Below are positions 1 to 64,000 of a DNA stretch of 64,000 nucleotides, one piece after another. This DNA comes from Sulfurospirillaceae bacterium (GTDB taxonomy: Bacteria; Campylobacterota; Campylobacteria; Campylobacterales; Sulfurospirillaceae), in contig JAWVXD010000006.1 in NCBI GenBank assembly GCA_033723415.1, positions 76,149-140,148 on the forward strand, given 5' to 3'. The notes below the pieces were generated by a model. That model saw only the letters and a list, made by a program, of their open reading frames with translations. It did no database searches and was not told the origin of the DNA. Every line of letters begins with the position of its first letter. Position 1 is the first letter of the stretch. The translations under genes were made by a program, and so were the position numbers.

Positions 1-1
1 C

Positions 2-640
2 GATCAAGGATGTGATGGAAGCGTAAATGCAGTCAATATAAGAAACTTTATATGCTCTGTGACCAAAAATAAGACCACTAGTGAAATGGATAAGGCGACT
101 CTTATTCAAAGTAGGCACAGAATTCCTGAGATTTCATTAGAAGAAGAACAGATACTAGTGCTTCAAGTACCGGAACCGGAAGTCTTAACCAATGTTGAAG
201 CAGACAGTCTCAAACAAAAGATCATGCACGCAAACAGCGACTATGCCAAACTTTGGGTACTTTTATACGAAGATACGGCTCAATTTGGAGACAGCAGGAT
301 CGGGAACAGATACCCTGTCCTCGTCAATCATAGATATGCGATGGATCCCTCTCCCATACCAAAGTATGATACGCCGAAATTAAACGATAACAAAGGGCTT
401 ATCCTGTTTGGAGCAGGTCGTGAAAAGAAAATTTATGCTATTCCTCCATACACTCATGTAGAGCCGTTGAAATTTGAAGATAGAGAGTTTAAGGTCGAAA
501 GTTTTTCGGATAAAAAATGTAAAAAGTGTGGTGCAAAAGGTATCTTTATGGATGAGGTTTATGATGAAAAGGGACACATAGAATATTATTGTAACGACAC
601 AAGCTATTGCGACCAACAGCTAGAGATCAGGAGAAAATAA
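2..640 (+). CDS. phnJ: C-P lyase catalytic subunit PhnJ (5'-truncated by window edge)
   Basis: Frame open from position 2 (DQGCDGSVNAVNIR); IQSRHRIPE, LQVPEPE, MDPSPIPKYD, LFGAGREKKIYAIPPYT and C-terminal CX2C...CX5C cluster. Confidence 0.93.
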   Translation, partial: DQGCDGSVNAVNIRNFICSVTKNKTTSEMDKATLIQSRHRIPEISLEEEQILVLQVPEPEVLTNVEADSLKQKIMHANSDYAKLWVLLYEDTAQFGDSRIGNRYPVLVNHRYAMDPSPIPKYDTPKLNDNKGLILFGAGREKKIYAIPPYTHVEPLKFEDREFKVESFSDKKCKKCGAKGIFMDEVYDEKGHIEYYCNDTSYCDQQLEIRRK

Positions 641-1476
641 TGGTGATGGAATTAAAAGACATATACAAGATATACGGCTCAGGCTGTGATGCATGCCTAA
701 ATTCGACCGGAGCAGAATTTGGAAGCTCTATATGCCCTCATTGCGGTAGTGTAGTTGCTGTAAATAACATAAACCTTCACCTAAAAAAAGGTGAGATCCT
801 AGGTATCGTAGGAGAAAGCGGTAGTGGAAAATCCACGCTTCTAAGACTCATTTATCAAGACGAAAAGGCAAGTGGCGGAATATTGCATTTGGACAATCTC
901 GTAGATGAACTTGGACTTTATATCAATCTTTTAGAAGCAGACGAGAACGTACTGGCATTTGTACGAGATAAGATCATGTCCATGATATACCAAAATCCGA
1001 TGCTTGGTCTAAACTATCAATTTAGTGCAGGCGGAAATATCGCTGAGAAGATCATCATGAGCGGAGAAAAAAAATACGGTGAGATACGAGAGCGAGCGTT
1101 GTATTTTTTGGAGAAGACAGAGATACCTACTGAACGCATCGATGATTATCCAGATCGTTTTAGCGGAGGACAACAACAGCGTATCCAGATATCAAAAGCC
1201 CTATCTTGCAACCCAAAAATCCTTTTGCTGGATGAACCGACAACCGGACTTGATCTCTCTGTTCAGGCCAAGATCCTTGATCTCATCAAAGTACTGCAAA
1301 AAGAGATCGGCTTTGCCATGATCATCGTTTCACATGATCTAGGCGTCATCAAACACCTGACAGATATCTGTATCGTAATGAAGAACGGCGAGATAGTGGA
1401 GTACGGTTTGAGCGATCAAATACTGGAAGATCCCCAACACCCCTACACACAGATCCTTGTATCCAGCGTTTTATAG
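640..1476 (+). CDS. phnK: C-P lyase ABC ATPase PhnK
   Basis: GESGSGKST, FSGGQQQR, LLLDEPT; TAATG overlap with phnJ. Confidence 0.9.
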   Translation: MVMELKDIYKIYGSGCDACLNSTGAEFGSSICPHCGSVVAVNNINLHLKKGEILGIVGESGSGKSTLLRLIYQDEKASGGILHLDNLVDELGLYINLLEADENVLAFVRDKIMSMIYQNPMLGLNYQFSAGGNIAEKIIMSGEKKYGEIRERALYFLEKTEIPTERIDDYPDRFSGGQQQRIQISKALSCNPKILLLDEPTTGLDLSVQAKILDLIKVLQKEIGFAMIIVSHDLGVIKHLTDICIVMKNGEIVEYGLSDQILEDPQHPYTQILVSSVL

Positions 1477-1484
1477 GAAAAAAA

Positions 1485-2195
1485 ATGTATAAAATCGAAA
1501 TAAAAAATTTATCCAAAACATTTACGGTTCACACTCAAGGCGGCATAGAGATCAGAGGATATGAAAATATAAATTTTGAAGTCAACAATGGTGAATTTAT
1601 CTCTTTATTTGGCCCAAGCGGTATGGGGAAATCTTCTGTTCTCAAAGCACTCTATAGAACGTATACAACGACTAGTGGGGATATCTTGTTTAATTTTGAC
1701 AATGGCGAACAGGTAAATATAGCAACCTGCGATGAAAGTACTATACTAAATATAAGAAAAAATCACATCGGCTATGTTTCTCAATTTTTGCAAATCCTCC
1801 CACGTATCAGTGCAGTGAATATCGTCGCAAATCCGTTGATAGAGAAAGGTGAAAGTGAAACCGCTTCACAAGATAAAGCGAGAGAACTGCTCAGTTATCT
1901 CTCGATAAAAGAAGAGCTCTTTGATGTCTCCCCTTTGACTTTTAGCGGTGGGGAACAACAGAGAGTCAACATAGCCAAAGGAATCATCGCACCGAAATCC
2001 GTACTCCTTTTAGATGAACCGACGGCTTCTTTGGATAAGATAAATACGATGAAAGTCATAGAAAAATTACTAGAGATCAAAAAACAAGGCGTTGCGATGA
2101 TAGGGATCTTCCATGACACAGAAGCGATGAATGCCATAAGCGATAAAATATACGATATGAAAGAGCGATGTTATGCAAACGATAATCAGAAGTAA
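1485..2195 (+). CDS. phnL: C-P lyase ATPase PhnL
   Basis: KTFTVH, GPSGMGKSS, TFSGGEQQRVNIA, GIFHD; operon position. Confidence 0.9.
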   Translation: MYKIEIKNLSKTFTVHTQGGIEIRGYENINFEVNNGEFISLFGPSGMGKSSVLKALYRTYTTTSGDILFNFDNGEQVNIATCDESTILNIRKNHIGYVSQFLQILPRISAVNIVANPLIEKGESETASQDKARELLSYLSIKEELFDVSPLTFSGGEQQRVNIAKGIIAPKSVLLLDEPTASLDKINTMKVIEKLLEIKKQGVAMIGIFHDTEAMNAISDKIYDMKERCYANDNQK

Positions 2196-3318
2196 AAATG
2201 TCCTCCTAGATGGCAAATTTCAACCCTCAGACATAGCCATTCAAGGTAAATACATCACTTCGGTAAAGCCTTACAAATCCATAGACGTAGCGATCGACTT
2301 GGGAGAGAGAAGGATCGTTCCTGGTTTTGTAGATCTGCACAGTGACGCTATCGAAAAAGAGATCGAACCACGTCCCGGAGCCAGATTTCCCGTAAAGATG
2401 GCTGTCATAGAACTTGATAAAAAACTCTCTATGGCTGGTATAACTACGATGTATCATGCCATAGGCTTTAACGATGAAGAGCTTCAAAAAGGTAGAGGAA
2501 CCGAGCAATCAAGCGAACTCATCGAAGAACTATTTGAGGCAAATAAATCCAACCTTGAAGTAGATAATCTGATACACGCAAGATTTGAGATCACAAGTCA
2601 TAGCTCTATAAATACTATAAAAAAGTTGATTAAAAGTAAAAAAGTAAATATGCTCTCTATCATGGATCACTCACCCGGTCAAGGGCAGTTCAAAACGATG
2701 GAGAGCTGGAAAAAGTACCATCTTAAATCATACCAGATAAGCGAAGATGAAGTAGAAGCATACATAAAAAGCAAAGCTGGCAAAGACAAGGTCGGTGTCG
2801 TGGAAGATCTGGTAAAGTTTGGACTTGATTTTGACCTGCCTATCTTAAGTCATGATGACGACTGCGGTGAAAAACTGACTACTCTTAAAAATCTAGGAAT
2901 CACTTTTTCTGAGTTTCCCCTCAGTGTCGAAACGGCAAAACTCGCCAAAGAGATGGGTATCAGTACCGGTATGGGAGCCCCTAATGTCGTGCGCGGTGGA
3001 AGTCAAAGCGGAAATATCGCCGCTAAAGAGTTGGTTAAGGCGGGAGTCTGCGATTATCTGTGCAGCGATTATCATCCCTCTTCCATGCTGTTAAGCCCAT
3101 ATCGACTCAAAGAAGATGTGAATCTGAGCCTAGAAGAAGGATTTGCGATGATCAGTACCACTCCTGCAAAGCTAGCAGGTCTTAGTGATCGAGGTGAACT
3201 AAAAGAAAATATGCTCGCTGACATCGCAGTGATCGATGAATCACATTTCCCAAAAGTCGTGCTCACTTTTAAAAACGGCGAAGTGGTATACAATGGCATA
3301 AGGGGTTTCAATGTATGA
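2173..3318 (+). CDS. phnM: alpha-D-ribose 1-methylphosphonate 5-triphosphate diphosphatase PhnM
   Basis: PGFVDLHSD, MDHSPGQGQF, SHDD, EFP, MGAPNVVRGGS, LCSDYHP. Confidence 0.93.
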   Translation: MQTIIRSKNVLLDGKFQPSDIAIQGKYITSVKPYKSIDVAIDLGERRIVPGFVDLHSDAIEKEIEPRPGARFPVKMAVIELDKKLSMAGITTMYHAIGFNDEELQKGRGTEQSSELIEELFEANKSNLEVDNLIHARFEITSHSSINTIKKLIKSKKVNMLSIMDHSPGQGQFKTMESWKKYHLKSYQISEDEVEAYIKSKAGKDKVGVVEDLVKFGLDFDLPILSHDDDCGEKLTTLKNLGITFSEFPLSVETAKLAKEMGISTGMGAPNVVRGGSQSGNIAAKELVKAGVCDYLCSDYHPSSMLLSPYRLKEDVNLSLEEGFAMISTTPAKLAGLSDRGELKENMLADIAVIDESHFPKVVLTFKNGEVVYNGIRGFNV

Positions 3319-3949
3319 AATCAAAGCTATGAATCTAGCAGAGTCCAAAATATTGAACAATGAACCAACCATACATAAGACTTCGATCATAAAAGATTGC
3401 TCTTTTGGTAGATTTGTAGAGATAGGCACCTACAATAATATCTGTGAATCGGTGATAGATGATTATAGTTATACCAGTGAAAATTGTCAGATCATCTACT
3501 CTCATATAGGCAAATTTGTAAATATCGCAAGCTATGTGAGACTAAACCCTGGACAGCACCCGATGCACAGAGTCTCACAACACCACATGTTATATCGCAA
3601 AGAGATGTTCGGTTTTGGAGAAGACGATAGCAAATTTTTTGAGGAGAGAAGAAAGAAAAGAGTCAAGATAGGTCATGATGTCTGGATCGGTCACAATGTC
3701 ACCGTCATGGGCGGAGTGAGCATAGAAAACGGCGCGGTCATAGGAAGCGGGGCCATCGTCACAAGAGACATACCAGCTTATGCCATAGCCGTCGGAAATC
3801 CGGCTCGTGTCATCAAATATCGGTTTGATCCTTATATAGTAGAGGAACTAGAAAAGATCAAATGGTGGCACTGGGATCATGATAAAATAGCACAATCATT
3901 GAAAGATTTTGATGATATAGACGAATTTATAAAAAGATACAAGGTATAA
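3311..3949 (+). CDS. phosphonate-operon hexapeptide-repeat acetyltransferase (Vat/CAT-like)
   Basis: IGHDVWIG...GAVIGSGAIVTRD...AVGNPARVIKYRF, WWHW; typical phn cluster member. Confidence 0.85.
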   Translation: MYEIKAMNLAESKILNNEPTIHKTSIIKDCSFGRFVEIGTYNNICESVIDDYSYTSENCQIIYSHIGKFVNIASYVRLNPGQHPMHRVSQHHMLYRKEMFGFGEDDSKFFEERRKKRVKIGHDVWIGHNVTVMGGVSIENGAVIGSGAIVTRDIPAYAIAVGNPARVIKYRFDPYIVEELEKIKWWHWDHDKIAQSLKDFDDIDEFIKRYKV

Positions 3950-3951
3950 GA

Positions 3952-4467
3952 TTGGTTAAGATAGTTTTGATAGTAGGTCCTAGCGGTGTCGGGAAAGATA
4001 CTCTCATAAACAGTGTTAAGGGCAAGATCGATGCAAATTTTGTCAAAAGGTATATCACTAGAGTACCTGATTCTCACGAGCAGAACTATTTTGTAGAAAA
4101 CTCTGAATTCGAAAAATTAAAAAAGGAGGGCTTTTTTGTCTCTTCGTGGGATGCACACTCAAACCAATACGGCATAGCACTAGATGAGATAAAAGAAGGA
4201 TTAAACATTATATCCGTATCAAGAAGTGCTATTAAAGATTTTGAAAAAGTATTTGATGATGTAGTGACGATCAATATATCTCTCTCAAAAGATGCTCTTT
4301 ATAAAAGACTGAAAAACAGGAATAGAGAGAGTGAAAACGAGATACAAGAGAGATTGGCAAGCTCGGATCAGGACATAAAAGCAAAAAAATTGATACAATT
4401 TTCAAATGATCTACCACTAGATATATCATCTGCAAAGTTTTTGGAGTTATTAGGAGAGATCAAATGA
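3952..4467 (+). CDS. phnN: ribose 1,5-bisphosphokinase PhnN
   Basis: VGPSGVGKDTL, RYITR, WDAHSNQYGI; TTG start. Confidence 0.88.
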   Translation: MVKIVLIVGPSGVGKDTLINSVKGKIDANFVKRYITRVPDSHEQNYFVENSEFEKLKKEGFFVSSWDAHSNQYGIALDEIKEGLNIISVSRSAIKDFEKVFDDVVTINISLSKDALYKRLKNRNRESENEIQERLASSDQDIKAKKLIQFSNDLPLDISSAKFLELLGEIK

Positions 4468-5201
4468 AACTAAAGTTTTTAGGAACTGCCGACAGCGGTG
4501 GAATTCCCTCTCACAACTGCATCTGTGAGATCTGCCGAGAATACAGATCAAAAGGTCACATAAATCTAGCAACATCGGCTTACATAGAGTGTGATAACGG
4601 TGAGATTATTTTGCTTGATGCCGGAGTCGAAAATATCGCTTCGCAATTTGACGGCAGTATCATAAAAGCAGTTTTTTTGACTCATTTTCACGCAGATCAT
4701 GTCATGGGTCTTTTGAGACTCAGATACAGTCACAATCCTATCCTTTGCTACCATCCTAAAGATGACAACGGCTTTGCAGATCTGTTTAAAAATAAAAAAT
4801 CTATCGAATATATAGAGAATGTGGCATTTGAAGAGATCATAGTAAATGATTTAAAATTTATCCCGATACCTCTTTTTCACTCCAAAAATACGACCGGATA
4901 CCTCATCCGATCAAAAAACAAAACAGTAGCATATCTGACTGATTGTGCAGGACTCGACGTGGAGTCGATGAAGTTTCTAAAATCATTTTCGATTGATGCC
5001 TGCTATCTAGATGCTTGTTTAGCACCGAATTTTAGCAATGGTAACCATCTCAATTACGAACAGGCAATAAGAGTATTGGATGAAATTGGAGCCAAGACAT
5101 CACATCTGATGCACAGTAGTCATTATACGCTAGCGTATATAAGGCAAAATAAGATCGATCTCAAATATGACTATATTTTGCCTGATCATCTTGATCTCTA
5201 G
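4464..5201 (+). CDS. phnP: cyclic phosphodiesterase PhnP (metallo-beta-lactamase fold)
   Basis: LGTADSGGIP..CxCxxC, LTHFHADH, HSKNTTGY, YLTD. Confidence 0.9.
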   Translation: MKLKFLGTADSGGIPSHNCICEICREYRSKGHINLATSAYIECDNGEIILLDAGVENIASQFDGSIIKAVFLTHFHADHVMGLLRLRYSHNPILCYHPKDDNGFADLFKNKKSIEYIENVAFEEIIVNDLKFIPIPLFHSKNTTGYLIRSKNKTVAYLTDCAGLDVESMKFLKSFSIDACYLDACLAPNFSNGNHLNYEQAIRVLDEIGAKTSHLMHSSHYTLAYIRQNKIDLKYDYILPDHLDL

Positions 5202-5539
5202 ATTATAGTACCGCTTGCTGCTAGGATATCTTTACCCTCTTCGCTGATCTTTGATACATCCCAAGGCGGATCAAATACGAGATTGACGTAAGCTTCATCG
5301 ATAGAATCCATGGATTTCACTATGAATCTGACTTGATCTACTAGCATATCAGAAACTGAACATCCCGGTGCCGTCAAGGTCATGTCTATTAGACAATATG
5401 TGTAATTATTCTCAACATCTATCTTAATATCATAGATCAATCCAAGATCATACAGATTTATAGGGATTTCAGGGTCATAGATCGTTTTTATATTTTCGAT
5501 GACTTCTTTTATAATTTTTTCTTTTTGTTCTTCATTCAT
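5198..5539 (-). CDS. sufT: SufT / DUF59 Fe-S cluster assembly protein
   Basis: DPEIPINLYDLGLIY, MTLTAPGC, LVFDPPW. Confidence 0.85.
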   Translation of the reverse strand: MNEEQKEKIIKEVIENIKTIYDPEIPINLYDLGLIYDIKIDVENNYTYCLIDMTLTAPGCSVSDMLVDQVRFIVKSMDSIDEAYVNLVFDPPWDVSKISEEGKDILAASGTII

Positions 5540-5957
5540 GATTTGCCTCAATTGCGTAATTTTTTATTCTCTCTATCATACTTTTTAAGCCATTTTGCCT
5601 ATTTGGCGTAATGATCTCTGAGAGTCCTAGAGAATTTAGTTTTGTAAAATCAAATGCTACTATCTCTTTTGGAGTGAGATTCGAAAATATTTTTATGATC
5701 AAAGCAACTAATCCTTTGACTATGACAGTGTTGCTATCTCCTCTAAAGATAAGTTTGTCTTCTTTTTTTTCACAGATCAGCCAGACTTGAGAAGTACAGC
5801 CTTGGATCAAGTATTCATCTTTTTTTTCACTCTCACTGAGAGCTTTAAGCTCTTTACCCGAATCTACAAGGTACTCGTATTTTTCAAGCTCATCTTCAAA
5901 AAATGACAACTCTTCTGCTATTTCATTCACTCTGGTTTCTATTGTACTCATCATCAT
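5532..5957 (-). CDS. sufE: SufE sulfur acceptor
   Basis: IQGCTSQVW, DSNTVIVKGL, TPNRQNGL. Confidence 0.9.
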   Translation of the reverse strand: MMMSTIETRVNEIAEELSFFEDELEKYEYLVDSGKELKALSESEKKDEYLIQGCTSQVWLICEKKEDKLIFRGDSNTVIVKGLVALIIKIFSNLTPKEIVAFDFTKLNSLGLSEIITPNRQNGLKSMIERIKNYAIEANHE

Positions 5958-7141
5958 CCTTTTAGTATTTTCACGGCTCTTCGTATATTTTTTAGCAACA
6001 TATCAGCATCTTCCATATTGTTGTAAATTCCAAGACTAACTCTTGCCGTGCCATTGATCCCGAGCTTCTTCATGATCGGCTGGGCACAATGATGCCCATA
6101 GCGAATACTTACATTCATCTTATCCAATAAAACCCCGACATCATCAGCCATAACGCCCTCGATATTGAAACTAAGACTTCCGATGCAGTTGATACTATCC
6201 GTATACAATATGATACCTTCGATCTCGCTCAGCTTTTCATACATGTATTCATATACTTGAGCTTCATAATCGATGATATTTTCGTATTTTTGCTCTTGTA
6301 TAAATTTGAGAGCCTGTCCAAATCCTATAACTCCTGAGATATTTTGCGTGCCTGCTTCAAACTTAAAAGGCGAATCCAATAAAATACTTCTATCATATGT
6401 CACATCACTGATAGTCGCACCTCCGACTTGATAAGGAGCAACATCTTCTAAGTGTTCTTGTTTTATATAAATAGCTCCAACCCCTGTAGGACCGTAGGTC
6501 TTATGAGAAGAGACGGCATAAAAATCTACATCTAGGTCTTGAACGTCGACATTAAAATGAGCCAGACTCTGAGCCCCGTCTATCATGACAAGCGCGCCAT
6601 ATTTATGCGCGATATGTATGATGTTTTTGACGGGATGTATCCTTCCAAAAGCATTTGAAACATGCGTGATACTTACAAAAGCATTTTTGTTCTCTTGCAG
6701 CAGTTTTTCAAAATGTTCGATATCAAAAGAGAGGTTTTCATCACAATCCACTACTTCAAGTCCATTGTGCAAACTTCTTCCTTGCATATGCCAAGGAACG
6801 ATGTTTGAATGATGCTCCAAAGATGAGATGATAACGGTATCAAACCGATCTTTTACAAACGATGATGCGATGAAGTTCAGAGATTCCGTTACTCCTTTGG
6901 TGAAGATGATCTCTTTTTCATCACGTGCATTGATGAAAGTTTTCAGAGTTTCTCTGGCATTTTCAAATTCAGTTGTCGCTCTATTTGCATTTCCAAAGTT
7001 GCTTCTGTGTGTATTGGAGCAGTACTTTGTATAATATTCATTGATAGCATCGATGACTACTTTTGGCTTTTGAGTCGTCGAAGCACTATCAAGATAGGTG
7101 TTTTTATTGTCCTTAAAATATTCAAAATATTTCTTGTACAC
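5954..7141 (-). CDS. sufS: SufS cysteine desulfurase
   Basis: YLDSASTTQKP, EHHSNIVPW, SSHKTYGPTG, RYGHHCAQP. Confidence 0.92.
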   Translation of the reverse strand: MYKKYFEYFKDNKNTYLDSASTTQKPKVVIDAINEYYTKYCSNTHRSNFGNANRATTEFENARETLKTFINARDEKEIIFTKGVTESLNFIASSFVKDRFDTVIISSLEHHSNIVPWHMQGRSLHNGLEVVDCDENLSFDIEHFEKLLQENKNAFVSITHVSNAFGRIHPVKNIIHIAHKYGALVMIDGAQSLAHFNVDVQDLDVDFYAVSSHKTYGPTGVGAIYIKQEHLEDVAPYQVGGATISDVTYDRSILLDSPFKFEAGTQNISGVIGFGQALKFIQEQKYENIIDYEAQVYEYMYEKLSEIEGIILYTDSINCIGSLSFNIEGVMADDVGVLLDKMNVSIRYGHHCAQPIMKKLGINGTARVSLGIYNNMEDADMLLKNIRRAVKILKG

Positions 7142-7144
7142 TGA

Positions 7145-8314
7145 TCAATCCTCTATAAAACTAAGTGCGAGCTTTTCTATTGACTCGTTTCCAATTTTTT
7201 CTATTACTTGTAATTCTATCGCATTTATGAGCATTTTCTCTGCTTTTGGAAGTTCAATCCCTCTACTTTGCATATAATAAAGTGCTTCTTCATCCAAAGA
7301 ACCGCTTGTAGCTCCATGCGCTGCTTCTAATTCATCGGTATGCAGTATCAGCTTAGGATTTGCATTTATCCTTGCGCCGTTTTTTAAAAGTATGGTTTGT
7401 GAATTTTGGAAAGTTTTTGAAAACTTCGCTTCATGATTAACCGTAGTTTTTACCTCAAAAAGAGCTTGTGATTCACCATCTAAAAGATGCTTACACACCA
7501 TGTTACTCTCTGTAAATTCTGCGTCATGTACGATAGAGATTATATTTCCACTTTTATTTTTTTTACCGAGTTTGATAATACTCTCAAAAGAAAAATTCGA
7601 GTGATCACAGGAAAGTGTTGAGTTTACTATATTTAAAGCTCTCTTTGAATCCAGATCAATCGCGATCAAACTGCATTTTGCATTTTTTGAGATTATAGGT
7701 TCTATATTTGATATAAAGCTGTTATTTGTAGTTGAACTTTGAAGTTTTGTGTAATTCAGCGATGCATTATCCTTGATAATGAGCTTCTTATTTGCATTTA
7801 CAAAAGAGTTCCTAAGATGGTTGCTGATGTTTAGCTCCACTATATCTACTTTACAATTTTCTTCTATAACGACACTTTCGGATGTCGGTACAAACGAGTC
7901 ATCGCCGCTATATATATTTAAGATCATCAAAGGCTTTTCTAAATCTTTTTTTATAGCTATCTCGTTTTCTTTTTCAACAAAAGCTTCACTAAGAAAATAT
8001 AAAGAGTTCGGACTTCTATGCAGGTTTTTTTCTTTTTTAGAGAACACTACGCTATCTGGCAATATCGAATTTTTGATATCGACTTCTCCATCAAATATAA
8101 TAACAGTATAAAAATCTTGATTTGCAGGATATTTAGACCCGCCGTTTAGCTTCACTTCATCGCTATGCAGCAAAAGATTCTTTGAAAAAATATCACTTAT
8201 ATCAAATTGCCTAAACTCTTCTGTACTCTTTGTAGGCAGCCCCATTTCACTCAATAGATCAAAAGATTTAGTATCTTTTATCCCCTCAAGCTGGCTTAGA
8301 TCATTTAGCAACAT
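7145..8314 (-). CDS. sufD: SufD
   Basis: GLPTKSTEEF, PKLILHTDELEAAHGATSG, YMQSRGI. Confidence 0.88.
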   Translation of the reverse strand: MLLNDLSQLEGIKDTKSFDLLSEMGLPTKSTEEFRQFDISDIFSKNLLLHSDEVKLNGGSKYPANQDFYTVIIFDGEVDIKNSILPDSVVFSKKEKNLHRSPNSLYFLSEAFVEKENEIAIKKDLEKPLMILNIYSGDDSFVPTSESVVIEENCKVDIVELNISNHLRNSFVNANKKLIIKDNASLNYTKLQSSTTNNSFISNIEPIISKNAKCSLIAIDLDSKRALNIVNSTLSCDHSNFSFESIIKLGKKNKSGNIISIVHDAEFTESNMVCKHLLDGESQALFEVKTTVNHEAKFSKTFQNSQTILLKNGARINANPKLILHTDELEAAHGATSGSLDEEALYYMQSRGIELPKAEKMLINAIELQVIEKIGNESIEKLALSFIED

Positions 8315-9056
8315 GGTCAATTCCTATACCCTCGTAACCTTGCTCGTCTATTTCCAAAGCTAGAGTATAATCACCGCTTTTTACGATCTTACCGCCACTT
8401 AACACGTGTACGAAATCAGGCTTTATAAGCTCTAACAATCTATCATAATGAGTGATCATAAGGACAGATCTTTTTCCATCCAACATAGATTTTACTCCAT
8501 TTGCTATCATCTTAATCGCATCGACATCCAACCCTGAGTCTATCTCGTCTAAAAGTATAAGATCCGGTTCAAGAACGAGCATTTGAAGCAGTTCATTTTT
8601 CTTCTTTTCTCCACCTGAAAAACCGTCATTTACATTTCGTTTCAGCATCTTCTCATCCAAACCAAACTCTTGAGCTTTGGTCTTTATGAATTTTAAAAAT
8701 TTAGCGACATTCATCTCATCTTCGCCATGATAAGCTCGTTTTGCATTAAGTGCCGTTTTTAGAAAGTACATATTGTTGACACCCGGTATCTCTGTGGGGT
8801 TTTGAAAACTCATAAAGATACCTTCATTTGCCCTATCGCTCACGCTTAGATCCATCAGATTCTTCTTTTTATACGTCATCTTCCCACTTGTCACTTCGCA
8901 GTCATAATGAGCACTCAAAGTCTTGACCAAGGTCGATTTCCCTGCACCGTTCGTGCCCATGAGAACATGAACTTCACCTGGATTTATAGTCAAATCCAAA
9001 CCTTTTAAAATCTCTTTTTCTTTTATTGTTACACTTAAATTTTTTATTTCTAACAT
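8301..9056 (-). CDS. sufC: SufC ATPase
   Basis: MGTNGAGKST, NDGFSGGEKKKNE, LDEIDSGLD, ITHYDRLL. Confidence 0.95.
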   Translation of the reverse strand: MLEIKNLSVTIKEKEILKGLDLTINPGEVHVLMGTNGAGKSTLVKTLSAHYDCEVTSGKMTYKKKNLMDLSVSDRANEGIFMSFQNPTEIPGVNNMYFLKTALNAKRAYHGEDEMNVAKFLKFIKTKAQEFGLDEKMLKRNVNDGFSGGEKKKNELLQMLVLEPDLILLDEIDSGLDVDAIKMIANGVKSMLDGKRSVLMITHYDRLLELIKPDFVHVLSGGKIVKSGDYTLALEIDEQGYEGIGIDHVAK

Positions 9057-9064
9057 ATGGTTTC

Positions 9065-10498
9065 CTATCCTACGCTGCCTTCCAATGATATGCTAAGAAG
9101 CGCTCTTGCTTCCACTGCAAATTCCATCGGCAATTCTTCTAAAATCTCTTTACAAAATCCATTGACTATAAGAGAAACCGCATTTTCTTGTTCGATTCCG
9201 CGCTGACCTATATAAAATAGTTGTTCATCGCTTATCTTTGAAGTCGTCGCTTCATGTTCTATCTTTGCACTTTTATTTCTAACGTCTTGATAAGGGTATG
9301 TATTTGCTGAACAATCTCCGCCGATGAGCAGTGAATCACACTGTGAAAAATTTCTGGCATTTTCCGCATCTTTTCCTACCTTGACCAGACCTCTATATGC
9401 ATTGATTCCTTTGAGAGCCGATACTCCTTTTGATATGATCGTTGATTTTGTATTTTTACCAAGATGAATCATCTTAGTTCCGGTATCTGCCTGCTGAGAT
9501 AGAGAAGTCAGAGCTACTGAGTAAAATTCTCCGACACTGTCATCACCTTTAAGTATACAACTTGGGTATTTCCAAGTAAGCGCAGAACCAGTTTCAACCT
9601 GTGTCCAAGATATTTTGGATCGATCTCCTTTGCAGATGCCACGCTTTGTCACAAAGTTATAGATGCCGCCTTTTCCATTTTCATCACCTGGATACCAGTT
9701 TTGGATCGTCGAGTACTTGATCTGTGCATCTTTAAGCGCCACAAGTTCCACAACAGCCGCGTGGAGTTGGTTCTCATCTCTCATAGGAGCCGAACAGCCT
9801 TCATTATAAGAAACGTAACTTCCTTCATCCGCGATGATCAGAGTCCTCTCAAACTGACCAGTGTTTAGGGCATTGATCCTAAAATAAGTAGATAATTCCA
9901 TAGGACATCTTGTGTTTTTAGGAATATATACAAAAGAACCATCAGTAAATACGGCACAGTTAAGAGTTGCAAAATAGTTATCGTTATAAGGCACGACTGA
10001 TGCCAGATATTTTTTCAAAAGTTCAGGATGTTCCTGTGCTGCTTCACTGATAGAGCAAAATATAATGCCTTTTTCACTAAGCTCTTTTTGGAATGTCGTC
10101 TTGACAGACACTGAGTCAAATACGGCATCAACCGCGATTCCTGCCAATGCTTTTTGTTCTTCCAGCGGAATTCCGAGCTTATTATATGTTTCCAATATCT
10201 GAGGGTCTATCTCATCCAAAGAATCCGGTGCCTTTTTGGGAGCAGAAAAATAGCTGATATTTTGGTAATCAATCTTCTCATGTGTTAAACCTGCCCAATC
10301 AGGTTCTTCCATAGTTAACCATTTTCTATATGCTTTTAATCTAAATTCCAGTAACCATTCAGGTTCATTTTTCTTTACGGAGATTGCTTTAATAACATCT
10401 TCATTTAAACCTGGAGGAAAAGTATCGGATTGGATGATCGTCTCAAATCCTAGAGCATAATCATTTGCGATTATGTCTTTTACAATTTTATTTTCCAT
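9065..10498 (-). CDS. sufB: SufB scaffold
   Basis: [40 protein letters not shown]. Confidence 0.96.
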
Positions 10499-10517
10499 TT
10501 TTTTATTCTCCTAATGT

Positions 10518-10558
10518 AATAGGATAAATTTTATCCTATTTAGAAATTTAGTATACCA
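10518..10558 (-). promoter_or_regulatory. suf promoter (extended -10 TGnTATACT, 10550-10558) with 11-1-11 palindromic operator (10518-10540)
   Basis: AATAGGATAAA-T-TTTATCCTATT perfect inverted repeat between the -10 element and the sufB RBS. Confidence 0.65.
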
Positions 10559-10681
10559 CAAAAAAATTAAAAATACATTTTATATAATACAATATAAAAA
10601 TTTTAAGAAAAAAGAGATTAAATATTTGATTTAATATGAAATTGGGTTAAAATATCAAAATCATATAAATAAGGACAAAAC

Positions 10682-11308
10682 TTGCAAAAAAAGCTAAAAG
10701 GTCTGTATGCGATCACGGATGAAAAATTAACACCGCAAAATATTATAGTGGATCGATGTATGGAAGCTTTGGATTGCGGAGTGAGAATCATACAGCACCG
10801 AGATAAGAACAGCACGGATAATGAAGTAGAAAAAATCTGTATAGAACTTCAAGAGCTTTGTAGACGATATGATGCTGTTTTTATCATCAATGATCGTCCG
10901 CACTTAGCACAGAAAATAGGAGCAGACGGTCTTCATATCGGCAAAGACGATATGCCTTTTTCTGAGACAAGAAAGATATATACAGAAGGTATCATAGGAG
11001 TTTCATGCTATGGAAGTCTTGATATAGCAAAAGAAGCACAGATCAACGGTGCCGCATATGTTGCATTTGGCGCTTTTTTCCCGACTCCGACAAAACCGGA
11101 TTCCGGTGTATTTCCAATGGATGTATTAGGGAAGGCTAAAAAGAGTTTAAATCTTCCAGTCTGCGCGATAGGCGGCATAAACTCTTCAAATATAGATATC
11201 ATCGATCAACACAAACCAGATATGCTTTGTTGTGTCAGCGCCATATTTGATGGCAACATAAAAGAAAATATAAGATTACTAAATCAAAAGATAAAAGAGA
11301 GATATTAG
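10682..11308 (+). CDS. thiE: thiamine phosphate synthase
   Basis: GLYAIT, QHRDK, IIND, GLHIGKDD, GVSCY, FPTPTK, AIGGI. Confidence 0.9.
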   Translation: MQKKLKGLYAITDEKLTPQNIIVDRCMEALDCGVRIIQHRDKNSTDNEVEKICIELQELCRRYDAVFIINDRPHLAQKIGADGLHIGKDDMPFSETRKIYTEGIIGVSCYGSLDIAKEAQINGAAYVAFGAFFPTPTKPDSGVFPMDVLGKAKKSLNLPVCAIGGINSSNIDIIDQHKPDMLCCVSAIFDGNIKENIRLLNQKIKERY

Positions 11309-11337
11309 GGATGAATTAAATTCATCCCTTCTCTTTG
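11307..11337. terminator. intrinsic terminator between convergent thiE and dat
   Basis: AGGGATGAAT...ATTCATCCCT stem followed by TCTCTTTGTT. Confidence 0.6.
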
Positions 11338-12192
11338 TTAGTTATTTGCTTCGTTTAATGCAGCTTCAACATATAGTCGGCGTAATTTTTTAACCATGGG
11401 ACCAGGTTTACCATCGCCTATCTTTTTTCCGTCTATCTCAACGATAGGCAATACAAATACAGTAGCGCTAGACATAAAAGCTTCATCGGCTTCCATTGCT
11501 TCTTCAAGCGTGAAAAGTCTCTCTTCCACTTTGATGCCGTGATCTTTTGTCAATGACATTAGTACCTTGCGTCTGATACCGGGCAATATAAGATTTGAAA
11601 GAGGACGCGTTATGATCACACCGTCTTTTACGATATAAGCAGATGACGACGTACCCTCCGTCACAAAACCGTCTTCTATCATCCAACCTTCATAAGCACC
11701 TTTTTGATGCACTTCTTCTTTGGCAAGGACTTGTCCTAAAAGCGAGATGGACTTGATATCTCTTCGCTTCCATCTTATATCTTCCACGCTTGAGACTTTA
11801 ACGCCGGATTCTGCCAAAGGCGTATTGATGATCTCTTTTTTGAAGATAAATGCCATAAACGTAGAAGGCGTGTTACTTGGAAAGTAAAACTCCCTTGGTG
11901 CCACTCCACGTGTGACTTGCATATAAATGCCACCCTCAACCAAATCGTTTTTCTCGATAAGCTGATTTAATATCTCTACCACTTCTTCTCTACTATACGG
12001 CGATTTAAGTCCGATCTTGCTAAGACTTCCATCAAAACGCTCAAAAAACGGTTCTTTATCAATAACCTTTGAATTTATGACAGGAACTACTTCATATATA
12101 CCGTCACCAAAAAGAAATCCTCTATCAAAGATCGATACTTTGGCATCTTCTTTGTTTAAGTAATCTCCGTTTAAAAATACAATTTCACTCAT
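11338..12192 (-). CDS. dat: D-amino acid aminotransferase (class IV PLP)
   Basis: DRGFLFGDGIYEV, YMQVTRG, RDIKSISLL, EGTSS, ILPGI. Confidence 0.85.
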   Translation of the reverse strand: MSEIVFLNGDYLNKEDAKVSIFDRGFLFGDGIYEVVPVINSKVIDKEPFFERFDGSLSKIGLKSPYSREEVVEILNQLIEKNDLVEGGIYMQVTRGVAPREFYFPSNTPSTFMAFIFKKEIINTPLAESGVKVSSVEDIRWKRRDIKSISLLGQVLAKEEVHQKGAYEGWMIEDGFVTEGTSSSAYIVKDGVIITRPLSNLILPGIRRKVLMSLTKDHGIKVEERLFTLEEAMEADEAFMSSATVFVLPIVEIDGKKIGDGKPGPMVKKLRRLYVEAALNEANN

Positions 12193-12271
12193 CTTTACTC
12201 CATTTTAAAATAAACTCGATTTTAATGATATATTATCTAAAATAATATTAGAAATGTATAGAAATCAAGTC

Positions 12272-13222
12272 TTAATTTTCTATTTTTACATCTACATGTT
12301 CTTGTATAAATCTTTTGTCTTCTCTGCCTTTTTTTATTATATCCATAGCGCTTATACCGGTACTGTCTTTACTGCTAAGAAGAAAGCTTATCTTATCCTT
12401 CTTCCCATTTAGAATATTTTCAACCGAATCAAAAAGGTGCAGATCAAGTTTGTTCTTTGAAAGTGCCTTCTTTTTTTCTATATTCGCAAGTGCTACTTGC
12501 AAAAACTTATTCCATTTTTCATCTATTTTGGCATCAGTTATATTTTGATCAGGTGAGACTATTTTTAAAATTTTTCCAAAAGTCTCTTTTTTATTTTTTA
12601 GGTTTAGATCAAACTTTATGTTTGTAAACAATATATTTCTAGGATCTTCTTTGACACTGTTTGAATTTGATCCGGTTAGAAAAAGCTTGAAAGGGAATAT
12701 TGCATTGTTGTATGAAAATCCAAAATTTTTAAACTTTTCTAGTTTTCTGCCTTGAAATTCCAAATTTCCCTTGATAACCATATCTCCTTGAACAAATAAT
12801 CTAATTATCTTGTCTATCTTTTCATAATCGGATTTTTTCAATATTCTACCTGACATGATAGAAAAAAGCATAATTCTATTTTTAAGATCAACCCCGTTTG
12901 CGTCTATACCGAGAAGGGAAATGTTTAGATCAATATTGGATGTTTTTCCTTTTTTGATTTTTGCAAACTGTTCAAAATTATTAAACACGATCTTTTTGAC
13001 TCTGGTTCCATCACGTAAAAAAGCATTATTAACAACGCACTGCATAGAAAACAACCCTTGACAGTCAACTTTGGTATACAAAAAACCTGCTTTTTGTAAT
13101 GAGTTTGTCAACTCATGAGTAGCCTTTTGCGTAGTCTGCATAATAAAGTAATAACCTGCACCTACGATTACGACAATCGCTACTATAATTGATATCAACC
13201 ATCTTGATTTTTTGTTTTCCAT
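12272..13222 (-). CDS. hypothetical protein with N-terminal membrane anchor
   Basis: 316-aa ORF, one N-terminal hydrophobic segment. Confidence 0.6.
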   Translation of the reverse strand: MENKKSRWLISIIVAIVVIVGAGYYFIMQTTQKATHELTNSLQKAGFLYTKVDCQGLFSMQCVVNNAFLRDGTRVKKIVFNNFEQFAKIKKGKTSNIDLNISLLGIDANGVDLKNRIMLFSIMSGRILKKSDYEKIDKIIRLFVQGDMVIKGNLEFQGRKLEKFKNFGFSYNNAIFPFKLFLTGSNSNSVKEDPRNILFTNIKFDLNLKNKKETFGKILKIVSPDQNITDAKIDEKWNKFLQVALANIEKKKALSKNKLDLHLFDSVENILNGKKDKISFLLSSKDSTGISAMDIIKKGREDKRFIQEHVDVKIEN

Positions 13223-13357
13223 TTATAACGCCCACAGCCTTTAATTTTTAATATTATGCCATATTTTGGAAACAATTTGATATAGGGATTTGTATAGTTT
13301 TGCCTCAAATTTAGTATAAACACGCTAAAATATAATTATAAATAATCAAGGAATAAA

Positions 13358-13579
13358 ATGGGAAATATTACAAACAATAGTGTTAAGATGGAAAATGGCT
13401 ATAAACTGGCAGAGCTTTATAAACAACAAAAGAACTCTTTTATAGCATCTCAAAAACAAAAAGACAAGGAAGCAGGAGGAGTCAATTCAAATATCGCAAA
13501 GATGAAAAGTGATGCTAAAAAAGCCAAAGAAAAGGCCAAAGCTAAAAAAGCTAAAAAAGACAGAAAAAGAAACAAATAA
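13358..13579 (+). CDS. small Lys-rich hypothetical protein
   Basis: RBS AAGGA, TAATG coupling to next gene. Confidence 0.55.
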   Translation: MGNITNNSVKMENGYKLAELYKQQKNSFIASQKQKDKEAGGVNSNIAKMKSDAKKAKEKAKAKKAKKDRKRNK

Positions 13580-14205
13580 TGCCATTATCTATTTGGACCT
13601 TCCTCATAGCTATAACGCTTCTTACTATGACTCCCGGTGTTGATACTATGATAGTGTTGAGAAATACACTAAGAGGCGGTACGAAAGATGGACTCGTTTC
13701 AAGTTTGGGGATCTGTTCAGGACTTTTCGTTCATGCATTTTTATCAGCAGTCGGAATTTCGGCAATCCTGCTCTACTCTGCCGCTGCTTTTACGATACTA
13801 AAAACGATAGGCGCACTCTACCTTATCTGGTTGGGATTTGTAAATCTTAAAGCTTTTTTTGATAATGATGAACAAAAAAAGCTTAAAACAATAAAACGAC
13901 AATTTTCTTTTGTTCGCTCGCTTCGTGAGGGATTTCTCTCAAACGTGCTAAATCCAAAAGCAATCGTGTTTTATATGGCGTTTCTGCCGCAGTTCATATC
14001 ACCCAATCACTCTGCACTGGCACAATCTATGTTCTTGGCTTCCCTACATTTTGGCATCGCCATGATTTGGCAAGGACTTCTCATCTATACTATAGGTTCT
14101 GCAAACAACTTTATCATGAAAAAAAACGTGCGAAAAAGTCTGGATGTGATTTCAGGATCCGTCATGATCGGGCTTGGTATCAAACTTTTTTTAGTTCAAA
14201 AGTAA
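13579..14205 (+). CDS. LysE/RhtB family exporter
   Basis: TPGVD, GALYLIWLG, GFLSNVLNPKAIVFY. Confidence 0.9.
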   Translation: MPLSIWTFLIAITLLTMTPGVDTMIVLRNTLRGGTKDGLVSSLGICSGLFVHAFLSAVGISAILLYSAAAFTILKTIGALYLIWLGFVNLKAFFDNDEQKKLKTIKRQFSFVRSLREGFLSNVLNPKAIVFYMAFLPQFISPNHSALAQSMFLASLHFGIAMIWQGLLIYTIGSANNFIMKKNVRKSLDVISGSVMIGLGIKLFLVQK

Positions 14206-14219
14206 ATCAAAGCCAAACA

Positions 14220-15443
14220 TCAAGAATCCACTCTAGGGTCTAGCTGAGATAGTTCAGCTCCGGATGCTACAGGCATCGTCACAAAGATACTCAAGTCATC
14301 ATCTGCAACTCTTTTTTTAGATAATGCATAAAAAGTCAAAAAGATTCCTAATGACCCAAAGATCACAAAGATGACACCGTGAAAATATTCCATCAAAAAT
14401 CCCATGATTGCAGGAGCAGTAAAGGAACCGACTCCATAAACAAACAAAAGTGCCCTACTGATCTCTACGATATTTTTGTTTTCATCAACAACATCATTGG
14501 CTCTGGCAACTCCTAATGGATAGATCGAGAACATAGCAAATCCGAATAAAAACCCTAAAATATAGATCATGTTAGGATTTGTGCCGACCAGCAGAAATAA
14601 TATTGATACTAAGGCGGTAAAAGATCCGCATATCGCTATCAATTTCCTTCTTCCGAATTTATCAGATAAGATTCCTATAGGCCATTGAGAAAGTAATCCT
14701 CCGATTAATGTCATCATCATAAAGTACGACACCACGTGAACTGATCCAAATTGCGTCAATATATAAACAGGAACCATTGTAAACAATCCACCTACAAAAA
14801 TACCTGCCAAGAAACAAGAAACAAGAGCCAAAGGGACAATAGAATAAATTTTTGGAAAACTATAATTTGTCAATGGCTCCAGTATCGGCTCTTTTATCTT
14901 CGTTAAGGCAATTGCCACAACAGAGAACAAAACCAGGACCGATCCTGCAATAAAAATAGTCTTACTTAGTGAGATATCTAAAGATAAGAAAAGCTGTCCT
15001 ACCGCCAAAAATAAAGAAAAGATCACCGTATAGGTAGCAAGGATCACTCCTCTATCATCGGAGGTACTTTTTTCATTTAGCCAACTCTCGATGATGATCA
15101 ACAAACCATAATAAGCAAAACCGGCAACAAATCTCAGCACTCCCCAAAGCACTTCATTAAAAAATATAGATTGCAATAAAAAAGTCACGACCATTACTGA
15201 AGCAAATGCAGAAAAGCTTCGAATATGCCCGACTCTAGAGATAATACTTTGGCTAAAAATTGACGATGCGATCGAACCTAAGAAGAAAGCGGCATTGATC
15301 ATCCCGATCGCCGTATTGCTGATATGTTCTCCTTTGAGATATACTCCGATATAGGTAAAGATCATACCGTATCCAAGTGCCAAAAAAGCAATTGCAACAA
15401 AAAGTGAAGATATCTGAATAATAGAGAGTGTATTTCGTGTCAT
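14220..15443 (-). CDS. MFS transporter (YcaD-like)
   Basis: about 12 hydrophobic segments, RVGHIRSF, IESWLN, QWPIGILSDKFGRR. Confidence 0.85.
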   Translation of the reverse strand: MTRNTLSIIQISSLFVAIAFLALGYGMIFTYIGVYLKGEHISNTAIGMINAAFFLGSIASSIFSQSIISRVGHIRSFSAFASVMVVTFLLQSIFFNEVLWGVLRFVAGFAYYGLLIIIESWLNEKSTSDDRGVILATYTVIFSLFLAVGQLFLSLDISLSKTIFIAGSVLVLFSVVAIALTKIKEPILEPLTNYSFPKIYSIVPLALVSCFLAGIFVGGLFTMVPVYILTQFGSVHVVSYFMMMTLIGGLLSQWPIGILSDKFGRRKLIAICGSFTALVSILFLLVGTNPNMIYILGFLFGFAMFSIYPLGVARANDVVDENKNIVEISRALLFVYGVGSFTAPAIMGFLMEYFHGVIFVIFGSLGIFLTFYALSKKRVADDDLSIFVTMPVASGAELSQLDPRVDS

Positions 15444-15518
15444 ATATTGCGTCTGCCTTTTGCTATGTAACTGTTTTTCCGTATTGTATCAAACTTGCCA
15501 AGATTTTTATACAATTAT

Positions 15519-16814
15519 TTAATATTTTCTATTAAAAAAATGTCCACGCACAAATCTTCCATAACAAAATTCAAACAAAAATGAGAAGATGACAAATATC
15601 AAAAATACGAAAACAGCATTTGAATCTTTTGCATATGTGTATATCAAAAGTGTGAACAAAGACACCGTACTGATTATGGATGAAAACAACAGAACTTTTT
15701 TGTCTGCTTTAATATCACTAACAAGTCTATATGCACTGATATTCACAATAGAAAATATCAACAAGAATCCTGCACTTCCGATGATAGCTATCTCAGTCAA
15801 ATTTATAGAATTTGCAATTAAAAGACTTATAATAGATGTAATTATTACGCCAAATACCGGAATATCCCTCTTCTCTTTGTCCAATATTTTAGGCAATTTA
15901 CCTTCCTTGGCTATGATGTAGCCAAGCCTTGCATTTCCATAGATTGTCGCATTTATAGCAGAAAAAGTTGCTAAAAGAGCGGCAACGGATACGATAACAA
16001 AACCAACATGACCTAAAGTCGGCTGTGCAGCTATAGCCAAAGCATAATCTTTTGCGATTATTAGTTTGCTTTGGGAAACGGAACCTACAGTTATAAGAGC
16101 TATTAGCATATATAAGACAATAACAAATATAACTGAACCATAAAATGCCCTTGGGAGATTTTTTTCAGGATCTTTTATCTCTTCAGCCGTATTTGCTATC
16201 AATTCAAAGCCCTCATATGCTACGAATATGATCATGCCTGCTACGATTATAGAAAAGGCAGGTTCCCAATTACTTGGAGACAATCTTGACATATCTACAT
16301 GTGAAGAACCGAACACTATTATCACCATAAGCAAGATTATTTTTATAGCGACTATGAACGATTCTGATTTACTTACAAATGATGCCTTTAGCAAATTTAT
16401 AGCAGCAGGAAGGATAATAGCAAAACTTATAAGAGCATGTCTCAGCCATATCTCATTCGTATTTTTAAAGAAAGTCAGACCATATGATGCAAAAGCTGTC
16501 GCATACAGCGATATTGTCACTAGATAGCTCAGCCAAAGAAGCAGATTTATACTTCCAGATAGAAGATTATGTTTAAAAGCATTGTCGATAAAGACAACAG
16601 TGCCTCCTCTATTTTGATACCTGACAGAAAGTTTTGCATACGAATATGATGTAAGAAGCGCTACTATTCCGGCTACAAAAAAAGAGATGGCAGTAGCACC
16701 TTTTGCCAAAGATACAGCTTCACCCAAAACTGCAAAAATTCCTCCGCCGACCATGCCTCCCACTCCGATAGCTATCGCACCAAAAAGTCCTATGTCTTTA
16801 TCTTTCGTATTCAT
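15519..16814 (-). CDS. APC family amino acid permease
   Basis: GGMVGGGIF, FVAYEGFELIANTAEE...PEKNLPRA. Confidence 0.88.
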   Translation of the reverse strand: MNTKDKDIGLFGAIAIGVGGMVGGGIFAVLGEAVSLAKGATAISFFVAGIVALLTSYSYAKLSVRYQNRGGTVVFIDNAFKHNLLSGSINLLLWLSYLVTISLYATAFASYGLTFFKNTNEIWLRHALISFAIILPAAINLLKASFVSKSESFIVAIKIILLMVIIVFGSSHVDMSRLSPSNWEPAFSIIVAGMIIFVAYEGFELIANTAEEIKDPEKNLPRAFYGSVIFVIVLYMLIALITVGSVSQSKLIIAKDYALAIAAQPTLGHVGFVIVSVAALLATFSAINATIYGNARLGYIIAKEGKLPKILDKEKRDIPVFGVIITSIISLLIANSINLTEIAIIGSAGFLLIFSIVNISAYRLVSDIKADKKVLLFSSIISTVSLFTLLIYTYAKDSNAVFVFLIFVIFSFLFEFCYGRFVRGHFFNRKY

Positions 16815-16831
16815 GATCTGATTTTTACAGC

Positions 16832-17116
16832 CTAAGATATCTTAGTATTTTCTTCCCAAAGTATATAGCCTCTCACTCCGTTTGACTTCCAGACTCCACC
16901 TGCAAGTTTGCCTTGCTTAGTTAGATCAAAATTTTTACCTTTTTTTTCTAGATATCCCATCTCGACAAATTTTTTGTTAAGTTCATTGGTCTTTAGTCCA
17001 AGTTTTAAAGCCAATTTTGAAGTAGTGAGTTTTGTTGACTCTTTTATCTTTTTTAAACTTTTTTCAGGCTTGATGTCCTTTTTTTCTATAGTTTTTTCAC
17101 TCTTTTTTTCTTTCAT
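16832..17116 (-). CDS. small hypothetical protein, possible winged-helix
   Basis: 94-aa basic ORF, LTTSKLALKLGLKTNELNK. Confidence 0.5.
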   Translation of the reverse strand: MKEKKSEKTIEKKDIKPEKSLKKIKESTKLTTSKLALKLGLKTNELNKKFVEMGYLEKKGKNFDLTKQGKLAGGVWKSNGVRGYILWEENTKIS

Positions 17117-17179
17117 ACGATACCTCGTTATTTTTTATGTATTGTATCTAATCCAACCGTTTTTGCGGTTATTTTCATA

Positions 17180-17755
17180 CTATTTTTTATCGTAAGCTGC
17201 TTCAAGTTTTTTGTGTATATAAAAATAAAAAAGCCCAAATACTGCCAATGCCAAAGGCAAAGCAATATACCAATAAGGCTTTAACAAAGAAAACAAAGCG
17301 ATGATATGCTTGCCAAAATATGCGACAGGAGACATTATAACCGTGCTCCAGCACAAAGCTGAAAAGATATTTATAAGAGCAAAACGTTTGATGCTAAATC
17401 CGCTCAAACCGATGGATAACGGTATGATCGTTCTCATTCCGTATATATAGCGTTGTAAAAATATAAGATGCCAATCATACTTTTGCAGTAAACGCTTGGC
17501 AAGGGCTATTTTACGTCGTTGTTTGACAAATTTGCGATAAACAAAATTTTTCTTGGAATGGCCTAGATAAAAATAAAATTGATCTCCACAAAAAGCTCCG
17601 GCAGTGGCAAAACCTATGGCGATAAAAAGATTCATATGCCCCGTATGTACCAGCAATCCTGCCATAAACAAGGCCGTTTCTCCCTCTAAGATGCACCAGA
17701 CAAATAAAATCACATAACCATATGTTTTCATGAGTTCTAATAAATATGCTTCCAT
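17180..17755 (-). CDS. DedA family membrane protein
   Basis: LEGETAL, GDQFYFYLG, RYIYGMR. Confidence 0.88.
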   Translation of the reverse strand: MEAYLLELMKTYGYVILFVWCILEGETALFMAGLLVHTGHMNLFIAIGFATAGAFCGDQFYFYLGHSKKNFVYRKFVKQRRKIALAKRLLQKYDWHLIFLQRYIYGMRTIIPLSIGLSGFSIKRFALINIFSALCWSTVIMSPVAYFGKHIIALFSLLKPYWYIALPLALAVFGLFYFYIHKKLEAAYDKK

Positions 17756-17819
17756 ATGTCTCCATATCTTTTTGTTTTATGATTAGTCTTGGTTTATAAA
17801 ATGATATCTTTCTATTAGG

Positions 17820-18032
17820 TTAAAAAGTTTTAAGATACAATTTTTCCACTTTTTCTCTGGCCCATTGGGTTCTTCTTAAAAATTTCAAGCTTGATTTTAC
17901 TGATGGATCGTTATTGAAACAATTGATATTGATAAGCTTGCCCAACTCTTCCCATCCATAGTATTCTACAAGCTTGATGAGCATCTGTTCTAATGTTATT
18001 CCGTGTAAGGGATTATTTGGTTGTTTGTTCAT
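17820..18032 (-). CDS. VF530/DUF2132 family protein
   Basis: [10 protein letters not shown]...YGWEEL...[24 protein letters not shown]. Confidence 0.88.
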
Positions 18033-18174
18033 AATTTGCATTATAACTTTTTTTAGTTTATTGGAAAATTATCTTGGCAAAAAACATTCTTGACTTTATG
18101 GCTATATCTTTGATACTATGGATATAGTAAGTTTTTATATACCATTGAATAATTTTAATATTAGGAGTATGGTT

Positions 18175-19458
18175 ATGACAAAATTAATCTTTTTACTTTC
18201 TATTATTTTCTCCTCACTCTTTGCCACCTCTTCTATTGTCGTTCAATTGGATATAAAAGGGGCAATCGGCCCTGCTAGCAGTGCTTATCTAAAAAACGGC
18301 TTTGACATGGCAATACGTAAAAAAGCTCAGATAGTACTTGTCAAGCTTGACACTCCGGGAGGTCTATCCTCGTCTATGAGGGAGATGATTCAAGAGATCA
18401 CAAATACTAAAATACCCGTTGTCATGTATGTTTATCCGGAGGGAGCTAGGGCGGCAAGTGCAGGAACCTACCTAATGTACGCTTCCAATGTAGCAGCTAT
18501 GGCACAAGGCACGAATATAGGTGCAGCAACGCCTATAAACTTATTGCCCACTAGATCTACTGCGAACAAACCTTCCACACATGAAGCAAAGGCCATAAAC
18601 GATGCTGCGGCATATATTCAAAGTTTGGCTGAATTGCGTGACAGGAACGCTTCATGGGCGATTGATGCCGTGCGAAATGCAAAAAGTATCTCCGCAAAAA
18701 AAGCCTTACGTTTGGGAGTGATAGATTTGATAGCTAATAATACACAGGAATTACTACAAAAGCTTGATGGAAGAATCGTCCAAGTATCTGATAAAAATAT
18801 TGTTTTAAATACAAAAAACGCACTCATCATAAGCTATCAGGTAGATTGGAAAACCAAACTCTTATATATAATCACAAATCCAAATATTATATATATTCTT
18901 TTGCTCATTGCTCTATATGGCATATTTTTCGAGCTAATGAATCCAGGCGGAGTTTTACCTGGTGTCATAGGAGCTATTTGCGGTATAATCGTGCTTTATT
19001 CATTAAATTTACTTCCTTTTAATTATGCCGGATTACTTTTGATCATGCTAGGTGTCGGTTTTATGATAGCTGAGATATTTGTGTCAGGATTTGGAGTTTT
19101 AGGTATCGGTGGGGTTGTTGCATTTATATTCGGTTCTGTTTTATTATTTGATGCGAATACATTAGGCAATAGTATATCTATCCCTTTGATTATAGCCTTT
19201 GCACTTGTAAGTATTTCGTTCTTTATTATAATTGCCAGGATGTTTATACGATCACGATCTGCTAAAGTAGTGAGTGGAGTAGAAGATTTGATAGGCTCGA
19301 TAGGACAAGTGATAGATGTACATGAAACAAATTATCGTGTTATGTGCCAAGGAGAGATATGGAATGCCATCAGCCAGGAGAAGTTGACAGTTGGCGAGAG
19401 TATTAAAGTCGTAGGATTAAATGGTCTTACGCTGGATATTAAACCAAATAAGGAGTAA
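18175..19458 (+). CDS. nfeD: NfeD membrane-bound ClpP-class protease
   Basis: LDTPGGL, RAASAG, GAATP, TM block, C-terminal GEIWNA OB domain. Confidence 0.9.
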   Translation: MTKLIFLLSIIFSSLFATSSIVVQLDIKGAIGPASSAYLKNGFDMAIRKKAQIVLVKLDTPGGLSSSMREMIQEITNTKIPVVMYVYPEGARAASAGTYLMYASNVAAMAQGTNIGAATPINLLPTRSTANKPSTHEAKAINDAAAYIQSLAELRDRNASWAIDAVRNAKSISAKKALRLGVIDLIANNTQELLQKLDGRIVQVSDKNIVLNTKNALIISYQVDWKTKLLYIITNPNIIYILLLIALYGIFFELMNPGGVLPGVIGAICGIIVLYSLNLLPFNYAGLLLIMLGVGFMIAEIFVSGFGVLGIGGVVAFIFGSVLLFDANTLGNSISIPLIIAFALVSISFFIIIARMFIRSRSAKVVSGVEDLIGSIGQVIDVHETNYRVMCQGEIWNAISQEKLTVGESIKVVGLNGLTLDIKPNKE

Positions 19459-19461
19459 ATC

Positions 19462-20229
19462 ATGTTTTTAAACCTACCTATGATCATATTATATGTTTTT
19501 ATTTTAATCGTTCTTTTACTCGCAATGTCGATCAGAATATTACGAGAATATCAACGTGGAGTTATCTTTACGCTCGGACGTTTTAGCGGGGTCAAGGGTC
19601 CAGGATTGATAATTCTGATACCTTTTATCCAGCAGATGGTAAAAGTCGATCTTCGCATAGTGGTGCTTGATGTCCCTACGCAAGATGTTATCTCTCATGA
19701 CAATGTTTCTGTACATGTCAATGCAGTAGTATATTTTCGTGTGATAGATCCTCAAAAAGCGATCATTCAAGTTGAAGATTTTCTCTCTGCGACAAGTCAG
19801 TTGGCACAGACAACGCTTCGTTCCGTTCTAGGTGGTCATGAACTTGATGAAATGCTTGCTGAGAGAGAGCGATTGAACTCTGATATTCAAGATATATTGG
19901 ATAAAAGAACTGATGCTTGGGGAATCAAGATCTCAAATGTAGAGATAAAACATATAGACCTGGACGAAAGTATGATTCGAGCTATAGCTAAGCAGGCAGA
20001 AGCTGAAAGAGAACGAAGATCTAAGGTCATCAACGCCAAAGGAGAGCTAGAAGCGAGTAAAAACATCCTTGCAGCAGCAGAGAACCTCAGTAAAAATGAT
20101 CTGGGCATACAACTACGTTATCTTCAAACAATGAGTGATATATCAAATGATAAAACAAACACTTTGATCTTTCCTTTTCCTATGGAGATTGCAAATCTTT
20201 TCAAAAAAAGTGTGGAAAAATTGTCTTGA
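19462..20229 (+). CDS. slipin / stomatin-like SPFH protein
   Basis: [35 protein letters not shown]; adjacent to nfeD. Confidence 0.92.
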
Positions 20230-20278
20230 CATAAATAAGCGAAGACCATAATCGTAACGCAAAAAGGAGGGAACGATT

Positions 20279-21700
20279 ATGAAACATAATAACTTTGGAG
20301 TACTCATACTAGGATTGTTTTCCTTTATGATCTTAACACAAGAAGCTGCAGCTCTACCAATGTTTACAACGCAAACCGGTATTGACTGTAAAGGATGCCA
20401 TTTACAAGCGTTACCAAAATTAAATAAATTTGGTAGGGAATTTTTAATTTCAGGGATGACACTCAGTAAAACTATAGCCGATTTAAATTCTAGAGCAATG
20501 CCTCTTGATCATTCAACTACTAAGCTTAATTGCACAAATTGCCATTTACCGCAAATTCCAAAATTAAATCAAAAAGGGAAAGAGCTTGTAAGTGCAACAG
20601 CATCACAACAAAAAACATTGGCTTCAAATTTTAGTGATATGAATATCAATGCTTCTCTTATGTTTAAATCAAGATATGAAAAAACTTGGGACAAACCGGG
20701 TGGATCAGGTATTGTTGCTAATACAGATACTGCAGATGGAGAACTTTCGATTCCTAGGACAGTAAGTGTATTTTTGGGTGGTAGAATAAACGAGCATTTT
20801 AGTACACTTTTTAACTTTTCGTATAAAAAAATAAACAAAGGATCTATTTCTGGTAAAGTAGCTTATTCAAAAAAAACAGATGATGGATATTTTGGCTCTG
20901 TCCTTTACTCAGCATCCAATTTCGGTCCATTTTCCGGCATAGAATTATATAATACCGGATTATATAAACCTCTGAGAAGTTTTGACATTAGAACCTATTC
21001 TAACGCACTTCAAATGACAAATATAGGAACAGGTGCAGCGACCGGATTACAAGTGTATTATGCCAAAAACGCAGTATTTAATGATGTTGATAATATTTTT
21101 GTTACTGTTGGGTTTTATGCGCCTGGACAGGATAATCTGTATATGGATCTTATAGATAATCTATTGCCCATTGCAAGAGTTGCATATGAATATCCTTTCG
21201 GTGATTTCAATGTGATGTTTGGAGCTTTTGGAATTTCCGGCGAGGGAACATCTAGCAGCATAGACTCCCTCAAAGTCAAAAGGCAAACTTATGGTCTTGA
21301 TCTACAAGTCAATGGTGCAATCTTAGAAAAACAAGTACAGTTTACGGCAAGTAGGGTGTTTAAAAATGAAGTCACTTTTACGGGTGCTAATGCCGGATTG
21401 ATCAGCGATTTGGATAATCGTTTAAATAAAGCATTTTCTATAGAAGGCACTGTCGATTTAACATCAAATTTGGGAGCTAAAATCGCTTATTTGACATACG
21501 ATGATCTATATAATTATCCGGGGCATAAAAAGAATATTGACGTAAAAGATATTAAAGGTGCTGTTACTATAGGTCTTGATTATTCCTTTAAGTTTTATAC
21601 TCCGATGCAAGTTGGGATTGAGTATAGCTGGATAACCCCGGGATTAGATAGAGTCAAAGACTATAGAAATTTTGTTGTAACATTTAACATCTTGCTATAA
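20279..21700 (+). CDS. Cyc2-like outer-membrane cytochrome c-porin fusion with two CXXCH motifs
   Basis: Signal peptide AAA|LPMFTTQTGIDCKGCH..PKLNKFGREF resembles Cyc2 PxFARQTG..CxxCH..PxLxxFGRxF; second CTNCH; aromatic-rich beta-strand C-terminal domain. Confidence 0.7.
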   Translation: MKHNNFGVLILGLFSFMILTQEAAALPMFTTQTGIDCKGCHLQALPKLNKFGREFLISGMTLSKTIADLNSRAMPLDHSTTKLNCTNCHLPQIPKLNQKGKELVSATASQQKTLASNFSDMNINASLMFKSRYEKTWDKPGGSGIVANTDTADGELSIPRTVSVFLGGRINEHFSTLFNFSYKKINKGSISGKVAYSKKTDDGYFGSVLYSASNFGPFSGIELYNTGLYKPLRSFDIRTYSNALQMTNIGTGAATGLQVYYAKNAVFNDVDNIFVTVGFYAPGQDNLYMDLIDNLLPIARVAYEYPFGDFNVMFGAFGISGEGTSSSIDSLKVKRQTYGLDLQVNGAILEKQVQFTASRVFKNEVTFTGANAGLISDLDNRLNKAFSIEGTVDLTSNLGAKIAYLTYDDLYNYPGHKKNIDVKDIKGAVTIGLDYSFKFYTPMQVGIEYSWITPGLDRVKDYRNFVVTFNILL

Positions 21701-21757
21701 AGGAAATATCCGTTCTATGCCGATATGGCTACATAGAAGCAATTTAAACAGATGGGC

Positions 21758-23851
21758 TTATACTAAACTAAGCCCGACTTTTCCTTTTTCATATTCAACT
21801 GATACGACTTCGATTTTGGGTAAGTATTGATTTAACGCTAATACCTCAAGTGGATGTGCTATTCTCTTTTCACTCATCTTTGAGATGTGGATCATCCCGT
21901 CATTTTTCAACCCTATATCCACAAATGCTCCAAAATCCGTGATATTTCTCACAATACCCGATACAAAGCTGCCCTCTTTTAACATTTTGATATCCGTGAT
22001 GTCATTTTTAAACGGGATCGGCGGGAGTTCCACTCTGGGGTCAAAACCCGGTTTTTTCAGCTCAAAGATGATGTCTTTGAGCGTCGCTTCGCCGATGCCT
22101 AGAGCTTGCGCACTCTCACTAACACTCAGGTGATCCAAATCCATCGTTTCTAGTTTCTTGGCCACTTCATAGCTTTCAGGGTGAATCCCACTGTTGTCAA
22201 ACAGATTCTTGCCCTCTTTGATGCGAATAAATCCAGCGGCTTGTTCGTACGCTTTTTTACCCAAGCCTTTAACGTTTAAGAGGTCTGATTTGGTGTGAAA
22301 ATTCCCCTTTTCATTGCGATATTGTAAGATATTGGCTGCGAGACCTGAGCTGATGCCTGCCACATAAGAAAGAAGCGACAAAGAAGCCGAGTTGATATCG
22401 ACACCCACGCGATTGACCAAGTCTGTTGTAACATCGCCTAGCTTTTTTTCTAAAAGTTTTTGATTCACGTCATGTTGATACTGACCGATGCCTAGTGACT
22501 TTGGATCGATCTTGACAAAAGTAGCCATAGGGTCTCTTAATCTCTGAGCTATAGAGATCGCTCCTCTTATGGTCACATCAAGTTTGGGATATTCATCTTG
22601 AGCAAGCTTGGAAGCAGAATAAACCGAAGCCCCCGCTTCTGAGACAACCGTATAATCAAGCTTGATGCCCTCTTGATTGAGCTTTGCAAAAAACTCCTGC
22701 GTTTCCCTTGAAGCGGTACCGTTGCCGATGGCAACAGCCGTGATGTGGTACTTTTTGGTTAATTCAATGATTTTATTTTTAGAATTTTCATACTCATTTT
22801 TCGGCTGTGTCGGATAGATCACGGCGTGCTCTAAATAATTGCCGTTTTCATCGATAACGGCTAGCTTACATCCGCTCACAAATGCGGGATCTACGCCTAA
22901 GATCACTCTTTTGGTCACAGGCGGCGTCATGAGAAGCTGAGCGAGATTTTTACCAAAAACACTCACGGCAGACTCATCGGCACGCTCTTTCAAGATATGG
23001 TGCACTTCACGCTCGATGGAAGGGAAAAGCAATCTTTTAAAGCCGTCCATATACGCATCAAAGAGCAACTCTTTGGAAGTGGAAGCATTTTGAGGGATAT
23101 TGTGTCGTTTGATGTCTTGTTCAACTCGCTCAATATCTATAGATATTTTAACACTCAACTCTTTTTCATTGACTCCTCGCATGATCGCTAAGTAGCGATG
23201 TGAGGGAATGGTTGCTACTTTTTCACTTTTATCTACAAAATTTTTAAAGAGTCCATTTTCTTGAAAATTTTTCGTTTTTTTGATCTCTAAAATTCCAACA
23301 CGTTGCAAACTCTCTCTTAAAGCTTCCCTGGTACTTGGCTCTTCGGCATATCTTTGTGCCAAAATATCCTTGGCTCCGGTGATAGCATCATCAATCGAAG
23401 TGATGTGATCATTTAAAAAATCTTTGGCTTTTGATCTAAACTCTGCCGTACTGAGTTTTGCACTTTGCAGGATATTCGCCAATCCTTCCAAGCCATGCGC
23501 GATCGCAACTCCGGCACGTGAGGTTTTGTTTTCCTTGAACGGTCTGTAGATGTCCTCTAAAACTCTCAGATTGTCCGCCTCATCGATGCTTTTTTGTATC
23601 GCAGCACTCAAGTTCGCTCGTTCGCTGATGAGCCTTGCGATCTCCTCTTTTTTTTCCAAAAGTCTTTTACTGCTTATGTAGATCGTCTCGAACTCACGAA
23701 GCGTCTCATCACTCGCTCCTCCGGTCATCTCTTTGCGATACCGTGCGATAAAGGGGATGGTGGAGCCCTCTTCTAAAAGTTTTAAGATATTTTGGATCTG
23801 CTCTTTGGTCAGTTTTGTTTTTTTTACGAGATGGGTGATCAACTTGTTCAT
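21758..23851 (-). CDS. tex: Tex-like S1 RNA-binding protein
   Basis: TIPFIARYRKE, GVDPAF, AIGNGTASRET, EAGASVYSAS, GQYQHDV, C-terminal S1. Confidence 0.93.
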   Translation of the reverse strand: MNKLITHLVKKTKLTKEQIQNILKLLEEGSTIPFIARYRKEMTGGASDETLREFETIYISSKRLLEKKEEIARLISERANLSAAIQKSIDEADNLRVLEDIYRPFKENKTSRAGVAIAHGLEGLANILQSAKLSTAEFRSKAKDFLNDHITSIDDAITGAKDILAQRYAEEPSTREALRESLQRVGILEIKKTKNFQENGLFKNFVDKSEKVATIPSHRYLAIMRGVNEKELSVKISIDIERVEQDIKRHNIPQNASTSKELLFDAYMDGFKRLLFPSIEREVHHILKERADESAVSVFGKNLAQLLMTPPVTKRVILGVDPAFVSGCKLAVIDENGNYLEHAVIYPTQPKNEYENSKNKIIELTKKYHITAVAIGNGTASRETQEFFAKLNQEGIKLDYTVVSEAGASVYSASKLAQDEYPKLDVTIRGAISIAQRLRDPMATFVKIDPKSLGIGQYQHDVNQKLLEKKLGDVTTDLVNRVGVDINSASLSLLSYVAGISSGLAANILQYRNEKGNFHTKSDLLNVKGLGKKAYEQAAGFIRIKEGKNLFDNSGIHPESYEVAKKLETMDLDHLSVSESAQALGIGEATLKDIIFELKKPGFDPRVELPPIPFKNDITDIKMLKEGSFVSGIVRNITDFGAFVDIGLKNDGMIHISKMSEKRIAHPLEVLALNQYLPKIEVVSVEYEKGKVGLSLV

Positions 23852-24016
23852 GAATAATCTCTTTAACATATATTTTTTTGTTTGCAATAGTATCATTTCA
23901 ACTATAAAAGTTGAGAATTAAAGTAATAAAACTAGTAATAAAGGTATTTGCCTCTTTACATTTCATGTGAAAACCATATAGATCTACAAAAATGTGATAA
24001 AATATATAAATAAACT

Positions 24017-26116
24017 ATGGATGTATCTAATAAAATGAAAAAAAATATAAAAAATCAAGAAGATATCAAAAGTAATATGTCATATAAAGATAGAATTGCA
24101 TATCGTTATAATGCTATTATAGAAACTACCAGTGATGGATTTTGGGTTACTGATATTGAAGGGAATTTTTTAGAAGTAAATAATTCATTTTGCAAACTAT
24201 CAGGCTATAGCAAAGAAGAACTACTGAGTATGAATATCTCATATATCGAAGCTGCAGAATCTGCCAAAGATACAAAAGAACATATAGAAAAGATTATTCA
24301 GTCCACTTTCAGCGATAGGTTTGAAACAAAACATCGCAAAAAAAACGGTGATATCTATAATGCAGAGATCACGACTACATTCTCTATGATAAATGGAGGA
24401 AGATTTTTCGTTTTTATTAGAGATATTAGTGAACGTAAAAAAAGTGAAAAAGAGCTGATCCTTGCAGCAAAAGTCTTTTCTACTATGACAAACGGCGTCG
24501 TCATAACAGATGCATCTCAAAAGATCATAAATGCAAATAAAGCTTTTTGTGACAATATGGGATATACAAAAGAAGAGGTATTGGGGCAGAAACCTTCATT
24601 CTTGAGTTCTGGATGGCATGATGCTTATTTTTATAAAGAAATGTGGAAAGAGATAAATAAGAAAGGAAGATGGCAAGGAGAGATCATTGATCGTAAAAAA
24701 AACGGTGAACTTTACATATCAGAAACCTCTATAGTCTCTCTTGAGGACAAAGACGGGAACATTACCAATTATATAGCAGTCTCAAGCGATATAACGCTTA
24801 AGAAAGAACAAGAAAAGGTCATCAACAATCTGGCATATTATGATGGACTTACAAAACTGCCGAATAGAATCTTTTTCGAAGATAGATTTAACAGAAAAAT
24901 AAATCTTGCAAAAAAGAAAAAGAGAAATCTTGCTCTTCTTTTCATAGATTTGGATAATTTTAAGAACATAAACAATACTTTTGGTCATCTTATAGGTGAC
25001 AAATTTTTGCAAAATGCAGCAAAAAGGCTACAGGAGATCACTAGAGAAGAAGATGTTATAGGACGTTTTGGCGGTGATGAATTCATAATATTGATTGAAG
25101 ATTTTGTAGAGCTATCTGACTTGGCAATACTTGCAAATAAGATAGTAGAAGCTTTTAACCAACCTTTTCAAGTGGACAGAAATAAGTTTTTTTCAGGTGC
25201 GAGTATAGGCATAAGCGTTTTCCCTGATAATGGAGCTTCATATCATGAGCTTATGAAAGCTGCCGATACTGCTATGTACTATGTTAAGTCATCAGGCAAA
25301 AGTGGTTATGAATTTTACTCTAAGATTATGAGTGAAACCGTATCCGCTCGTATGAAACTTAGCAACAATCTGCGCAATGCTTTGGAAAATGAAGAATTTA
25401 CTCTATTTTATCAACCTAAAATTGATCTTTCGACAAATACTATTTATGGCATGGAGTCGCTTTTGCGTTGGAACAATGCAAACCTAGGTGCTGTTTCTCC
25501 AGATCAGTTTATACCTGTATTAGAAGAAAGCGGACAGATATACAGTGTAGGATTATGGGTCATAAGACAAGCTCTAAATGATACAAAAATACTACACAGT
25601 TTAGGTTTCTCTGATTTGATCGTTTCTATCAATGTCTCCTACTTTCAAATACAAAATGATAATTTTTTAGCAGACCTTAAAAATATCGTAACCGAAATAG
25701 GAATAAAAAAAACTCATATAGAGCTTGAGATCACTGAAACTCAGATCATGAATAATATTGAATCAGCCTTGGTAAAACTCAACGAGATTACGAGTTATGG
25801 CATCAAGATTTCTATTGATGATTTTGGGACAGGTTATTCATCACTAAGCTATCTAAAGCAACTTCCTGCCGATACTATAAAGATAGATAAGAGTTTTGTT
25901 TTGGATATAGACAAAGATGAAGATGACAAATCTATCGTAAAAGCCATCATAGCTCTCTCTGAGTCACTAAATAAAAATGTGATAGCAGAAGGCTCTGAGA
26001 CACAAGCTCATATAGATACTCTAAAGGAATTAGGATGTAAAAGAGTACAAGGGTTCTTTTATTCTAAACCTCTTCCATATGATGCTTTTTTGATATATCT
26101 TAAAAATTTTAAATAA
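24017..26116 (+). CDS. PAS-PAS-GGDEF-EAL c-di-GMP signalling protein
   Basis: two PAS domains, RFGGDEF, ESLLRW, IDDFGTGYSSL. Confidence 0.93.
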   Translation: MDVSNKMKKNIKNQEDIKSNMSYKDRIAYRYNAIIETTSDGFWVTDIEGNFLEVNNSFCKLSGYSKEELLSMNISYIEAAESAKDTKEHIEKIIQSTFSDRFETKHRKKNGDIYNAEITTTFSMINGGRFFVFIRDISERKKSEKELILAAKVFSTMTNGVVITDASQKIINANKAFCDNMGYTKEEVLGQKPSFLSSGWHDAYFYKEMWKEINKKGRWQGEIIDRKKNGELYISETSIVSLEDKDGNITNYIAVSSDITLKKEQEKVINNLAYYDGLTKLPNRIFFEDRFNRKINLAKKKKRNLALLFIDLDNFKNINNTFGHLIGDKFLQNAAKRLQEITREEDVIGRFGGDEFIILIEDFVELSDLAILANKIVEAFNQPFQVDRNKFFSGASIGISVFPDNGASYHELMKAADTAMYYVKSSGKSGYEFYSKIMSETVSARMKLSNNLRNALENEEFTLFYQPKIDLSTNTIYGMESLLRWNNANLGAVSPDQFIPVLEESGQIYSVGLWVIRQALNDTKILHSLGFSDLIVSINVSYFQIQNDNFLADLKNIVTEIGIKKTHIELEITETQIMNNIESALVKLNEITSYGIKISIDDFGTGYSSLSYLKQLPADTIKIDKSFVLDIDKDEDDKSIVKAIIALSESLNKNVIAEGSETQAHIDTLKELGCKRVQGFFYSKPLPYDAFLIYLKNFK

Positions 26117-26178
26117 AGAATTTTTAGCTTGATTCTTATATTCACGCGCAATTAAGTGCTATTTTGTTACACTTTGTT

Positions 26179-27102
26179 ATGAAAAAAAATAGAACTTATT
26201 TTGCCTCAAACATCAATGAAAATGAAATAGGCATGATCCTTATGTGTATTGCCGTGTTGACCATACCCTTTAGTGATGCACTCGCAAAATGGCTCTCACA
26301 ATGGCTCTCACCTATCGTTATAACATGGGGACGTTACGCTTTTCACATATTGATTTTATTACCTTTTTTCCTTAAAAAAGATAAACATAAAAGAGTTTTT
26401 AACCCTAAGTTTATTTTACTCGGCGGTTTGATAGCAACTTCAACCGTACTTTTATACTTTGGCGTGATGCACCTGCCTTTGGCAAACAACATCGCACTTT
26501 TTTTTATAGAACCTTTATTACTGACCATCATATCGGTATTTTGGCTCAAAGAGAAGATCATAACAAAACAGTGGTTAGCCTTGATCGCAGGTTTTATAGG
26601 GGTATTGATAGTTTTACGTCCAAACTGGTCGGCTTATGGTATATACTCTTTTTATCCCATCGGTGCAGCTATCTGTTATGCTGTATACTTGTCCCTGGTT
26701 CGAGAGATTAAAGAAAAAGATGCTGTTCTACTGCAGTTTTACTCCTCTTTTGTAGCATTTTGCCTCTTAAGTATTCTTGTCCTTTTAGGGAGTTTTGATA
26801 TTTTATCACTTGATATAACACTCCCAAATCTAAGAGAATGGGGCTGGATAGCAATACTCGGAGTTTCAACAACTATTGTATATCTTCTCTTTATTACGGC
26901 TTTTCACCATAGCAATGCAAGTACTTTAGCTCCTTTCCAATATATGGAGATTATAACAGCCTCACTTCTTGGCTGGTTGATCTTTGAACATATCCCAGAT
27001 ATTTTTACACTGATCGGCACTATTGTCATCGTTGGCGCAGGATTATATATCTTCAAAACTCAAAGAAGGTTTGCAACTGATGCTGCAAAACCCATGGAGT
27101 AA
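26179..27102 (+). CDS. DMT/EamA family transporter
   Basis: about 10 TM segments, ASTLAPFQY. Confidence 0.85.
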   Translation: MKKNRTYFASNINENEIGMILMCIAVLTIPFSDALAKWLSQWLSPIVITWGRYAFHILILLPFFLKKDKHKRVFNPKFILLGGLIATSTVLLYFGVMHLPLANNIALFFIEPLLLTIISVFWLKEKIITKQWLALIAGFIGVLIVLRPNWSAYGIYSFYPIGAAICYAVYLSLVREIKEKDAVLLQFYSSFVAFCLLSILVLLGSFDILSLDITLPNLREWGWIAILGVSTTIVYLLFITAFHHSNASTLAPFQYMEIITASLLGWLIFEHIPDIFTLIGTIVIVGAGLYIFKTQRRFATDAAKPME

Positions 27103-27194
27103 ACGATACACCAACACATATATAATAAAAAGCTTGCCTACTAAATATCAAAAAATTTAGATAAAATTAAAAAAATATATCAAGAGGGTCAGTC

Positions 27195-27743
27195 ATGATA
27201 AAGATGTTGTTAATATGCACGTTAGTTGTTTCAAGTTTTGCAAGCGGATTAATAAATGAAAATATTTTGATGGGGATGCCACAAAATTTCAAGGTCGGAT
27301 ACAAAGCATACAATCCCAAAACTCATCTATCTGTCGCCGAACTCATACCTAAAAACGAAAGTGTGCAAGATTGGTCTCAAATGATCACCTTGGACATCTA
27401 CCACAAAAATTTACCGCTGAATGCTAAAAAATACACTCTCATGATGAAAGATTTATGGAAACGAAGTTGTGCAAAAAGTTATACAAAAGACATAGCGCAT
27501 GGAAAAGAAAATGGATACGATTTTTCTCTTTTGATGCTCTTTTGTCCAAAAAGCAAAGTCACGAATAAAAGTGAATATACTTGGCTAAAGGCCATAAAAG
27601 GCAAAGACAGTTTTTACGTAGTCCAAAAAGCTTTCACCATACCACCAAACAAAAGCCAAATCATAAAGACTATGCAATATCTAAGAAGAGTACAAGTTTG
27701 CGACTCAAGACTTGGGAATTGTCCTAAGATAGGAAAACATTAG
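27195..27743 (+). CDS. exported hypothetical protein
   Basis: signal peptide, ELIPKNESVQDWSQMIT, Cys residues. Confidence 0.6.
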   Translation: MIKMLLICTLVVSSFASGLINENILMGMPQNFKVGYKAYNPKTHLSVAELIPKNESVQDWSQMITLDIYHKNLPLNAKKYTLMMKDLWKRSCAKSYTKDIAHGKENGYDFSLLMLFCPKSKVTNKSEYTWLKAIKGKDSFYVVQKAFTIPPNKSQIIKTMQYLRRVQVCDSRLGNCPKIGKH

Positions 27744-27777
27744 GATATAAATAACATATAAAATGATCGATATGTTC

Positions 27778-28098
27778 TTATCTCTTTTCTAAAATTTCCT
27801 TTTTTTCTTCATACTCTTTTTTATCTATTTCACCATTGGCAAATCTCTGATCAAGTATATCTCTTGCTGAGGGGGCATGTTTATCATTCTCATCTTGATT
27901 GTTTTTTTTATTGAACATATAGTATACGACTACACCTATCAAAATCAGTACCACCCAACTAAAGCCCATGCCGATTCCTCCTTTCATCATCCAATATCCA
28001 ATCATACCCTCTTCGTCATTTGTACTTCCACTTTGTGCAAATACATTTGTCACGAGCGAACTAATTAAAAATACCTCCATGATAAACTTATTTTTCAT
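27778..28098 (-). CDS. SHOCT-domain membrane protein
   Basis: signal + TM; ILDQRFANGEIDKKEYEEKK. Confidence 0.8.
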   Translation of the reverse strand: MKNKFIMEVFLISSLVTNVFAQSGSTNDEEGMIGYWMMKGGIGMGFSWVVLILIGVVVYYMFNKKNNQDENDKHAPSARDILDQRFANGEIDKKEYEEKKEILEKR

Positions 28099-28209
28099 AG
28101 TAGCTCCTTTTTGTAACTTACAGTTGACCATCATATCAGCGTCTTCTTGTTCAATAATATGACAATTTTAAGCTTATTGTATTTCATAAATCAGACTCAC
28201 TTATGTATA

Positions 28210-28593
28210 TCATATCCAAGTATTGATAATGGCCTGTACTTTATGAAAAATTGTTTGCATATACGTTTTCATTTCACTATCTAATTCAAAATTTTTCAAT
28301 ATGCCGTCTATACGAATCGTGCTCAATGTTGTTTTACCGTCTTCTTCATACAAAGAAATACGACAAGGTAAGAAAACTGAAACTTCTGGATATTTATCTA
28401 AAATTGTGTGCGCAGCAGATGGATTGCAAATTTCAAATACTGTTATGTCTTTTTCTATTGGATAGCCTTTTGATTGAAGAATTTCTTTAAAATGATACTC
28501 TTTTAAGATGCCAAATCCCTGTTCTTCAACACGCATGGCTATATCTTTTTTCACACTCTCAATGCTACTTTTTGTGTTGATCGTATAAAGCAT
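28210..28593 (-). CDS. DUF302 family protein
   Basis: GFGIL, FEICNP, FLPCRISLYE. Confidence 0.85.
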   Translation of the reverse strand: MLYTINTKSSIESVKKDIAMRVEEQGFGILKEYHFKEILQSKGYPIEKDITVFEICNPSAAHTILDKYPEVSVFLPCRISLYEEDGKTTLSTIRIDGILKNFELDSEMKTYMQTIFHKVQAIINTWI

Positions 28594-28776
28594 TTTTTAT
28601 ATCCTTTTTTTCAATTATTATACCAATCAAAAGTGTACTCTGTGTGTAACAATAGACTTATCAGCATCAATTATATAGGAAAATGGTTTTTCTTACGAAA
28701 ATAACTAAACCTAAATTAAATCAATATATAAAATCTTTTATTTCACATTTTTTGCTTATTTATTAGGTAAAAATTG

Positions 28777-28806
28777 TTGACTTTGTAAATACAATAATAG
28801 TATAAT
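28777..28806 (+). promoter_or_regulatory. sigma70-type promoter of MCP gene
   Basis: TTGACT-N18-TATAAT. Confidence 0.5.
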
Positions 28807-28882
28807 CATTTGGCATTATAATTATAATTAATAAAAGTCCTAATATCAAAATATCATTCGTTTTAATAAGGAGAGTCGTTAC

Positions 28883-30574
28883 ATGTCCGATCAATTTGAA
28901 AATAATTCTTCAATTCGTAATCAGTACCCGGATGCCCCGGCATTATTTGTAGCAATACTTAGTTATATTTTTGGTTTTTTTATCGTTTTCGTTTTGCAAA
29001 ATGCAAGGCTCAATGCTTATACTATGGCTTTCATCCTTATCAGTATGGTGTTGGCAATCATTTGGGCACTGGTTCACTACCGTATCGTGGTACCTTTTTC
29101 AAAAATTTCTACTATGAATATCGAGGCAGAAAATTTACAAGAAAATGCTCTTTTTAAACACAAAATCTTAGGACCTGTTATAAAGAAAACCATAAAAAGC
29201 ACTCAGTCTTTTTTAGAGGTTATTTTATCTATAAGCCATATTGTTGATGAAAATGCCATCTCTTTGGCACAGACCTCTTTTCATACAGATCAACTAAACC
29301 AGCAGATGAAGACCCTAGCCGATAAAGGCACAAAGATCACAGCCTCTTCTCATATCATTGCCGAAACGTCTACACAAGTAAGCTCAAGTGCAGTACTGGC
29401 GGCGAAATCTGCAAAACAAGCTCAAGATGACTCACGTATGGGACAAGATGCTCTCAAAAAGATCATCGAAGAGATGCGCAACATGACCGAACAAACACAA
29501 GTAACCTCAACTTCAATTGACAAACTTAAAGGCAGTTCAAAACAGATCGAAGATATCATCCAAGTTATCGCAGACATTGCTGACCAGACAAATCTCCTCT
29601 CTCTTAACGCAGCCATAGAAGCAGCCCGTGCAGGAGAACATGGACGTGGATTTGCAGTGGTTGCCGATGAAGTAAGAAACCTTGCAGACAAAACATCTTC
29701 TGCCACAAATGAAATATACAGTAACGTTAGGGTGATTATGGGACAAACCGATGATGCCGTCAAAAGGATGGGTGAATTGCTCGGTTATGTACAAAAAAGT
29801 GAAGATATGATCGAAAACGTAGGTCAAAGATTAGAGGGGATTTTAAACTTTTCAGGCGTTCTCTCAGATCAAATGCAAGGTATTGTGAAACTTGCCGAAC
29901 AATCATCAGAAGAAGTAAGTTCAATATCTACAAGTTTAGTGGATATGCAGGATAATTTGGAAGACTTTGCGCAGCAAATGAACGCTATCTCAGATCAATC
30001 CATGGAACTATGCGAATTAGGAGAAGGTATGCACGAAAAGTTGGCAAATCTTCATCTTGACACCATTCACAGCCGCTTTTTTAAAGTTGCAAAAACTGCC
30101 GCAGACACCTTAGGAAAAACTTTTGAAGATGCTATATCAAGTGGACAAATAGGAACAGAGGATCTCTTCGATCACGATTATCGTCCGGTTCCAAATACAA
30201 ATCCACAAAAATACACTTCACGTTTTGATGCCATAGCCCAAAAACTACTGCCACCTGTTCAGGAAGGAACTCTCAAATCAAATCCGGAACTACTTTATGC
30301 AGTGAGTGTAGATACAAAGGGTTACGTGCCTAGACACAATGATAAGTATTCAAAACCGCATACGAGTAACTACAACGACAACCTGCTATACAGCCGTAGC
30401 AATCAAGTATATACCGATCGTGCCGCTACTAGAAGTAGTCAAAACACTAAGAGTATGCTTCTGCAAACTTACAAACGCAACACCGGTGAAGTCACACATG
30501 ATCTCTCAGTGCCTATTTACGTAAAAGGTCGCCACTGGGGTACTTTCCGTGTGGGATATACAAGTAATTCTTAG
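28883..30574 (+). CDS. methyl-accepting chemotaxis protein
   Basis: [35 protein letters not shown]-terminal YKRNTGE...HWG domain. Confidence 0.93.
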
Positions 30575-30622
30575 TAAGTAATTGGATTATATTTTTAGTT
30601 TGAATCTTTAGATTAAAAACAC

Positions 30623-30647
30623 AATGGCGGACAGAGAGGGATTCGAA
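30623..30647 (-). repeat. att site: copy of tRNA(-Ser-like) 3' end, left boundary of inovirus
   Basis: AATGGCGGACAGAGAGGGATTCGAA, identical to 43533-43557; reverse complement reads TTCGAATCCCTCTCTGTCCGCCA (T-arm, acceptor, CCA). Confidence 0.9.
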
Positions 30648-30787
30648 AAAAGTGTACCCTATTCTAACCTTAAAATTCTATTATAGACATATTTATATTA
30701 TTTTATTTTTTATCGTTAAATATTGAAATTTTTAAGTAAAAATTTGGTATGATTTTACTTTCGCAAAAGAAACTAAAAGAAGACCAA

Positions 30788-32176
30788 ATGGAAAATTATA
30801 TAACATCAAAAAATGCTTCAAAAGAATTAAATGTAACAGAACAATATATACGGTTACTATGCAGAGAAAATAAAATTCATGCTGAGAAGGTTGGTAATTC
30901 TTGGTTAATAGAAAAAAATAGTTTTTTAAATTACAAAGAGCATACTATTGTAATGGATCAAGATAATGGATTATTAAATAATAAATCTAAGCCTAAAATA
31001 TTGAGTTTTTTTAGTGGTGCAATGGGACTTGATATTGGGTTAGAAAAAGCAGGTTTTAAAACAATTTTAGCTTGTGAAGTAGACAAATATTGTAGACAAA
31101 CAATTCAAAAAAATAAACCCAATATTGCACTTATTGGCGATATAAGAGATTATACAGCAAAAGACATATTAAAAGCGGCACGACTTTCAGAAAATGAAGA
31201 TATAGAATTGATTGTAGGGGGACCTCCTTGTCAAGCTTTTAGTACAGCAGGAAAAAGACAAGGCTTTGAAGATGAAAGAGGAAATGTATTTTTAACGTTT
31301 ATTGACAGAGCGATAAAATTAAATCCGAAGTTTCTAGTAATAGAAAATGTAAGAGGTTTATTATCCGCTCCTTATAAACCTCAAAAGTATTTAAAAAAAG
31401 GCATTGGATTGCCACCTAAAACACCAATAGATGAAAAAGGTGGAGCTCTTTTCTATATTATAAAAAAACTAGAAGATGCAGGATTTGGGGTATCTTTCGA
31501 ACTTTATAATTCAGCAAATTTTGGTACACCTCAAAAAAGAGAAAGAGTTATAATGATATGTAATAGAGATGGTAAAAAGATGCCTTATCTCACTCCTACA
31601 CATTCTGAAAATGGTGAATTTGGTTTGCCTAAGTGGAAAACATTTAAAGAGGCTATTAAAAACCTAAAAGTTGATACTCATTCTTATGTTCCTTTCTCTA
31701 AAAAGAGGTTATCTTATTATAACTATCTAAAACCAGGTGAATATTGGAAACATTTACCAGAAGAAATAAGAGAAGAGGCTATGGGTAAATCTTATTTTCT
31801 TGGAGGTGGCAAAACTGGTTTTTACAGACGACTTGATTGGAATAGCCCATCTCCTACATTAGTAACCCATCCAGCTATGCCTGCAACTTCATTAGCACAT
31901 CCAAATGAAAATAGACCTATAAGCGTTGAAGAATATAAAAGGATACAAGAATTTCCTGACAATTGGGAAATTTGTGGTAATATACTTCAACAGTATAAGC
32001 AAATTGGAAATGCTGTTCCTATAGGGGTCGGAAAAGCAATAGGAAAACTAATTTTGAACGAACTTAATGGTATAGAACATAAACAATATAAAGGTTTTAA
32101 ATATTCTAGATATAAAAATACCTGTGATATTTTATGGAGAGAATCCTACTTAAAAAAGATTCAATCATCACTCTAG
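30788..32176 (+). CDS. DNA (cytosine-5)-methyltransferase with N-terminal HTH
   Basis: SFFSGAMG (I), GGPPCQAFS (IV), ENVRG (VI), QKRERV (VIII), RIQEFP (IX), QIGNAVP (X); excisionase-like HTH in first ~50 aa. Confidence 0.93.
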   Translation: MENYITSKNASKELNVTEQYIRLLCRENKIHAEKVGNSWLIEKNSFLNYKEHTIVMDQDNGLLNNKSKPKILSFFSGAMGLDIGLEKAGFKTILACEVDKYCRQTIQKNKPNIALIGDIRDYTAKDILKAARLSENEDIELIVGGPPCQAFSTAGKRQGFEDERGNVFLTFIDRAIKLNPKFLVIENVRGLLSAPYKPQKYLKKGIGLPPKTPIDEKGGALFYIIKKLEDAGFGVSFELYNSANFGTPQKRERVIMICNRDGKKMPYLTPTHSENGEFGLPKWKTFKEAIKNLKVDTHSYVPFSKKRLSYYNYLKPGEYWKHLPEEIREEAMGKSYFLGGGKTGFYRRLDWNSPSPTLVTHPAMPATSLAHPNENRPISVEEYKRIQEFPDNWEICGNILQQYKQIGNAVPIGVGKAIGKLILNELNGIEHKQYKGFKYSRYKNTCDILWRESYLKKIQSSL

Positions 32177-32947
32177 AAAAGAGACAAATTCTCTTTCTAA
32201 GTCTAATATTAAATTCCTGGCTTGATCACAAATAATATTGTAAGGAATAGCTATTCTATTCCAAAAATCTTCTCCCGCTACTCTTGGTATGTTAGTATTT
32301 GAAAATGTCCAACTACTGTTATTGTTGAAGGCCGCACAAAAAACCGGATTCTGATGAATGCTAAGTTCTTGAACACTTCTAGATACTTGAGAACCAGTTA
32401 AAGTATTTTTTTGAGTTTTCAATTGAATATACTCTATAATATTTGTATTTATATTTAAAATTATTACGTCTATTCCTTTTATTTTTATATTGAATTCACT
32501 TTCTGGATTAATTGCATATGGACTTATATTAGCTATTGTTTCCCATAATGCTCCTGCGTCAGTACTGATAGTTCTAGTAACCTTATTTGAAAATGTTAAT
32601 TTTACAGCACCTGCCATTTCATATATATTCTTTGAAGAATTCACTAATTCAGTTGTCACTGGAAAACTATTTTTTAACTTAATTACTTCTTTTTCTTTAA
32701 AAATGTCTATTTTAGTGATAATTTCATTTGTTAAATTTTGAGTTTCTAAAATACTACCATTGGTCAAATTTGTATCTTCTACAACTTTTCTATTTATATA
32801 ATCTACAATAAAAGTATTTATTACATTTGATTTTGCACGTGCTTTTTCAATTTCATCAACTATAGTGTCATAATTTTGTATTTCTTGTAAAATTAATTCT
32901 TTTTTTCTTTGACGCGTTTCATTTATAAAACTATTTACATTAATCAC
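32168..32947 (-). CDS. putative Type II restriction endonuclease (PD-(D/E)xK)
   Basis: Convergent with and overlapping the MTase; GALWE...GIDV...IQLKT motif spacing. Confidence 0.7.
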   Translation of the reverse strand: MINVNSFINETRQRKKELILQEIQNYDTIVDEIEKARAKSNVINTFIVDYINRKVVEDTNLTNGSILETQNLTNEIITKIDIFKEKEVIKLKNSFPVTTELVNSSKNIYEMAGAVKLTFSNKVTRTISTDAGALWETIANISPYAINPESEFNIKIKGIDVIILNINTNIIEYIQLKTQKNTLTGSQVSRSVQELSIHQNPVFCAAFNNNSSWTFSNTNIPRVAGEDFWNRIAIPYNIICDQARNLILDLEREFVSFLE

Positions 32948-32986
32948 TAATCATCCTTTTTTTCCTTTTTTTCTTTTATAATGTTT

Positions 32987-33679
32987 TTAAGAAAATCTAA
33001 CTTTTTCTACTTTTTTTCTGATTACAACTGTTCCCGCTATCTTATCATGCCAAGCTTGTTTTTTATCGTCAAATGCTATCCAAATAAATCCCATAAATGC
33101 ACATATTGTTGATACAAAATAGCCTATATATCTTATAAATGATTGTGTAGCTGTTAGATATTCTCCTGTATTTTCGTCTACTACATACATTTTCATTATA
33201 AGTTTTCCTGGTGTTCCTCCTAGTTTCATCCAAAATATTATTGTTATAAATATTGGTAAGACCCATTCAAAAAATATATTGTTTATTATGCTTTTATTTA
33301 ACATCATTGCTATTGCTTCTGCTATTGAAATTGGAACTATGACTATCAATATGTCCATCATTGTTGCTAAAAATCTATCTAAAAATGTTGCATATTCAAA
33401 ATCATCATTTTTATATTGCTTCTTATTTTCTGCTTTTTCTTTTGATCTTTCAATTTTGATTTTTTGATTTTCGACAGTTTGTGGTTCATGATTTTTTAAA
33501 AGCTCTTGTTTTGTTTTTTCTATCTCTTCTAATCTTTTGTGTTTTTCTTCAACTTGTTTTTCAAATGCTTGTAAATCTTCTTTATTTTGATTTGGATTAT
33601 TTATGAAGTTTTTATAATTTCTAAGATTACCGTCTTCTACATTCAATAAATCTAGCGTGTTATCTTTTTTGAAAAACAT
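32987..33679 (-). CDS. RDD family membrane protein
   Basis: YATFLDRFLATMMD, TPGKLIMKM, KKQAWHDKIAGTVV. Confidence 0.85.
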   Translation of the reverse strand: MFFKKDNTLDLLNVEDGNLRNYKNFINNPNQNKEDLQAFEKQVEEKHKRLEEIEKTKQELLKNHEPQTVENQKIKIERSKEKAENKKQYKNDDFEYATFLDRFLATMMDILIVIVPISIAEAIAMMLNKSIINNIFFEWVLPIFITIIFWMKLGGTPGKLIMKMYVVDENTGEYLTATQSFIRYIGYFVSTICAFMGFIWIAFDDKKQAWHDKIAGTVVIRKKVEKVRFS

Positions 33680-33707
33680 ATAGCACCCTTTATATGTGAG
33701 CTTTTAT

Positions 33708-33908
33708 TTACTTCAATTTTAATTTACTTGATTTTGCTTTGTCTTTGATTGCTTCTAATTTTTCTAAATGTCTTTTTACTTCGTCTATTTGTTCATCAAG
33801 AGCTAGACCTTGATTTATTAGTCTGATAAGTTCTGGTTTTTCTTTTTCCCAGTTTGTAAGTGTATTTCTTGTTACATTTAGCATTTCTGCTAATTCTTGT
33901 CTATTCAT
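33708..33908 (-). CDS. HTH repressor of the inovirus
   Basis: MNRQELAEMLNVTRNTLTNWEKEKP; RBS AGAGG; divergent from phage genes. Confidence 0.8.
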   Translation of the reverse strand: MNRQELAEMLNVTRNTLTNWEKEKPELIRLINQGLALDEQIDEVKRHLEKLEAIKDKAKSSKLKLK

Positions 33909-33918
33909 TTTTCCTCTT

Positions 33919-34004
33919 TTTGCATAATTATTGTGCAAATTAATATACTTTTAAGTTTTATTTGTTTATCATTTCAATATGTATTTGCACAATTATTGTG
34001 CAAA
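33919..34004. promoter_or_regulatory. two 21-bp palindromic operators (33919-33939, 33984-34004)
   Basis: TTTGCATAATTATTGTGCAAA and TTTGCACAATTATTGTGCAAA. Confidence 0.75.
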
Positions 34005-34209
34005 GTTCTTTTTCTCTTTTGTATTGTAAAAATCAATACATTAATTATATCCAAAAACGCATTTTTATCCAGTTTTAAACTGGGCGAAATTGTATTTTTC
34101 TTAATAAACGGTTTCTTGGCTGAGTATCCATAACTGCTTCGAGAGGGCAAAGGTAGCACTCCCTCTCGTTCTTGTTAAATGTGCTACATACTTTTAAAAA
34201 GGTGCTCCA

Positions 34210-35028
34210 ATGCAAAATATCATCAAACAAGCTTATCAAGCTGAAGTCCTCATCCGTAAAGTCGAAATGTGTACCGTTGGTACTCGTTATCCGTTTAAAG
34301 ACCAAGTCGTCATCACTTGTGAAAATACATATCAAGTTCCTGACTTTGACTTCTTTACCTATTCGCAACGCATAGATATCTGCGTATTGTGTGAAAACCG
34401 TATCGAAGCTTTGAAACTCTCACGCTCTCTTAACGACTATTTCAAACAAGAGTATATGCTTCCTCTTCATGTTGGCGTTTTTCAAAAGCCTTTCACAAAA
34501 GATAACCAAAAATCTCGTAAACATTTCGCTTATGCGACTGTCTCTGCAAAAGATTTGCTTTCTTATCTTCCTGAACTGTTGAAAGACAAAAAGAATGCTT
34601 ATGTTGCTGGTGCAACAAATGTTGAATCTAGCTCTTTGTTCAATGGTTTTGACCTTACATATCAAATAGCAGATTATCGAATGGAGCATTTCTTTATGGA
34701 AGAAGATTTTGACGGTAAACCTCTCGATACTCCTTTCTATAGATTGTCTCTTTATACATCAACGATCATTGAAAATATAGACGATAAAACGCAAGATGTC
34801 ACGCAAAATGAGGAATTGCTTGTTTTTGAGATTATGGGTGAGTCTAAAAGTGAAATTATCTCTCTAGCCCAAAAATTGAATCAACAACTTAAAGAGAAAA
34901 AGGACATTTTTACATGTAAAGGTGCGTTTCCACGTCTAGAGCGTGATTTCTACCGTGTGAAACTCGATAAATCAGCAAGTCAGCTTTTAGAGCTTTTCAA
35001 TAAAACAGATATCAAAAAGGCTTCATGA
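34210..35028 (+). CDS. inovirus protein with internal duplication, possible ssDNA-binding (pV-position) protein
   Basis: Soluble, first gene of phage operon; two similar halves. Confidence 0.45.
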   Translation: MQNIIKQAYQAEVLIRKVEMCTVGTRYPFKDQVVITCENTYQVPDFDFFTYSQRIDICVLCENRIEALKLSRSLNDYFKQEYMLPLHVGVFQKPFTKDNQKSRKHFAYATVSAKDLLSYLPELLKDKKNAYVAGATNVESSSLFNGFDLTYQIADYRMEHFFMEEDFDGKPLDTPFYRLSLYTSTIIENIDDKTQDVTQNEELLVFEIMGESKSEIISLAQKLNQQLKEKKDIFTCKGAFPRLERDFYRVKLDKSASQLLELFNKTDIKKAS

Positions 35029-35186
35029 TGACAACTCCTCAATTTGCTGAACTCATCAGAACTGTTGCTTATATCTTTGCAGGTATTGGCTTTGTTTCTG
35101 GTTTTGTCTTTTATCAAATGGGCGAAATGGTTGCTATTTTAGTTAATCGTAAGAAAAAAGAAAAGCTCGACAATTCGGCTTCATAA
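35025..35186 (+). CDS. small single-TM phage protein (53 aa)
   Basis: MMTTPQFAELIRTVAYIFAGIGFVSGFVFYQMGEMVAILVNRKKK...; ATGA overlap; below ORF-track cutoff. Confidence 0.6.
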   Translation: MMTTPQFAELIRTVAYIFAGIGFVSGFVFYQMGEMVAILVNRKKKEKLDNSAS

Positions 35187-35262
35187 CTCCTACAAAAGGC
35201 ATTTTTATAAGTGCCTTTGATAGGGGCTAGGTTAGCCCACTTCTTTAAAAAGGGGGTTTGAT

Positions 35263-35562
35263 ATGGGTTTATTAACTTCTGTCAAATCTGGTGTTTCTAA
35301 ATGTGTTGGAGCTGTTGTTAAAGCTTCTCATGAGTTGAAAGTTCAAACTCTTGGTCTTATGGCTGGTCTTGCTGTAATGTTTTCTAGTTCTCCCGTCAAA
35401 GCGGATGATGTTACTGACTTTTTGACAGCAATGCAAACGTACATTACAACCACAGTTTCTGCGATTTCGGTTTCTTTGACGACTATTCTTACATCGTCTT
35501 TTGGTTTGATTATGATCGGTATTGCTTTTGGCTGGCTTGTTCACGCTATCAAGAAAAAATAG
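35263..35562 (+). CDS. major coat protein (pVIII-like)
   Basis: Leader ending VKA|DDVTD, amphipathic then hydrophobic helix, KKK C-terminus, followed by terminator. Confidence 0.85.
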   Translation: MGLLTSVKSGVSKCVGAVVKASHELKVQTLGLMAGLAVMFSSSPVKADDVTDFLTAMQTYITTTVSAISVSLTTILTSSFGLIMIGIAFGWLVHAIKKK

Positions 35563-35566
35563 CATT

Positions 35567-35592
35567 GAAGCCCTTAATTGGGCTTCCTTTTA
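35567..35592 (+). terminator. terminator after coat gene
   Basis: GAAGCCC-TTAATT-GGGCTTC followed by CTTTT. Confidence 0.65.
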
Positions 35593-35604
35593 AGGGGTTT
35601 TATT

Positions 35605-35709
35605 ATGATTGATTTGTCTTTGGCTTTTACTGTTGTTTCTAGCCTTTTTGCTCTTAGTCTGCTTTATATTGCTTTTGGTGATATGGTTGACGGTATTCGT
35701 AGAAAATAA
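35605..35709 (+). CDS. minor coat protein candidate (pVII/pIX-like, 34 aa)
   Basis: MIDLSLAFTVVSSLFALSLLYIAFGDMVDGIRRK; RBS AAGGGG. Confidence 0.6.
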   Translation: MIDLSLAFTVVSSLFALSLLYIAFGDMVDGIRRK

Positions 35710-35713
35710 TATT

Positions 35714-35869
35714 ATGAAAACTTTAGTTCTTATAATATTGTCTTTTACTTCTTTGTTTGCTACTTCTGCAAGCGATGTTGGTTTGACTGTCAATGATTTT
35801 AATTTTCTTTATGGTTTGTTAGGTATTTTTGCTTCTTATTGCCTTTTTTGGATTGTACCGAAGTCATGA
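35714..35869 (+). CDS. small membrane virion protein candidate (51 aa)
   Basis: MKTLVLIILSFTSLFA...GLTVNDFNFLYGLLGIF; signal + TM. Confidence 0.6.
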   Translation: MKTLVLIILSFTSLFATSASDVGLTVNDFNFLYGLLGIFASYCLFWIVPKS

Positions 35870-36075
35870 AAAAAGTAATCCTTTCTCTTCTTATTTTTGT
35901 ATCTCTTGCTAATGCTTCTTTAGTGACTGTTCCAATCATTGCTATAAGCGATAATTCTGCTTGTAATTATTTCTTTTCTCTTGGTTTCTTTTTATTCTTG
36001 TTTTTTGCTCCTGTAAAAATGGTACTTCAAATCTTGTGGGATTATGCATCACATCGTAAAACAAAAGGTCGTTAA
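35866..36075 (+). CDS. small membrane virion protein candidate (69 aa)
   Basis: MKKVILSLLIFVSLANA signal + TM; ATGA overlap. Confidence 0.55.
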   Translation: MKKVILSLLIFVSLANASLVTVPIIAISDNSACNYFFSLGFFLFLFFAPVKMVLQILWDYASHRKTKGR

Positions 36076-36076
36076 A

Positions 36077-37249
36077 ATGAAAAGTGCTATCTTCTTATTA
36101 TGTTTCTTGTCTGTCTTTGTATCTGCTAAAGATATCTATTTTCAAGGTGGTAAAATGAGCCTTGATGAACTTGCAACTACTGTTTCAATCGAAACAAAAA
36201 AAGATATTATTATCTCTCAATCTCTTAAAGATAAAATCGTTATTTTGCGTGTTAATAAGATCATACCTACTTCCAAACTGTTTTCTTATTTTAAAGCTCT
36301 TATTCAAGCCAATGGATTTGCATTAAATAAAGACCATAATTTCTATATTGTGTCTCTGGTTACTGACCTTGTTTATTATTCGCATCGTTTTAAATATCGT
36401 AATGCTGTAGATTTTACCGTTTTTGCTAAAAAGTTCAAAGAGAGTTGTTCTCTTGGTAAAAATTTACTTGTTTGTGATTTATTGCCTAAAGATTATAAAA
36501 TCGTTTCAAAAATGGTTGCTTCTTTTGATATCCCAAAACCGATAAATCCTTTTTTAAATAAAACTGTTCAGATTGATATGAAAATTCTTGAGAGTAATTA
36601 TGATGATCTTCTTACTCTTCAATCTTCTTTGACTTCTTCTGTTCAAAATTCAAATGTTCAAAACACACTTACTTTAAACAATAGTTTGAATTTTGCTCTT
36701 AATCTTTTTTTACATGGTGCAACGGTTGCAAATACTGCATCACTCAATTATGTTTTTGATTATCTTCAAAAGCATGGTTTTTCAACTGTTACAAATGAGC
36801 CAAATATTATTGTCACAAATGGTTATACGACTTCTATCGTTACTGGTGGGAATCAACGTGTAATCGCTTCTCAAACAAAAAGTTCAGATTTGACTGCAAC
36901 AACAACAACTTACACCGATTTTACGAGTGGTTTACAACTTCGTGTTAAAGCAACTATCCTTGATGCTAATTCAACAAAACTTGATATTTCTTTTCAAAAT
37001 AATGACGTTGTTGGCGGTACTGCTGAACTTCCTATCTCTTCGACTCAATCTTATCAAACGTCTATTGTTGTTAAAACGAATCAAACTATTGTCCTTGGTG
37101 GTGTTCTTTATAACAAAATTTCTAAACAAAAATATAAAGTTCCTTTTCTTGGTGATATTCCAATTATCGGACTTCCTTTCAATGGTGTTTCAAATGAAAA
37201 AACAAAAAAGGTATTGACTATTTTTTTAACGCTAAAGGCTTTCAAATGA
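36077..37249 (+). CDS. phage secretin (pIV-like extrusion channel)
   Basis: TIVLGGV...KVPFLGDIPIIGLPF secretin signature; signal peptide. Confidence 0.9.
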   Translation: MKSAIFLLCFLSVFVSAKDIYFQGGKMSLDELATTVSIETKKDIIISQSLKDKIVILRVNKIIPTSKLFSYFKALIQANGFALNKDHNFYIVSLVTDLVYYSHRFKYRNAVDFTVFAKKFKESCSLGKNLLVCDLLPKDYKIVSKMVASFDIPKPINPFLNKTVQIDMKILESNYDDLLTLQSSLTSSVQNSNVQNTLTLNNSLNFALNLFLHGATVANTASLNYVFDYLQKHGFSTVTNEPNIIVTNGYTTSIVTGGNQRVIASQTKSSDLTATTTTYTDFTSGLQLRVKATILDANSTKLDISFQNNDVVGGTAELPISSTQSYQTSIVVKTNQTIVLGGVLYNKISKQKYKVPFLGDIPIIGLPFNGVSNEKTKKVLTIFLTLKAFK

Positions 37250-37313
37250 TCTATTGTCTTTATTCAGATGATTTCATCAAATTTGCAATCAATATAAAAA
37301 TTGAGATAAAAAA

Positions 37314-38963
37314 ATGAAAAAAATAATATTACTATTATTAACTGTTTATTCTTTTTCTTCTGCTACTACTGTTGTAATCAATGGTGCTACTTTTACAACA
37401 ACTTCAGCAACTTCTCTCAGCCAGGGCGATGTTATTCAGCTGTCTGACGGTCGTTATAAAACTGTTGGTGTTGTTACCCCTCAGTACCCTTCTTCTCGGG
37501 GGGATTATTGTGCTTATGTTCCTTATATAAATCAAGTCCTTTTTAACGATAACACGGGTAATTTTTCCGTTACAACTTACATTGAATTGGGTGCTCAGCC
37601 GTGTTCTTGGTCTTATTCTCATTATTCTTATGCTCCTGGTACTTCTACTACTGGCTGTCCTTCTGGTCAGACTGTTATAAATGGTGTTTGTTCTGCTCCC
37701 CCTACTCCTACCTGTGATGCTGTCAATACTTATCCTGACGGTAATGGTGGTTGTGTTGATTGTAGCTCTTTTACTTCTTTGACTTCTGTTGCAAATTGTA
37801 TGTGTCAACATAGTATCCTTGACGGTTCTGGTGGTTATACTCAAACTCCTTCTGTCACTACTTTACAAACAATAAACAATATTAAGTATGAGGTTGCAAC
37901 GGTTTCATGTGATAATTCTGCTCTTCAAGTGACTGCTTATAGTGAAGTAAATGCTAGTAAACCTCCTATAAATGAATGTTTTATCCAAAATGTGTATTAT
38001 AAATATCAACCTAGTGGTTATGTATATGTTGGTGTTGTTAGTAATGACGCTGAATGTCAACAATATAAAGACGGTGTTAATTATCTAAATGCTCAAACTC
38101 ATCCCGTTTTTGATAATTGTCCGACTGATAAAACACTTTTTTGTTATTTAAAACCTGCTTTGGACAACAATAATACTGGTATTACTCCCGTTTCTGATAT
38201 GAATTTCTCTAATGGTACGGTTTTGGCAGATACAAATTTAAGTGCTGTTGATTCTTCTACTATTTCTCATAATAATTATGATTTTAACTCAACTTCTCAA
38301 ACAAATGCTGTTGCAACTGCAATGGCTGATGATGTTAAAAATTTTGTCTTGACTGCTAAACAACAACTCGACGCTTCAAATGGTTTTCACCAATGGTATA
38401 AAGATGCACATGGTAATTGGGTTGCCTATAAGACTCAAGCTGATTCAAATCAACTCTCTGCAACTCAAGCAACGACTAGTGCTGTCAATTCTGTAAAGTC
38501 TAGTGTTGATTCATTACATACTGATGTCAATAATTTAATTAATCATACTCCAGTTGATTCTTCTGGTGCTGATCTTTCTAATGTTGCTAATATCATAAAT
38601 TCTTTGCATGATTTTAACGTTTCTACTTCTCAGGATGACGGTAATCTTTCAAAGCCTATGTCTACTGACGATCAAAAGTCTTTTGTTGCTTCTGCTTATA
38701 ATGATTTTGGAACTCGTGCTACTGATGCTTTGACTTCTGCTTTTAACAGTATAAATTATAGTTTTATTAGTGATTATTCCATTCCTAGTTATGATTTTGT
38801 TGATTATGATTTGCCCACTATTAGTTTGCTTGGTATGACTTTTAGTGGACATTTGATGAATGCTTCATTTCTTAATTCTCTTGATTTTTCACTTGCTAGA
38901 TTTGCTCTTTTGATTGCTTGTCTTCTCTGGTGTTTATCATATATTATGCATAAGGCTTTCTAA
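37314..38963 (+). CDS. adsorption protein (pIII-like)
   Basis: Signal peptide, Cys/Thr-rich domains, C-terminal TM; precedes pVI and pI. Confidence 0.75.
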   Translation: MKKIILLLLTVYSFSSATTVVINGATFTTTSATSLSQGDVIQLSDGRYKTVGVVTPQYPSSRGDYCAYVPYINQVLFNDNTGNFSVTTYIELGAQPCSWSYSHYSYAPGTSTTGCPSGQTVINGVCSAPPTPTCDAVNTYPDGNGGCVDCSSFTSLTSVANCMCQHSILDGSGGYTQTPSVTTLQTINNIKYEVATVSCDNSALQVTAYSEVNASKPPINECFIQNVYYKYQPSGYVYVGVVSNDAECQQYKDGVNYLNAQTHPVFDNCPTDKTLFCYLKPALDNNNTGITPVSDMNFSNGTVLADTNLSAVDSSTISHNNYDFNSTSQTNAVATAMADDVKNFVLTAKQQLDASNGFHQWYKDAHGNWVAYKTQADSNQLSATQATTSAVNSVKSSVDSLHTDVNNLINHTPVDSSGADLSNVANIINSLHDFNVSTSQDDGNLSKPMSTDDQKSFVASAYNDFGTRATDALTSAFNSINYSFISDYSIPSYDFVDYDLPTISLLGMTFSGHLMNASFLNSLDFSLARFALLIACLLWCLSYIMHKAF

Positions 38964-39448
38964 TGGCTCTTTTAATTGATGCTCTTATCTCTTTTGTAGG
39001 TCTTTTTCGAGGTCTTTTTATCGGCGGTGGTCTTGTAGCTCGTATTTTCACTTGGCTTACTTCTGGTATTGGTGGAATAATTACTTTATTGACAACAATC
39101 GGTGCTAAGATTTTCGGTGGTTGGCAACTCTTTGGCATGATGTGGTCTTTGGTTTCTTCTTATGCTGCCATTGAGCTTATACGTCGTATTCTTCTTGTTT
39201 CTTTTGTTTCTGTAGTTATGGGTGCTGTTATTAATTATGCATTAACTCATGTCATCATTTATCAGGGCGAAACTGTTCATTCTCTCTTTATTTCTTTGAT
39301 CTCGTCTGTTGATGCTCTTGGTCCTTTAGGTCATAACTTCCTAGTTTTTTGTTATAAATTTGGTATCTTTACTGATCTCCAAATTATTATTACTGTGATG
39401 TTTTACACTCTTATTGCTCGTATTACATTACATATACTTTTTAAGTAG
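38963..39448 (+). CDS. pVI-like hydrophobic minor coat protein
   Basis: Hydrophobic 161 aa between pIII and pI; TAATG coupling. Confidence 0.6.
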   Translation: MALLIDALISFVGLFRGLFIGGGLVARIFTWLTSGIGGIITLLTTIGAKIFGGWQLFGMMWSLVSSYAAIELIRRILLVSFVSVVMGAVINYALTHVIIYQGETVHSLFISLISSVDALGPLGHNFLVFCYKFGIFTDLQIIITVMFYTLIARITLHILFK

Positions 39449-39454
39449 TTTGTC

Positions 39455-40588
39455 ATGATATTTGGTTTTGTTGGTCCTGGCGGTTCTGGTAAATCTGCTG
39501 TTGCTACTTCTCTTGTGATAGAAAATCTTTCTTCTTATGATATTATTATTACGAATGTCTATAAATTTAATAAAGACAATTCTATTCTTGATATTGCTAA
39601 ACAAAAACAAACTGAAATTGAGATTATACATTTCGATTCTACACATGAAGATTTTATCCAAGTTCTTAATGATATTGAAATTCGTAACGCTGATTTGCCT
39701 ATGGATGAAAAATTCAAAATCCTTGTTGTTTATGATGAGTGTCATAAGGCTCTTAGGCGTTATTCTAACGCTCAAGACGATGATATCTATTTGAGTGATT
39801 TTCTCTCTGAATCTAGGCATTTGCATTGTGATTTCTTTCTTATTACTCAAGGTATTAAAAAAATTTCTGATATGTATAAGGGTGAGTTCAAAGCTTGGTA
39901 TGTTGCTGTAGATGATCAGTTCAAAGTATCTGCTAATACTATTGAATTTAGAAAAATGGATCAAGAAAATAAAGTTAAAATTGGTATAAAACGATTTAAA
40001 AAATCCACTAAGTGGCGTGGTGCTTCTGGTGCTTATTATAAAGTTTTCGATCTCTATGACAGTGAAGATGACGGGGATGAGCGTATTAAAGACGGGATGT
40101 CCTTTCTTGCTAAAAAGAAATATATTTTTATTCTTGCTGTTTTATTTACATTGACTATGTTTTATTTTGCTTTTAAAAGTGTTCATAGTCTCATTTCTTC
40201 AAAAGATTCTAAATTGACGCATCCAAACTCTAAAATTGTTTCTCATTCTTCAGATAAAAATATTAAATTTGTGTCTGATAAAAATACAACTATTGTTTAC
40301 AGTTCTCGTTTTGATGTTCTATCCAAAAATCTTTCTGCTAATAAAATTGTTGGTTCTTATGTTTCTATTACTTGTCTGTATGACTCTTTAAATCACTTAT
40401 ATATATTTCCGAATAGAACACTTACTGAAAAGAACTTTGATGATTTAAACAAGCTTTTCTTACTTGAAATTATCAATATTCAAATTATTTCTGAAAATGT
40501 TTATAGATATGAATATTTGGTCTCATCTGACTTGTTACCTATTCTTCAAAATGTTGGTGTTGTTGCCAAGAAAAAAGGAGCTATCTAA
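39455..40588 (+). CDS. Zot-like morphogenesis ATPase (pI)
   Basis: N-terminal GPGGSGKS, VVYDECH, SRH...LITQ, then TM YIFILAVLFTLTMFYFAF. Confidence 0.92.
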   Translation: MIFGFVGPGGSGKSAVATSLVIENLSSYDIIITNVYKFNKDNSILDIAKQKQTEIEIIHFDSTHEDFIQVLNDIEIRNADLPMDEKFKILVVYDECHKALRRYSNAQDDDIYLSDFLSESRHLHCDFFLITQGIKKISDMYKGEFKAWYVAVDDQFKVSANTIEFRKMDQENKVKIGIKRFKKSTKWRGASGAYYKVFDLYDSEDDGDERIKDGMSFLAKKKYIFILAVLFTLTMFYFAFKSVHSLISSKDSKLTHPNSKIVSHSSDKNIKFVSDKNTTIVYSSRFDVLSKNLSANKIVGSYVSITCLYDSLNHLYIFPNRTLTEKNFDDLNKLFLLEIINIQIISENVYRYEYLVSSDLLPILQNVGVVAKKKGAI

Positions 40589-40795
40589 ACTTTAGCTCGA
40601 CTTTTGTATTTCCAAAAGTGAGCATCCAAACGATTAGTGCGGAAGGGATTTCTAGTTGCGTTTAACAGCGTTAAAAATATTTGATAAGACTTGTACGAAT
40701 TTACCGATGAGCACCCACTGGAGCGGAAGAGGTCAATTCGTAAAGAGTCCCTTGTCAACTTAACAAAACTTGTTCTACAAAAGGAAGGTGCTACG

Positions 40796-42163
40796 ATGTC
40801 AAAATATGGTTTGAATTTAGAAGATAAAAAAACTTCTCAATTAAAGATTGATACTCAAAAAAAATATCTTGCTTCTCAGGGTTTCTTAACTCAAAATGGT
40901 GAGTTTAAAACTTTTGCGGATATTTCTATGTCTGCAAATATATCCGAGCGTTATTATGCACAGCTTGTTAATAAGGTCAATACTATGCAACAATCAATGT
41001 CTTATTTAGGACTTAGCCCCGTTTTTATGACAATTACTCTTGACGGAGCATATCAACGCCTTTTAACAGGTGATTATTCTAAGTTCACCGATAAGCATTT
41101 AAATAAGCTTCCTAATAATGACCGCTTCGGCTATTTGCAAGATTTAGCAAATGAAAAACTTCCTTTTACCGTTAAAGATTTGTATAAATTACTTCGTTAT
41201 CAATGGAATCATTTTCAAAAAGACCGTCTGTATCTTAAAATTAAATCCTCTCATGATATTGGTTATCTCTTTGAAGTTGAACCTCATGAATCTGGTGTTC
41301 CTCATGCACATGTACTTTTTTATGCTCCTAGTTCTTATTTTAATGATTTAAAGGAACTTTTTAAATCATGTTTTCCTGCCCGTCAAAACAAACGTACAAA
41401 TAAAATCACTTTTTTCCAAAAGAAAAATGGTGAAATAAATGGCTTTCAATGGACTCTCAAAAATCCCGTTGGATATATTCTTAAATATTGCACGAAGTCA
41501 TTTATGGATATTAAAAATAATAAAGAAATTGATTATTTGCAATCTTGGTATATCACACATAAAATTGTCCGTTTGACTACTTCTAGAAGTCTCATACCTC
41601 AATGGGTTTATCAAAAAATGTACCCTCTTAATGATGATTGGTTGTATCAATCTATTCTCAAATATCGTTCTTCTTGTGAGTGGTCTCGCGAAAATGATTA
41701 CTTCATATTTGAAGATGAAGTAAACGGCAAAGTTTTTAAATATGAACGAGGTTTATATCAAGTATTTATTAATAATAAACTTGTTCGTGAGTTTGGCTCA
41801 CAAAAAGAAAAAATAGATACATCTTTTCGTGTTGAACAAAAACCTATCATACGAAAAAAGAAAAATCATTGTTCTGTAAAAATTGTTATTGACGGTCAAT
41901 ACTTTGATTTTTATGAAAAGCCAATATCTAAGAAAAGTGATTTTGAGTTATATACATATTATCATAATCTTGACATTGAAACTTGTAATTTACACCATTT
42001 TGGTTTAGTCCAAAATCAGTTATCAAAAAGAGGTTTGATTGATGTTCCAATTCAACCTATCAATAATTTCAATTTGGAAATGACAATTTCCAATTATTCA
42101 AAAAATGCTGACGAGATCTCGTCACAAAAAAATCGTATTTTTCCCAATCCATTAGGAGCTTAA
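40796..42163 (+). CDS. rolling-circle replication initiator (HUH, two-Tyr, gpA-like)
   Basis: FMTITL (motif 1), EPHESGVPHAHVL (motif 2), YILKYCTK (motif 3). Confidence 0.88.
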   Translation: MSKYGLNLEDKKTSQLKIDTQKKYLASQGFLTQNGEFKTFADISMSANISERYYAQLVNKVNTMQQSMSYLGLSPVFMTITLDGAYQRLLTGDYSKFTDKHLNKLPNNDRFGYLQDLANEKLPFTVKDLYKLLRYQWNHFQKDRLYLKIKSSHDIGYLFEVEPHESGVPHAHVLFYAPSSYFNDLKELFKSCFPARQNKRTNKITFFQKKNGEINGFQWTLKNPVGYILKYCTKSFMDIKNNKEIDYLQSWYITHKIVRLTTSRSLIPQWVYQKMYPLNDDWLYQSILKYRSSCEWSRENDYFIFEDEVNGKVFKYERGLYQVFINNKLVREFGSQKEKIDTSFRVEQKPIIRKKKNHCSVKIVIDGQYFDFYEKPISKKSDFELYTYYHNLDIETCNLHHFGLVQNQLSKRGLIDVPIQPINNFNLEMTISNYSKNADEISSQKNRIFPNPLGA

Positions 42164-42164
42164 A

Positions 42165-42275
42165 ATGACTGGTTTTTATATATTTTGTTTTATTTTGTTT
42201 ATTTGTATTTGTTTTCTTGGTTTTATGTGTATATGGTTGAAATGTACACTTTACGATGAAGAAATTAAAAATTAA
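42165..42275 (+). CDS. small hydrophobic Cys-rich peptide (36 aa)
   Basis: RBS AGGAG; MTGFYIFCFILFICICFLGFMCIWLK... Confidence 0.45.
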   Translation: MTGFYIFCFILFICICFLGFMCIWLKCTLYDEEIKN

Positions 42276-42313
42276 ATGTGGTGAAGATCTTCACCACTTA
42301 GAGGGAGCTTAAA

Positions 42314-42583
42314 ATGAATTGTTTTGTATGTGGTAATCCTATTATTTCAAATGGCAAAGGTTATCGTTGTTCTCTTGGTCGTCCAAAAAATTATTGTTCT
42401 GATACTTGTAAGGATTTTCAGAAATATTTTAATGCTATGCAGAAAAAATTATCTGAAATCAATCTTGATGATGTTCATAAGAGACTTATAAGAGGTGAAT
42501 TGTTTCGTGTGGCTAATTCCTTGAAGTTATCTGTTCCCGGGAATATTGGTACCAAAAAGCCTCGAGATAATAATGAATTTTAA
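42314..42583 (+). CDS. small zinc-ribbon protein upstream of integrase
   Basis: CFVC...GRPKNYCSDTC; RBS GGGAG. Confidence 0.6.
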   Translation: MNCFVCGNPIISNGKGYRCSLGRPKNYCSDTCKDFQKYFNAMQKKLSEINLDDVHKRLIRGELFRVANSLKLSVPGNIGTKKPRDNNEF

Positions 42584-43454
42584 AAAGTATTCTGATCTAT
42601 ATTTACAACTTAATGAGGATGAATGGAAGCCTTCATATCTTGAAAAAAATAGACGTATATGTGAATTAAGACTAAACTTTTTTAATGATAAGAATATTGA
42701 AGATATAAGAGCTAGTGAGATAAAGTTATGGCTTAAAAATATAACTGATGTAAGCAATAAATCAAAACGTAATTATCTATCTGTTTTAAATGGTATTTTA
42801 CAACTTGCCTTAGAAGATGAAATTATCAATAAAAATCCTATCATACATGTTAAACGTCCTCACTATAAAGCACCTAAAATCAAGCCTTTTACTTCTGATG
42901 AAGTTAGTAAAATACTTGAACATTGCAAAGATTATAATTTTAATTTTGTGTACTTTCTGGCTATGGGGTTTTATACGGGTATGAGAACTGGTGAAATACT
43001 ATCTCTTAAAAGAATTGAGGTTGATTTTGAGAATAAAGTCTTACATGTAAATTCTACTCGTAGTAGATTTGGCGAAGGTACTCCTAAAACATATGGAAGC
43101 AAAAGAACGATACCTATTATTAACTCACTTATGCCTTATATACAAAAAATGTATGAACAAAACAATACTCATTATGTTTTGACTAATCAATATGACAGAC
43201 CATATATTGACTCAAAAGTGTTTCATTTTAGGTGGTGGCAACCAATATTTAAAGATTTAAATTTAGAGTATAGAAGACCGTATAATATGCGTCATACTTA
43301 TGCAACAAATATGCTTTATAATGATTTAGTTACTCCTTTACAGCTTGCACAACTTCTTGGACATTCAAATACTCAAATGATTTATGATGTTTATGTTACT
43401 TATTTAGACAGAAATTTAGATGACTTTGACCGCTCAATATCTGTATATAGTTAA
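42573..43454 (+). CDS. int: tyrosine recombinase / integrase
   Basis: YTGMRTGE, PKT, YNMRHTYAT, LLGHS, VY; adjacent to att. Confidence 0.93.
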   Translation: MNFKKYSDLYLQLNEDEWKPSYLEKNRRICELRLNFFNDKNIEDIRASEIKLWLKNITDVSNKSKRNYLSVLNGILQLALEDEIINKNPIIHVKRPHYKAPKIKPFTSDEVSKILEHCKDYNFNFVYFLAMGFYTGMRTGEILSLKRIEVDFENKVLHVNSTRSRFGEGTPKTYGSKRTIPIINSLMPYIQKMYEQNNTHYVLTNQYDRPYIDSKVFHFRWWQPIFKDLNLEYRRPYNMRHTYATNMLYNDLVTPLQLAQLLGHSNTQMIYDVYVTYLDRNLDDFDRSISVYS

Positions 43455-43532
43455 GTTTAAATTCAATTTGGGGTACGCTAGGGATTTTGTGGTTTTCTTA
43501 AAGTGCTTCGGAAGCCCCTATTTTAGGGGGTA

Positions 43533-43561
43533 AATGGCGGACAGAGAGGGATTCGAACCCT
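43533..43561 (-). repeat. att site: tRNA 3'-end copy at the junction of the two prophages
   Basis: AATGGCGGACAGAGAGGGATTCGAACCCT then diverges (TTTGCAAAA); no complete cloverleaf. Confidence 0.88.
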
Positions 43562-43719
43562 TTTGCAAAAACACTAAATGCCCTAAACTAGGGTATTTAA
43601 TTATAAAATAGTCAGTCATTGGCATATAAAAGACTAACTAAATTGGCACACTCTGCCAACTATAATATAGAAAAAAAATGAAACTTTAATTTTATTATGT
43701 ACCTAAAACTAGGTGCATA

Positions 43720-45447
43720 ATGAAAAAGACAATTATTTCAATCGCAGCGGTTATGGCATTGGCTATGACAAGCCCTGCTAATATTTATAATCCATCTACA
43801 GAACATCTACCAAAAGTACAAAATGCAAATTTTAAGCATCGTCAATCTACTCACTATCAATTAAAATTTGTAAAAGATATAGCCCCGGAAATATTTGAAA
43901 ATGCTACTCCAAAATTTCATGTAGATCTTCTAAATTTTATTAACGGTCCCGAACAATTTAAGGCTGCAGCTGTTTTTCGTGGAGCATCAAAATCAACTCT
44001 TTTAAATAAAGTTACTGTACTAAATAGAATTTTCTTTGAGTATGAAGTTTTTACAATGATCGTATCAAGTGATAAAGAAAAAGCTCAAGCCTTTTTAGCA
44101 GATATCAAAGAGTTAATTACCAAAGCACAAGCAAAAGGTTACTCCCTCAGTAAAGGAGATATCTGGACACAATCTAAAATAGAAGTCATAGTCAATAAAG
44201 GGTTAAAAAATAAAGACGGAAAATCTATAGAACACAAATGCTTTATCTCAGTATTTGGAGCAGGACAAGACCCAAGAGGCTATACATATAAAAATGTACG
44301 TCCTACTCTTATAATTGCCGATGACCTGGAATCTAAGAATGGTCAATATGCAATAAGTAACAAACGAAATAGACAAAAACTTAAAGAATGGTTTTATGCA
44401 GATCTTATGCCGGCTCTGCATCCAACTAAAGGACAGATGATAATAATTGGAACTATCCTGCATGAAGATAGCATCTTAAATAATATCATCATGGAAAAAG
44501 AAAATGAGAAGATAAAAATAGAAGATGGAGATGATATCGATGAGTTTGAATCACATAGGAGTGAATGGCATACTAAAATAATTCCAATCATGCAAAATGG
44601 CATAGCATCATGGCCGTCACGTTTCCCTATCAAAAAAATAAAATCTCTCAAAGCCAGGCTTTCAAGAATTGGACTCATTAATGAGTTTTACCAGGAATAT
44701 ATGTGTAAAGCTATGGCCCCGGAAAAACAACTTTTCAAAAAAGAAAATTTTAATTATTTTTCACATCTAAAATATGATATTGCACCTATGCCAAAGATTG
44801 TAATCAAAGATGCTAAGTCAGAGGGGATAATAGAAGCAGCTCGACCAACGCATATCGTAAAAACAAATGGAGAAGAAATACCTCTATCCTCTTGTCAAGT
44901 TTATACGACTATGGATCTTGCATCCTATGATGGAGCAGATAGAACGGCAATCGTTACATTCGCAGTAGATCCACAAGGTTATATATATATTTTAGATATA
45001 TCAGCCGGTCATTGGACTCCTTTTGAAAAATCTTTGCAGGCAGTTAGAGTCCAAGTGATGTTTAACTCGAAAAGATTTGGGATTGAAAAAGCAAGTGCTC
45101 AAAACGACTTCTTTTATACTATCGATGAAGTCCAAAAACAAACAGGTATTAGTATCCCGGTTGAGCCACTATCTCATCATTCTAAAGCTAAAAACTTACG
45201 GATCAGTTTGTTGCACCCTCTTTTTATCACCGGTAGAATTTTCTTTAACCAAAAACAATCATCTACAACAGAGCTTGAATCAGAACTATTGGGATTTGAT
45301 CCTGGAGTAGAAAGTAAACATGATGATCTTATGGATGCTTTGGCCTATATAATGGAATTTATAGCACATAGAACATTTGATGAAGTAATTGAAGATGAAG
45401 AATACTTCGAGGACGAGGACATCCCTGACGATGATGACTGGGCATAA
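43720..45447 (+). CDS. terL: terminase large subunit
   Basis: Walker A FRGASKST, Walker B LIIADDLE, IIGTILH, nuclease TMDLAS..DRTA..IEK..HDDLMDAL. Confidence 0.88.
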   Translation: MKKTIISIAAVMALAMTSPANIYNPSTEHLPKVQNANFKHRQSTHYQLKFVKDIAPEIFENATPKFHVDLLNFINGPEQFKAAAVFRGASKSTLLNKVTVLNRIFFEYEVFTMIVSSDKEKAQAFLADIKELITKAQAKGYSLSKGDIWTQSKIEVIVNKGLKNKDGKSIEHKCFISVFGAGQDPRGYTYKNVRPTLIIADDLESKNGQYAISNKRNRQKLKEWFYADLMPALHPTKGQMIIIGTILHEDSILNNIIMEKENEKIKIEDGDDIDEFESHRSEWHTKIIPIMQNGIASWPSRFPIKKIKSLKARLSRIGLINEFYQEYMCKAMAPEKQLFKKENFNYFSHLKYDIAPMPKIVIKDAKSEGIIEAARPTHIVKTNGEEIPLSSCQVYTTMDLASYDGADRTAIVTFAVDPQGYIYILDISAGHWTPFEKSLQAVRVQVMFNSKRFGIEKASAQNDFFYTIDEVQKQTGISIPVEPLSHHSKAKNLRISLLHPLFITGRIFFNQKQSSTTELESELLGFDPGVESKHDDLMDALAYIMEFIAHRTFDEVIEDEEYFEDEDIPDDDDWA

Positions 45448-45633
45448 GCCCCAACACATTGTTGAGAACTCGCACAAATTCCAAAAATCAGGACACTTAA
45501 AAAATAGGTTTTTATTTTAGCCGTGACAATATGATAAATGAAGTTATATATTTTTTGAAAAAAATAAAATTTTATAGTGTACCTACATATCTGAGAGAGG
45601 AACCGAATGGGTACATACCCCCCTCTTTTTTAT

Positions 45634-45854
45634 TTAAGGTTACCTCTCTCTTCACTGCTAAGATATACTCCAAAAGATCAAACCTTAAGCCATTTTGCCC
45701 TCTAACCTTAAAGAAGTAGCAAACCTTAACAATATCACTTCGTAGCTTAATGATAATGTATTAAATTATTCTATTTTAATACATTATAGACACTTTATCC
45801 CACTTTTTGAGAGGAATACTCCCGTTTAAGGTTTAAGCTTCATTCTAACCTTAA
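45634..45854. repeat. six AACCTTAA/TTAAGGTT octamers plus 13-bp inverted repeat
   Basis: Copies at 45634(rc), 45681, 45704, 45722, 45826(rc), 45847; IR 45753-45765/45775-45787. Confidence 0.7.
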
Positions 45855-46065
45855 AAATATCATCGGGGTGGGGTGGATTTTTTGCAAAACCCCATTGACT
45901 ACCCCGCCCCATCGTTCATTTCTGATTATCTGCGTTTCCCCTCCTATGTCTTGGTGCTTAGCGCTTATTTAAAGGTAAAAGAGATAAAAAACCGCGCCGG
46001 AGTTTGCCCTACGGGCATGGTAGCGCGGGCAAGATACAACAAGATGATAGAGGGGATATGATAGG

Positions 46066-46095
46066 AAGTGCGGTGTGTCTGATGACACCGCACTT
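46066..46095. terminator. 11-bp GC-rich hairpin downstream of phage structural operon
   Basis: AAGTGCGGTGT-N8-ACACCGCACTT; weak U tract. Confidence 0.45.
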
Positions 46096-46124
46096 GAATC
46101 ACTTAAAGGCTATTTGGTTTGGAA

Positions 46125-48806
46125 CTAGAATTTGCTAAGATCTAAGTTAATGCTAGAGTTAGCACTTCTAATCTTATCGAGGCTGAGATTGTATTGAGCA
46201 TCTGCTTTTCTTGCAATGGCAGAGTTATTTTCCGCTTTCGCCTTTTTATACTCGTGTTTTTTAAGGTTTCTGGCTGCACGTGCTTTCTGTAGCAATTCTT
46301 TTTTTGCATTAAAATGTCTTACACCGGCCCCTCGTAAAAGCATTTCTTCATAACTCATAGGCTCATTATAATAGTTTTTAGGATCTGCAAGTCCTGTAGC
46401 CTTACGGATAAATTGTTGCCCATATCTACCAAAAGTAATCGGAGGCATATAGTTTTTTGCCATTTCCAACACTCTTTTAGCAATCTTGCTGCTAGTGCTG
46501 TCATATTTTGTATCAATCTTATAACCTAAAGGTGTTTCGCCATTGATCATACGATAAGCACCTCCAACAAAACCACCGGCAAATTCTAGCGTATCAAAAC
46601 CATCAAATCTCATACCAGGAACCAATCGTCCTGCATTAAGCTGCCAACCTCCGCCAAGTTGTACCCAACTCTTCGCACCGAATGCGTTTGCAGCCCAACC
46701 ACTAGCCGCCCAACTTGGTTTATACATATTTGCCTTATCATTATCACCAAGCCAAGCACTTGCACCTGTTCCCATGAGAGCTGCCTGCAGCATAGCAAAT
46801 TTAAAAGGATGCTTTGCAACTGCTTTCAAGACCATTGGAGTTGCTTTATAAGAGTAATGAACAAAAGGCATTATTCCCATTTTATCCATGACTCTAAAAG
46901 AACCAGGTATCGGAGTCGTATAATCTACATATGCTTCTTGTGATATCTTAAAAGCCGTCTTTTCATCAACTCCCTCAGAGATCTGGCGATAAAAGGAAGC
47001 AAGTTTAAAGATCTTATCTTCCCAATCATATATATGCCTCAAAGCATCGCCACTCTTTGATCCCTTAGAGAAGTAAGCATTTTTCAAGATTGACATGATG
47101 ATCGGCTCTTTTTTGTTATCAAACGGCTGCATCTTCTCCATCATATCTAAACTTGAATTTAGCCCGTACTTATTTGCTTTTTGAACAAGAGCATCAAATT
47201 TACTCCTATCTGTACTCAGCATAGATAATACTTTGGCTAAAGCGGTCATATCACCATGTAAAAAAGAGAGCATTACATTGCTGCCAACATTATAAAGATG
47301 CGTAAAAGGGTTTTTAACCGTTAGATTGACTTTAATGTGATCGATAAGAGGATACCAATAGGTCTCAAAAAGCCCCATATTCTCTTTGACAATCCCTGCA
47401 CCTTTAACAGCATCTGCGACCTCTTTTGGTACATATTTACCTGCTAAAGCACCATATTTTTTGATTCCACCGCCTACTGTTTCATCACTCATCCTTACAA
47501 ACCCGTCTTTTTCTACATCACTTCCAAATGTATCAGCGACATTTTTGAGGGTTTGCGCTTTAAGCAGCTGCACTCTTTGTTCTGCAAGTGTCTTTGGTAT
47601 CACAAAATTTGCATCTTCGATCATCCCAAGTGCAATCCGTTCATCATGCGTTAGATCTTTCCTCGCACGGAAACGCTGATCAAAATAAAACTTCTTGATC
47701 AGTCCCCCTTCTTTGATGCTATCAATATAGTATCGCTTAAGATAATCTTGTATCTTGTTTTTTTCCTGCAGTGCACCGGCCTTGACTAGAGCATCAGCAT
47801 TCGTATCGATGAGATCTCTAATCTTAGTATAAGTCTCTCTCAAATGCTCCGGCAGAGTTGAGGGTTGTTTATCTCCTGTCAAAGCCTGGTGTATAAGGAC
47901 CGATTCATCTGGACTTAGGTGCGTATCTAAAAAGTCTTTGACTTGTGCTGCTTGCTCATGTACTTGAGACATAGCGATCCTAAAGTCTTGTGTAATCTCT
48001 CCGACTTTTTTTGTGATATCGCTAACGGTAGCGAGCCTTTTTATCCTACCACCGCTTATCCTCGTAGTGATCGCTTCATCTACCTTACCAATGATTTGTG
48101 CTGCTTTAGCAAAAGCTTTATCGACAGCAGATCCGTCAATATTTGAGATCTTATCTGCACCAGGAAAGACCATGCTATTTATTTTTTTACCGTTTTTAGC
48201 TATACTTTCACTAGATGCAGGAGGGTGAGGGATGACTATGTTGTCCCGGGCGGTCTTATTGACTGCTTCGTTGAGGGCATTGGACACCTGGGCGCTCTCC
48301 TGTTTCTTATAAAAGGTAATAACCGAATGCCTCCCCTTTACTCCACGAGTTCCAACGATCGCATAATATAAATCTCCATCGATCACCTTCTCATAAAGAT
48401 GATTTACTCTTCCTGTTTGAACACTTTTAGATAAAGAAACTTTCCCCTCTCTTATCACCCGGCCTAGATGTAAAAGTTCATTGAGAGATAAATCATTACC
48501 AAGATGACCTTTTACTATATGTTTTGCACCCATATTTTCAGTGCCCTTGTGTAACCAAACATGATCGACATACTTTCCAAGAGCATCAAGATCTTCTCGT
48601 CTTATTTTCACAGAGTCTTGTACCCCGGAAGCTACTCCAAGCACACCACTCTCTTCTTTTGTCAGATCTCTGCCTAAATAGTTCTTTAATGCCTCTGCTG
48701 CTTGCGCGTATTCTTTAGGATCAAGGTTTTTAGCTTTGATCATATCTGTTATGTCGGCTAAAACTTCTTTTTGTTTTTTTAAGCCGTCTTTACCTTTGCA
48801 ATCCAT
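46125..48806 (-). CDS. large polyvalent/ejection protein with PBECR-like nuclease domain
   Basis: GTENMGAKHIVKGH...RVIREG...SVITFY; C-terminal PFVHYSYKA LPD-like region; TAATG coupling and RBS GAGGAG. Confidence 0.6.
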   Translation of the reverse strand: MDCKGKDGLKKQKEVLADITDMIKAKNLDPKEYAQAAEALKNYLGRDLTKEESGVLGVASGVQDSVKIRREDLDALGKYVDHVWLHKGTENMGAKHIVKGHLGNDLSLNELLHLGRVIREGKVSLSKSVQTGRVNHLYEKVIDGDLYYAIVGTRGVKGRHSVITFYKKQESAQVSNALNEAVNKTARDNIVIPHPPASSESIAKNGKKINSMVFPGADKISNIDGSAVDKAFAKAAQIIGKVDEAITTRISGGRIKRLATVSDITKKVGEITQDFRIAMSQVHEQAAQVKDFLDTHLSPDESVLIHQALTGDKQPSTLPEHLRETYTKIRDLIDTNADALVKAGALQEKNKIQDYLKRYYIDSIKEGGLIKKFYFDQRFRARKDLTHDERIALGMIEDANFVIPKTLAEQRVQLLKAQTLKNVADTFGSDVEKDGFVRMSDETVGGGIKKYGALAGKYVPKEVADAVKGAGIVKENMGLFETYWYPLIDHIKVNLTVKNPFTHLYNVGSNVMLSFLHGDMTALAKVLSMLSTDRSKFDALVQKANKYGLNSSLDMMEKMQPFDNKKEPIIMSILKNAYFSKGSKSGDALRHIYDWEDKIFKLASFYRQISEGVDEKTAFKISQEAYVDYTTPIPGSFRVMDKMGIMPFVHYSYKATPMVLKAVAKHPFKFAMLQAALMGTGASAWLGDNDKANMYKPSWAASGWAANAFGAKSWVQLGGGWQLNAGRLVPGMRFDGFDTLEFAGGFVGGAYRMINGETPLGYKIDTKYDSTSSKIAKRVLEMAKNYMPPITFGRYGQQFIRKATGLADPKNYYNEPMSYEEMLLRGAGVRHFNAKKELLQKARAARNLKKHEYKKAKAENNSAIARKADAQYNLSLDKIRSANSSINLDLSKF

Positions 48807-51800
48807 TAGCATATCTCCTCTACAATTTCTGGTTTGATTTTTCCATTTTGTCCGACATGTTTATCTTCAAAAGAAGCCAACTTATTCCCTGCATCTTTTC
48901 CATCGATCTGATTATTTTCGATATCTTTTAAAGTCTTTTGATAAAAAGCTTCCTGATCTAATATCCTTCTATTCTTTGCATCGATCATCTTTTGGATATT
49001 TGCTTTAGCATTGACGATTTTCTTCTCGTAATCTGCCTTATAGAGTTGTTTCTTTTTGGGATCTTTTGTTTTTGCTATTTTTTCTAAGAGATCTCCAAGA
49101 TATTGATTCGGACGATCACTTTTCAGCCTTGTTCCTAAAGTAGATATCTCTTTTTTAGTAGTTGCGATGCCTCTTGTGATAGCATCTCTGCGTGATTTTA
49201 GAAAATACCCCTCTTCATTGACCGCCTGCAGCTCGTTTTCTAACCTGTTATACTCGATTTGTAGCTCTAGCTCTTTACGTTTCACTGGGTCCTTTTCCAT
49301 CTGCAACATAAACTCTTCTTCTGTAGGCATCGCGCTAGCACCATCTACGATTTCGATTCGATCCTTTGGTTTCGCATCCCAAAGCGCCTCATTCCATCCT
49401 CTCTTATTTGCGACCGTTTTATACATCAATTCATCAAAAGTACCGGCTTGAAAGAAGTAATGAACATTGACAGAATCATTAATATTGCCAAAGCGAATAC
49501 CTCTGCCGCCTCTTTGTTTTAGTTCTGCAGGAGTCCAGGGGATATCCACGTTGTAGATATCTTTTGTATATTTTTGGATATTCATCCCCTCGCCTGCCCC
49601 TTTTGTCGTACCGATCACGACTTTGACTTTGCCTTTATCATAAGCATCAACAATCGCTTGTTTTAACTCTACAGCCTTGCGTCCACTTGCTCCTCTGATT
49701 TCTTTTCCTGTGGTAGGGTCTGTTATCTCTTTACCTGAGATGATTGCGATCTCTTGAGGTTTGTATTTTTTTGAAGCTAAGAGTTTTTGTTTCATCTCTT
49801 GATGTAAGTTTTGATCTAAAGTGGCATCAAAGATATTGCCGTCCTTATTTAGATCTCTTGGGACTTGTTGTTCATGCCCTGCATTATCGAGAAAGATGAT
49901 CTGCCCGGCATTTTTATCTTTACTTCTTCTCTCCAAAACTTTTTGGATCGTCGATTCTAGTTTATTATTATCAGGGGTAGGATCGATAAAGTCTCTCACC
50001 CCAGCTCTTTGATATGCTCTTGGATCTGTACTAGCACTCACACCCTCCGAGAATATCCCCATCATTTTATTACGCTTTGAACTGTCACTTTTAGCTTCTA
50101 GAAGTCTTTTTTTTATATCACTAAATACGATATCACTCTCATGACTGCCATCGAGATAATGAGTATTTACTTTTTCATCCGGCAATGTGATGATCCCCTT
50201 AGATTTAAAATCTTCCATTGAGATACGCTCAACATATCTATCCATGATCGCTCTTAAATCATAAGCATTTTTAATCGCATTCAAGCCATATTCAATACCG
50301 CCTCTTTTGTTCATATTTGCACCAAAATCAAAGAAACGATCTGCAAAATCTCTATCTGTGTAGATACCGTATTCATTAAAAATACTGTTATCTAAATGTT
50401 TCAGCATCGTATATATTTCCATAGGTTTATTTGGTGTAGGAGTTGCATCAAACATAAAAATGTTTTTACCGTTATTCTTTTCACTGATATAACGAGTTTT
50501 AAATCTAAAATCATAAGCCAAAGCACTATCAAGTGTTACGACATGAGTATTTTTATCAAGCGTGAGACTAAAAGGTTTACCAAGCTTAAAGTTCACCAAT
50601 TTACTATTGATGCCTATATTTTTAAAAGCCCTGGCTTCATCGGCAAATATCGCATCGATCCCTAGATTATCTATCGTGATACGTTTATCAAGGTTTTCTC
50701 TACGAAGCAGCTCTTTATACTTCTTGATCTTCTCTGTTTGCAAAGCAAGTGCCCTGCCTTTTAGATCTTCTGTTTTTAGATTTTCGTTCAATAATTCATC
50801 GACATATCTCATTTCAATATCATGAGGAAGTTTCAGTTGTGAAAATCCCTCATGAGAGATCAAGATATAATCAGCTGAATTATTCCCAAGTTCGTATAGC
50901 TTCTTGCTCCTGGTACTTTTTTCAAGATTAAAGAGATTCACAATCTTGGCATCCGGGAATGCTCTCTTTATCTCTTTTTCCCAATTCCCTATAACTTTGG
51001 AAGGGACTACAAACAAAGGCTTCTTGGCAGCACCTTTATTTTTCAAAGCCCGTGCGAGTATAACAGCCGATAGCGTTTTACCCCCACCGACATCATGTGC
51101 GTTGATCCCTTTCCCCTCATATAAACTTTTAGTAACCCACTGTATTTGATTATCACGAGAGATCAACGTCGGTTCGATTTCTTTTAAAGTATCTTGGATC
51201 AGATAACTTGCTTTTCCGTAATCAGGGGAGACATACCCGTTAAATTTACGATTATATATAGATTCTATTTTTTTTGTTAATTTTGGATCAGAGAGGATCT
51301 TCTCTTTGATCTTGGCTAAAGTACTTTGGACTTCATCATTCGCTTCTCTTAATCTTCTACGATATGAAGACATCGTTTCATCTTTTTTGATAGATATCAA
51401 TGCTTTTGAATTGATATAATTATCAAAGATCGGACCAAAGCCGGTGTCATACTCTCTTATCTTTTGTTCGCCCTTTTGTATTGTTCTCTCGACCTTACGC
51501 AGAGGGTATATCTCTATACCTTTTTCTAACAACCAAGGTTCATCACCTCTTAGAGAAATATTTTCGATAGTTTTTTTCTCCGGCAATAATTCTTCCAAAG
51601 CTGCTTTTTGTTTTTCTAATTTTGCAAAAACGACACCATCATCTTTATACTTTTCAAATGCAATATTGAGATTATCAAGCTTATCGTAAAGTTTCCCACT
51701 ATAGTACAAGATATCATTTTGAAGTTTCCCTGGGGCAATGACACTATATCCCTCTTTGAGAGCATTATGGAAATCTTCTTTTTTTATATATTCCCCACCT

Positions 51801-54800
51801 TGAGAGATATCAACGATTCCTTTATTGTCCTCATGATATAAAAGACGAGATTTTATAGGGGAATTACTATCTACCGTAAGTTTTCCGCTATCTTCAAATT
51901 TTGTCTTTTGTTCAAAGATTTGTGCCGGTTGAAATTTTTTATCAAAATAACTTCCTAGCTCATATAGTTTCTCTTTTTCACCGATCTTGGCAAAAAGTTT
52001 ATTTAGAGATTTATCGGTATAAGGATGCACTTTATAGTTTTTCCTATATAGATCGATCAGATCTTGCCCTTTTAATATATCTTGATTTTCTCCGGCCCTT
52101 GCGATCTCATTTAGAAGAGAGATCTTTTTACCATCAGGTGTATCGGTAATATCTTTATATATTTGTGCTCCGTCATTGATATCACTAAAATGGATCTTCT
52201 TTTGAGATACTTCAACCCTACCGTCTTTTAAAACGATGCCTTTTCTATCCAACCCATAAGCTTCAAGCCCATGTGCATCGGCATATTTCCAAAAAGCACT
52301 TGACTCAGTAGGTAAGTTTTTTTCTATGTTTAAACTATGATCTTTTGTTTTGATCTTCTGATAATCAAGTTTCATTTTTGAGTAATCTGCCTTACCGCTT
52401 ACGACATAAGCCTTGGTACCAAACTGTTTATTAACCCCTACTTCCATCTTTCCAAGTATCTTTTGGGGATTTTTTTGGAAATAATCATTAAGATAGATAC
52501 CATCTTGTGTTTTAGTAGATTTGATAAATGCTTCATTTTGTGCGAGCTGTTTTCCTGTTGCGCTCACTCCCTCAGGACGCTTTTGCAAAAAGATCACATC
52601 AGTACCGACATCAGTATGTGCATTTTTGCTAAACGTACCCTCCGGCAACCGATATGCCCCGATGATATTTGATTTATCCATCAGCTCTTTACGGACTTTA
52701 AAGTCCGATTTATCCATAGTCCCTTTACTGGTCACAAAAGTGATGACCCCATTATCTTTAGCCTTATCTACCGCACTCACAAAATAATAATCATGTAAAG
52801 CTTTGATATCTGGTCTCACATCGATGCTATTTGCCCCTCTTGTTTCTATAAAAGGGACATTAGATATGATGAGATCATAACCGTTGCCTTTAAAATTTTC
52901 AAAGCTCGTATTATAATGTTTGGCATCAGGGTATAAGATCTTATTGATCTTATAAGCTTTAGGATCAGTGTCTATCGTAGTCCAATCAAGATGCGGTTTA
53001 TGTCCTACAAAATTTCCACTGCCAACTGCAGGCTCTAGTGCTTTTTTCATAGGAACACCGGAGCGATCAAGTGCTGCATATATCCCTCTAACTGTCTCAT
53101 AAGGAGTATAATGTTCACTCAAGCTTCCATAAGTACCACTATCGATACCACCGGTACCGGTGTATTTTCTAAGGATTTCTTTATCTTGCTGAGTAATCTT
53201 TTTAGTTTTCTTTTTGAGAATATTATCAACTTCGGCATTGATTGTTTTTCTCTCACTCTTACTCATAAAAATAAAAAAACTATCTCTCAAATCTAAATTT
53301 TGTGTTGATTTTTCAACCGTTTTTGTCGTATCAGATATCTTTCTGCTTTGTCCATCAGAAACAACATGATCTTTTTGATTTTGTACGCTTCCTTTCGTTT
53401 GCGTGCCGAGCGGATTCTCTTGTCTAAGTTTTTCTTTTGATACATTGACACCCTCCTTAGGTTTTACATCTGGCCCTGTATTGCTGCCATCTTTCTGCTG
53501 TACCATTGGGTCCCCTGAAGATCCGGAAACACTATCACCATTGCTCCCAGAGGTTTGCTGTCCTGCCACTTGGTCAAATCCCTTGGATATTGCATTATCC
53601 TGGCTAACTGTGATAGGATTTTGTCCATCATTCGGTAAGGTTCCGCTACCATTATCGATGCTTGGGATCTGATCGTTTTGATTGGAGATTGCATTGCTGC
53701 TTCCCCCTTGTGGATCTGTTCCGATAGACTGAGGCGTTCTTGGTATGTCAGTTTTTCCTCCAGGAATGAGGCCATCTCCATTGTGTTGGCTTGAGATATT
53801 TTCTGCTGCTGCTGTTGCATGTTCTGCTCCTTTTTCACTTATCTTTGATATAAAATAATTCTTTGCGATATCACTATTACCTTGTGCGTATGCTTCGGTT
53901 AAAACTTTTGCCTGCTCTTCACCAAACCCGGCATTTAAAAGACTTTGTGTATATTCATCAGGGGTACGGATAGGATTTGCGATATCACGATTGAGAGCAT
54001 GGATGACATTCCACCCGGCCAATCTATTCTCTACTCCCATTCCATCATTCACCCAGTTTGTGATCATCATCTCATCAGGAGTTGGCTTATATTTGGCATT
54101 GATTAAAGTTTTTAATTCACTTGGCATGATCTGAGGGTTATCTTTGACTTCTTTTTGGATGCCTTTTGTCATATCATTAAATCGTACAGCCGAAGCATCT
54201 GTGGATTGTGTGATTTGATCATTGACCTTTTGAACTTCATTTTCAATGATATTTATTTTTGCTTCTTGATAATCCAATGTAGCCATAGTGTCCAAATGAT
54301 TTTTAAAGGCAACGATATCTTTATAGGTAGAAGCATCAACTGCACTTTGTGTCTTACCTTCTACAGCATCTTTGAGAACTTGTGTCTTTATATCTTGAGG
54401 CTTACCGGCTAGTGTTTCATTAACATAAGAAGCAAGATCAAATTGTTTAGGTTTTAAAGAAGAACCGGTGTTGATAGTATTTCCGGAACTATCAGCTTTT
54501 TGCATGATCGGGATATCAAAAAGTTGATTTTTTGAGATATTTTCAAAATCCTGATTCGTCTTTGCGTCTTTAATACGGGCTTCTTTAGTTTTTAGCCAAA
54601 GTTTAGATAAGCCCGATGCAGTTTGATGTAAAGCCTCTCCTATGAGTGGAGTTGCAATCGCTCCGGTAAGAGCTCCTGCAGCAATATTCCTATTGCCCCC
54701 ATATGCAGAAAGACCACCACTTAAAGCACCGGTTGCAGCAAAAGATATAACTCTTCTTGCCGCATTGACCGTACCGATTGGGACAAGGTTTACAGGATCT

Positions 54801-55219
54801 ATAAAACCACCGGCAAGTTCCCCTGCAGTAGAAGCTATATCCCATTTGTCTTTTGGTAACGTAGCGTGATAATTTTTTTGATATTCATTGATACGATTGA
54901 TCCAACCGTCTATTTTATGTGTGACATCATTGGGTTGATCTTTCCTGAGAGGATCTAAAAAGTTTGCAACATTATCAGCAACTTTAAGATATCCATTTGC
55001 TGTTTCTAGTGCAGATTTTCCAACTCCCGCACCAAAACGAACGATACTATTATCCATCTTTGTAGCATCTTTTTGTCTAGCATCTTTTAAAGCTGCTTGA
55101 TCTTGCTGCATATTATCCCAGGCGCTTTGTGCCATAGCACGGATATGATTTGCCTGATAACCTTTGTCTTGGAGCTGTTTTATAACATCATTGCCAAGGA
55201 TATCTCTTGGGGTAGGCAT
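48806..55219 (-). CDS. giant DarB-like protein: N6-adenine MTase + SNF2/SF2 helicase, putative ejection protein
   Basis: ALEPAVGSGNF, IISNVPF, AHDVGGGKT, FADEAR, ATPTPN, GEGMNIQ, QRGGRGIRFGN. Confidence 0.8.
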   Translation of the reverse strand: MPTPRDILGNDVIKQLQDKGYQANHIRAMAQSAWDNMQQDQAALKDARQKDATKMDNSIVRFGAGVGKSALETANGYLKVADNVANFLDPLRKDQPNDVTHKIDGWINRINEYQKNYHATLPKDKWDIASTAGELAGGFIDPVNLVPIGTVNAARRVISFAATGALSGGLSAYGGNRNIAAGALTGAIATPLIGEALHQTASGLSKLWLKTKEARIKDAKTNQDFENISKNQLFDIPIMQKADSSGNTINTGSSLKPKQFDLASYVNETLAGKPQDIKTQVLKDAVEGKTQSAVDASTYKDIVAFKNHLDTMATLDYQEAKINIIENEVQKVNDQITQSTDASAVRFNDMTKGIQKEVKDNPQIMPSELKTLINAKYKPTPDEMMITNWVNDGMGVENRLAGWNVIHALNRDIANPIRTPDEYTQSLLNAGFGEEQAKVLTEAYAQGNSDIAKNYFISKISEKGAEHATAAAENISSQHNGDGLIPGGKTDIPRTPQSIGTDPQGGSSNAISNQNDQIPSIDNGSGTLPNDGQNPITVSQDNAISKGFDQVAGQQTSGSNGDSVSGSSGDPMVQQKDGSNTGPDVKPKEGVNVSKEKLRQENPLGTQTKGSVQNQKDHVVSDGQSRKISDTTKTVEKSTQNLDLRDSFFIFMSKSERKTINAEVDNILKKKTKKITQQDKEILRKYTGTGGIDSGTYGSLSEHYTPYETVRGIYAALDRSGVPMKKALEPAVGSGNFVGHKPHLDWTTIDTDPKAYKINKILYPDAKHYNTSFENFKGNGYDLIISNVPFIETRGANSIDVRPDIKALHDYYFVSAVDKAKDNGVITFVTSKGTMDKSDFKVRKELMDKSNIIGAYRLPEGTFSKNAHTDVGTDVIFLQKRPEGVSATGKQLAQNEAFIKSTKTQDGIYLNDYFQKNPQKILGKMEVGVNKQFGTKAYVVSGKADYSKMKLDYQKIKTKDHSLNIEKNLPTESSAFWKYADAHGLEAYGLDRKGIVLKDGRVEVSQKKIHFSDINDGAQIYKDITDTPDGKKISLLNEIARAGENQDILKGQDLIDLYRKNYKVHPYTDKSLNKLFAKIGEKEKLYELGSYFDKKFQPAQIFEQKTKFEDSGKLTVDSNSPIKSRLLYHEDNKGIVDISQGGEYIKKEDFHNALKEGYSVIAPGKLQNDILYYSGKLYDKLDNLNIAFEKYKDDGVVFAKLEKQKAALEELLPEKKTIENISLRGDEPWLLEKGIEIYPLRKVERTIQKGEQKIREYDTGFGPIFDNYINSKALISIKKDETMSSYRRRLREANDEVQSTLAKIKEKILSDPKLTKKIESIYNRKFNGYVSPDYGKASYLIQDTLKEIEPTLISRDNQIQWVTKSLYEGKGINAHDVGGGKTLSAVILARALKNKGAAKKPLFVVPSKVIGNWEKEIKRAFPDAKIVNLFNLEKSTRSKKLYELGNNSADYILISHEGFSQLKLPHDIEMRYVDELLNENLKTEDLKGRALALQTEKIKKYKELLRRENLDKRITIDNLGIDAIFADEARAFKNIGINSKLVNFKLGKPFSLTLDKNTHVVTLDSALAYDFRFKTRYISEKNNGKNIFMFDATPTPNKPMEIYTMLKHLDNSIFNEYGIYTDRDFADRFFDFGANMNKRGGIEYGLNAIKNAYDLRAIMDRYVERISMEDFKSKGIITLPDEKVNTHYLDGSHESDIVFSDIKKRLLEAKSDSSKRNKMMGIFSEGVSASTDPRAYQRAGVRDFIDPTPDNNKLESTIQKVLERRSKDKNAGQIIFLDNAGHEQQVPRDLNKDGNIFDATLDQNLHQEMKQKLLASKKYKPQEIAIISGKEITDPTTGKEIRGASGRKAVELKQAIVDAYDKGKVKVVIGTTKGAGEGMNIQKYTKDIYNVDIPWTPAELKQRGGRGIRFGNINDSVNVHYFFQAGTFDELMYKTVANKRGWNEALWDAKPKDRIEIVDGASAMPTEEEFMLQMEKDPVKRKELELQIEYNRLENELQAVNEEGYFLKSRRDAITRGIATTKKEISTLGTRLKSDRPNQYLGDLLEKIAKTKDPKKKQLYKADYEKKIVNAKANIQKMIDAKNRRILDQEAFYQKTLKDIENNQIDGKDAGNKLASFEDKHVGQNGKIKPEIVEEIC

Positions 55220-55279
55220 ATGCTCTCCTTAATATTTTTATATTTATATTAAGATAGAGCATTCCTTATTTTTTTATAT

Positions 55280-55990
55280 TTATTGAAGTGGCGTATCCAA
55301 AAGTTTTTTACTATTCCCGATCTGCTCTGCCTGCTTCGCATTGACAAAGCTGATAGGGGCTATAAAACGTCCGTCTTTTGTACTTTTTACTAAACCGTTT
55401 GCCGTATCTGCATATTGATTATAGAAATCAGACCCTACGTTAACCCACCCTTTTGGGATATCACTAGAAGCTTTCTTAGTATTCCAATCCGTCTTAACCG
55501 GTCCAAGATCTTTTTCCACGATATTCCCATTTTGTACATAGGTCATAATCTTATGCCCATCAGGAGTGATCCTAGCATCAATCTTACTGATCTTCACGCT
55601 TTTATCTTTTGGTAAAAGTTTATCCATTTGATCACCCCAAGCCAATAGTTCGCTATCACTCAAGTTTGCCGTAGCTTTTGGGTGTGCTTTACGAAACGCA
55701 CCTACTTTATTTCCTGCTTTGATCGCAGCGTCTAAAGCATCTTTTTGTATTTTTTGCATTTTATAATCAAAAGCATCTTGTTTCAGCTTCAACTCCTGAG
55801 CAGATCTCGCGTCTTGATTGTTTAAAAGCTTCAAGTTCGCATCTTTATAGCCTTTTGCATCTGCTTTAGCTTTTGCATCAAGAGGAAGTTGACCTAGATT
55901 TTGCATTGTTTTTCCAACAGCTGCAGCAGCTGAACCGATACCATATCCAGAGCTCATCCCAGGTTGGGGGAGATATCTTAAATTTAACAT
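55280..55990 (-). CDS. putative internal virion/ejection protein
   Basis: Gly/Ala-rich N-terminus, coiled coil, position before giant protein. Confidence 0.5.
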   Translation of the reverse strand: MLNLRYLPQPGMSSGYGIGSAAAAVGKTMQNLGQLPLDAKAKADAKGYKDANLKLLNNQDARSAQELKLKQDAFDYKMQKIQKDALDAAIKAGNKVGAFRKAHPKATANLSDSELLAWGDQMDKLLPKDKSVKISKIDARITPDGHKIMTYVQNGNIVEKDLGPVKTDWNTKKASSDIPKGWVNVGSDFYNQYADTANGLVKSTKDGRFIAPISFVNAKQAEQIGNSKKLLDTPLQ

Positions 55991-55991
55991 A

Positions 55992-56213
55992 TTATAATCC
56001 TTTCGCAAGAGTACTATTTGCAAAGCCAAGCTTCAAATTTGCATCGGCTTGTGCTTGCCTTTTTTTGTTATAGTCATAAATACCAAGATTGAGATTATTC
56101 ACTTTATCCATAGCTTTTGCCTGTGATAAAGCCGCGTAACCTTGTCCTAATCCTCCGACTAAAGTACCTACAGATTTCAACTCCTGAGCATTATTTGTTA
56201 GCCATTTCCACAT
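55992..56213 (-). CDS. small putative ejection protein
   Basis: GTLVGGLGQGYAALSQAKA; RBS AAGGAG. Confidence 0.5.
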   Translation of the reverse strand: MWKWLTNNAQELKSVGTLVGGLGQGYAALSQAKAMDKVNNLNLGIYDYNKKRQAQADANLKLGFANSTLAKGL

Positions 56214-56255
56214 GTTCGCTCCTTTGCGATAATATACTTATAAAAAGCATTATTT

Positions 56256-57716
56256 TTATATATTCCCAATGTTCATGATCTTATCGATATAACTTTGACC
56301 ACTATTATTATCTTCGATCGCATAAACTTTAATGTGATCTTTTGTTGCAGTTTGCTGTACCGGATTTGATTGACTTGTCCCATGGGTAGCTGCATTGAAA
56401 GTAGAGTATGCCTTTGATCCTATTTTCATAAGATTGCCAAGGCCTGCACCACTGACAAAATGAGAAAAGACATCTTTCAGTGAACTCTCCATTGCGATTT
56501 GACTCGCCGTCCTCGCACTGAGTCCACTTGCCATCGCTTCTTGTTCTATTGCTTTTGTACCGGATTGCTCGATTGAAGTATAAAGAGACACTACGGCACC
56601 CACTACTTCAAGAAATGTATCTCCCATTCTCATCCCAATACTCCCCATAAATGCGCCCATCGCACCAATAGGTCCACCTATAATAAAACCTACTACTATG
56701 CTCGCAAGCATCGTAAACATGTCGATAATATCACTATACCAGTATCCATTTTCCTGTACATAAAGCTGAAATTGGCTATTCCAATTATCTATAAAATCCA
56801 CACGGTTTTGCACTAAATCACCGGTGTCAAGATAAACTAAAGGGCAGATCATATACCCACCACCTACTTGGATATCATCACCACCATCACCCCCTTCATG
56901 ATAAGTATAAGGAGAATAATACTGTACTGCGATACCATCGGCATATACATTAACAAATCCGGTAGGATTATTTGTAAAACTTAAAGGAATAGTACTATCT
57001 GGAAGTTTTACATAAGGGATTGAGGGAGAAGTATAAATAATACCTCCATGTGCTGAACTATCTACTGGAGCTACATACTTTGGCAATAGTACACCACTTG
57101 GATTCCCGATATCAGATAATGTAATATTTTGGACGACTGGATTAACTCCATTAACTTGCAAGAGAGGATATTCTATCAATCCACTTGTAAAGTCCACACT
57201 ATAAAACCATCCATCCGAAATAACGGTCACCCCATCGGTACCAAGATGCGTTTTCTCATATATCATGACATTATTGACGAGTGTTGCACCAAAACTATTA
57301 TATTTTGCCCAGTATCCATTACCATCTATAAACCAACCTGGCATATCATAAGAGGCTATACCTATATTTTTAGGAATGATATAACAATCATCATGATAAA
57401 TTCCATCGCTTGGAGTTCCGGCATAAGTGGCATAAGGGCTTTGCCCGACAAAAAGTTGATTAAGTCCTAGATTATAAGTATCTATATAATCATAAGGGGC
57501 CGTTGAAGGTGATTTTATATCCCATTTTTTTATGGCTTGTACCGGTCGTCCATTTACAGTAAAAGTATAAGGTACCGTTTCGATCCGGCCTTTTCTCCAT
57601 AGTTGCTTATGTAAAAGCTCATACATCTTACCATATCCGATAAGTGTTGATAATACGGCATTTTGAAATGATAGATAAACATCATCATCTCGTAGGATAA
57701 TACTTCGTAGTTTCAT
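56256..57716 (-). CDS. virion structural/tail protein with Gly-rich hydrophobic segment
   Basis: 486 aa, beta-rich N-terminus, IIGGPIGAMGAFMG. Confidence 0.45.
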   Translation of the reverse strand: MKLRSIILRDDDVYLSFQNAVLSTLIGYGKMYELLHKQLWRKGRIETVPYTFTVNGRPVQAIKKWDIKSPSTAPYDYIDTYNLGLNQLFVGQSPYATYAGTPSDGIYHDDCYIIPKNIGIASYDMPGWFIDGNGYWAKYNSFGATLVNNVMIYEKTHLGTDGVTVISDGWFYSVDFTSGLIEYPLLQVNGVNPVVQNITLSDIGNPSGVLLPKYVAPVDSSAHGGIIYTSPSIPYVKLPDSTIPLSFTNNPTGFVNVYADGIAVQYYSPYTYHEGGDGGDDIQVGGGYMICPLVYLDTGDLVQNRVDFIDNWNSQFQLYVQENGYWYSDIIDMFTMLASIVVGFIIGGPIGAMGAFMGSIGMRMGDTFLEVVGAVVSLYTSIEQSGTKAIEQEAMASGLSARTASQIAMESSLKDVFSHFVSGAGLGNLMKIGSKAYSTFNAATHGTSQSNPVQQTATKDHIKVYAIEDNNSGQSYIDKIMNIGNI

Positions 57717-58114
57717 GGCGTGATAGCAGCAACCGCAGTGAACATCTTACTTAATAGATCCGTAGGCAAAGCAGTACCGCCTGCTCCAAACATCCCCGTA
57801 ACATTGGTAAGAGTTTTGGCTTCTTCTACCCTCAAGTTATCATCAAATGCTTCCGTTTGTCTCTCTACAAGTAACTTTCTGCTCGCCTCTGTATCCGCTT
57901 GCGCATTAATCATATCGACTTGCGCATCTTGTATCGGTTGATCTTGCACGGCTTTAATGCTTGCTTGAATCGTAGCATTAAGACCGGAAGCCAGAACATT
58001 TGCATAATCAGTACCCTTTAATTTTCCAGAAGAAAATTGGTCATCGAGGGTCCCTTTTACTTTTGCTATTAGCGCATCATAAACCGTCCCTATTGCTGCT
58101 GTATCTACTGCCAT
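57713..58114 (-). CDS. phage virion structural protein
   Basis: QFSSGKLKGTDYANV; in structural operon. Confidence 0.5.
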   Translation of the reverse strand: MAVDTAAIGTVYDALIAKVKGTLDDQFSSGKLKGTDYANVLASGLNATIQASIKAVQDQPIQDAQVDMINAQADTEASRKLLVERQTEAFDDNLRVEEAKTLTNVTGMFGAGGTALPTDLLSKMFTAVAAITP

Positions 58115-58123
58115 GTTATCTCC

Positions 58124-58591
58124 CTATTTTACAAATCCCAAATATTTATCGACCAATAAACTACCGATTATCGCTGTAGTTATTAAACTTGTTGCGACGA
58201 TAGCCATGCGCATCATGATTTTATTTGGTATGCTTTTTACTTCTTCGAGATCTTTTGTATTCACCTCTATTCTTTTATCAAAACTATCGATAACAGAGTT
58301 ATAATGTTTTAATTCTGTTTCTCTTTGGATGATGTGACTCTTCAATGCAGGGCAACCGTTTATCTGATTGTTTTCTATCTTTGAGAGTCTATTTTCATTT
58401 TCATAGATTCTTTTATGAAGTCGTTTATGGGCATCGATATAAGACCTCTCGATGTTAGAGAGTTTCTCCAAGATAACTTCTTGCTTTCCCATTGATTCAA
58501 TCAATTTATCAACTTTCTTATTTGTATCTGCATGTGCTTTCGTTAAGTGTTTTACCGCATCAACTATAAGAGAGATATCTTTATCGTCCAT
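58124..58591 (-). CDS. coiled-coil protein with C-terminal TM (lysis-cassette associated)
   Basis: C-terminal hydrophobic helix; adjacent to spanins. Confidence 0.45.
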   Translation of the reverse strand: MDDKDISLIVDAVKHLTKAHADTNKKVDKLIESMGKQEVILEKLSNIERSYIDAHKRLHKRIYENENRLSKIENNQINGCPALKSHIIQRETELKHYNSVIDSFDKRIEVNTKDLEEVKSIPNKIMMRMAIVATSLITTAIIGSLLVDKYLGFVK

Positions 58592-58853
58592 TAATTACTT
58601 CCTTTATCCCATCTAAATGATTATTACAAGTATCTATTGCTCCAACTAATCCGGTTATATAGGGAGCAATTGAACTTTGCATTTTTATATTTTGTGGCAC
58701 TTTTGGCTTAGGGACGTGTTTAAGCAAAGACTCTGGTATTTTTTCTTTGACAATTTTTGTTTTTGTAATTGTAACCGGAACTTTTATCGGAGGCGGTATT
58801 TTTTGACCACATCCGATGAAAACAGTCGCTAAAATTAAAATTAAATATTTCAT
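58581..58853 (-). CDS. o-spanin (Rz1-like lipoprotein)
   Basis: Lipobox FIGC, Pro-rich, IPESLL..P, C-terminal CN. Confidence 0.75.
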   Translation of the reverse strand: MKYLILILATVFIGCGQKIPPPIKVPVTITKTKIVKEKIPESLLKHVPKPKVPQNIKMQSSIAPYITGLVGAIDTCNNHLDGIKEVINGR

Positions 58854-59290
58854 TGGTCCATCTTCCTTATTGCTTCTAAAGTATCGATCAATACCTTTGC
58901 TGTAGGTGCATCATCTTGAGGTTTTACATGCCTAGCTTTTTCATTTATAGCTGCTATCGTTTTTGTTATCTTTACATCCTTCAGATATTTTTTTTGAAGA
59001 ATATTGATAGTATTTTGATACTCCAATTTTTGTTTCTCAAATTCTTTGGTATTATCGTCATTAACTTTTTTGATGATGTTATACTGTACTTGGATCTGAT
59101 CGATTGAGCCTTGAGCAGTTACAAGCTTTGACTCATAAAGAGCGATCGTATGTTTCATATTTTGGTATTTCCATACACCACCGCCTATTAAAATTATTAC
59201 GGCTAAAACCAATACTACATCTATCATGATGGATGACTTGCCTTTTAAAAAACCGGTTGCAATTTTCCATACTATTCCAAACCATCCCAT
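58850..59290 (-). CDS. i-spanin (Rz-like)
   Basis: N-terminal TM + coiled coil, between endolysin and o-spanin. Confidence 0.72.
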   Translation of the reverse strand: MGWFGIVWKIATGFLKGKSSIMIDVVLVLAVIILIGGGVWKYQNMKHTIALYESKLVTAQGSIDQIQVQYNIIKKVNDDNTKEFEKQKLEYQNTINILQKKYLKDVKITKTIAAINEKARHVKPQDDAPTAKVLIDTLEAIRKMDQ

Positions 59291-59299
59291 TTTATTTCC

Positions 59300-59887
59300 T
59301 TACCAAAATTTATATTTTTTTGTGTCAAAAGTCTTATATTCTTGCCCATACTTGTAGATTCGCTTGCTATAGTCATAATTTATGTCACAAGCGGATCTCG
59401 TTTGCCCATTGTTGAAGTGGACGATTTTTCTCTTACAAAAAAGATGAGCTTGATCATGAGATACATCAGTAATATGTAAAGCTTTTCTAGCTCTCATTAT
59501 TTCTTTATTTATGAGCCCCCCACCGTTATAAAGTTGGTATGCAGCCCATAAATGGGAGCTATAAGCTTGTTGCTTTGCATTTTGCATGATATAAGCCTGT
59601 GCGTGGAGCTGATTTCCGATACTATCTATGTTATAGATGCCTTTTTGATCGAGATATTTTTGCCAAATCCTATAAGTAATCTGTGCTACTCCTTGACTTC
59701 CAACACCGTCTCTGCTGATAATATCTCGACAACCACTCTCTTGCTTTATCTGTCCTACTCCATACCAATAGGGGAAATCTATCCCAAATACGGCAGAATG
59801 TGCTACTCTGACTTGCTGCACGTAAGCAACGCATCTATCCGCCGATAGCGTAAGCGTAAATAATAACGATATAAAAAGCAATCGCAA
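59300..59887 (-). CDS. endolysin, lytic transglycosylase (SLT), with signal peptide
   Basis: GQIKQESGC, GVAQI, YNGG; TTG start after AGGAGG; RLLFISLLFTLTLSA leader. Confidence 0.8.
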   Translation of the reverse strand: MRLLFISLLFTLTLSADRCVAYVQQVRVAHSAVFGIDFPYWYGVGQIKQESGCRDIISRDGVGSQGVAQITYRIWQKYLDQKGIYNIDSIGNQLHAQAYIMQNAKQQAYSSHLWAAYQLYNGGGLINKEIMRARKALHITDVSHDQAHLFCKRKIVHFNNGQTRSACDINYDYSKRIYKYGQEYKTFDTKKYKFW

Positions 59888-60101
59888 TATAATGCCCTCC
59901 TGTAAATTTTGTAGCACTCCAATCTACTTGTACTTTAAAAAGTAGTTTTCTAGCAATATGTGCATGAAGTATTGCTGCGCTTACAAGCATTGCTTTGAAA
60001 GCTAGAAGCTGCAAAGGGCTTGGTAAGTGAGCGTATTGATGTAAAGCAAAAAGCAAGAGTGTAAAAAATAGCAATATTAGATCAACTATAATTCGTTTCA
60101 T
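59835..60101 (-). CDS. putative holin (3 TM)
   Basis: Three hydrophobic segments, immediately upstream of endolysin. Confidence 0.7.
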   Translation of the reverse strand: MKRIIVDLILLFFTLLLFALHQYAHLPSPLQLLAFKAMLVSAAILHAHIARKLLFKVQVDWSATKFTGGHYIAIAFYIVIIYAYAIGG

Positions 60102-60358
60102 CACTCACCCTCACTATTTTTACAATGGTTATACTCAAGCTTTTGAAGGAAACAGCATATTTTTTTATCAAACCAGGTTGCCCTACCCTCTGCTTTTAAT
60201 CTACCGATATGACTGCTTATCGTCTCATCCTGACTACCGTTCCATACAAGGACATTAAAAGTTTGGTCTAAAACCAAAAGAACCCTCATGGCCTTGCTTC
60301 TTTTAGCTACATCTTCATCAAACTTTGCAAACAAAACTTTCTTTTCTTCTTGTGTCAT
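60101..60358 (-). CDS. conserved small phage protein
   Basis: LDQTFNV...DETISS..GR...HC. Confidence 0.6.
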   Translation of the reverse strand: MTQEEKKVLFAKFDEDVAKRSKAMRVLLVLDQTFNVLVWNGSQDETISSHIGRLKAEGRATWFDKKICCFLQKLEYNHCKNSEGE

Positions 60359-60360
60359 TA

Positions 60361-61212
60361 TCAACTCCAAACTATCGCTTTTACTGCATCAACAGTAGTA
60401 GCATTTTGTATTTGTTTTATTATGTCTTGAAATTTGCCTAACATACTTGCATAAGCACTCGCATAAGCATCTGCCTTTTGGATAATCTTATCTACGAGCT
60501 GTTGTTTTGTTTCTCCTAAATTTCGTGATGCTAAAAGTGCATCTATAAATGGTGTGGCTATTGTATTATCTACATTCCATGCTCTTGCCTCTTGCTCTTG
60601 CTTATCATAGCTTGCTGGCTCCCAAACAGCTACTTCGCCAAGTATGCCATCAAGCGTAGCCTTCTGTCCTAGTCTTATTTCTTCACTTTTACATGTTTTG
60701 GCATCTGTAAGAGTTATATTCCAAGACGTACCATCCCAAGAGTAATAATTTATATCAAAATCTTTAGGAATTATATTTGGTGCATATTTTGTATTCGGTG
60801 CTGTTCTAGTATCACCAATACCATTATATTTTCCAGTAGTTTTATCTACTAATACACTATCTACCCAAACACCTGAAGTCCATTTTTCTGTTTTTTTAGT
60901 AGGAGCGGAATCTGCTTCTTGATAATTTCCATCATTTACAAAATATCCAATATAGTTTCCATCATTATCAATACAATAAACTTGCTTTTTTACTGGTGCT
61001 GTTGATGCTGTAGTAAATACGAAAGAATTTATAAACGCTATAGCATCACTTTCTTCTTGTGCTGTTAAATCTATCCCATCCATTTGCTTCAATGTAGGTT
61101 CAAAATAAAAATTAGTGCCTGTTATAAAACTAGGTTTAGTTGCCAATTCTTTATAGAAATTATCACCGTTGATTACGGTCAGAAGACCATTAACATAGGT
61201 TATTACTTGCAT
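60361..61212 (-). CDS. tail fibre assembly-associated protein
   Basis: WDGTSW, SYDKQEQEARAW...TPFIDAL...RN, C-terminal AIVW. Confidence 0.65.
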   Translation of the reverse strand: MQVITYVNGLLTVINGDNFYKELATKPSFITGTNFYFEPTLKQMDGIDLTAQEESDAIAFINSFVFTTASTAPVKKQVYCIDNDGNYIGYFVNDGNYQEADSAPTKKTEKWTSGVWVDSVLVDKTTGKYNGIGDTRTAPNTKYAPNIIPKDFDINYYSWDGTSWNITLTDAKTCKSEEIRLGQKATLDGILGEVAVWEPASYDKQEQEARAWNVDNTIATPFIDALLASRNLGETKQQLVDKIIQKADAYASAYASMLGKFQDIIKQIQNATTVDAVKAIVWS

Positions 61213-62441
61213 ATTTTCATTCCTTTTCTATAATCAAAATCTTTATCACTTATAAAACCACCCACGAAGTATCCATCAACAGAATATGTATGGCTACCAT
61301 CTACTACCAAAGAGTAAAGTTGCTTGTCTATTAAGTCGGTTTGAATTATTTGCTTTATTTCTTCTTCTCCAGATACTGTAGCTACTTTAGAGCCAATAAT
61401 GAGTTCTCCAAAGTTAGTTTTATTAGTATCAATAAAATCATACCAATATGGTATGATTTGCCCTTTTTCATCTATAACATCATAAAACTTACATTCATTT
61501 TTAGAGTTTTCTACATTTAAAGCTAAAAATCCATTTCTGTCTGCATTGCATATAGGATGGTCATCTGTTGTTATTAAATTATTAATTTTATAAAGTATCC
61601 TATTGCCTTGAAGTGGTCTATCTAAATATAATACTTTTTGAACTTTACCATACATATCTAGTACTTTATCATTTGGTACTATATGTTGTATTTCTTTATA
61701 AGAGCCATCTGACATAAGAACTTTTGCATTATATAGGAAGCATGTACCGCCACCACTAGCAGGGGTCCAGTAATATGTCCCATTTGCGCCATCAGCACCT
61801 ATCCCTCCTGTTGTTCCACTGACTGGACTATTACCACTAATATTTATAGTTACTCCACCATCTCCATAATTCCAAACTTGACCAGATCCTCCCGCTCCAC
61901 CACAACCACCATATGTTATGCTATAAGTAGTTCCAGTTCCACCACTAGCAGCATTTCCACCGTTTCCACCATTTCCTCCATTTCCGCCTTTAATAGTCCC
62001 ATTAATTATTAAATTAATTGTTTTACCAGTAAAACCGGTAAAATCAATACCATATCCACCAACTCCGCCATTTCCACCATTCCCACCAAAATATGTTGAA
62101 GTATTATGACAATTAGTTATAGAGATAGTAGGACTTCCTGCTGCACCTGTAGCTCCAATAGTTCCGGTTATACCACTTATTACTATCCCACTAGGGATAG
62201 TAATATTAAACGTATCAGCATCAGATGGATTTACATAAGAGCTTAAAAGTATTCCTGTGGAAGATGTTGCTGTTATTGAGCTTGTAAATGTATAATCAAC
62301 TGCTCCACTATATACCACCTGCCAAGTACCGCCTATATTTTTATAAGCTTTTTTTAGTTTTGTCCAGGTACCGCTGATATTTTTCCATATGTATTTAATT
62401 GGATACCAAGCTCCACCGATATTTTTATAGGTTTTTGCCAT
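61203..62441 (-). CDS. Gly-rich tail adhesin with C-terminal Hint domain
   Basis: 3x KNI[GS]GxW, GGNGGNGG tracts, then CFLYNAKVLMSDG...TDDHP...YSLVVDGSHTYSVDG. Confidence 0.75.
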   Translation of the reverse strand: MAKTYKNIGGAWYPIKYIWKNISGTWTKLKKAYKNIGGTWQVVYSGAVDYTFTSSITATSSTGILLSSYVNPSDADTFNITIPSGIVISGITGTIGATGAAGSPTISITNCHNTSTYFGGNGGNGGVGGYGIDFTGFTGKTINLIINGTIKGGNGGNGGNGGNAASGGTGTTYSITYGGCGGAGGSGQVWNYGDGGVTINISGNSPVSGTTGGIGADGANGTYYWTPASGGGTCFLYNAKVLMSDGSYKEIQHIVPNDKVLDMYGKVQKVLYLDRPLQGNRILYKINNLITTDDHPICNADRNGFLALNVENSKNECKFYDVIDEKGQIIPYWYDFIDTNKTNFGELIIGSKVATVSGEEEIKQIIQTDLIDKQLYSLVVDGSHTYSVDGYFVGGFISDKDFDYRKGMKICK

Positions 62442-62450
62442 TAATCATCC

Positions 62451-63845
62451 TTAGTACTGAAACCATATATCACCATCCACTCCACCACTTGCTGCTGCTG
62501 TTGATGTGTATTGGGTGCTTCCGTTCCATTTAGCAGAATTTACAGCAGTAGCGGTAATCCCAAGTTTTGAATCTAAAGCAGATTGCAGTCCTGCGATATT
62601 AGATATTCCAAGAGCATCAAGCTCACTACGATTGAGAGTTACAAAATCTACTATTTCCTGTAAAGTATCAAGTGCCGTATCGCTACTTGATAATAAAGTA
62701 GTTATATTGTCAATTAGTCCTTTTAAGACTTTACCTTGATTAGCGCTTAGTGGCTTGGTTGTGTCGGTAGATGTTAAGATATCTTGTATATCTGCAATGT
62801 TTGATTTAGCCTGCAATGCTATTTGTTGAGCCGAGCTTATAGGTTTATTAATATCGCTTGTATTATCAACTTTATCTAGTCCAATACTCGATTTATCCAA
62901 AACGGTCGCAATCCACTCTCCACTAGCTGTATCGAATATAAGCGATGATTTATCAACTTTTCCGGTTGTATCCACATCACTTAATCCATCAATTGAGCCA
63001 TTAGAGATAGCTTGTGCTTTTTGTTTCCAGTGATAAGCGCTGTATTCAGTTGTAGGGGTAGCTGTAAAAGTACCATCACCATTTGAAGTATAAACATCTA
63101 CAAAAACATCTTCGGCTTGATTGGCATAGCTATCAGCAGTTAGACTCTCTGCTTGTGCGATCCAAGCTTGAAGTTTTGCATTTTGCGCATTTGTATATGC
63201 ATTTTGTATATCTGTTATATTTGTTGCATTGATATTGATAGCATCAAGATCTGTAAAGATAGCATCAAGTTTTGTTTTGTCGGCATATAAACTATCAAGC
63301 GCATCTTTATCAGCAAATAACGCATCAAGCGTGGCTTTATCAGCAAATAAACTATCCAAAGTCGCCTTATCTGCATAAAGAGTATCAAGTACATTTTTGT
63401 CGGCATATAAACTATCTAAAGTTGCTTTATCCGTATACAAACTATCAAGCGTAGCTTTATCAGATACTAAAGAGTTGATACCATCAATAATTGCAGCTAA
63501 GGCATTGATATTTGTTATATTTGTTGCATTGATATTGATAGCATTAAGATCTGCAAAAATATCATCAAGTTTTGCTTTATCCGCGTACAAACTATCAAGC
63601 GTAGCTTTATCAGATACTAAAGAGTTGATAGCATCAATAATTGTAGCCAAGGTATTGATATTTGTTATATTTGTTGCATTGATATTTATATCACCTACAT
63701 TCTCAGCCACTAGATCAAGATTTGCCAAATTTGGCGTTATCGCTTTTATCGCTGCCGTTGCTGCATCTATTGCATCAAGTGCGGCTTGTATCTCTTGCAC
63801 CTTTTTTGAAGCGAGCTTAAGCCCATATATATCAATTCCTCCCAT
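62451..63845 (-). CDS. tail fibre with 10-residue repeat shaft
   Basis: DKATLDSLYA repeats, GLDKVDNTSDINKPIS, LSANQGKVLK, LDTLQEIVD, DGDIWFQY. Confidence 0.78.
   Translation of the reverse strand: MGGIDIYGLKLASKKVQEIQAALDAIDAATAAIKAITPNLANLDLVAENVGDININATNITNINTLATIIDAINSLVSDKATLDSLYADKAKLDDIFADLNAININATNITNINALAAIIDGINSLVSDKATLDSLYTDKATLDSLYADKNVLDTLYADKATLDSLFADKATLDALFADKDALDSLYADKTKLDAIFTDLDAININATNITDIQNAYTNAQNAKLQAWIAQAESLTADSYANQAEDVFVDVYTSNGDGTFTATPTTEYSAYHWKQKAQAISNGSIDGLSDVDTTGKVDKSSLIFDTASGEWIATVLDKSSIGLDKVDNTSDINKPISSAQQIALQAKSNIADIQDILTSTDTTKPLSANQGKVLKGLIDNITTLLSSSDTALDTLQEIVDFVTLNRSELDALGISNIAGLQSALDSKLGITATAVNSAKWNGSTQYTSTAAASGGVDGDIWFQY
63211..63690 (-). repeat. 30-bp-period tandem repeats nested in 150/300-bp units
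   Basis: TGTTATATTTGTTGCATTGATATT at ~63213, 63513, 63663; ACTATCAAGCGTAGCTTTATC variants every 30 bp. Confidence 0.85.
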
Positions 63846-63998
63846 TATGAAAGCCTCCCTAAAAATTCTTCAAAAAGCGCCTTTATATTTGCTAGAAACG
63901 CTTCAGTATTCAGATCCTTTATCACTTCGCAAGCTGCAAGTAGATCTCTTTCATCACTTTCAGTCATCGGTAACTTCCTCCCCCGCAAATGCTTTTAG
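63845..63998 (-). CDS. phage protein, 5'-truncated
   Basis: Open frame ...LKAFAGRKLPMTESDERDLLAACE...LGRLS*, TAATG overlap with tail fibre. Confidence 0.55.
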
Positions 63999-64000
63999 AT

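Follow-up and report, generated by a model that had tools for sequence, protein, structure and literature searches.

The chemistry of Hint domains is known from inteins, bacterial intein-like (BIL) domains, Hedgehog and Vint. Type-B BIL domains carry a Cys, Ser or Thr at the C-terminal position of the domain, and a Pro at the -1 position may block Hint cleavage. According to excerpts of the literature on these systems, Cys1 and a TxxH motif drive the N-S shift (PMC9163320), which in Hedgehog is abolished by H329A and strongly reduced by T326A (PMC9163320); domains without the Asn and the +1 nucleophile do not splice (PMC7765530), and type-B BILs, which have no intein C-terminal motif, cleave at their N-terminus (PMC7765530). 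Such excerpts also indicate that an Asp or His of Hog domains activates cholesterol (PMC7765530, PMC9163320) and that C143 is required for Hedgehog ligation (PMC12054796).

Among phage receptor-binding proteins, S16 gp38 is described, in an excerpt of PMC6851490, as using three Trp, borne on three helices, to dock on the fibre trimer, and peptidase S74, in an excerpt of PMC12143355, as a C-terminal self-cleaving appendage. Here we analyse a predicted prophage adhesin in which a gp38-like part and a Hint domain appear to be joined in a single polypeptide.

The adhesin gene and its prophage setting

The adhesin gene, P0001, lies in the window (the whole stretch of DNA analysed, 64,000 nucleotides from a Sulfurospirillaceae bacterium) within a tailed prophage that is interrupted by the end of contig C6. 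In minus-strand order, a tail fibre (464 aa) is followed by P0001, a 283-aa gene that probably encodes a fibre assembly factor, small genes, an endolysin, a spanin, virion proteins and a DarB-like protein, with terminase and integrase farther left of the P0001 module. P0001 itself (62441..61203, minus strand, 412 aa) combines three KNIxGxW hairpins, a gp38-like beta-helix/polyglycine domain and, from Cys234, a Hint fold. The features are as follows, where family rows are those of the alignment described below.

62451..63845, minus strand: upstream trimeric tail fibre, 464 aa (PF22337 and tail-fibre PHROGs)
62454-62495, minus strand: last residues of the fibre, ending GDIWFQY, the modelled docking site (complex model)
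61203..62441, minus strand: P0001, adhesin with terminal Hint (open reading frame and full-length model)
62304..62441, minus strand: residues 1-46, three KNIxGxW beta-hairpin repeats (repeats and complex model)
62426-62406, 62384-62364 and 62342-62322, minus strand: the individual KNIxGxW repeats (repeat scan)
61767..62303, minus strand: residues 47-225, beta-helix resembling gp38, containing variable loops and five polyglycine runs (structure search, column conservation)
61743..61766, minus strand: residues 226-233, flexible Gly-rich linker (pLDDT under 50 at 227-232)
within 61743..61766, minus strand: T233, the -1 residue before Cys234 and last of the Gly-rich linker
61257..61742, minus strand: residues 234-395, Hint domain (domain model and structure searches)
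61740..61742, minus strand: Cys234, Hint Cys1 and predicted N-S shift nucleophile (Cys in 129/129 family rows)
61620..61622, minus strand: Asp274, candidate counterpart of Hedgehog D46, register by eye (His/Asp in 90/129 rows)
61557..61568, minus strand: block B, T292-D-D-H295 (His 128/129, Thr/Ser 126/129 rows)
61311..61313, minus strand: Ser377, block F position 4 (family alignment, 129 rows)
61254..61265, minus strand: block G, V393-G-G-F396, replacing V-H-N-[C/S/T] (structure and family alignments)
61206..61256, minus strand: residues 396-412, conserved acidic-aromatic tail (high-confidence model; D401, F402 and Y404 conserved)
60361..61212, minus strand: 283-aa gene following the adhesin, conserved whether or not the latter has a Hint (L057, L058, L059)

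The original prediction matches the sequence at Cys234 (61742-61740), block B, block F and the VGG end; the fragments expected from cleavage at Cys234, which it put at ~22 and ~21 kDa, are calculated at 23.0 and 20.5 kDa. A single Logan contig from run X1 covers 60048-63242 with zero differences, and X1 may be the source sample and hence not independent. No joint skipping the Hint was seen in the X1 contigs, and no RNA runs are listed as containing P0001, the only match at DNA level being X1, the possible source run. No intact copy of P0001 was found in 60 related genomes, 14 of which gave weak Hint matches only, mostly to other inteins, nor in 400 genomes of the phylum at E ≤ 1e-15.

Fold and active site of the Hint domain

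The Hint fold that had been predicted from the letters alone was borne out by structure. The AlphaFold model of residues 228-412 has a mean pLDDT of 95.9 and a pTM of 0.91, and the top 32 rows of its comparison with 48,161 PDB representatives are all Hint/intein chains, led by 6tmm BIL2 (Z 17.1, rmsd 2.8, 139 aligned) and including Hedgehog 1at0 (Z 14.1 over 124 residues); unrelated chains follow from a Z of 2.6 downwards. Pfam matches to P0001 all fall below cut-off, at 24.6 bits for Hom_end_hint (32.1), 23.3 for Vint (27) and 12.8 for Hint (PF01079; 29.7). The original prediction had named Hint, Hint_2 and PT-HINT as profiles to search, and only the first gave this weak signal, with no match to either of the others at E ≤ 0.1. 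The isolated domain reaches 27.0 bits against Vint (PF14623), equal to the cut-off, over profile positions 2-72 of 166 only.

The residues of the N-S shift, Cys1 (C234) and block B T292/H295, are intact, in line with what had been proposed. When aligned to the full-length model, the terminal Asn of the RecA and GyrA inteins falls on residue 395 and Hedgehog 258-401 on P0001 234-396, so that G394-G395 sit at the His-Asn positions. P0001 shares with type-A BILs and class 1 inteins (6tmm) the fold, Cys1, block B and the block F His (block F reads YSLVVDGSHTY), and differs from them in having no His-Asn, no +1 Cys/Ser/Thr, no F4 Asp and no C-extein; given that the His-Asn, the +1 nucleophile and the C-extein are missing, it is not expected to splice, again as predicted. 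Also absent are an equivalent of Hedgehog C143 (C400) and a sterol-binding region, with only 17 residues following block G.

Assignments to several described classes were tried and rejected: class 1 intein, in view of F396 with its 17-residue tail, S377 at F4 and G394-G395 at the His-Asn positions; type-A BIL, on account of the last of these; class 3 intein (defined in an excerpt of PMC7765530), F4 being S377 in P0001 and never Cys in 129 family rows; and Hog membership, with Gly395 for C143 and no sterol- or adduct-recognition region. Vint proteins, which combine VWA and Vwaint according to an excerpt of PMC2362128, were likewise rejected, since VWA matched neither P0001 nor any of 105 family rows. 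Vint (PF14623, 8r2c) does share a C-terminal, non-splicing Hint, and its Z of 10.8 against the P0001 domain lies below those of BIL, intein and Hedgehog.

The Hedgehog Hog domain (1at0) resembles P0001 in being a C-terminal Hint with Cys1 and TxxH, no terminal Asn and many unrelated N-termini, and possibly in having D274 as an Asp/His general base on the corresponding strand. D274 resembles Hedgehog D46 by eye, in a tentative register with a one-residue gap, and three PDB profile searches gave no Hedgehog alignment over the D274 strand. The P0001 family departs from Hog in its Gly395 in place of C143, its 17-residue tail instead of the sterol-recognition region, its Asn/His/Ser at F4, its viral non-secreted hosts and its PF01079 score below cut-off; the DFDY tail might play a role like that of the Hog recognition region. 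Type-B BILs (Hint_2, PF13403) offer a second likeness: they too have no intein C-terminal motif, and they cleave at the N-terminus, as is predicted for P0001. The two Atlas models nearest to P0001 fall in clusters with Hint_2 members (18% and 74%; TM 0.75). PF13403 itself matches 17 of 105 family rows weakly (best E 1.1e-5) and P0001 not at all, and the V[TS]GW block G, the DFDY tail and the viral distribution are the family's own. At the C-terminal position P0001 has G394-G395-F396, and 103 of 129 family rows have Thr/Ser394, so the family may lie closer to type-B BILs than P0001 does. By analogy, the closest model for how the domain would work is the opening step in the processing of Hedgehog or type-B BILs.

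Adhesin domain and modelled fibre docking

The three repeats and polyglycine tracts that had suggested a gp38-like adhesin were found, as K[NK][IV][GS]GxW repeats beginning at residues 6, 20 and 34 and as five Gly-rich runs (90-102, 119-131, 152-161, 178-187 and 209-221), with Gly making up 33% of residues 85-222. The likeness to gp38 likewise held in structure: S16 gp38 (6f45_D; Z 8.1, rmsd 3.3, 121 aligned, against residues 30-208) and PP01 gp38 (9v85_C; Z 7.8) are the best non-Hint rows for P0001, though close to the tool's caution level of 8. PF05268 is precomputed for the homologues P0003 and P0004, and a Pfam search found no match to it in P0001. Three loops (103-118, 164-177 and 221-233) have column conservation of 0.22-0.36, against 0.46-0.78 elsewhere in the gp38-like domain. 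Because the five Gly runs alternate out and back, the chain should end distally, and we infer from this topology that it exits at the distal, loop-bearing face, beside the least conserved loops.

The N-terminal repeats are modelled as three beta-hairpins. When P0001 residues 1-226 were modelled with the fibre's C-terminal 70 residues in three copies, every fibre C-terminal strand paired with one hairpin repeat, and the interface comprised P0001 residues 1-44, including W12, W26 and W40. The complex scored 0.85, compared with 0.00 for the best of three controls, with a partner pLDDT of 93 and contacts agreeing by at least 97% between runs; among reference pairs, 116 of 157 solved ones attain this score mark, as do 2 of 215 mismatched ones, figures that are only rough for a fibre-adhesin job. 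The model supports the three Trp repeats acting as a pseudo-threefold fibre-docking adaptor, with one repeat per fibre chain. P0001 would thus share with gp38 (6f45, 9v85) a monomer on a trimeric fibre tip with three Trp in its adaptor, along with a beta-helix, polyglycine II helices and variable distal loops, and would differ in its three beta-hairpins instead of three helices, its five Gly runs instead of ten and its terminal Hint. Three hairpins seated on a GDIWFQY fibre end would then offer an alternative to the three-helix dock of gp38.

Since it is the hairpins that dock on the fibre C-termini in the model, virion attachment would not need the Hint, which argues against the virion anchor that had been put forward as one role for the domain. 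We regard an obligate role, whether as an intramolecular chaperone like peptidase S74 or as a covalent adhesin-virion anchor, as extremely improbable. The C-terminal, self-cleaving position does resemble that of S74, and the family often occurs within tail-fibre modules; set against this are the modelled docking through N-terminal hairpins, a monomeric adhesin that needs no trimerisation aid, and the Hint-less orthologues in the same synteny described next. S74 (PF13884), moreover, has an unrelated fold and chemistry and aids trimer folding, whereas the Hint sits on a monomer and is optional; PF13884 was absent from both P0001 and the upstream fibre.

Gain, loss and exchange of the Hint module

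Of 24 aligned adhesin homologues, seven stop close to the junction and carry no Hint; two of these seven, L058 and L059, were covered by a check at the DNA level. In L058 the same fibre ending lies upstream, a stop follows a Cys-rich tail and the downstream gene is the same; L059 likewise encodes a Hint-less adhesin with a real stop and the conserved downstream gene. These syntenic orthologues speak against the required intramolecular chaperone of the original prediction. A tree of the N-terminal parts rejects a single Hint-less clade (delta lnL 235, p-AU 1e-19, from an AU test with 2,000 replicates, where 10,000 are advised, and one constrained search). Furthermore, the adhesins P0003 and P0012 bear a Hint that a quick tree assigns to another clade: P0003 shares 69% identity with P0001 over the N-terminal part and 35% over the Hint, and the corresponding values for P0002 are 53% and 63%. 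Together, the patchy Hint-less forms and mismatched Hint clades indicate that the module has been gained, lost and swapped at one junction.

It is tempting to propose that the Hint is an optional cap over the receptor-binding end that cuts itself loose through the N-S shift and hydrolysis. We consider this the best explanation, with about an even chance of being right, because of the fold, the catalytic residues, the Hint-less orthologues with real stops and the module swapping. P0001 would be a monomeric receptor-binding adhesin, modelled as capping the trimeric fibre non-covalently via its three Trp hairpins, and the optional Hint would hang by a flexible linker at the distal, loop-bearing end expected from the topology. 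Cys234, aided by T292/H295 and perhaps D274, would convert the T233-C234 bond into a thioester, as in inteins and Hedgehog, and without the Asn, a +1 nucleophile or C143, this thioester would be resolved by water or a cellular thiol. Release of the 20.5 kDa domain would leave a 23.0 kDa adhesin ending where its Hint-less relatives end. Self-cleavage, as originally proposed, would on the evidence of fold and residues be the most likely outcome. As to benefit, our guess is that the tip is masked or solubilised until maturation, or that a mix of capped and bare tips results. A cleaving cap could give control over when the fibre tip can bind, and even with plain cleavage the Hint would join S74, to which it is unrelated, as a second cap that receptor-binding proteins carry and that removes itself. 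The cap reading has points against it: the usual block F Asp is missing from P0001, and the wider family has a -1 Pro in some rows and conserves more than hydrolysis needs, as described below.

The viral Hint family

Among 1.84 billion representatives searched, 838 matched at E ≤ 0.001, the weaker of which include other Hint types, and 223 at 1e-10. The family alignment comprises 129 rows that cover the whole domain, of 167 stored proteins, and includes one canonical His-Asn domain, P0080. Median pairwise identity is 40%, and yet Cys1 is present in 129/129 rows, the block B His in 128/129 and Thr/Ser at block B in 126/129; near-invariance of Cys1 and the block B His at such divergence indicates that the N-S shift is under selection. 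Position 274 is His/Asp in 90/129 rows, with Arg next in 91, and block F position 4 is Asn in 90, His in 20, Ser in 8, Asp in 3 and Cys in 0. The family consensus for block G is V-[TS]-G-W, with Thr/Ser at 394 in 103/129 rows, G395 in 120/129 and an aromatic 396 in 120/129, followed by the DFDY tail (D401 in 114, F402 in 120 and Y404 in 126 of 129 rows). In 128/129 rows no more than 63 residues separate block G from the end of the protein (median 18), and the domain is also C-terminal in 21 of 22 further long matches. Judged by these sequences, the P0001 domain is a member of a viral Hint family with its own block G and DFDY tail, nearly always at the C-terminus.

UniProt labels such proteins only as 'Hint domain containing protein'. 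No description of the family was found in the open-access literature that was available in excerpt, which included a jumbo-phage review and PMC2362128, PMC10189870, PMC5874633, PMC12143355, PMC3556154 and PMC5259590. If restricted to the C-termini of viral surface proteins, such a compact family would extend the known Hint types by a branch whose active-site end is new. This large family with its conserved end, like the Trp repeats as a docking adaptor, goes beyond the original prediction.

The family is found in varied settings. Most of 13 loci examined for gene order are phage structural modules, and in the isolated phage Providencia PSTNGR1 a family member lies behind a T7-type fibre. This phage also provided the one record (QPB11246, 29.7%) matched by the P0001 Hint among GenBank phages, where P0059 matched 0 records. 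S74-bearing fibres lie directly upstream of a family gene in four cases picked by eye (L001, L006, L007 and L042), so that S74 and the family Hint occur in adjacent genes. Giant-virus MAGs account for 10 of 42 IMG/VR loci with a family Hint, and one domain serving both bacterial phages and giant viruses fits a universal nucleophile, in line with the cap reading. Family profile searches confirmed 3 relatives among 431 candidates in metagenome contigs, 0 among 96 in genome contigs and 0 among 601 in viral contigs.

Perhaps the Hint instead stays on the virion, with slow or no cleavage, and provides the tip with a further domain for binding or shielding. Stand-alone copies without Cys1 adjoin family genes in L028, L037 and L038, so the fold can persist without catalysis; Pro (31/129 rows) and beta-branched residues are common at -1, and P0001 has no F4 Asp. 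We nevertheless judge a retained Hint improbable, given the near-invariant Cys1 and block B His of the fused copies and the full-length AlphaFold model (pTM 0.49), in which the Hint is not packed in a fixed way on the adhesin. The -1 Pro is a difficulty for the self-cleaving cap as well.

A near-neutral passenger, recombining among variable fibre-gene ends and tolerated because it removes itself, would account for the patchy gain, loss and swapping of the module and for the relaxed residues of P0001. We think this very doubtful: the domain has no homing endonuclease and is always terminal, and so has no known drive, and it is kept, with its conserved tail, on about 48 BLAST-linked groups of N-termini (a number probably over-split by low complexity).

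Conservation of G395, the aromatic 396, the DFDY tail and H/D274 exceeds the needs of hydrolysis and could serve a second, specific step. For instance, the Hint may remain latent until an outside nucleophile attacks the thioester, like a 'harpoon'. Candidates for this nucleophile are a lipid or another small molecule, a Cys nearby, and amines or hydroxyls on the host surface. The attack would covalently modify the adhesin C-terminus or attach it to the host, and the DFDY tail would recognise the adduct. In support, His/Asp274 with its following Arg recalls the cholesterol-activating Asp/His of Hog domains (excerpts of PMC7765530 and PMC9163320), the aromatic tail is strictly conserved on a terminal domain, and the Hint is attached at what appears to be the distal face of the adhesin. 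In tandem arrays, moreover, the family Hint follows one or two splicing-type His-Asn Hints (L002-L005, L018/L019; 4/129 rows), and Cys is enriched just before Cys1 (76/129 rows; 7.4% versus 1.7%, in kin that are not independent).

Other points tell against ligation. Gly395 occupies the position of the C143 required by Hedgehog (excerpt of PMC12054796), P0001 has no sterol-recognition region, residue 394 is Gly and there is no Cys in the 50 residues before Cys234; the by-eye D274/D46 register, with its one-residue gap, is unconfirmed by HMM alignment, and the Hint is dispensable in syntenic orthologues. Among family-typical residues, P0001 is missing N268, H297, N377, T394, W396 and W407 and retains C1, T292, H295 and H384, and the loss of such residues with the N-S shift set kept fits cleavage only. 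We therefore hold a latent ligase to be unlikely at this adhesin, and, given Gly395, the 17-residue tail and the missing sterol region, the Hedgehog-like ligation of the original prediction comes out weaker than proposed. The broader idea, that the virus-specific family is a C-terminal protein ligase that thioester-activates the ends of phage and giant-virus surface proteins and so arms the adhesin for covalent bonding with a small molecule or the host surface, is in our estimate a minority possibility of the same low order. If it ligates, the family would offer a way to link phage to host covalently or to tag with lipid, and protein engineering would gain a natural source of C-terminal thioesters.

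Two smaller points of sequence detail in the family are given no weight here. The end of a Hint-less paralogue in L028 resembles the residues before Cys1 in P0092, a weak match (E 0.043). A hydroxyl swap between positions 377 and 394 occurs mostly within one clade.

Genomic context of the tailed prophage

The window also holds a cluster resembling a filamentous phage (36044-40588 and 42546-45447), which includes a pIV secretin (phrog_1012) and a Zot-like protein (phrog_197). Because this cluster adjoins an integrase and the terminase of the tailed prophage, the two seem to be separate elements stacked at one site. Within the tailed prophage, a DarB-like protein of 2137 aa (48806-55219), with matches to a methyltransferase and an SNF2 helicase, is encoded alongside putative ejection proteins. 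In the stretch 62451-64000, the tail fibre contains coiled-coil-like repeats of about 10 residues each. Just upstream of the fibre the contig stops, with no overlap between this end and any other contig; no head genes are, therefore, seen in the window's portion of the prophage.

Variation among family members and their neighbours

Large virion proteins at several loci (L002-L005, 829-6582; L018/L019, 2944-7035) carry two or one His-Asn Hint domains followed by a terminal family Hint, and the L002 protein also contains DUF4815. Splicing of the His-Asn Hints would produce a short Gly/Cys-rich C-terminal peptide.

Some family members have just ~50 residues ahead of Cys1, and in two of these that part ends in CACxCxC, much as a peptide precursor would. 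In L006 and L042, Cys-rich members have radical SAM genes close by; L058, where the adhesin is Hint-less, is a weaker instance (entries: P0037, P0082, P0087, P0156; L006 3323-4660; L042 8075-9514; L058 3988-5052). In another member (L040 5896-6564; P0108), only a hydrophobic segment of ~36 residues precedes Cys1, and the gene neighbourhood looks eukaryotic-viral.

Stand-alone Hint-like genes lacking Cys1 occur close to family members (L028 110-829; L037 7252-7977; L038 2686-3411). In L057, a gene for aspartate decarboxylase (PanD), a self-cleaving type of protein, is found at 1027-1374, where it separates the adhesin-Hint gene from the conserved gene that otherwise follows the adhesin.
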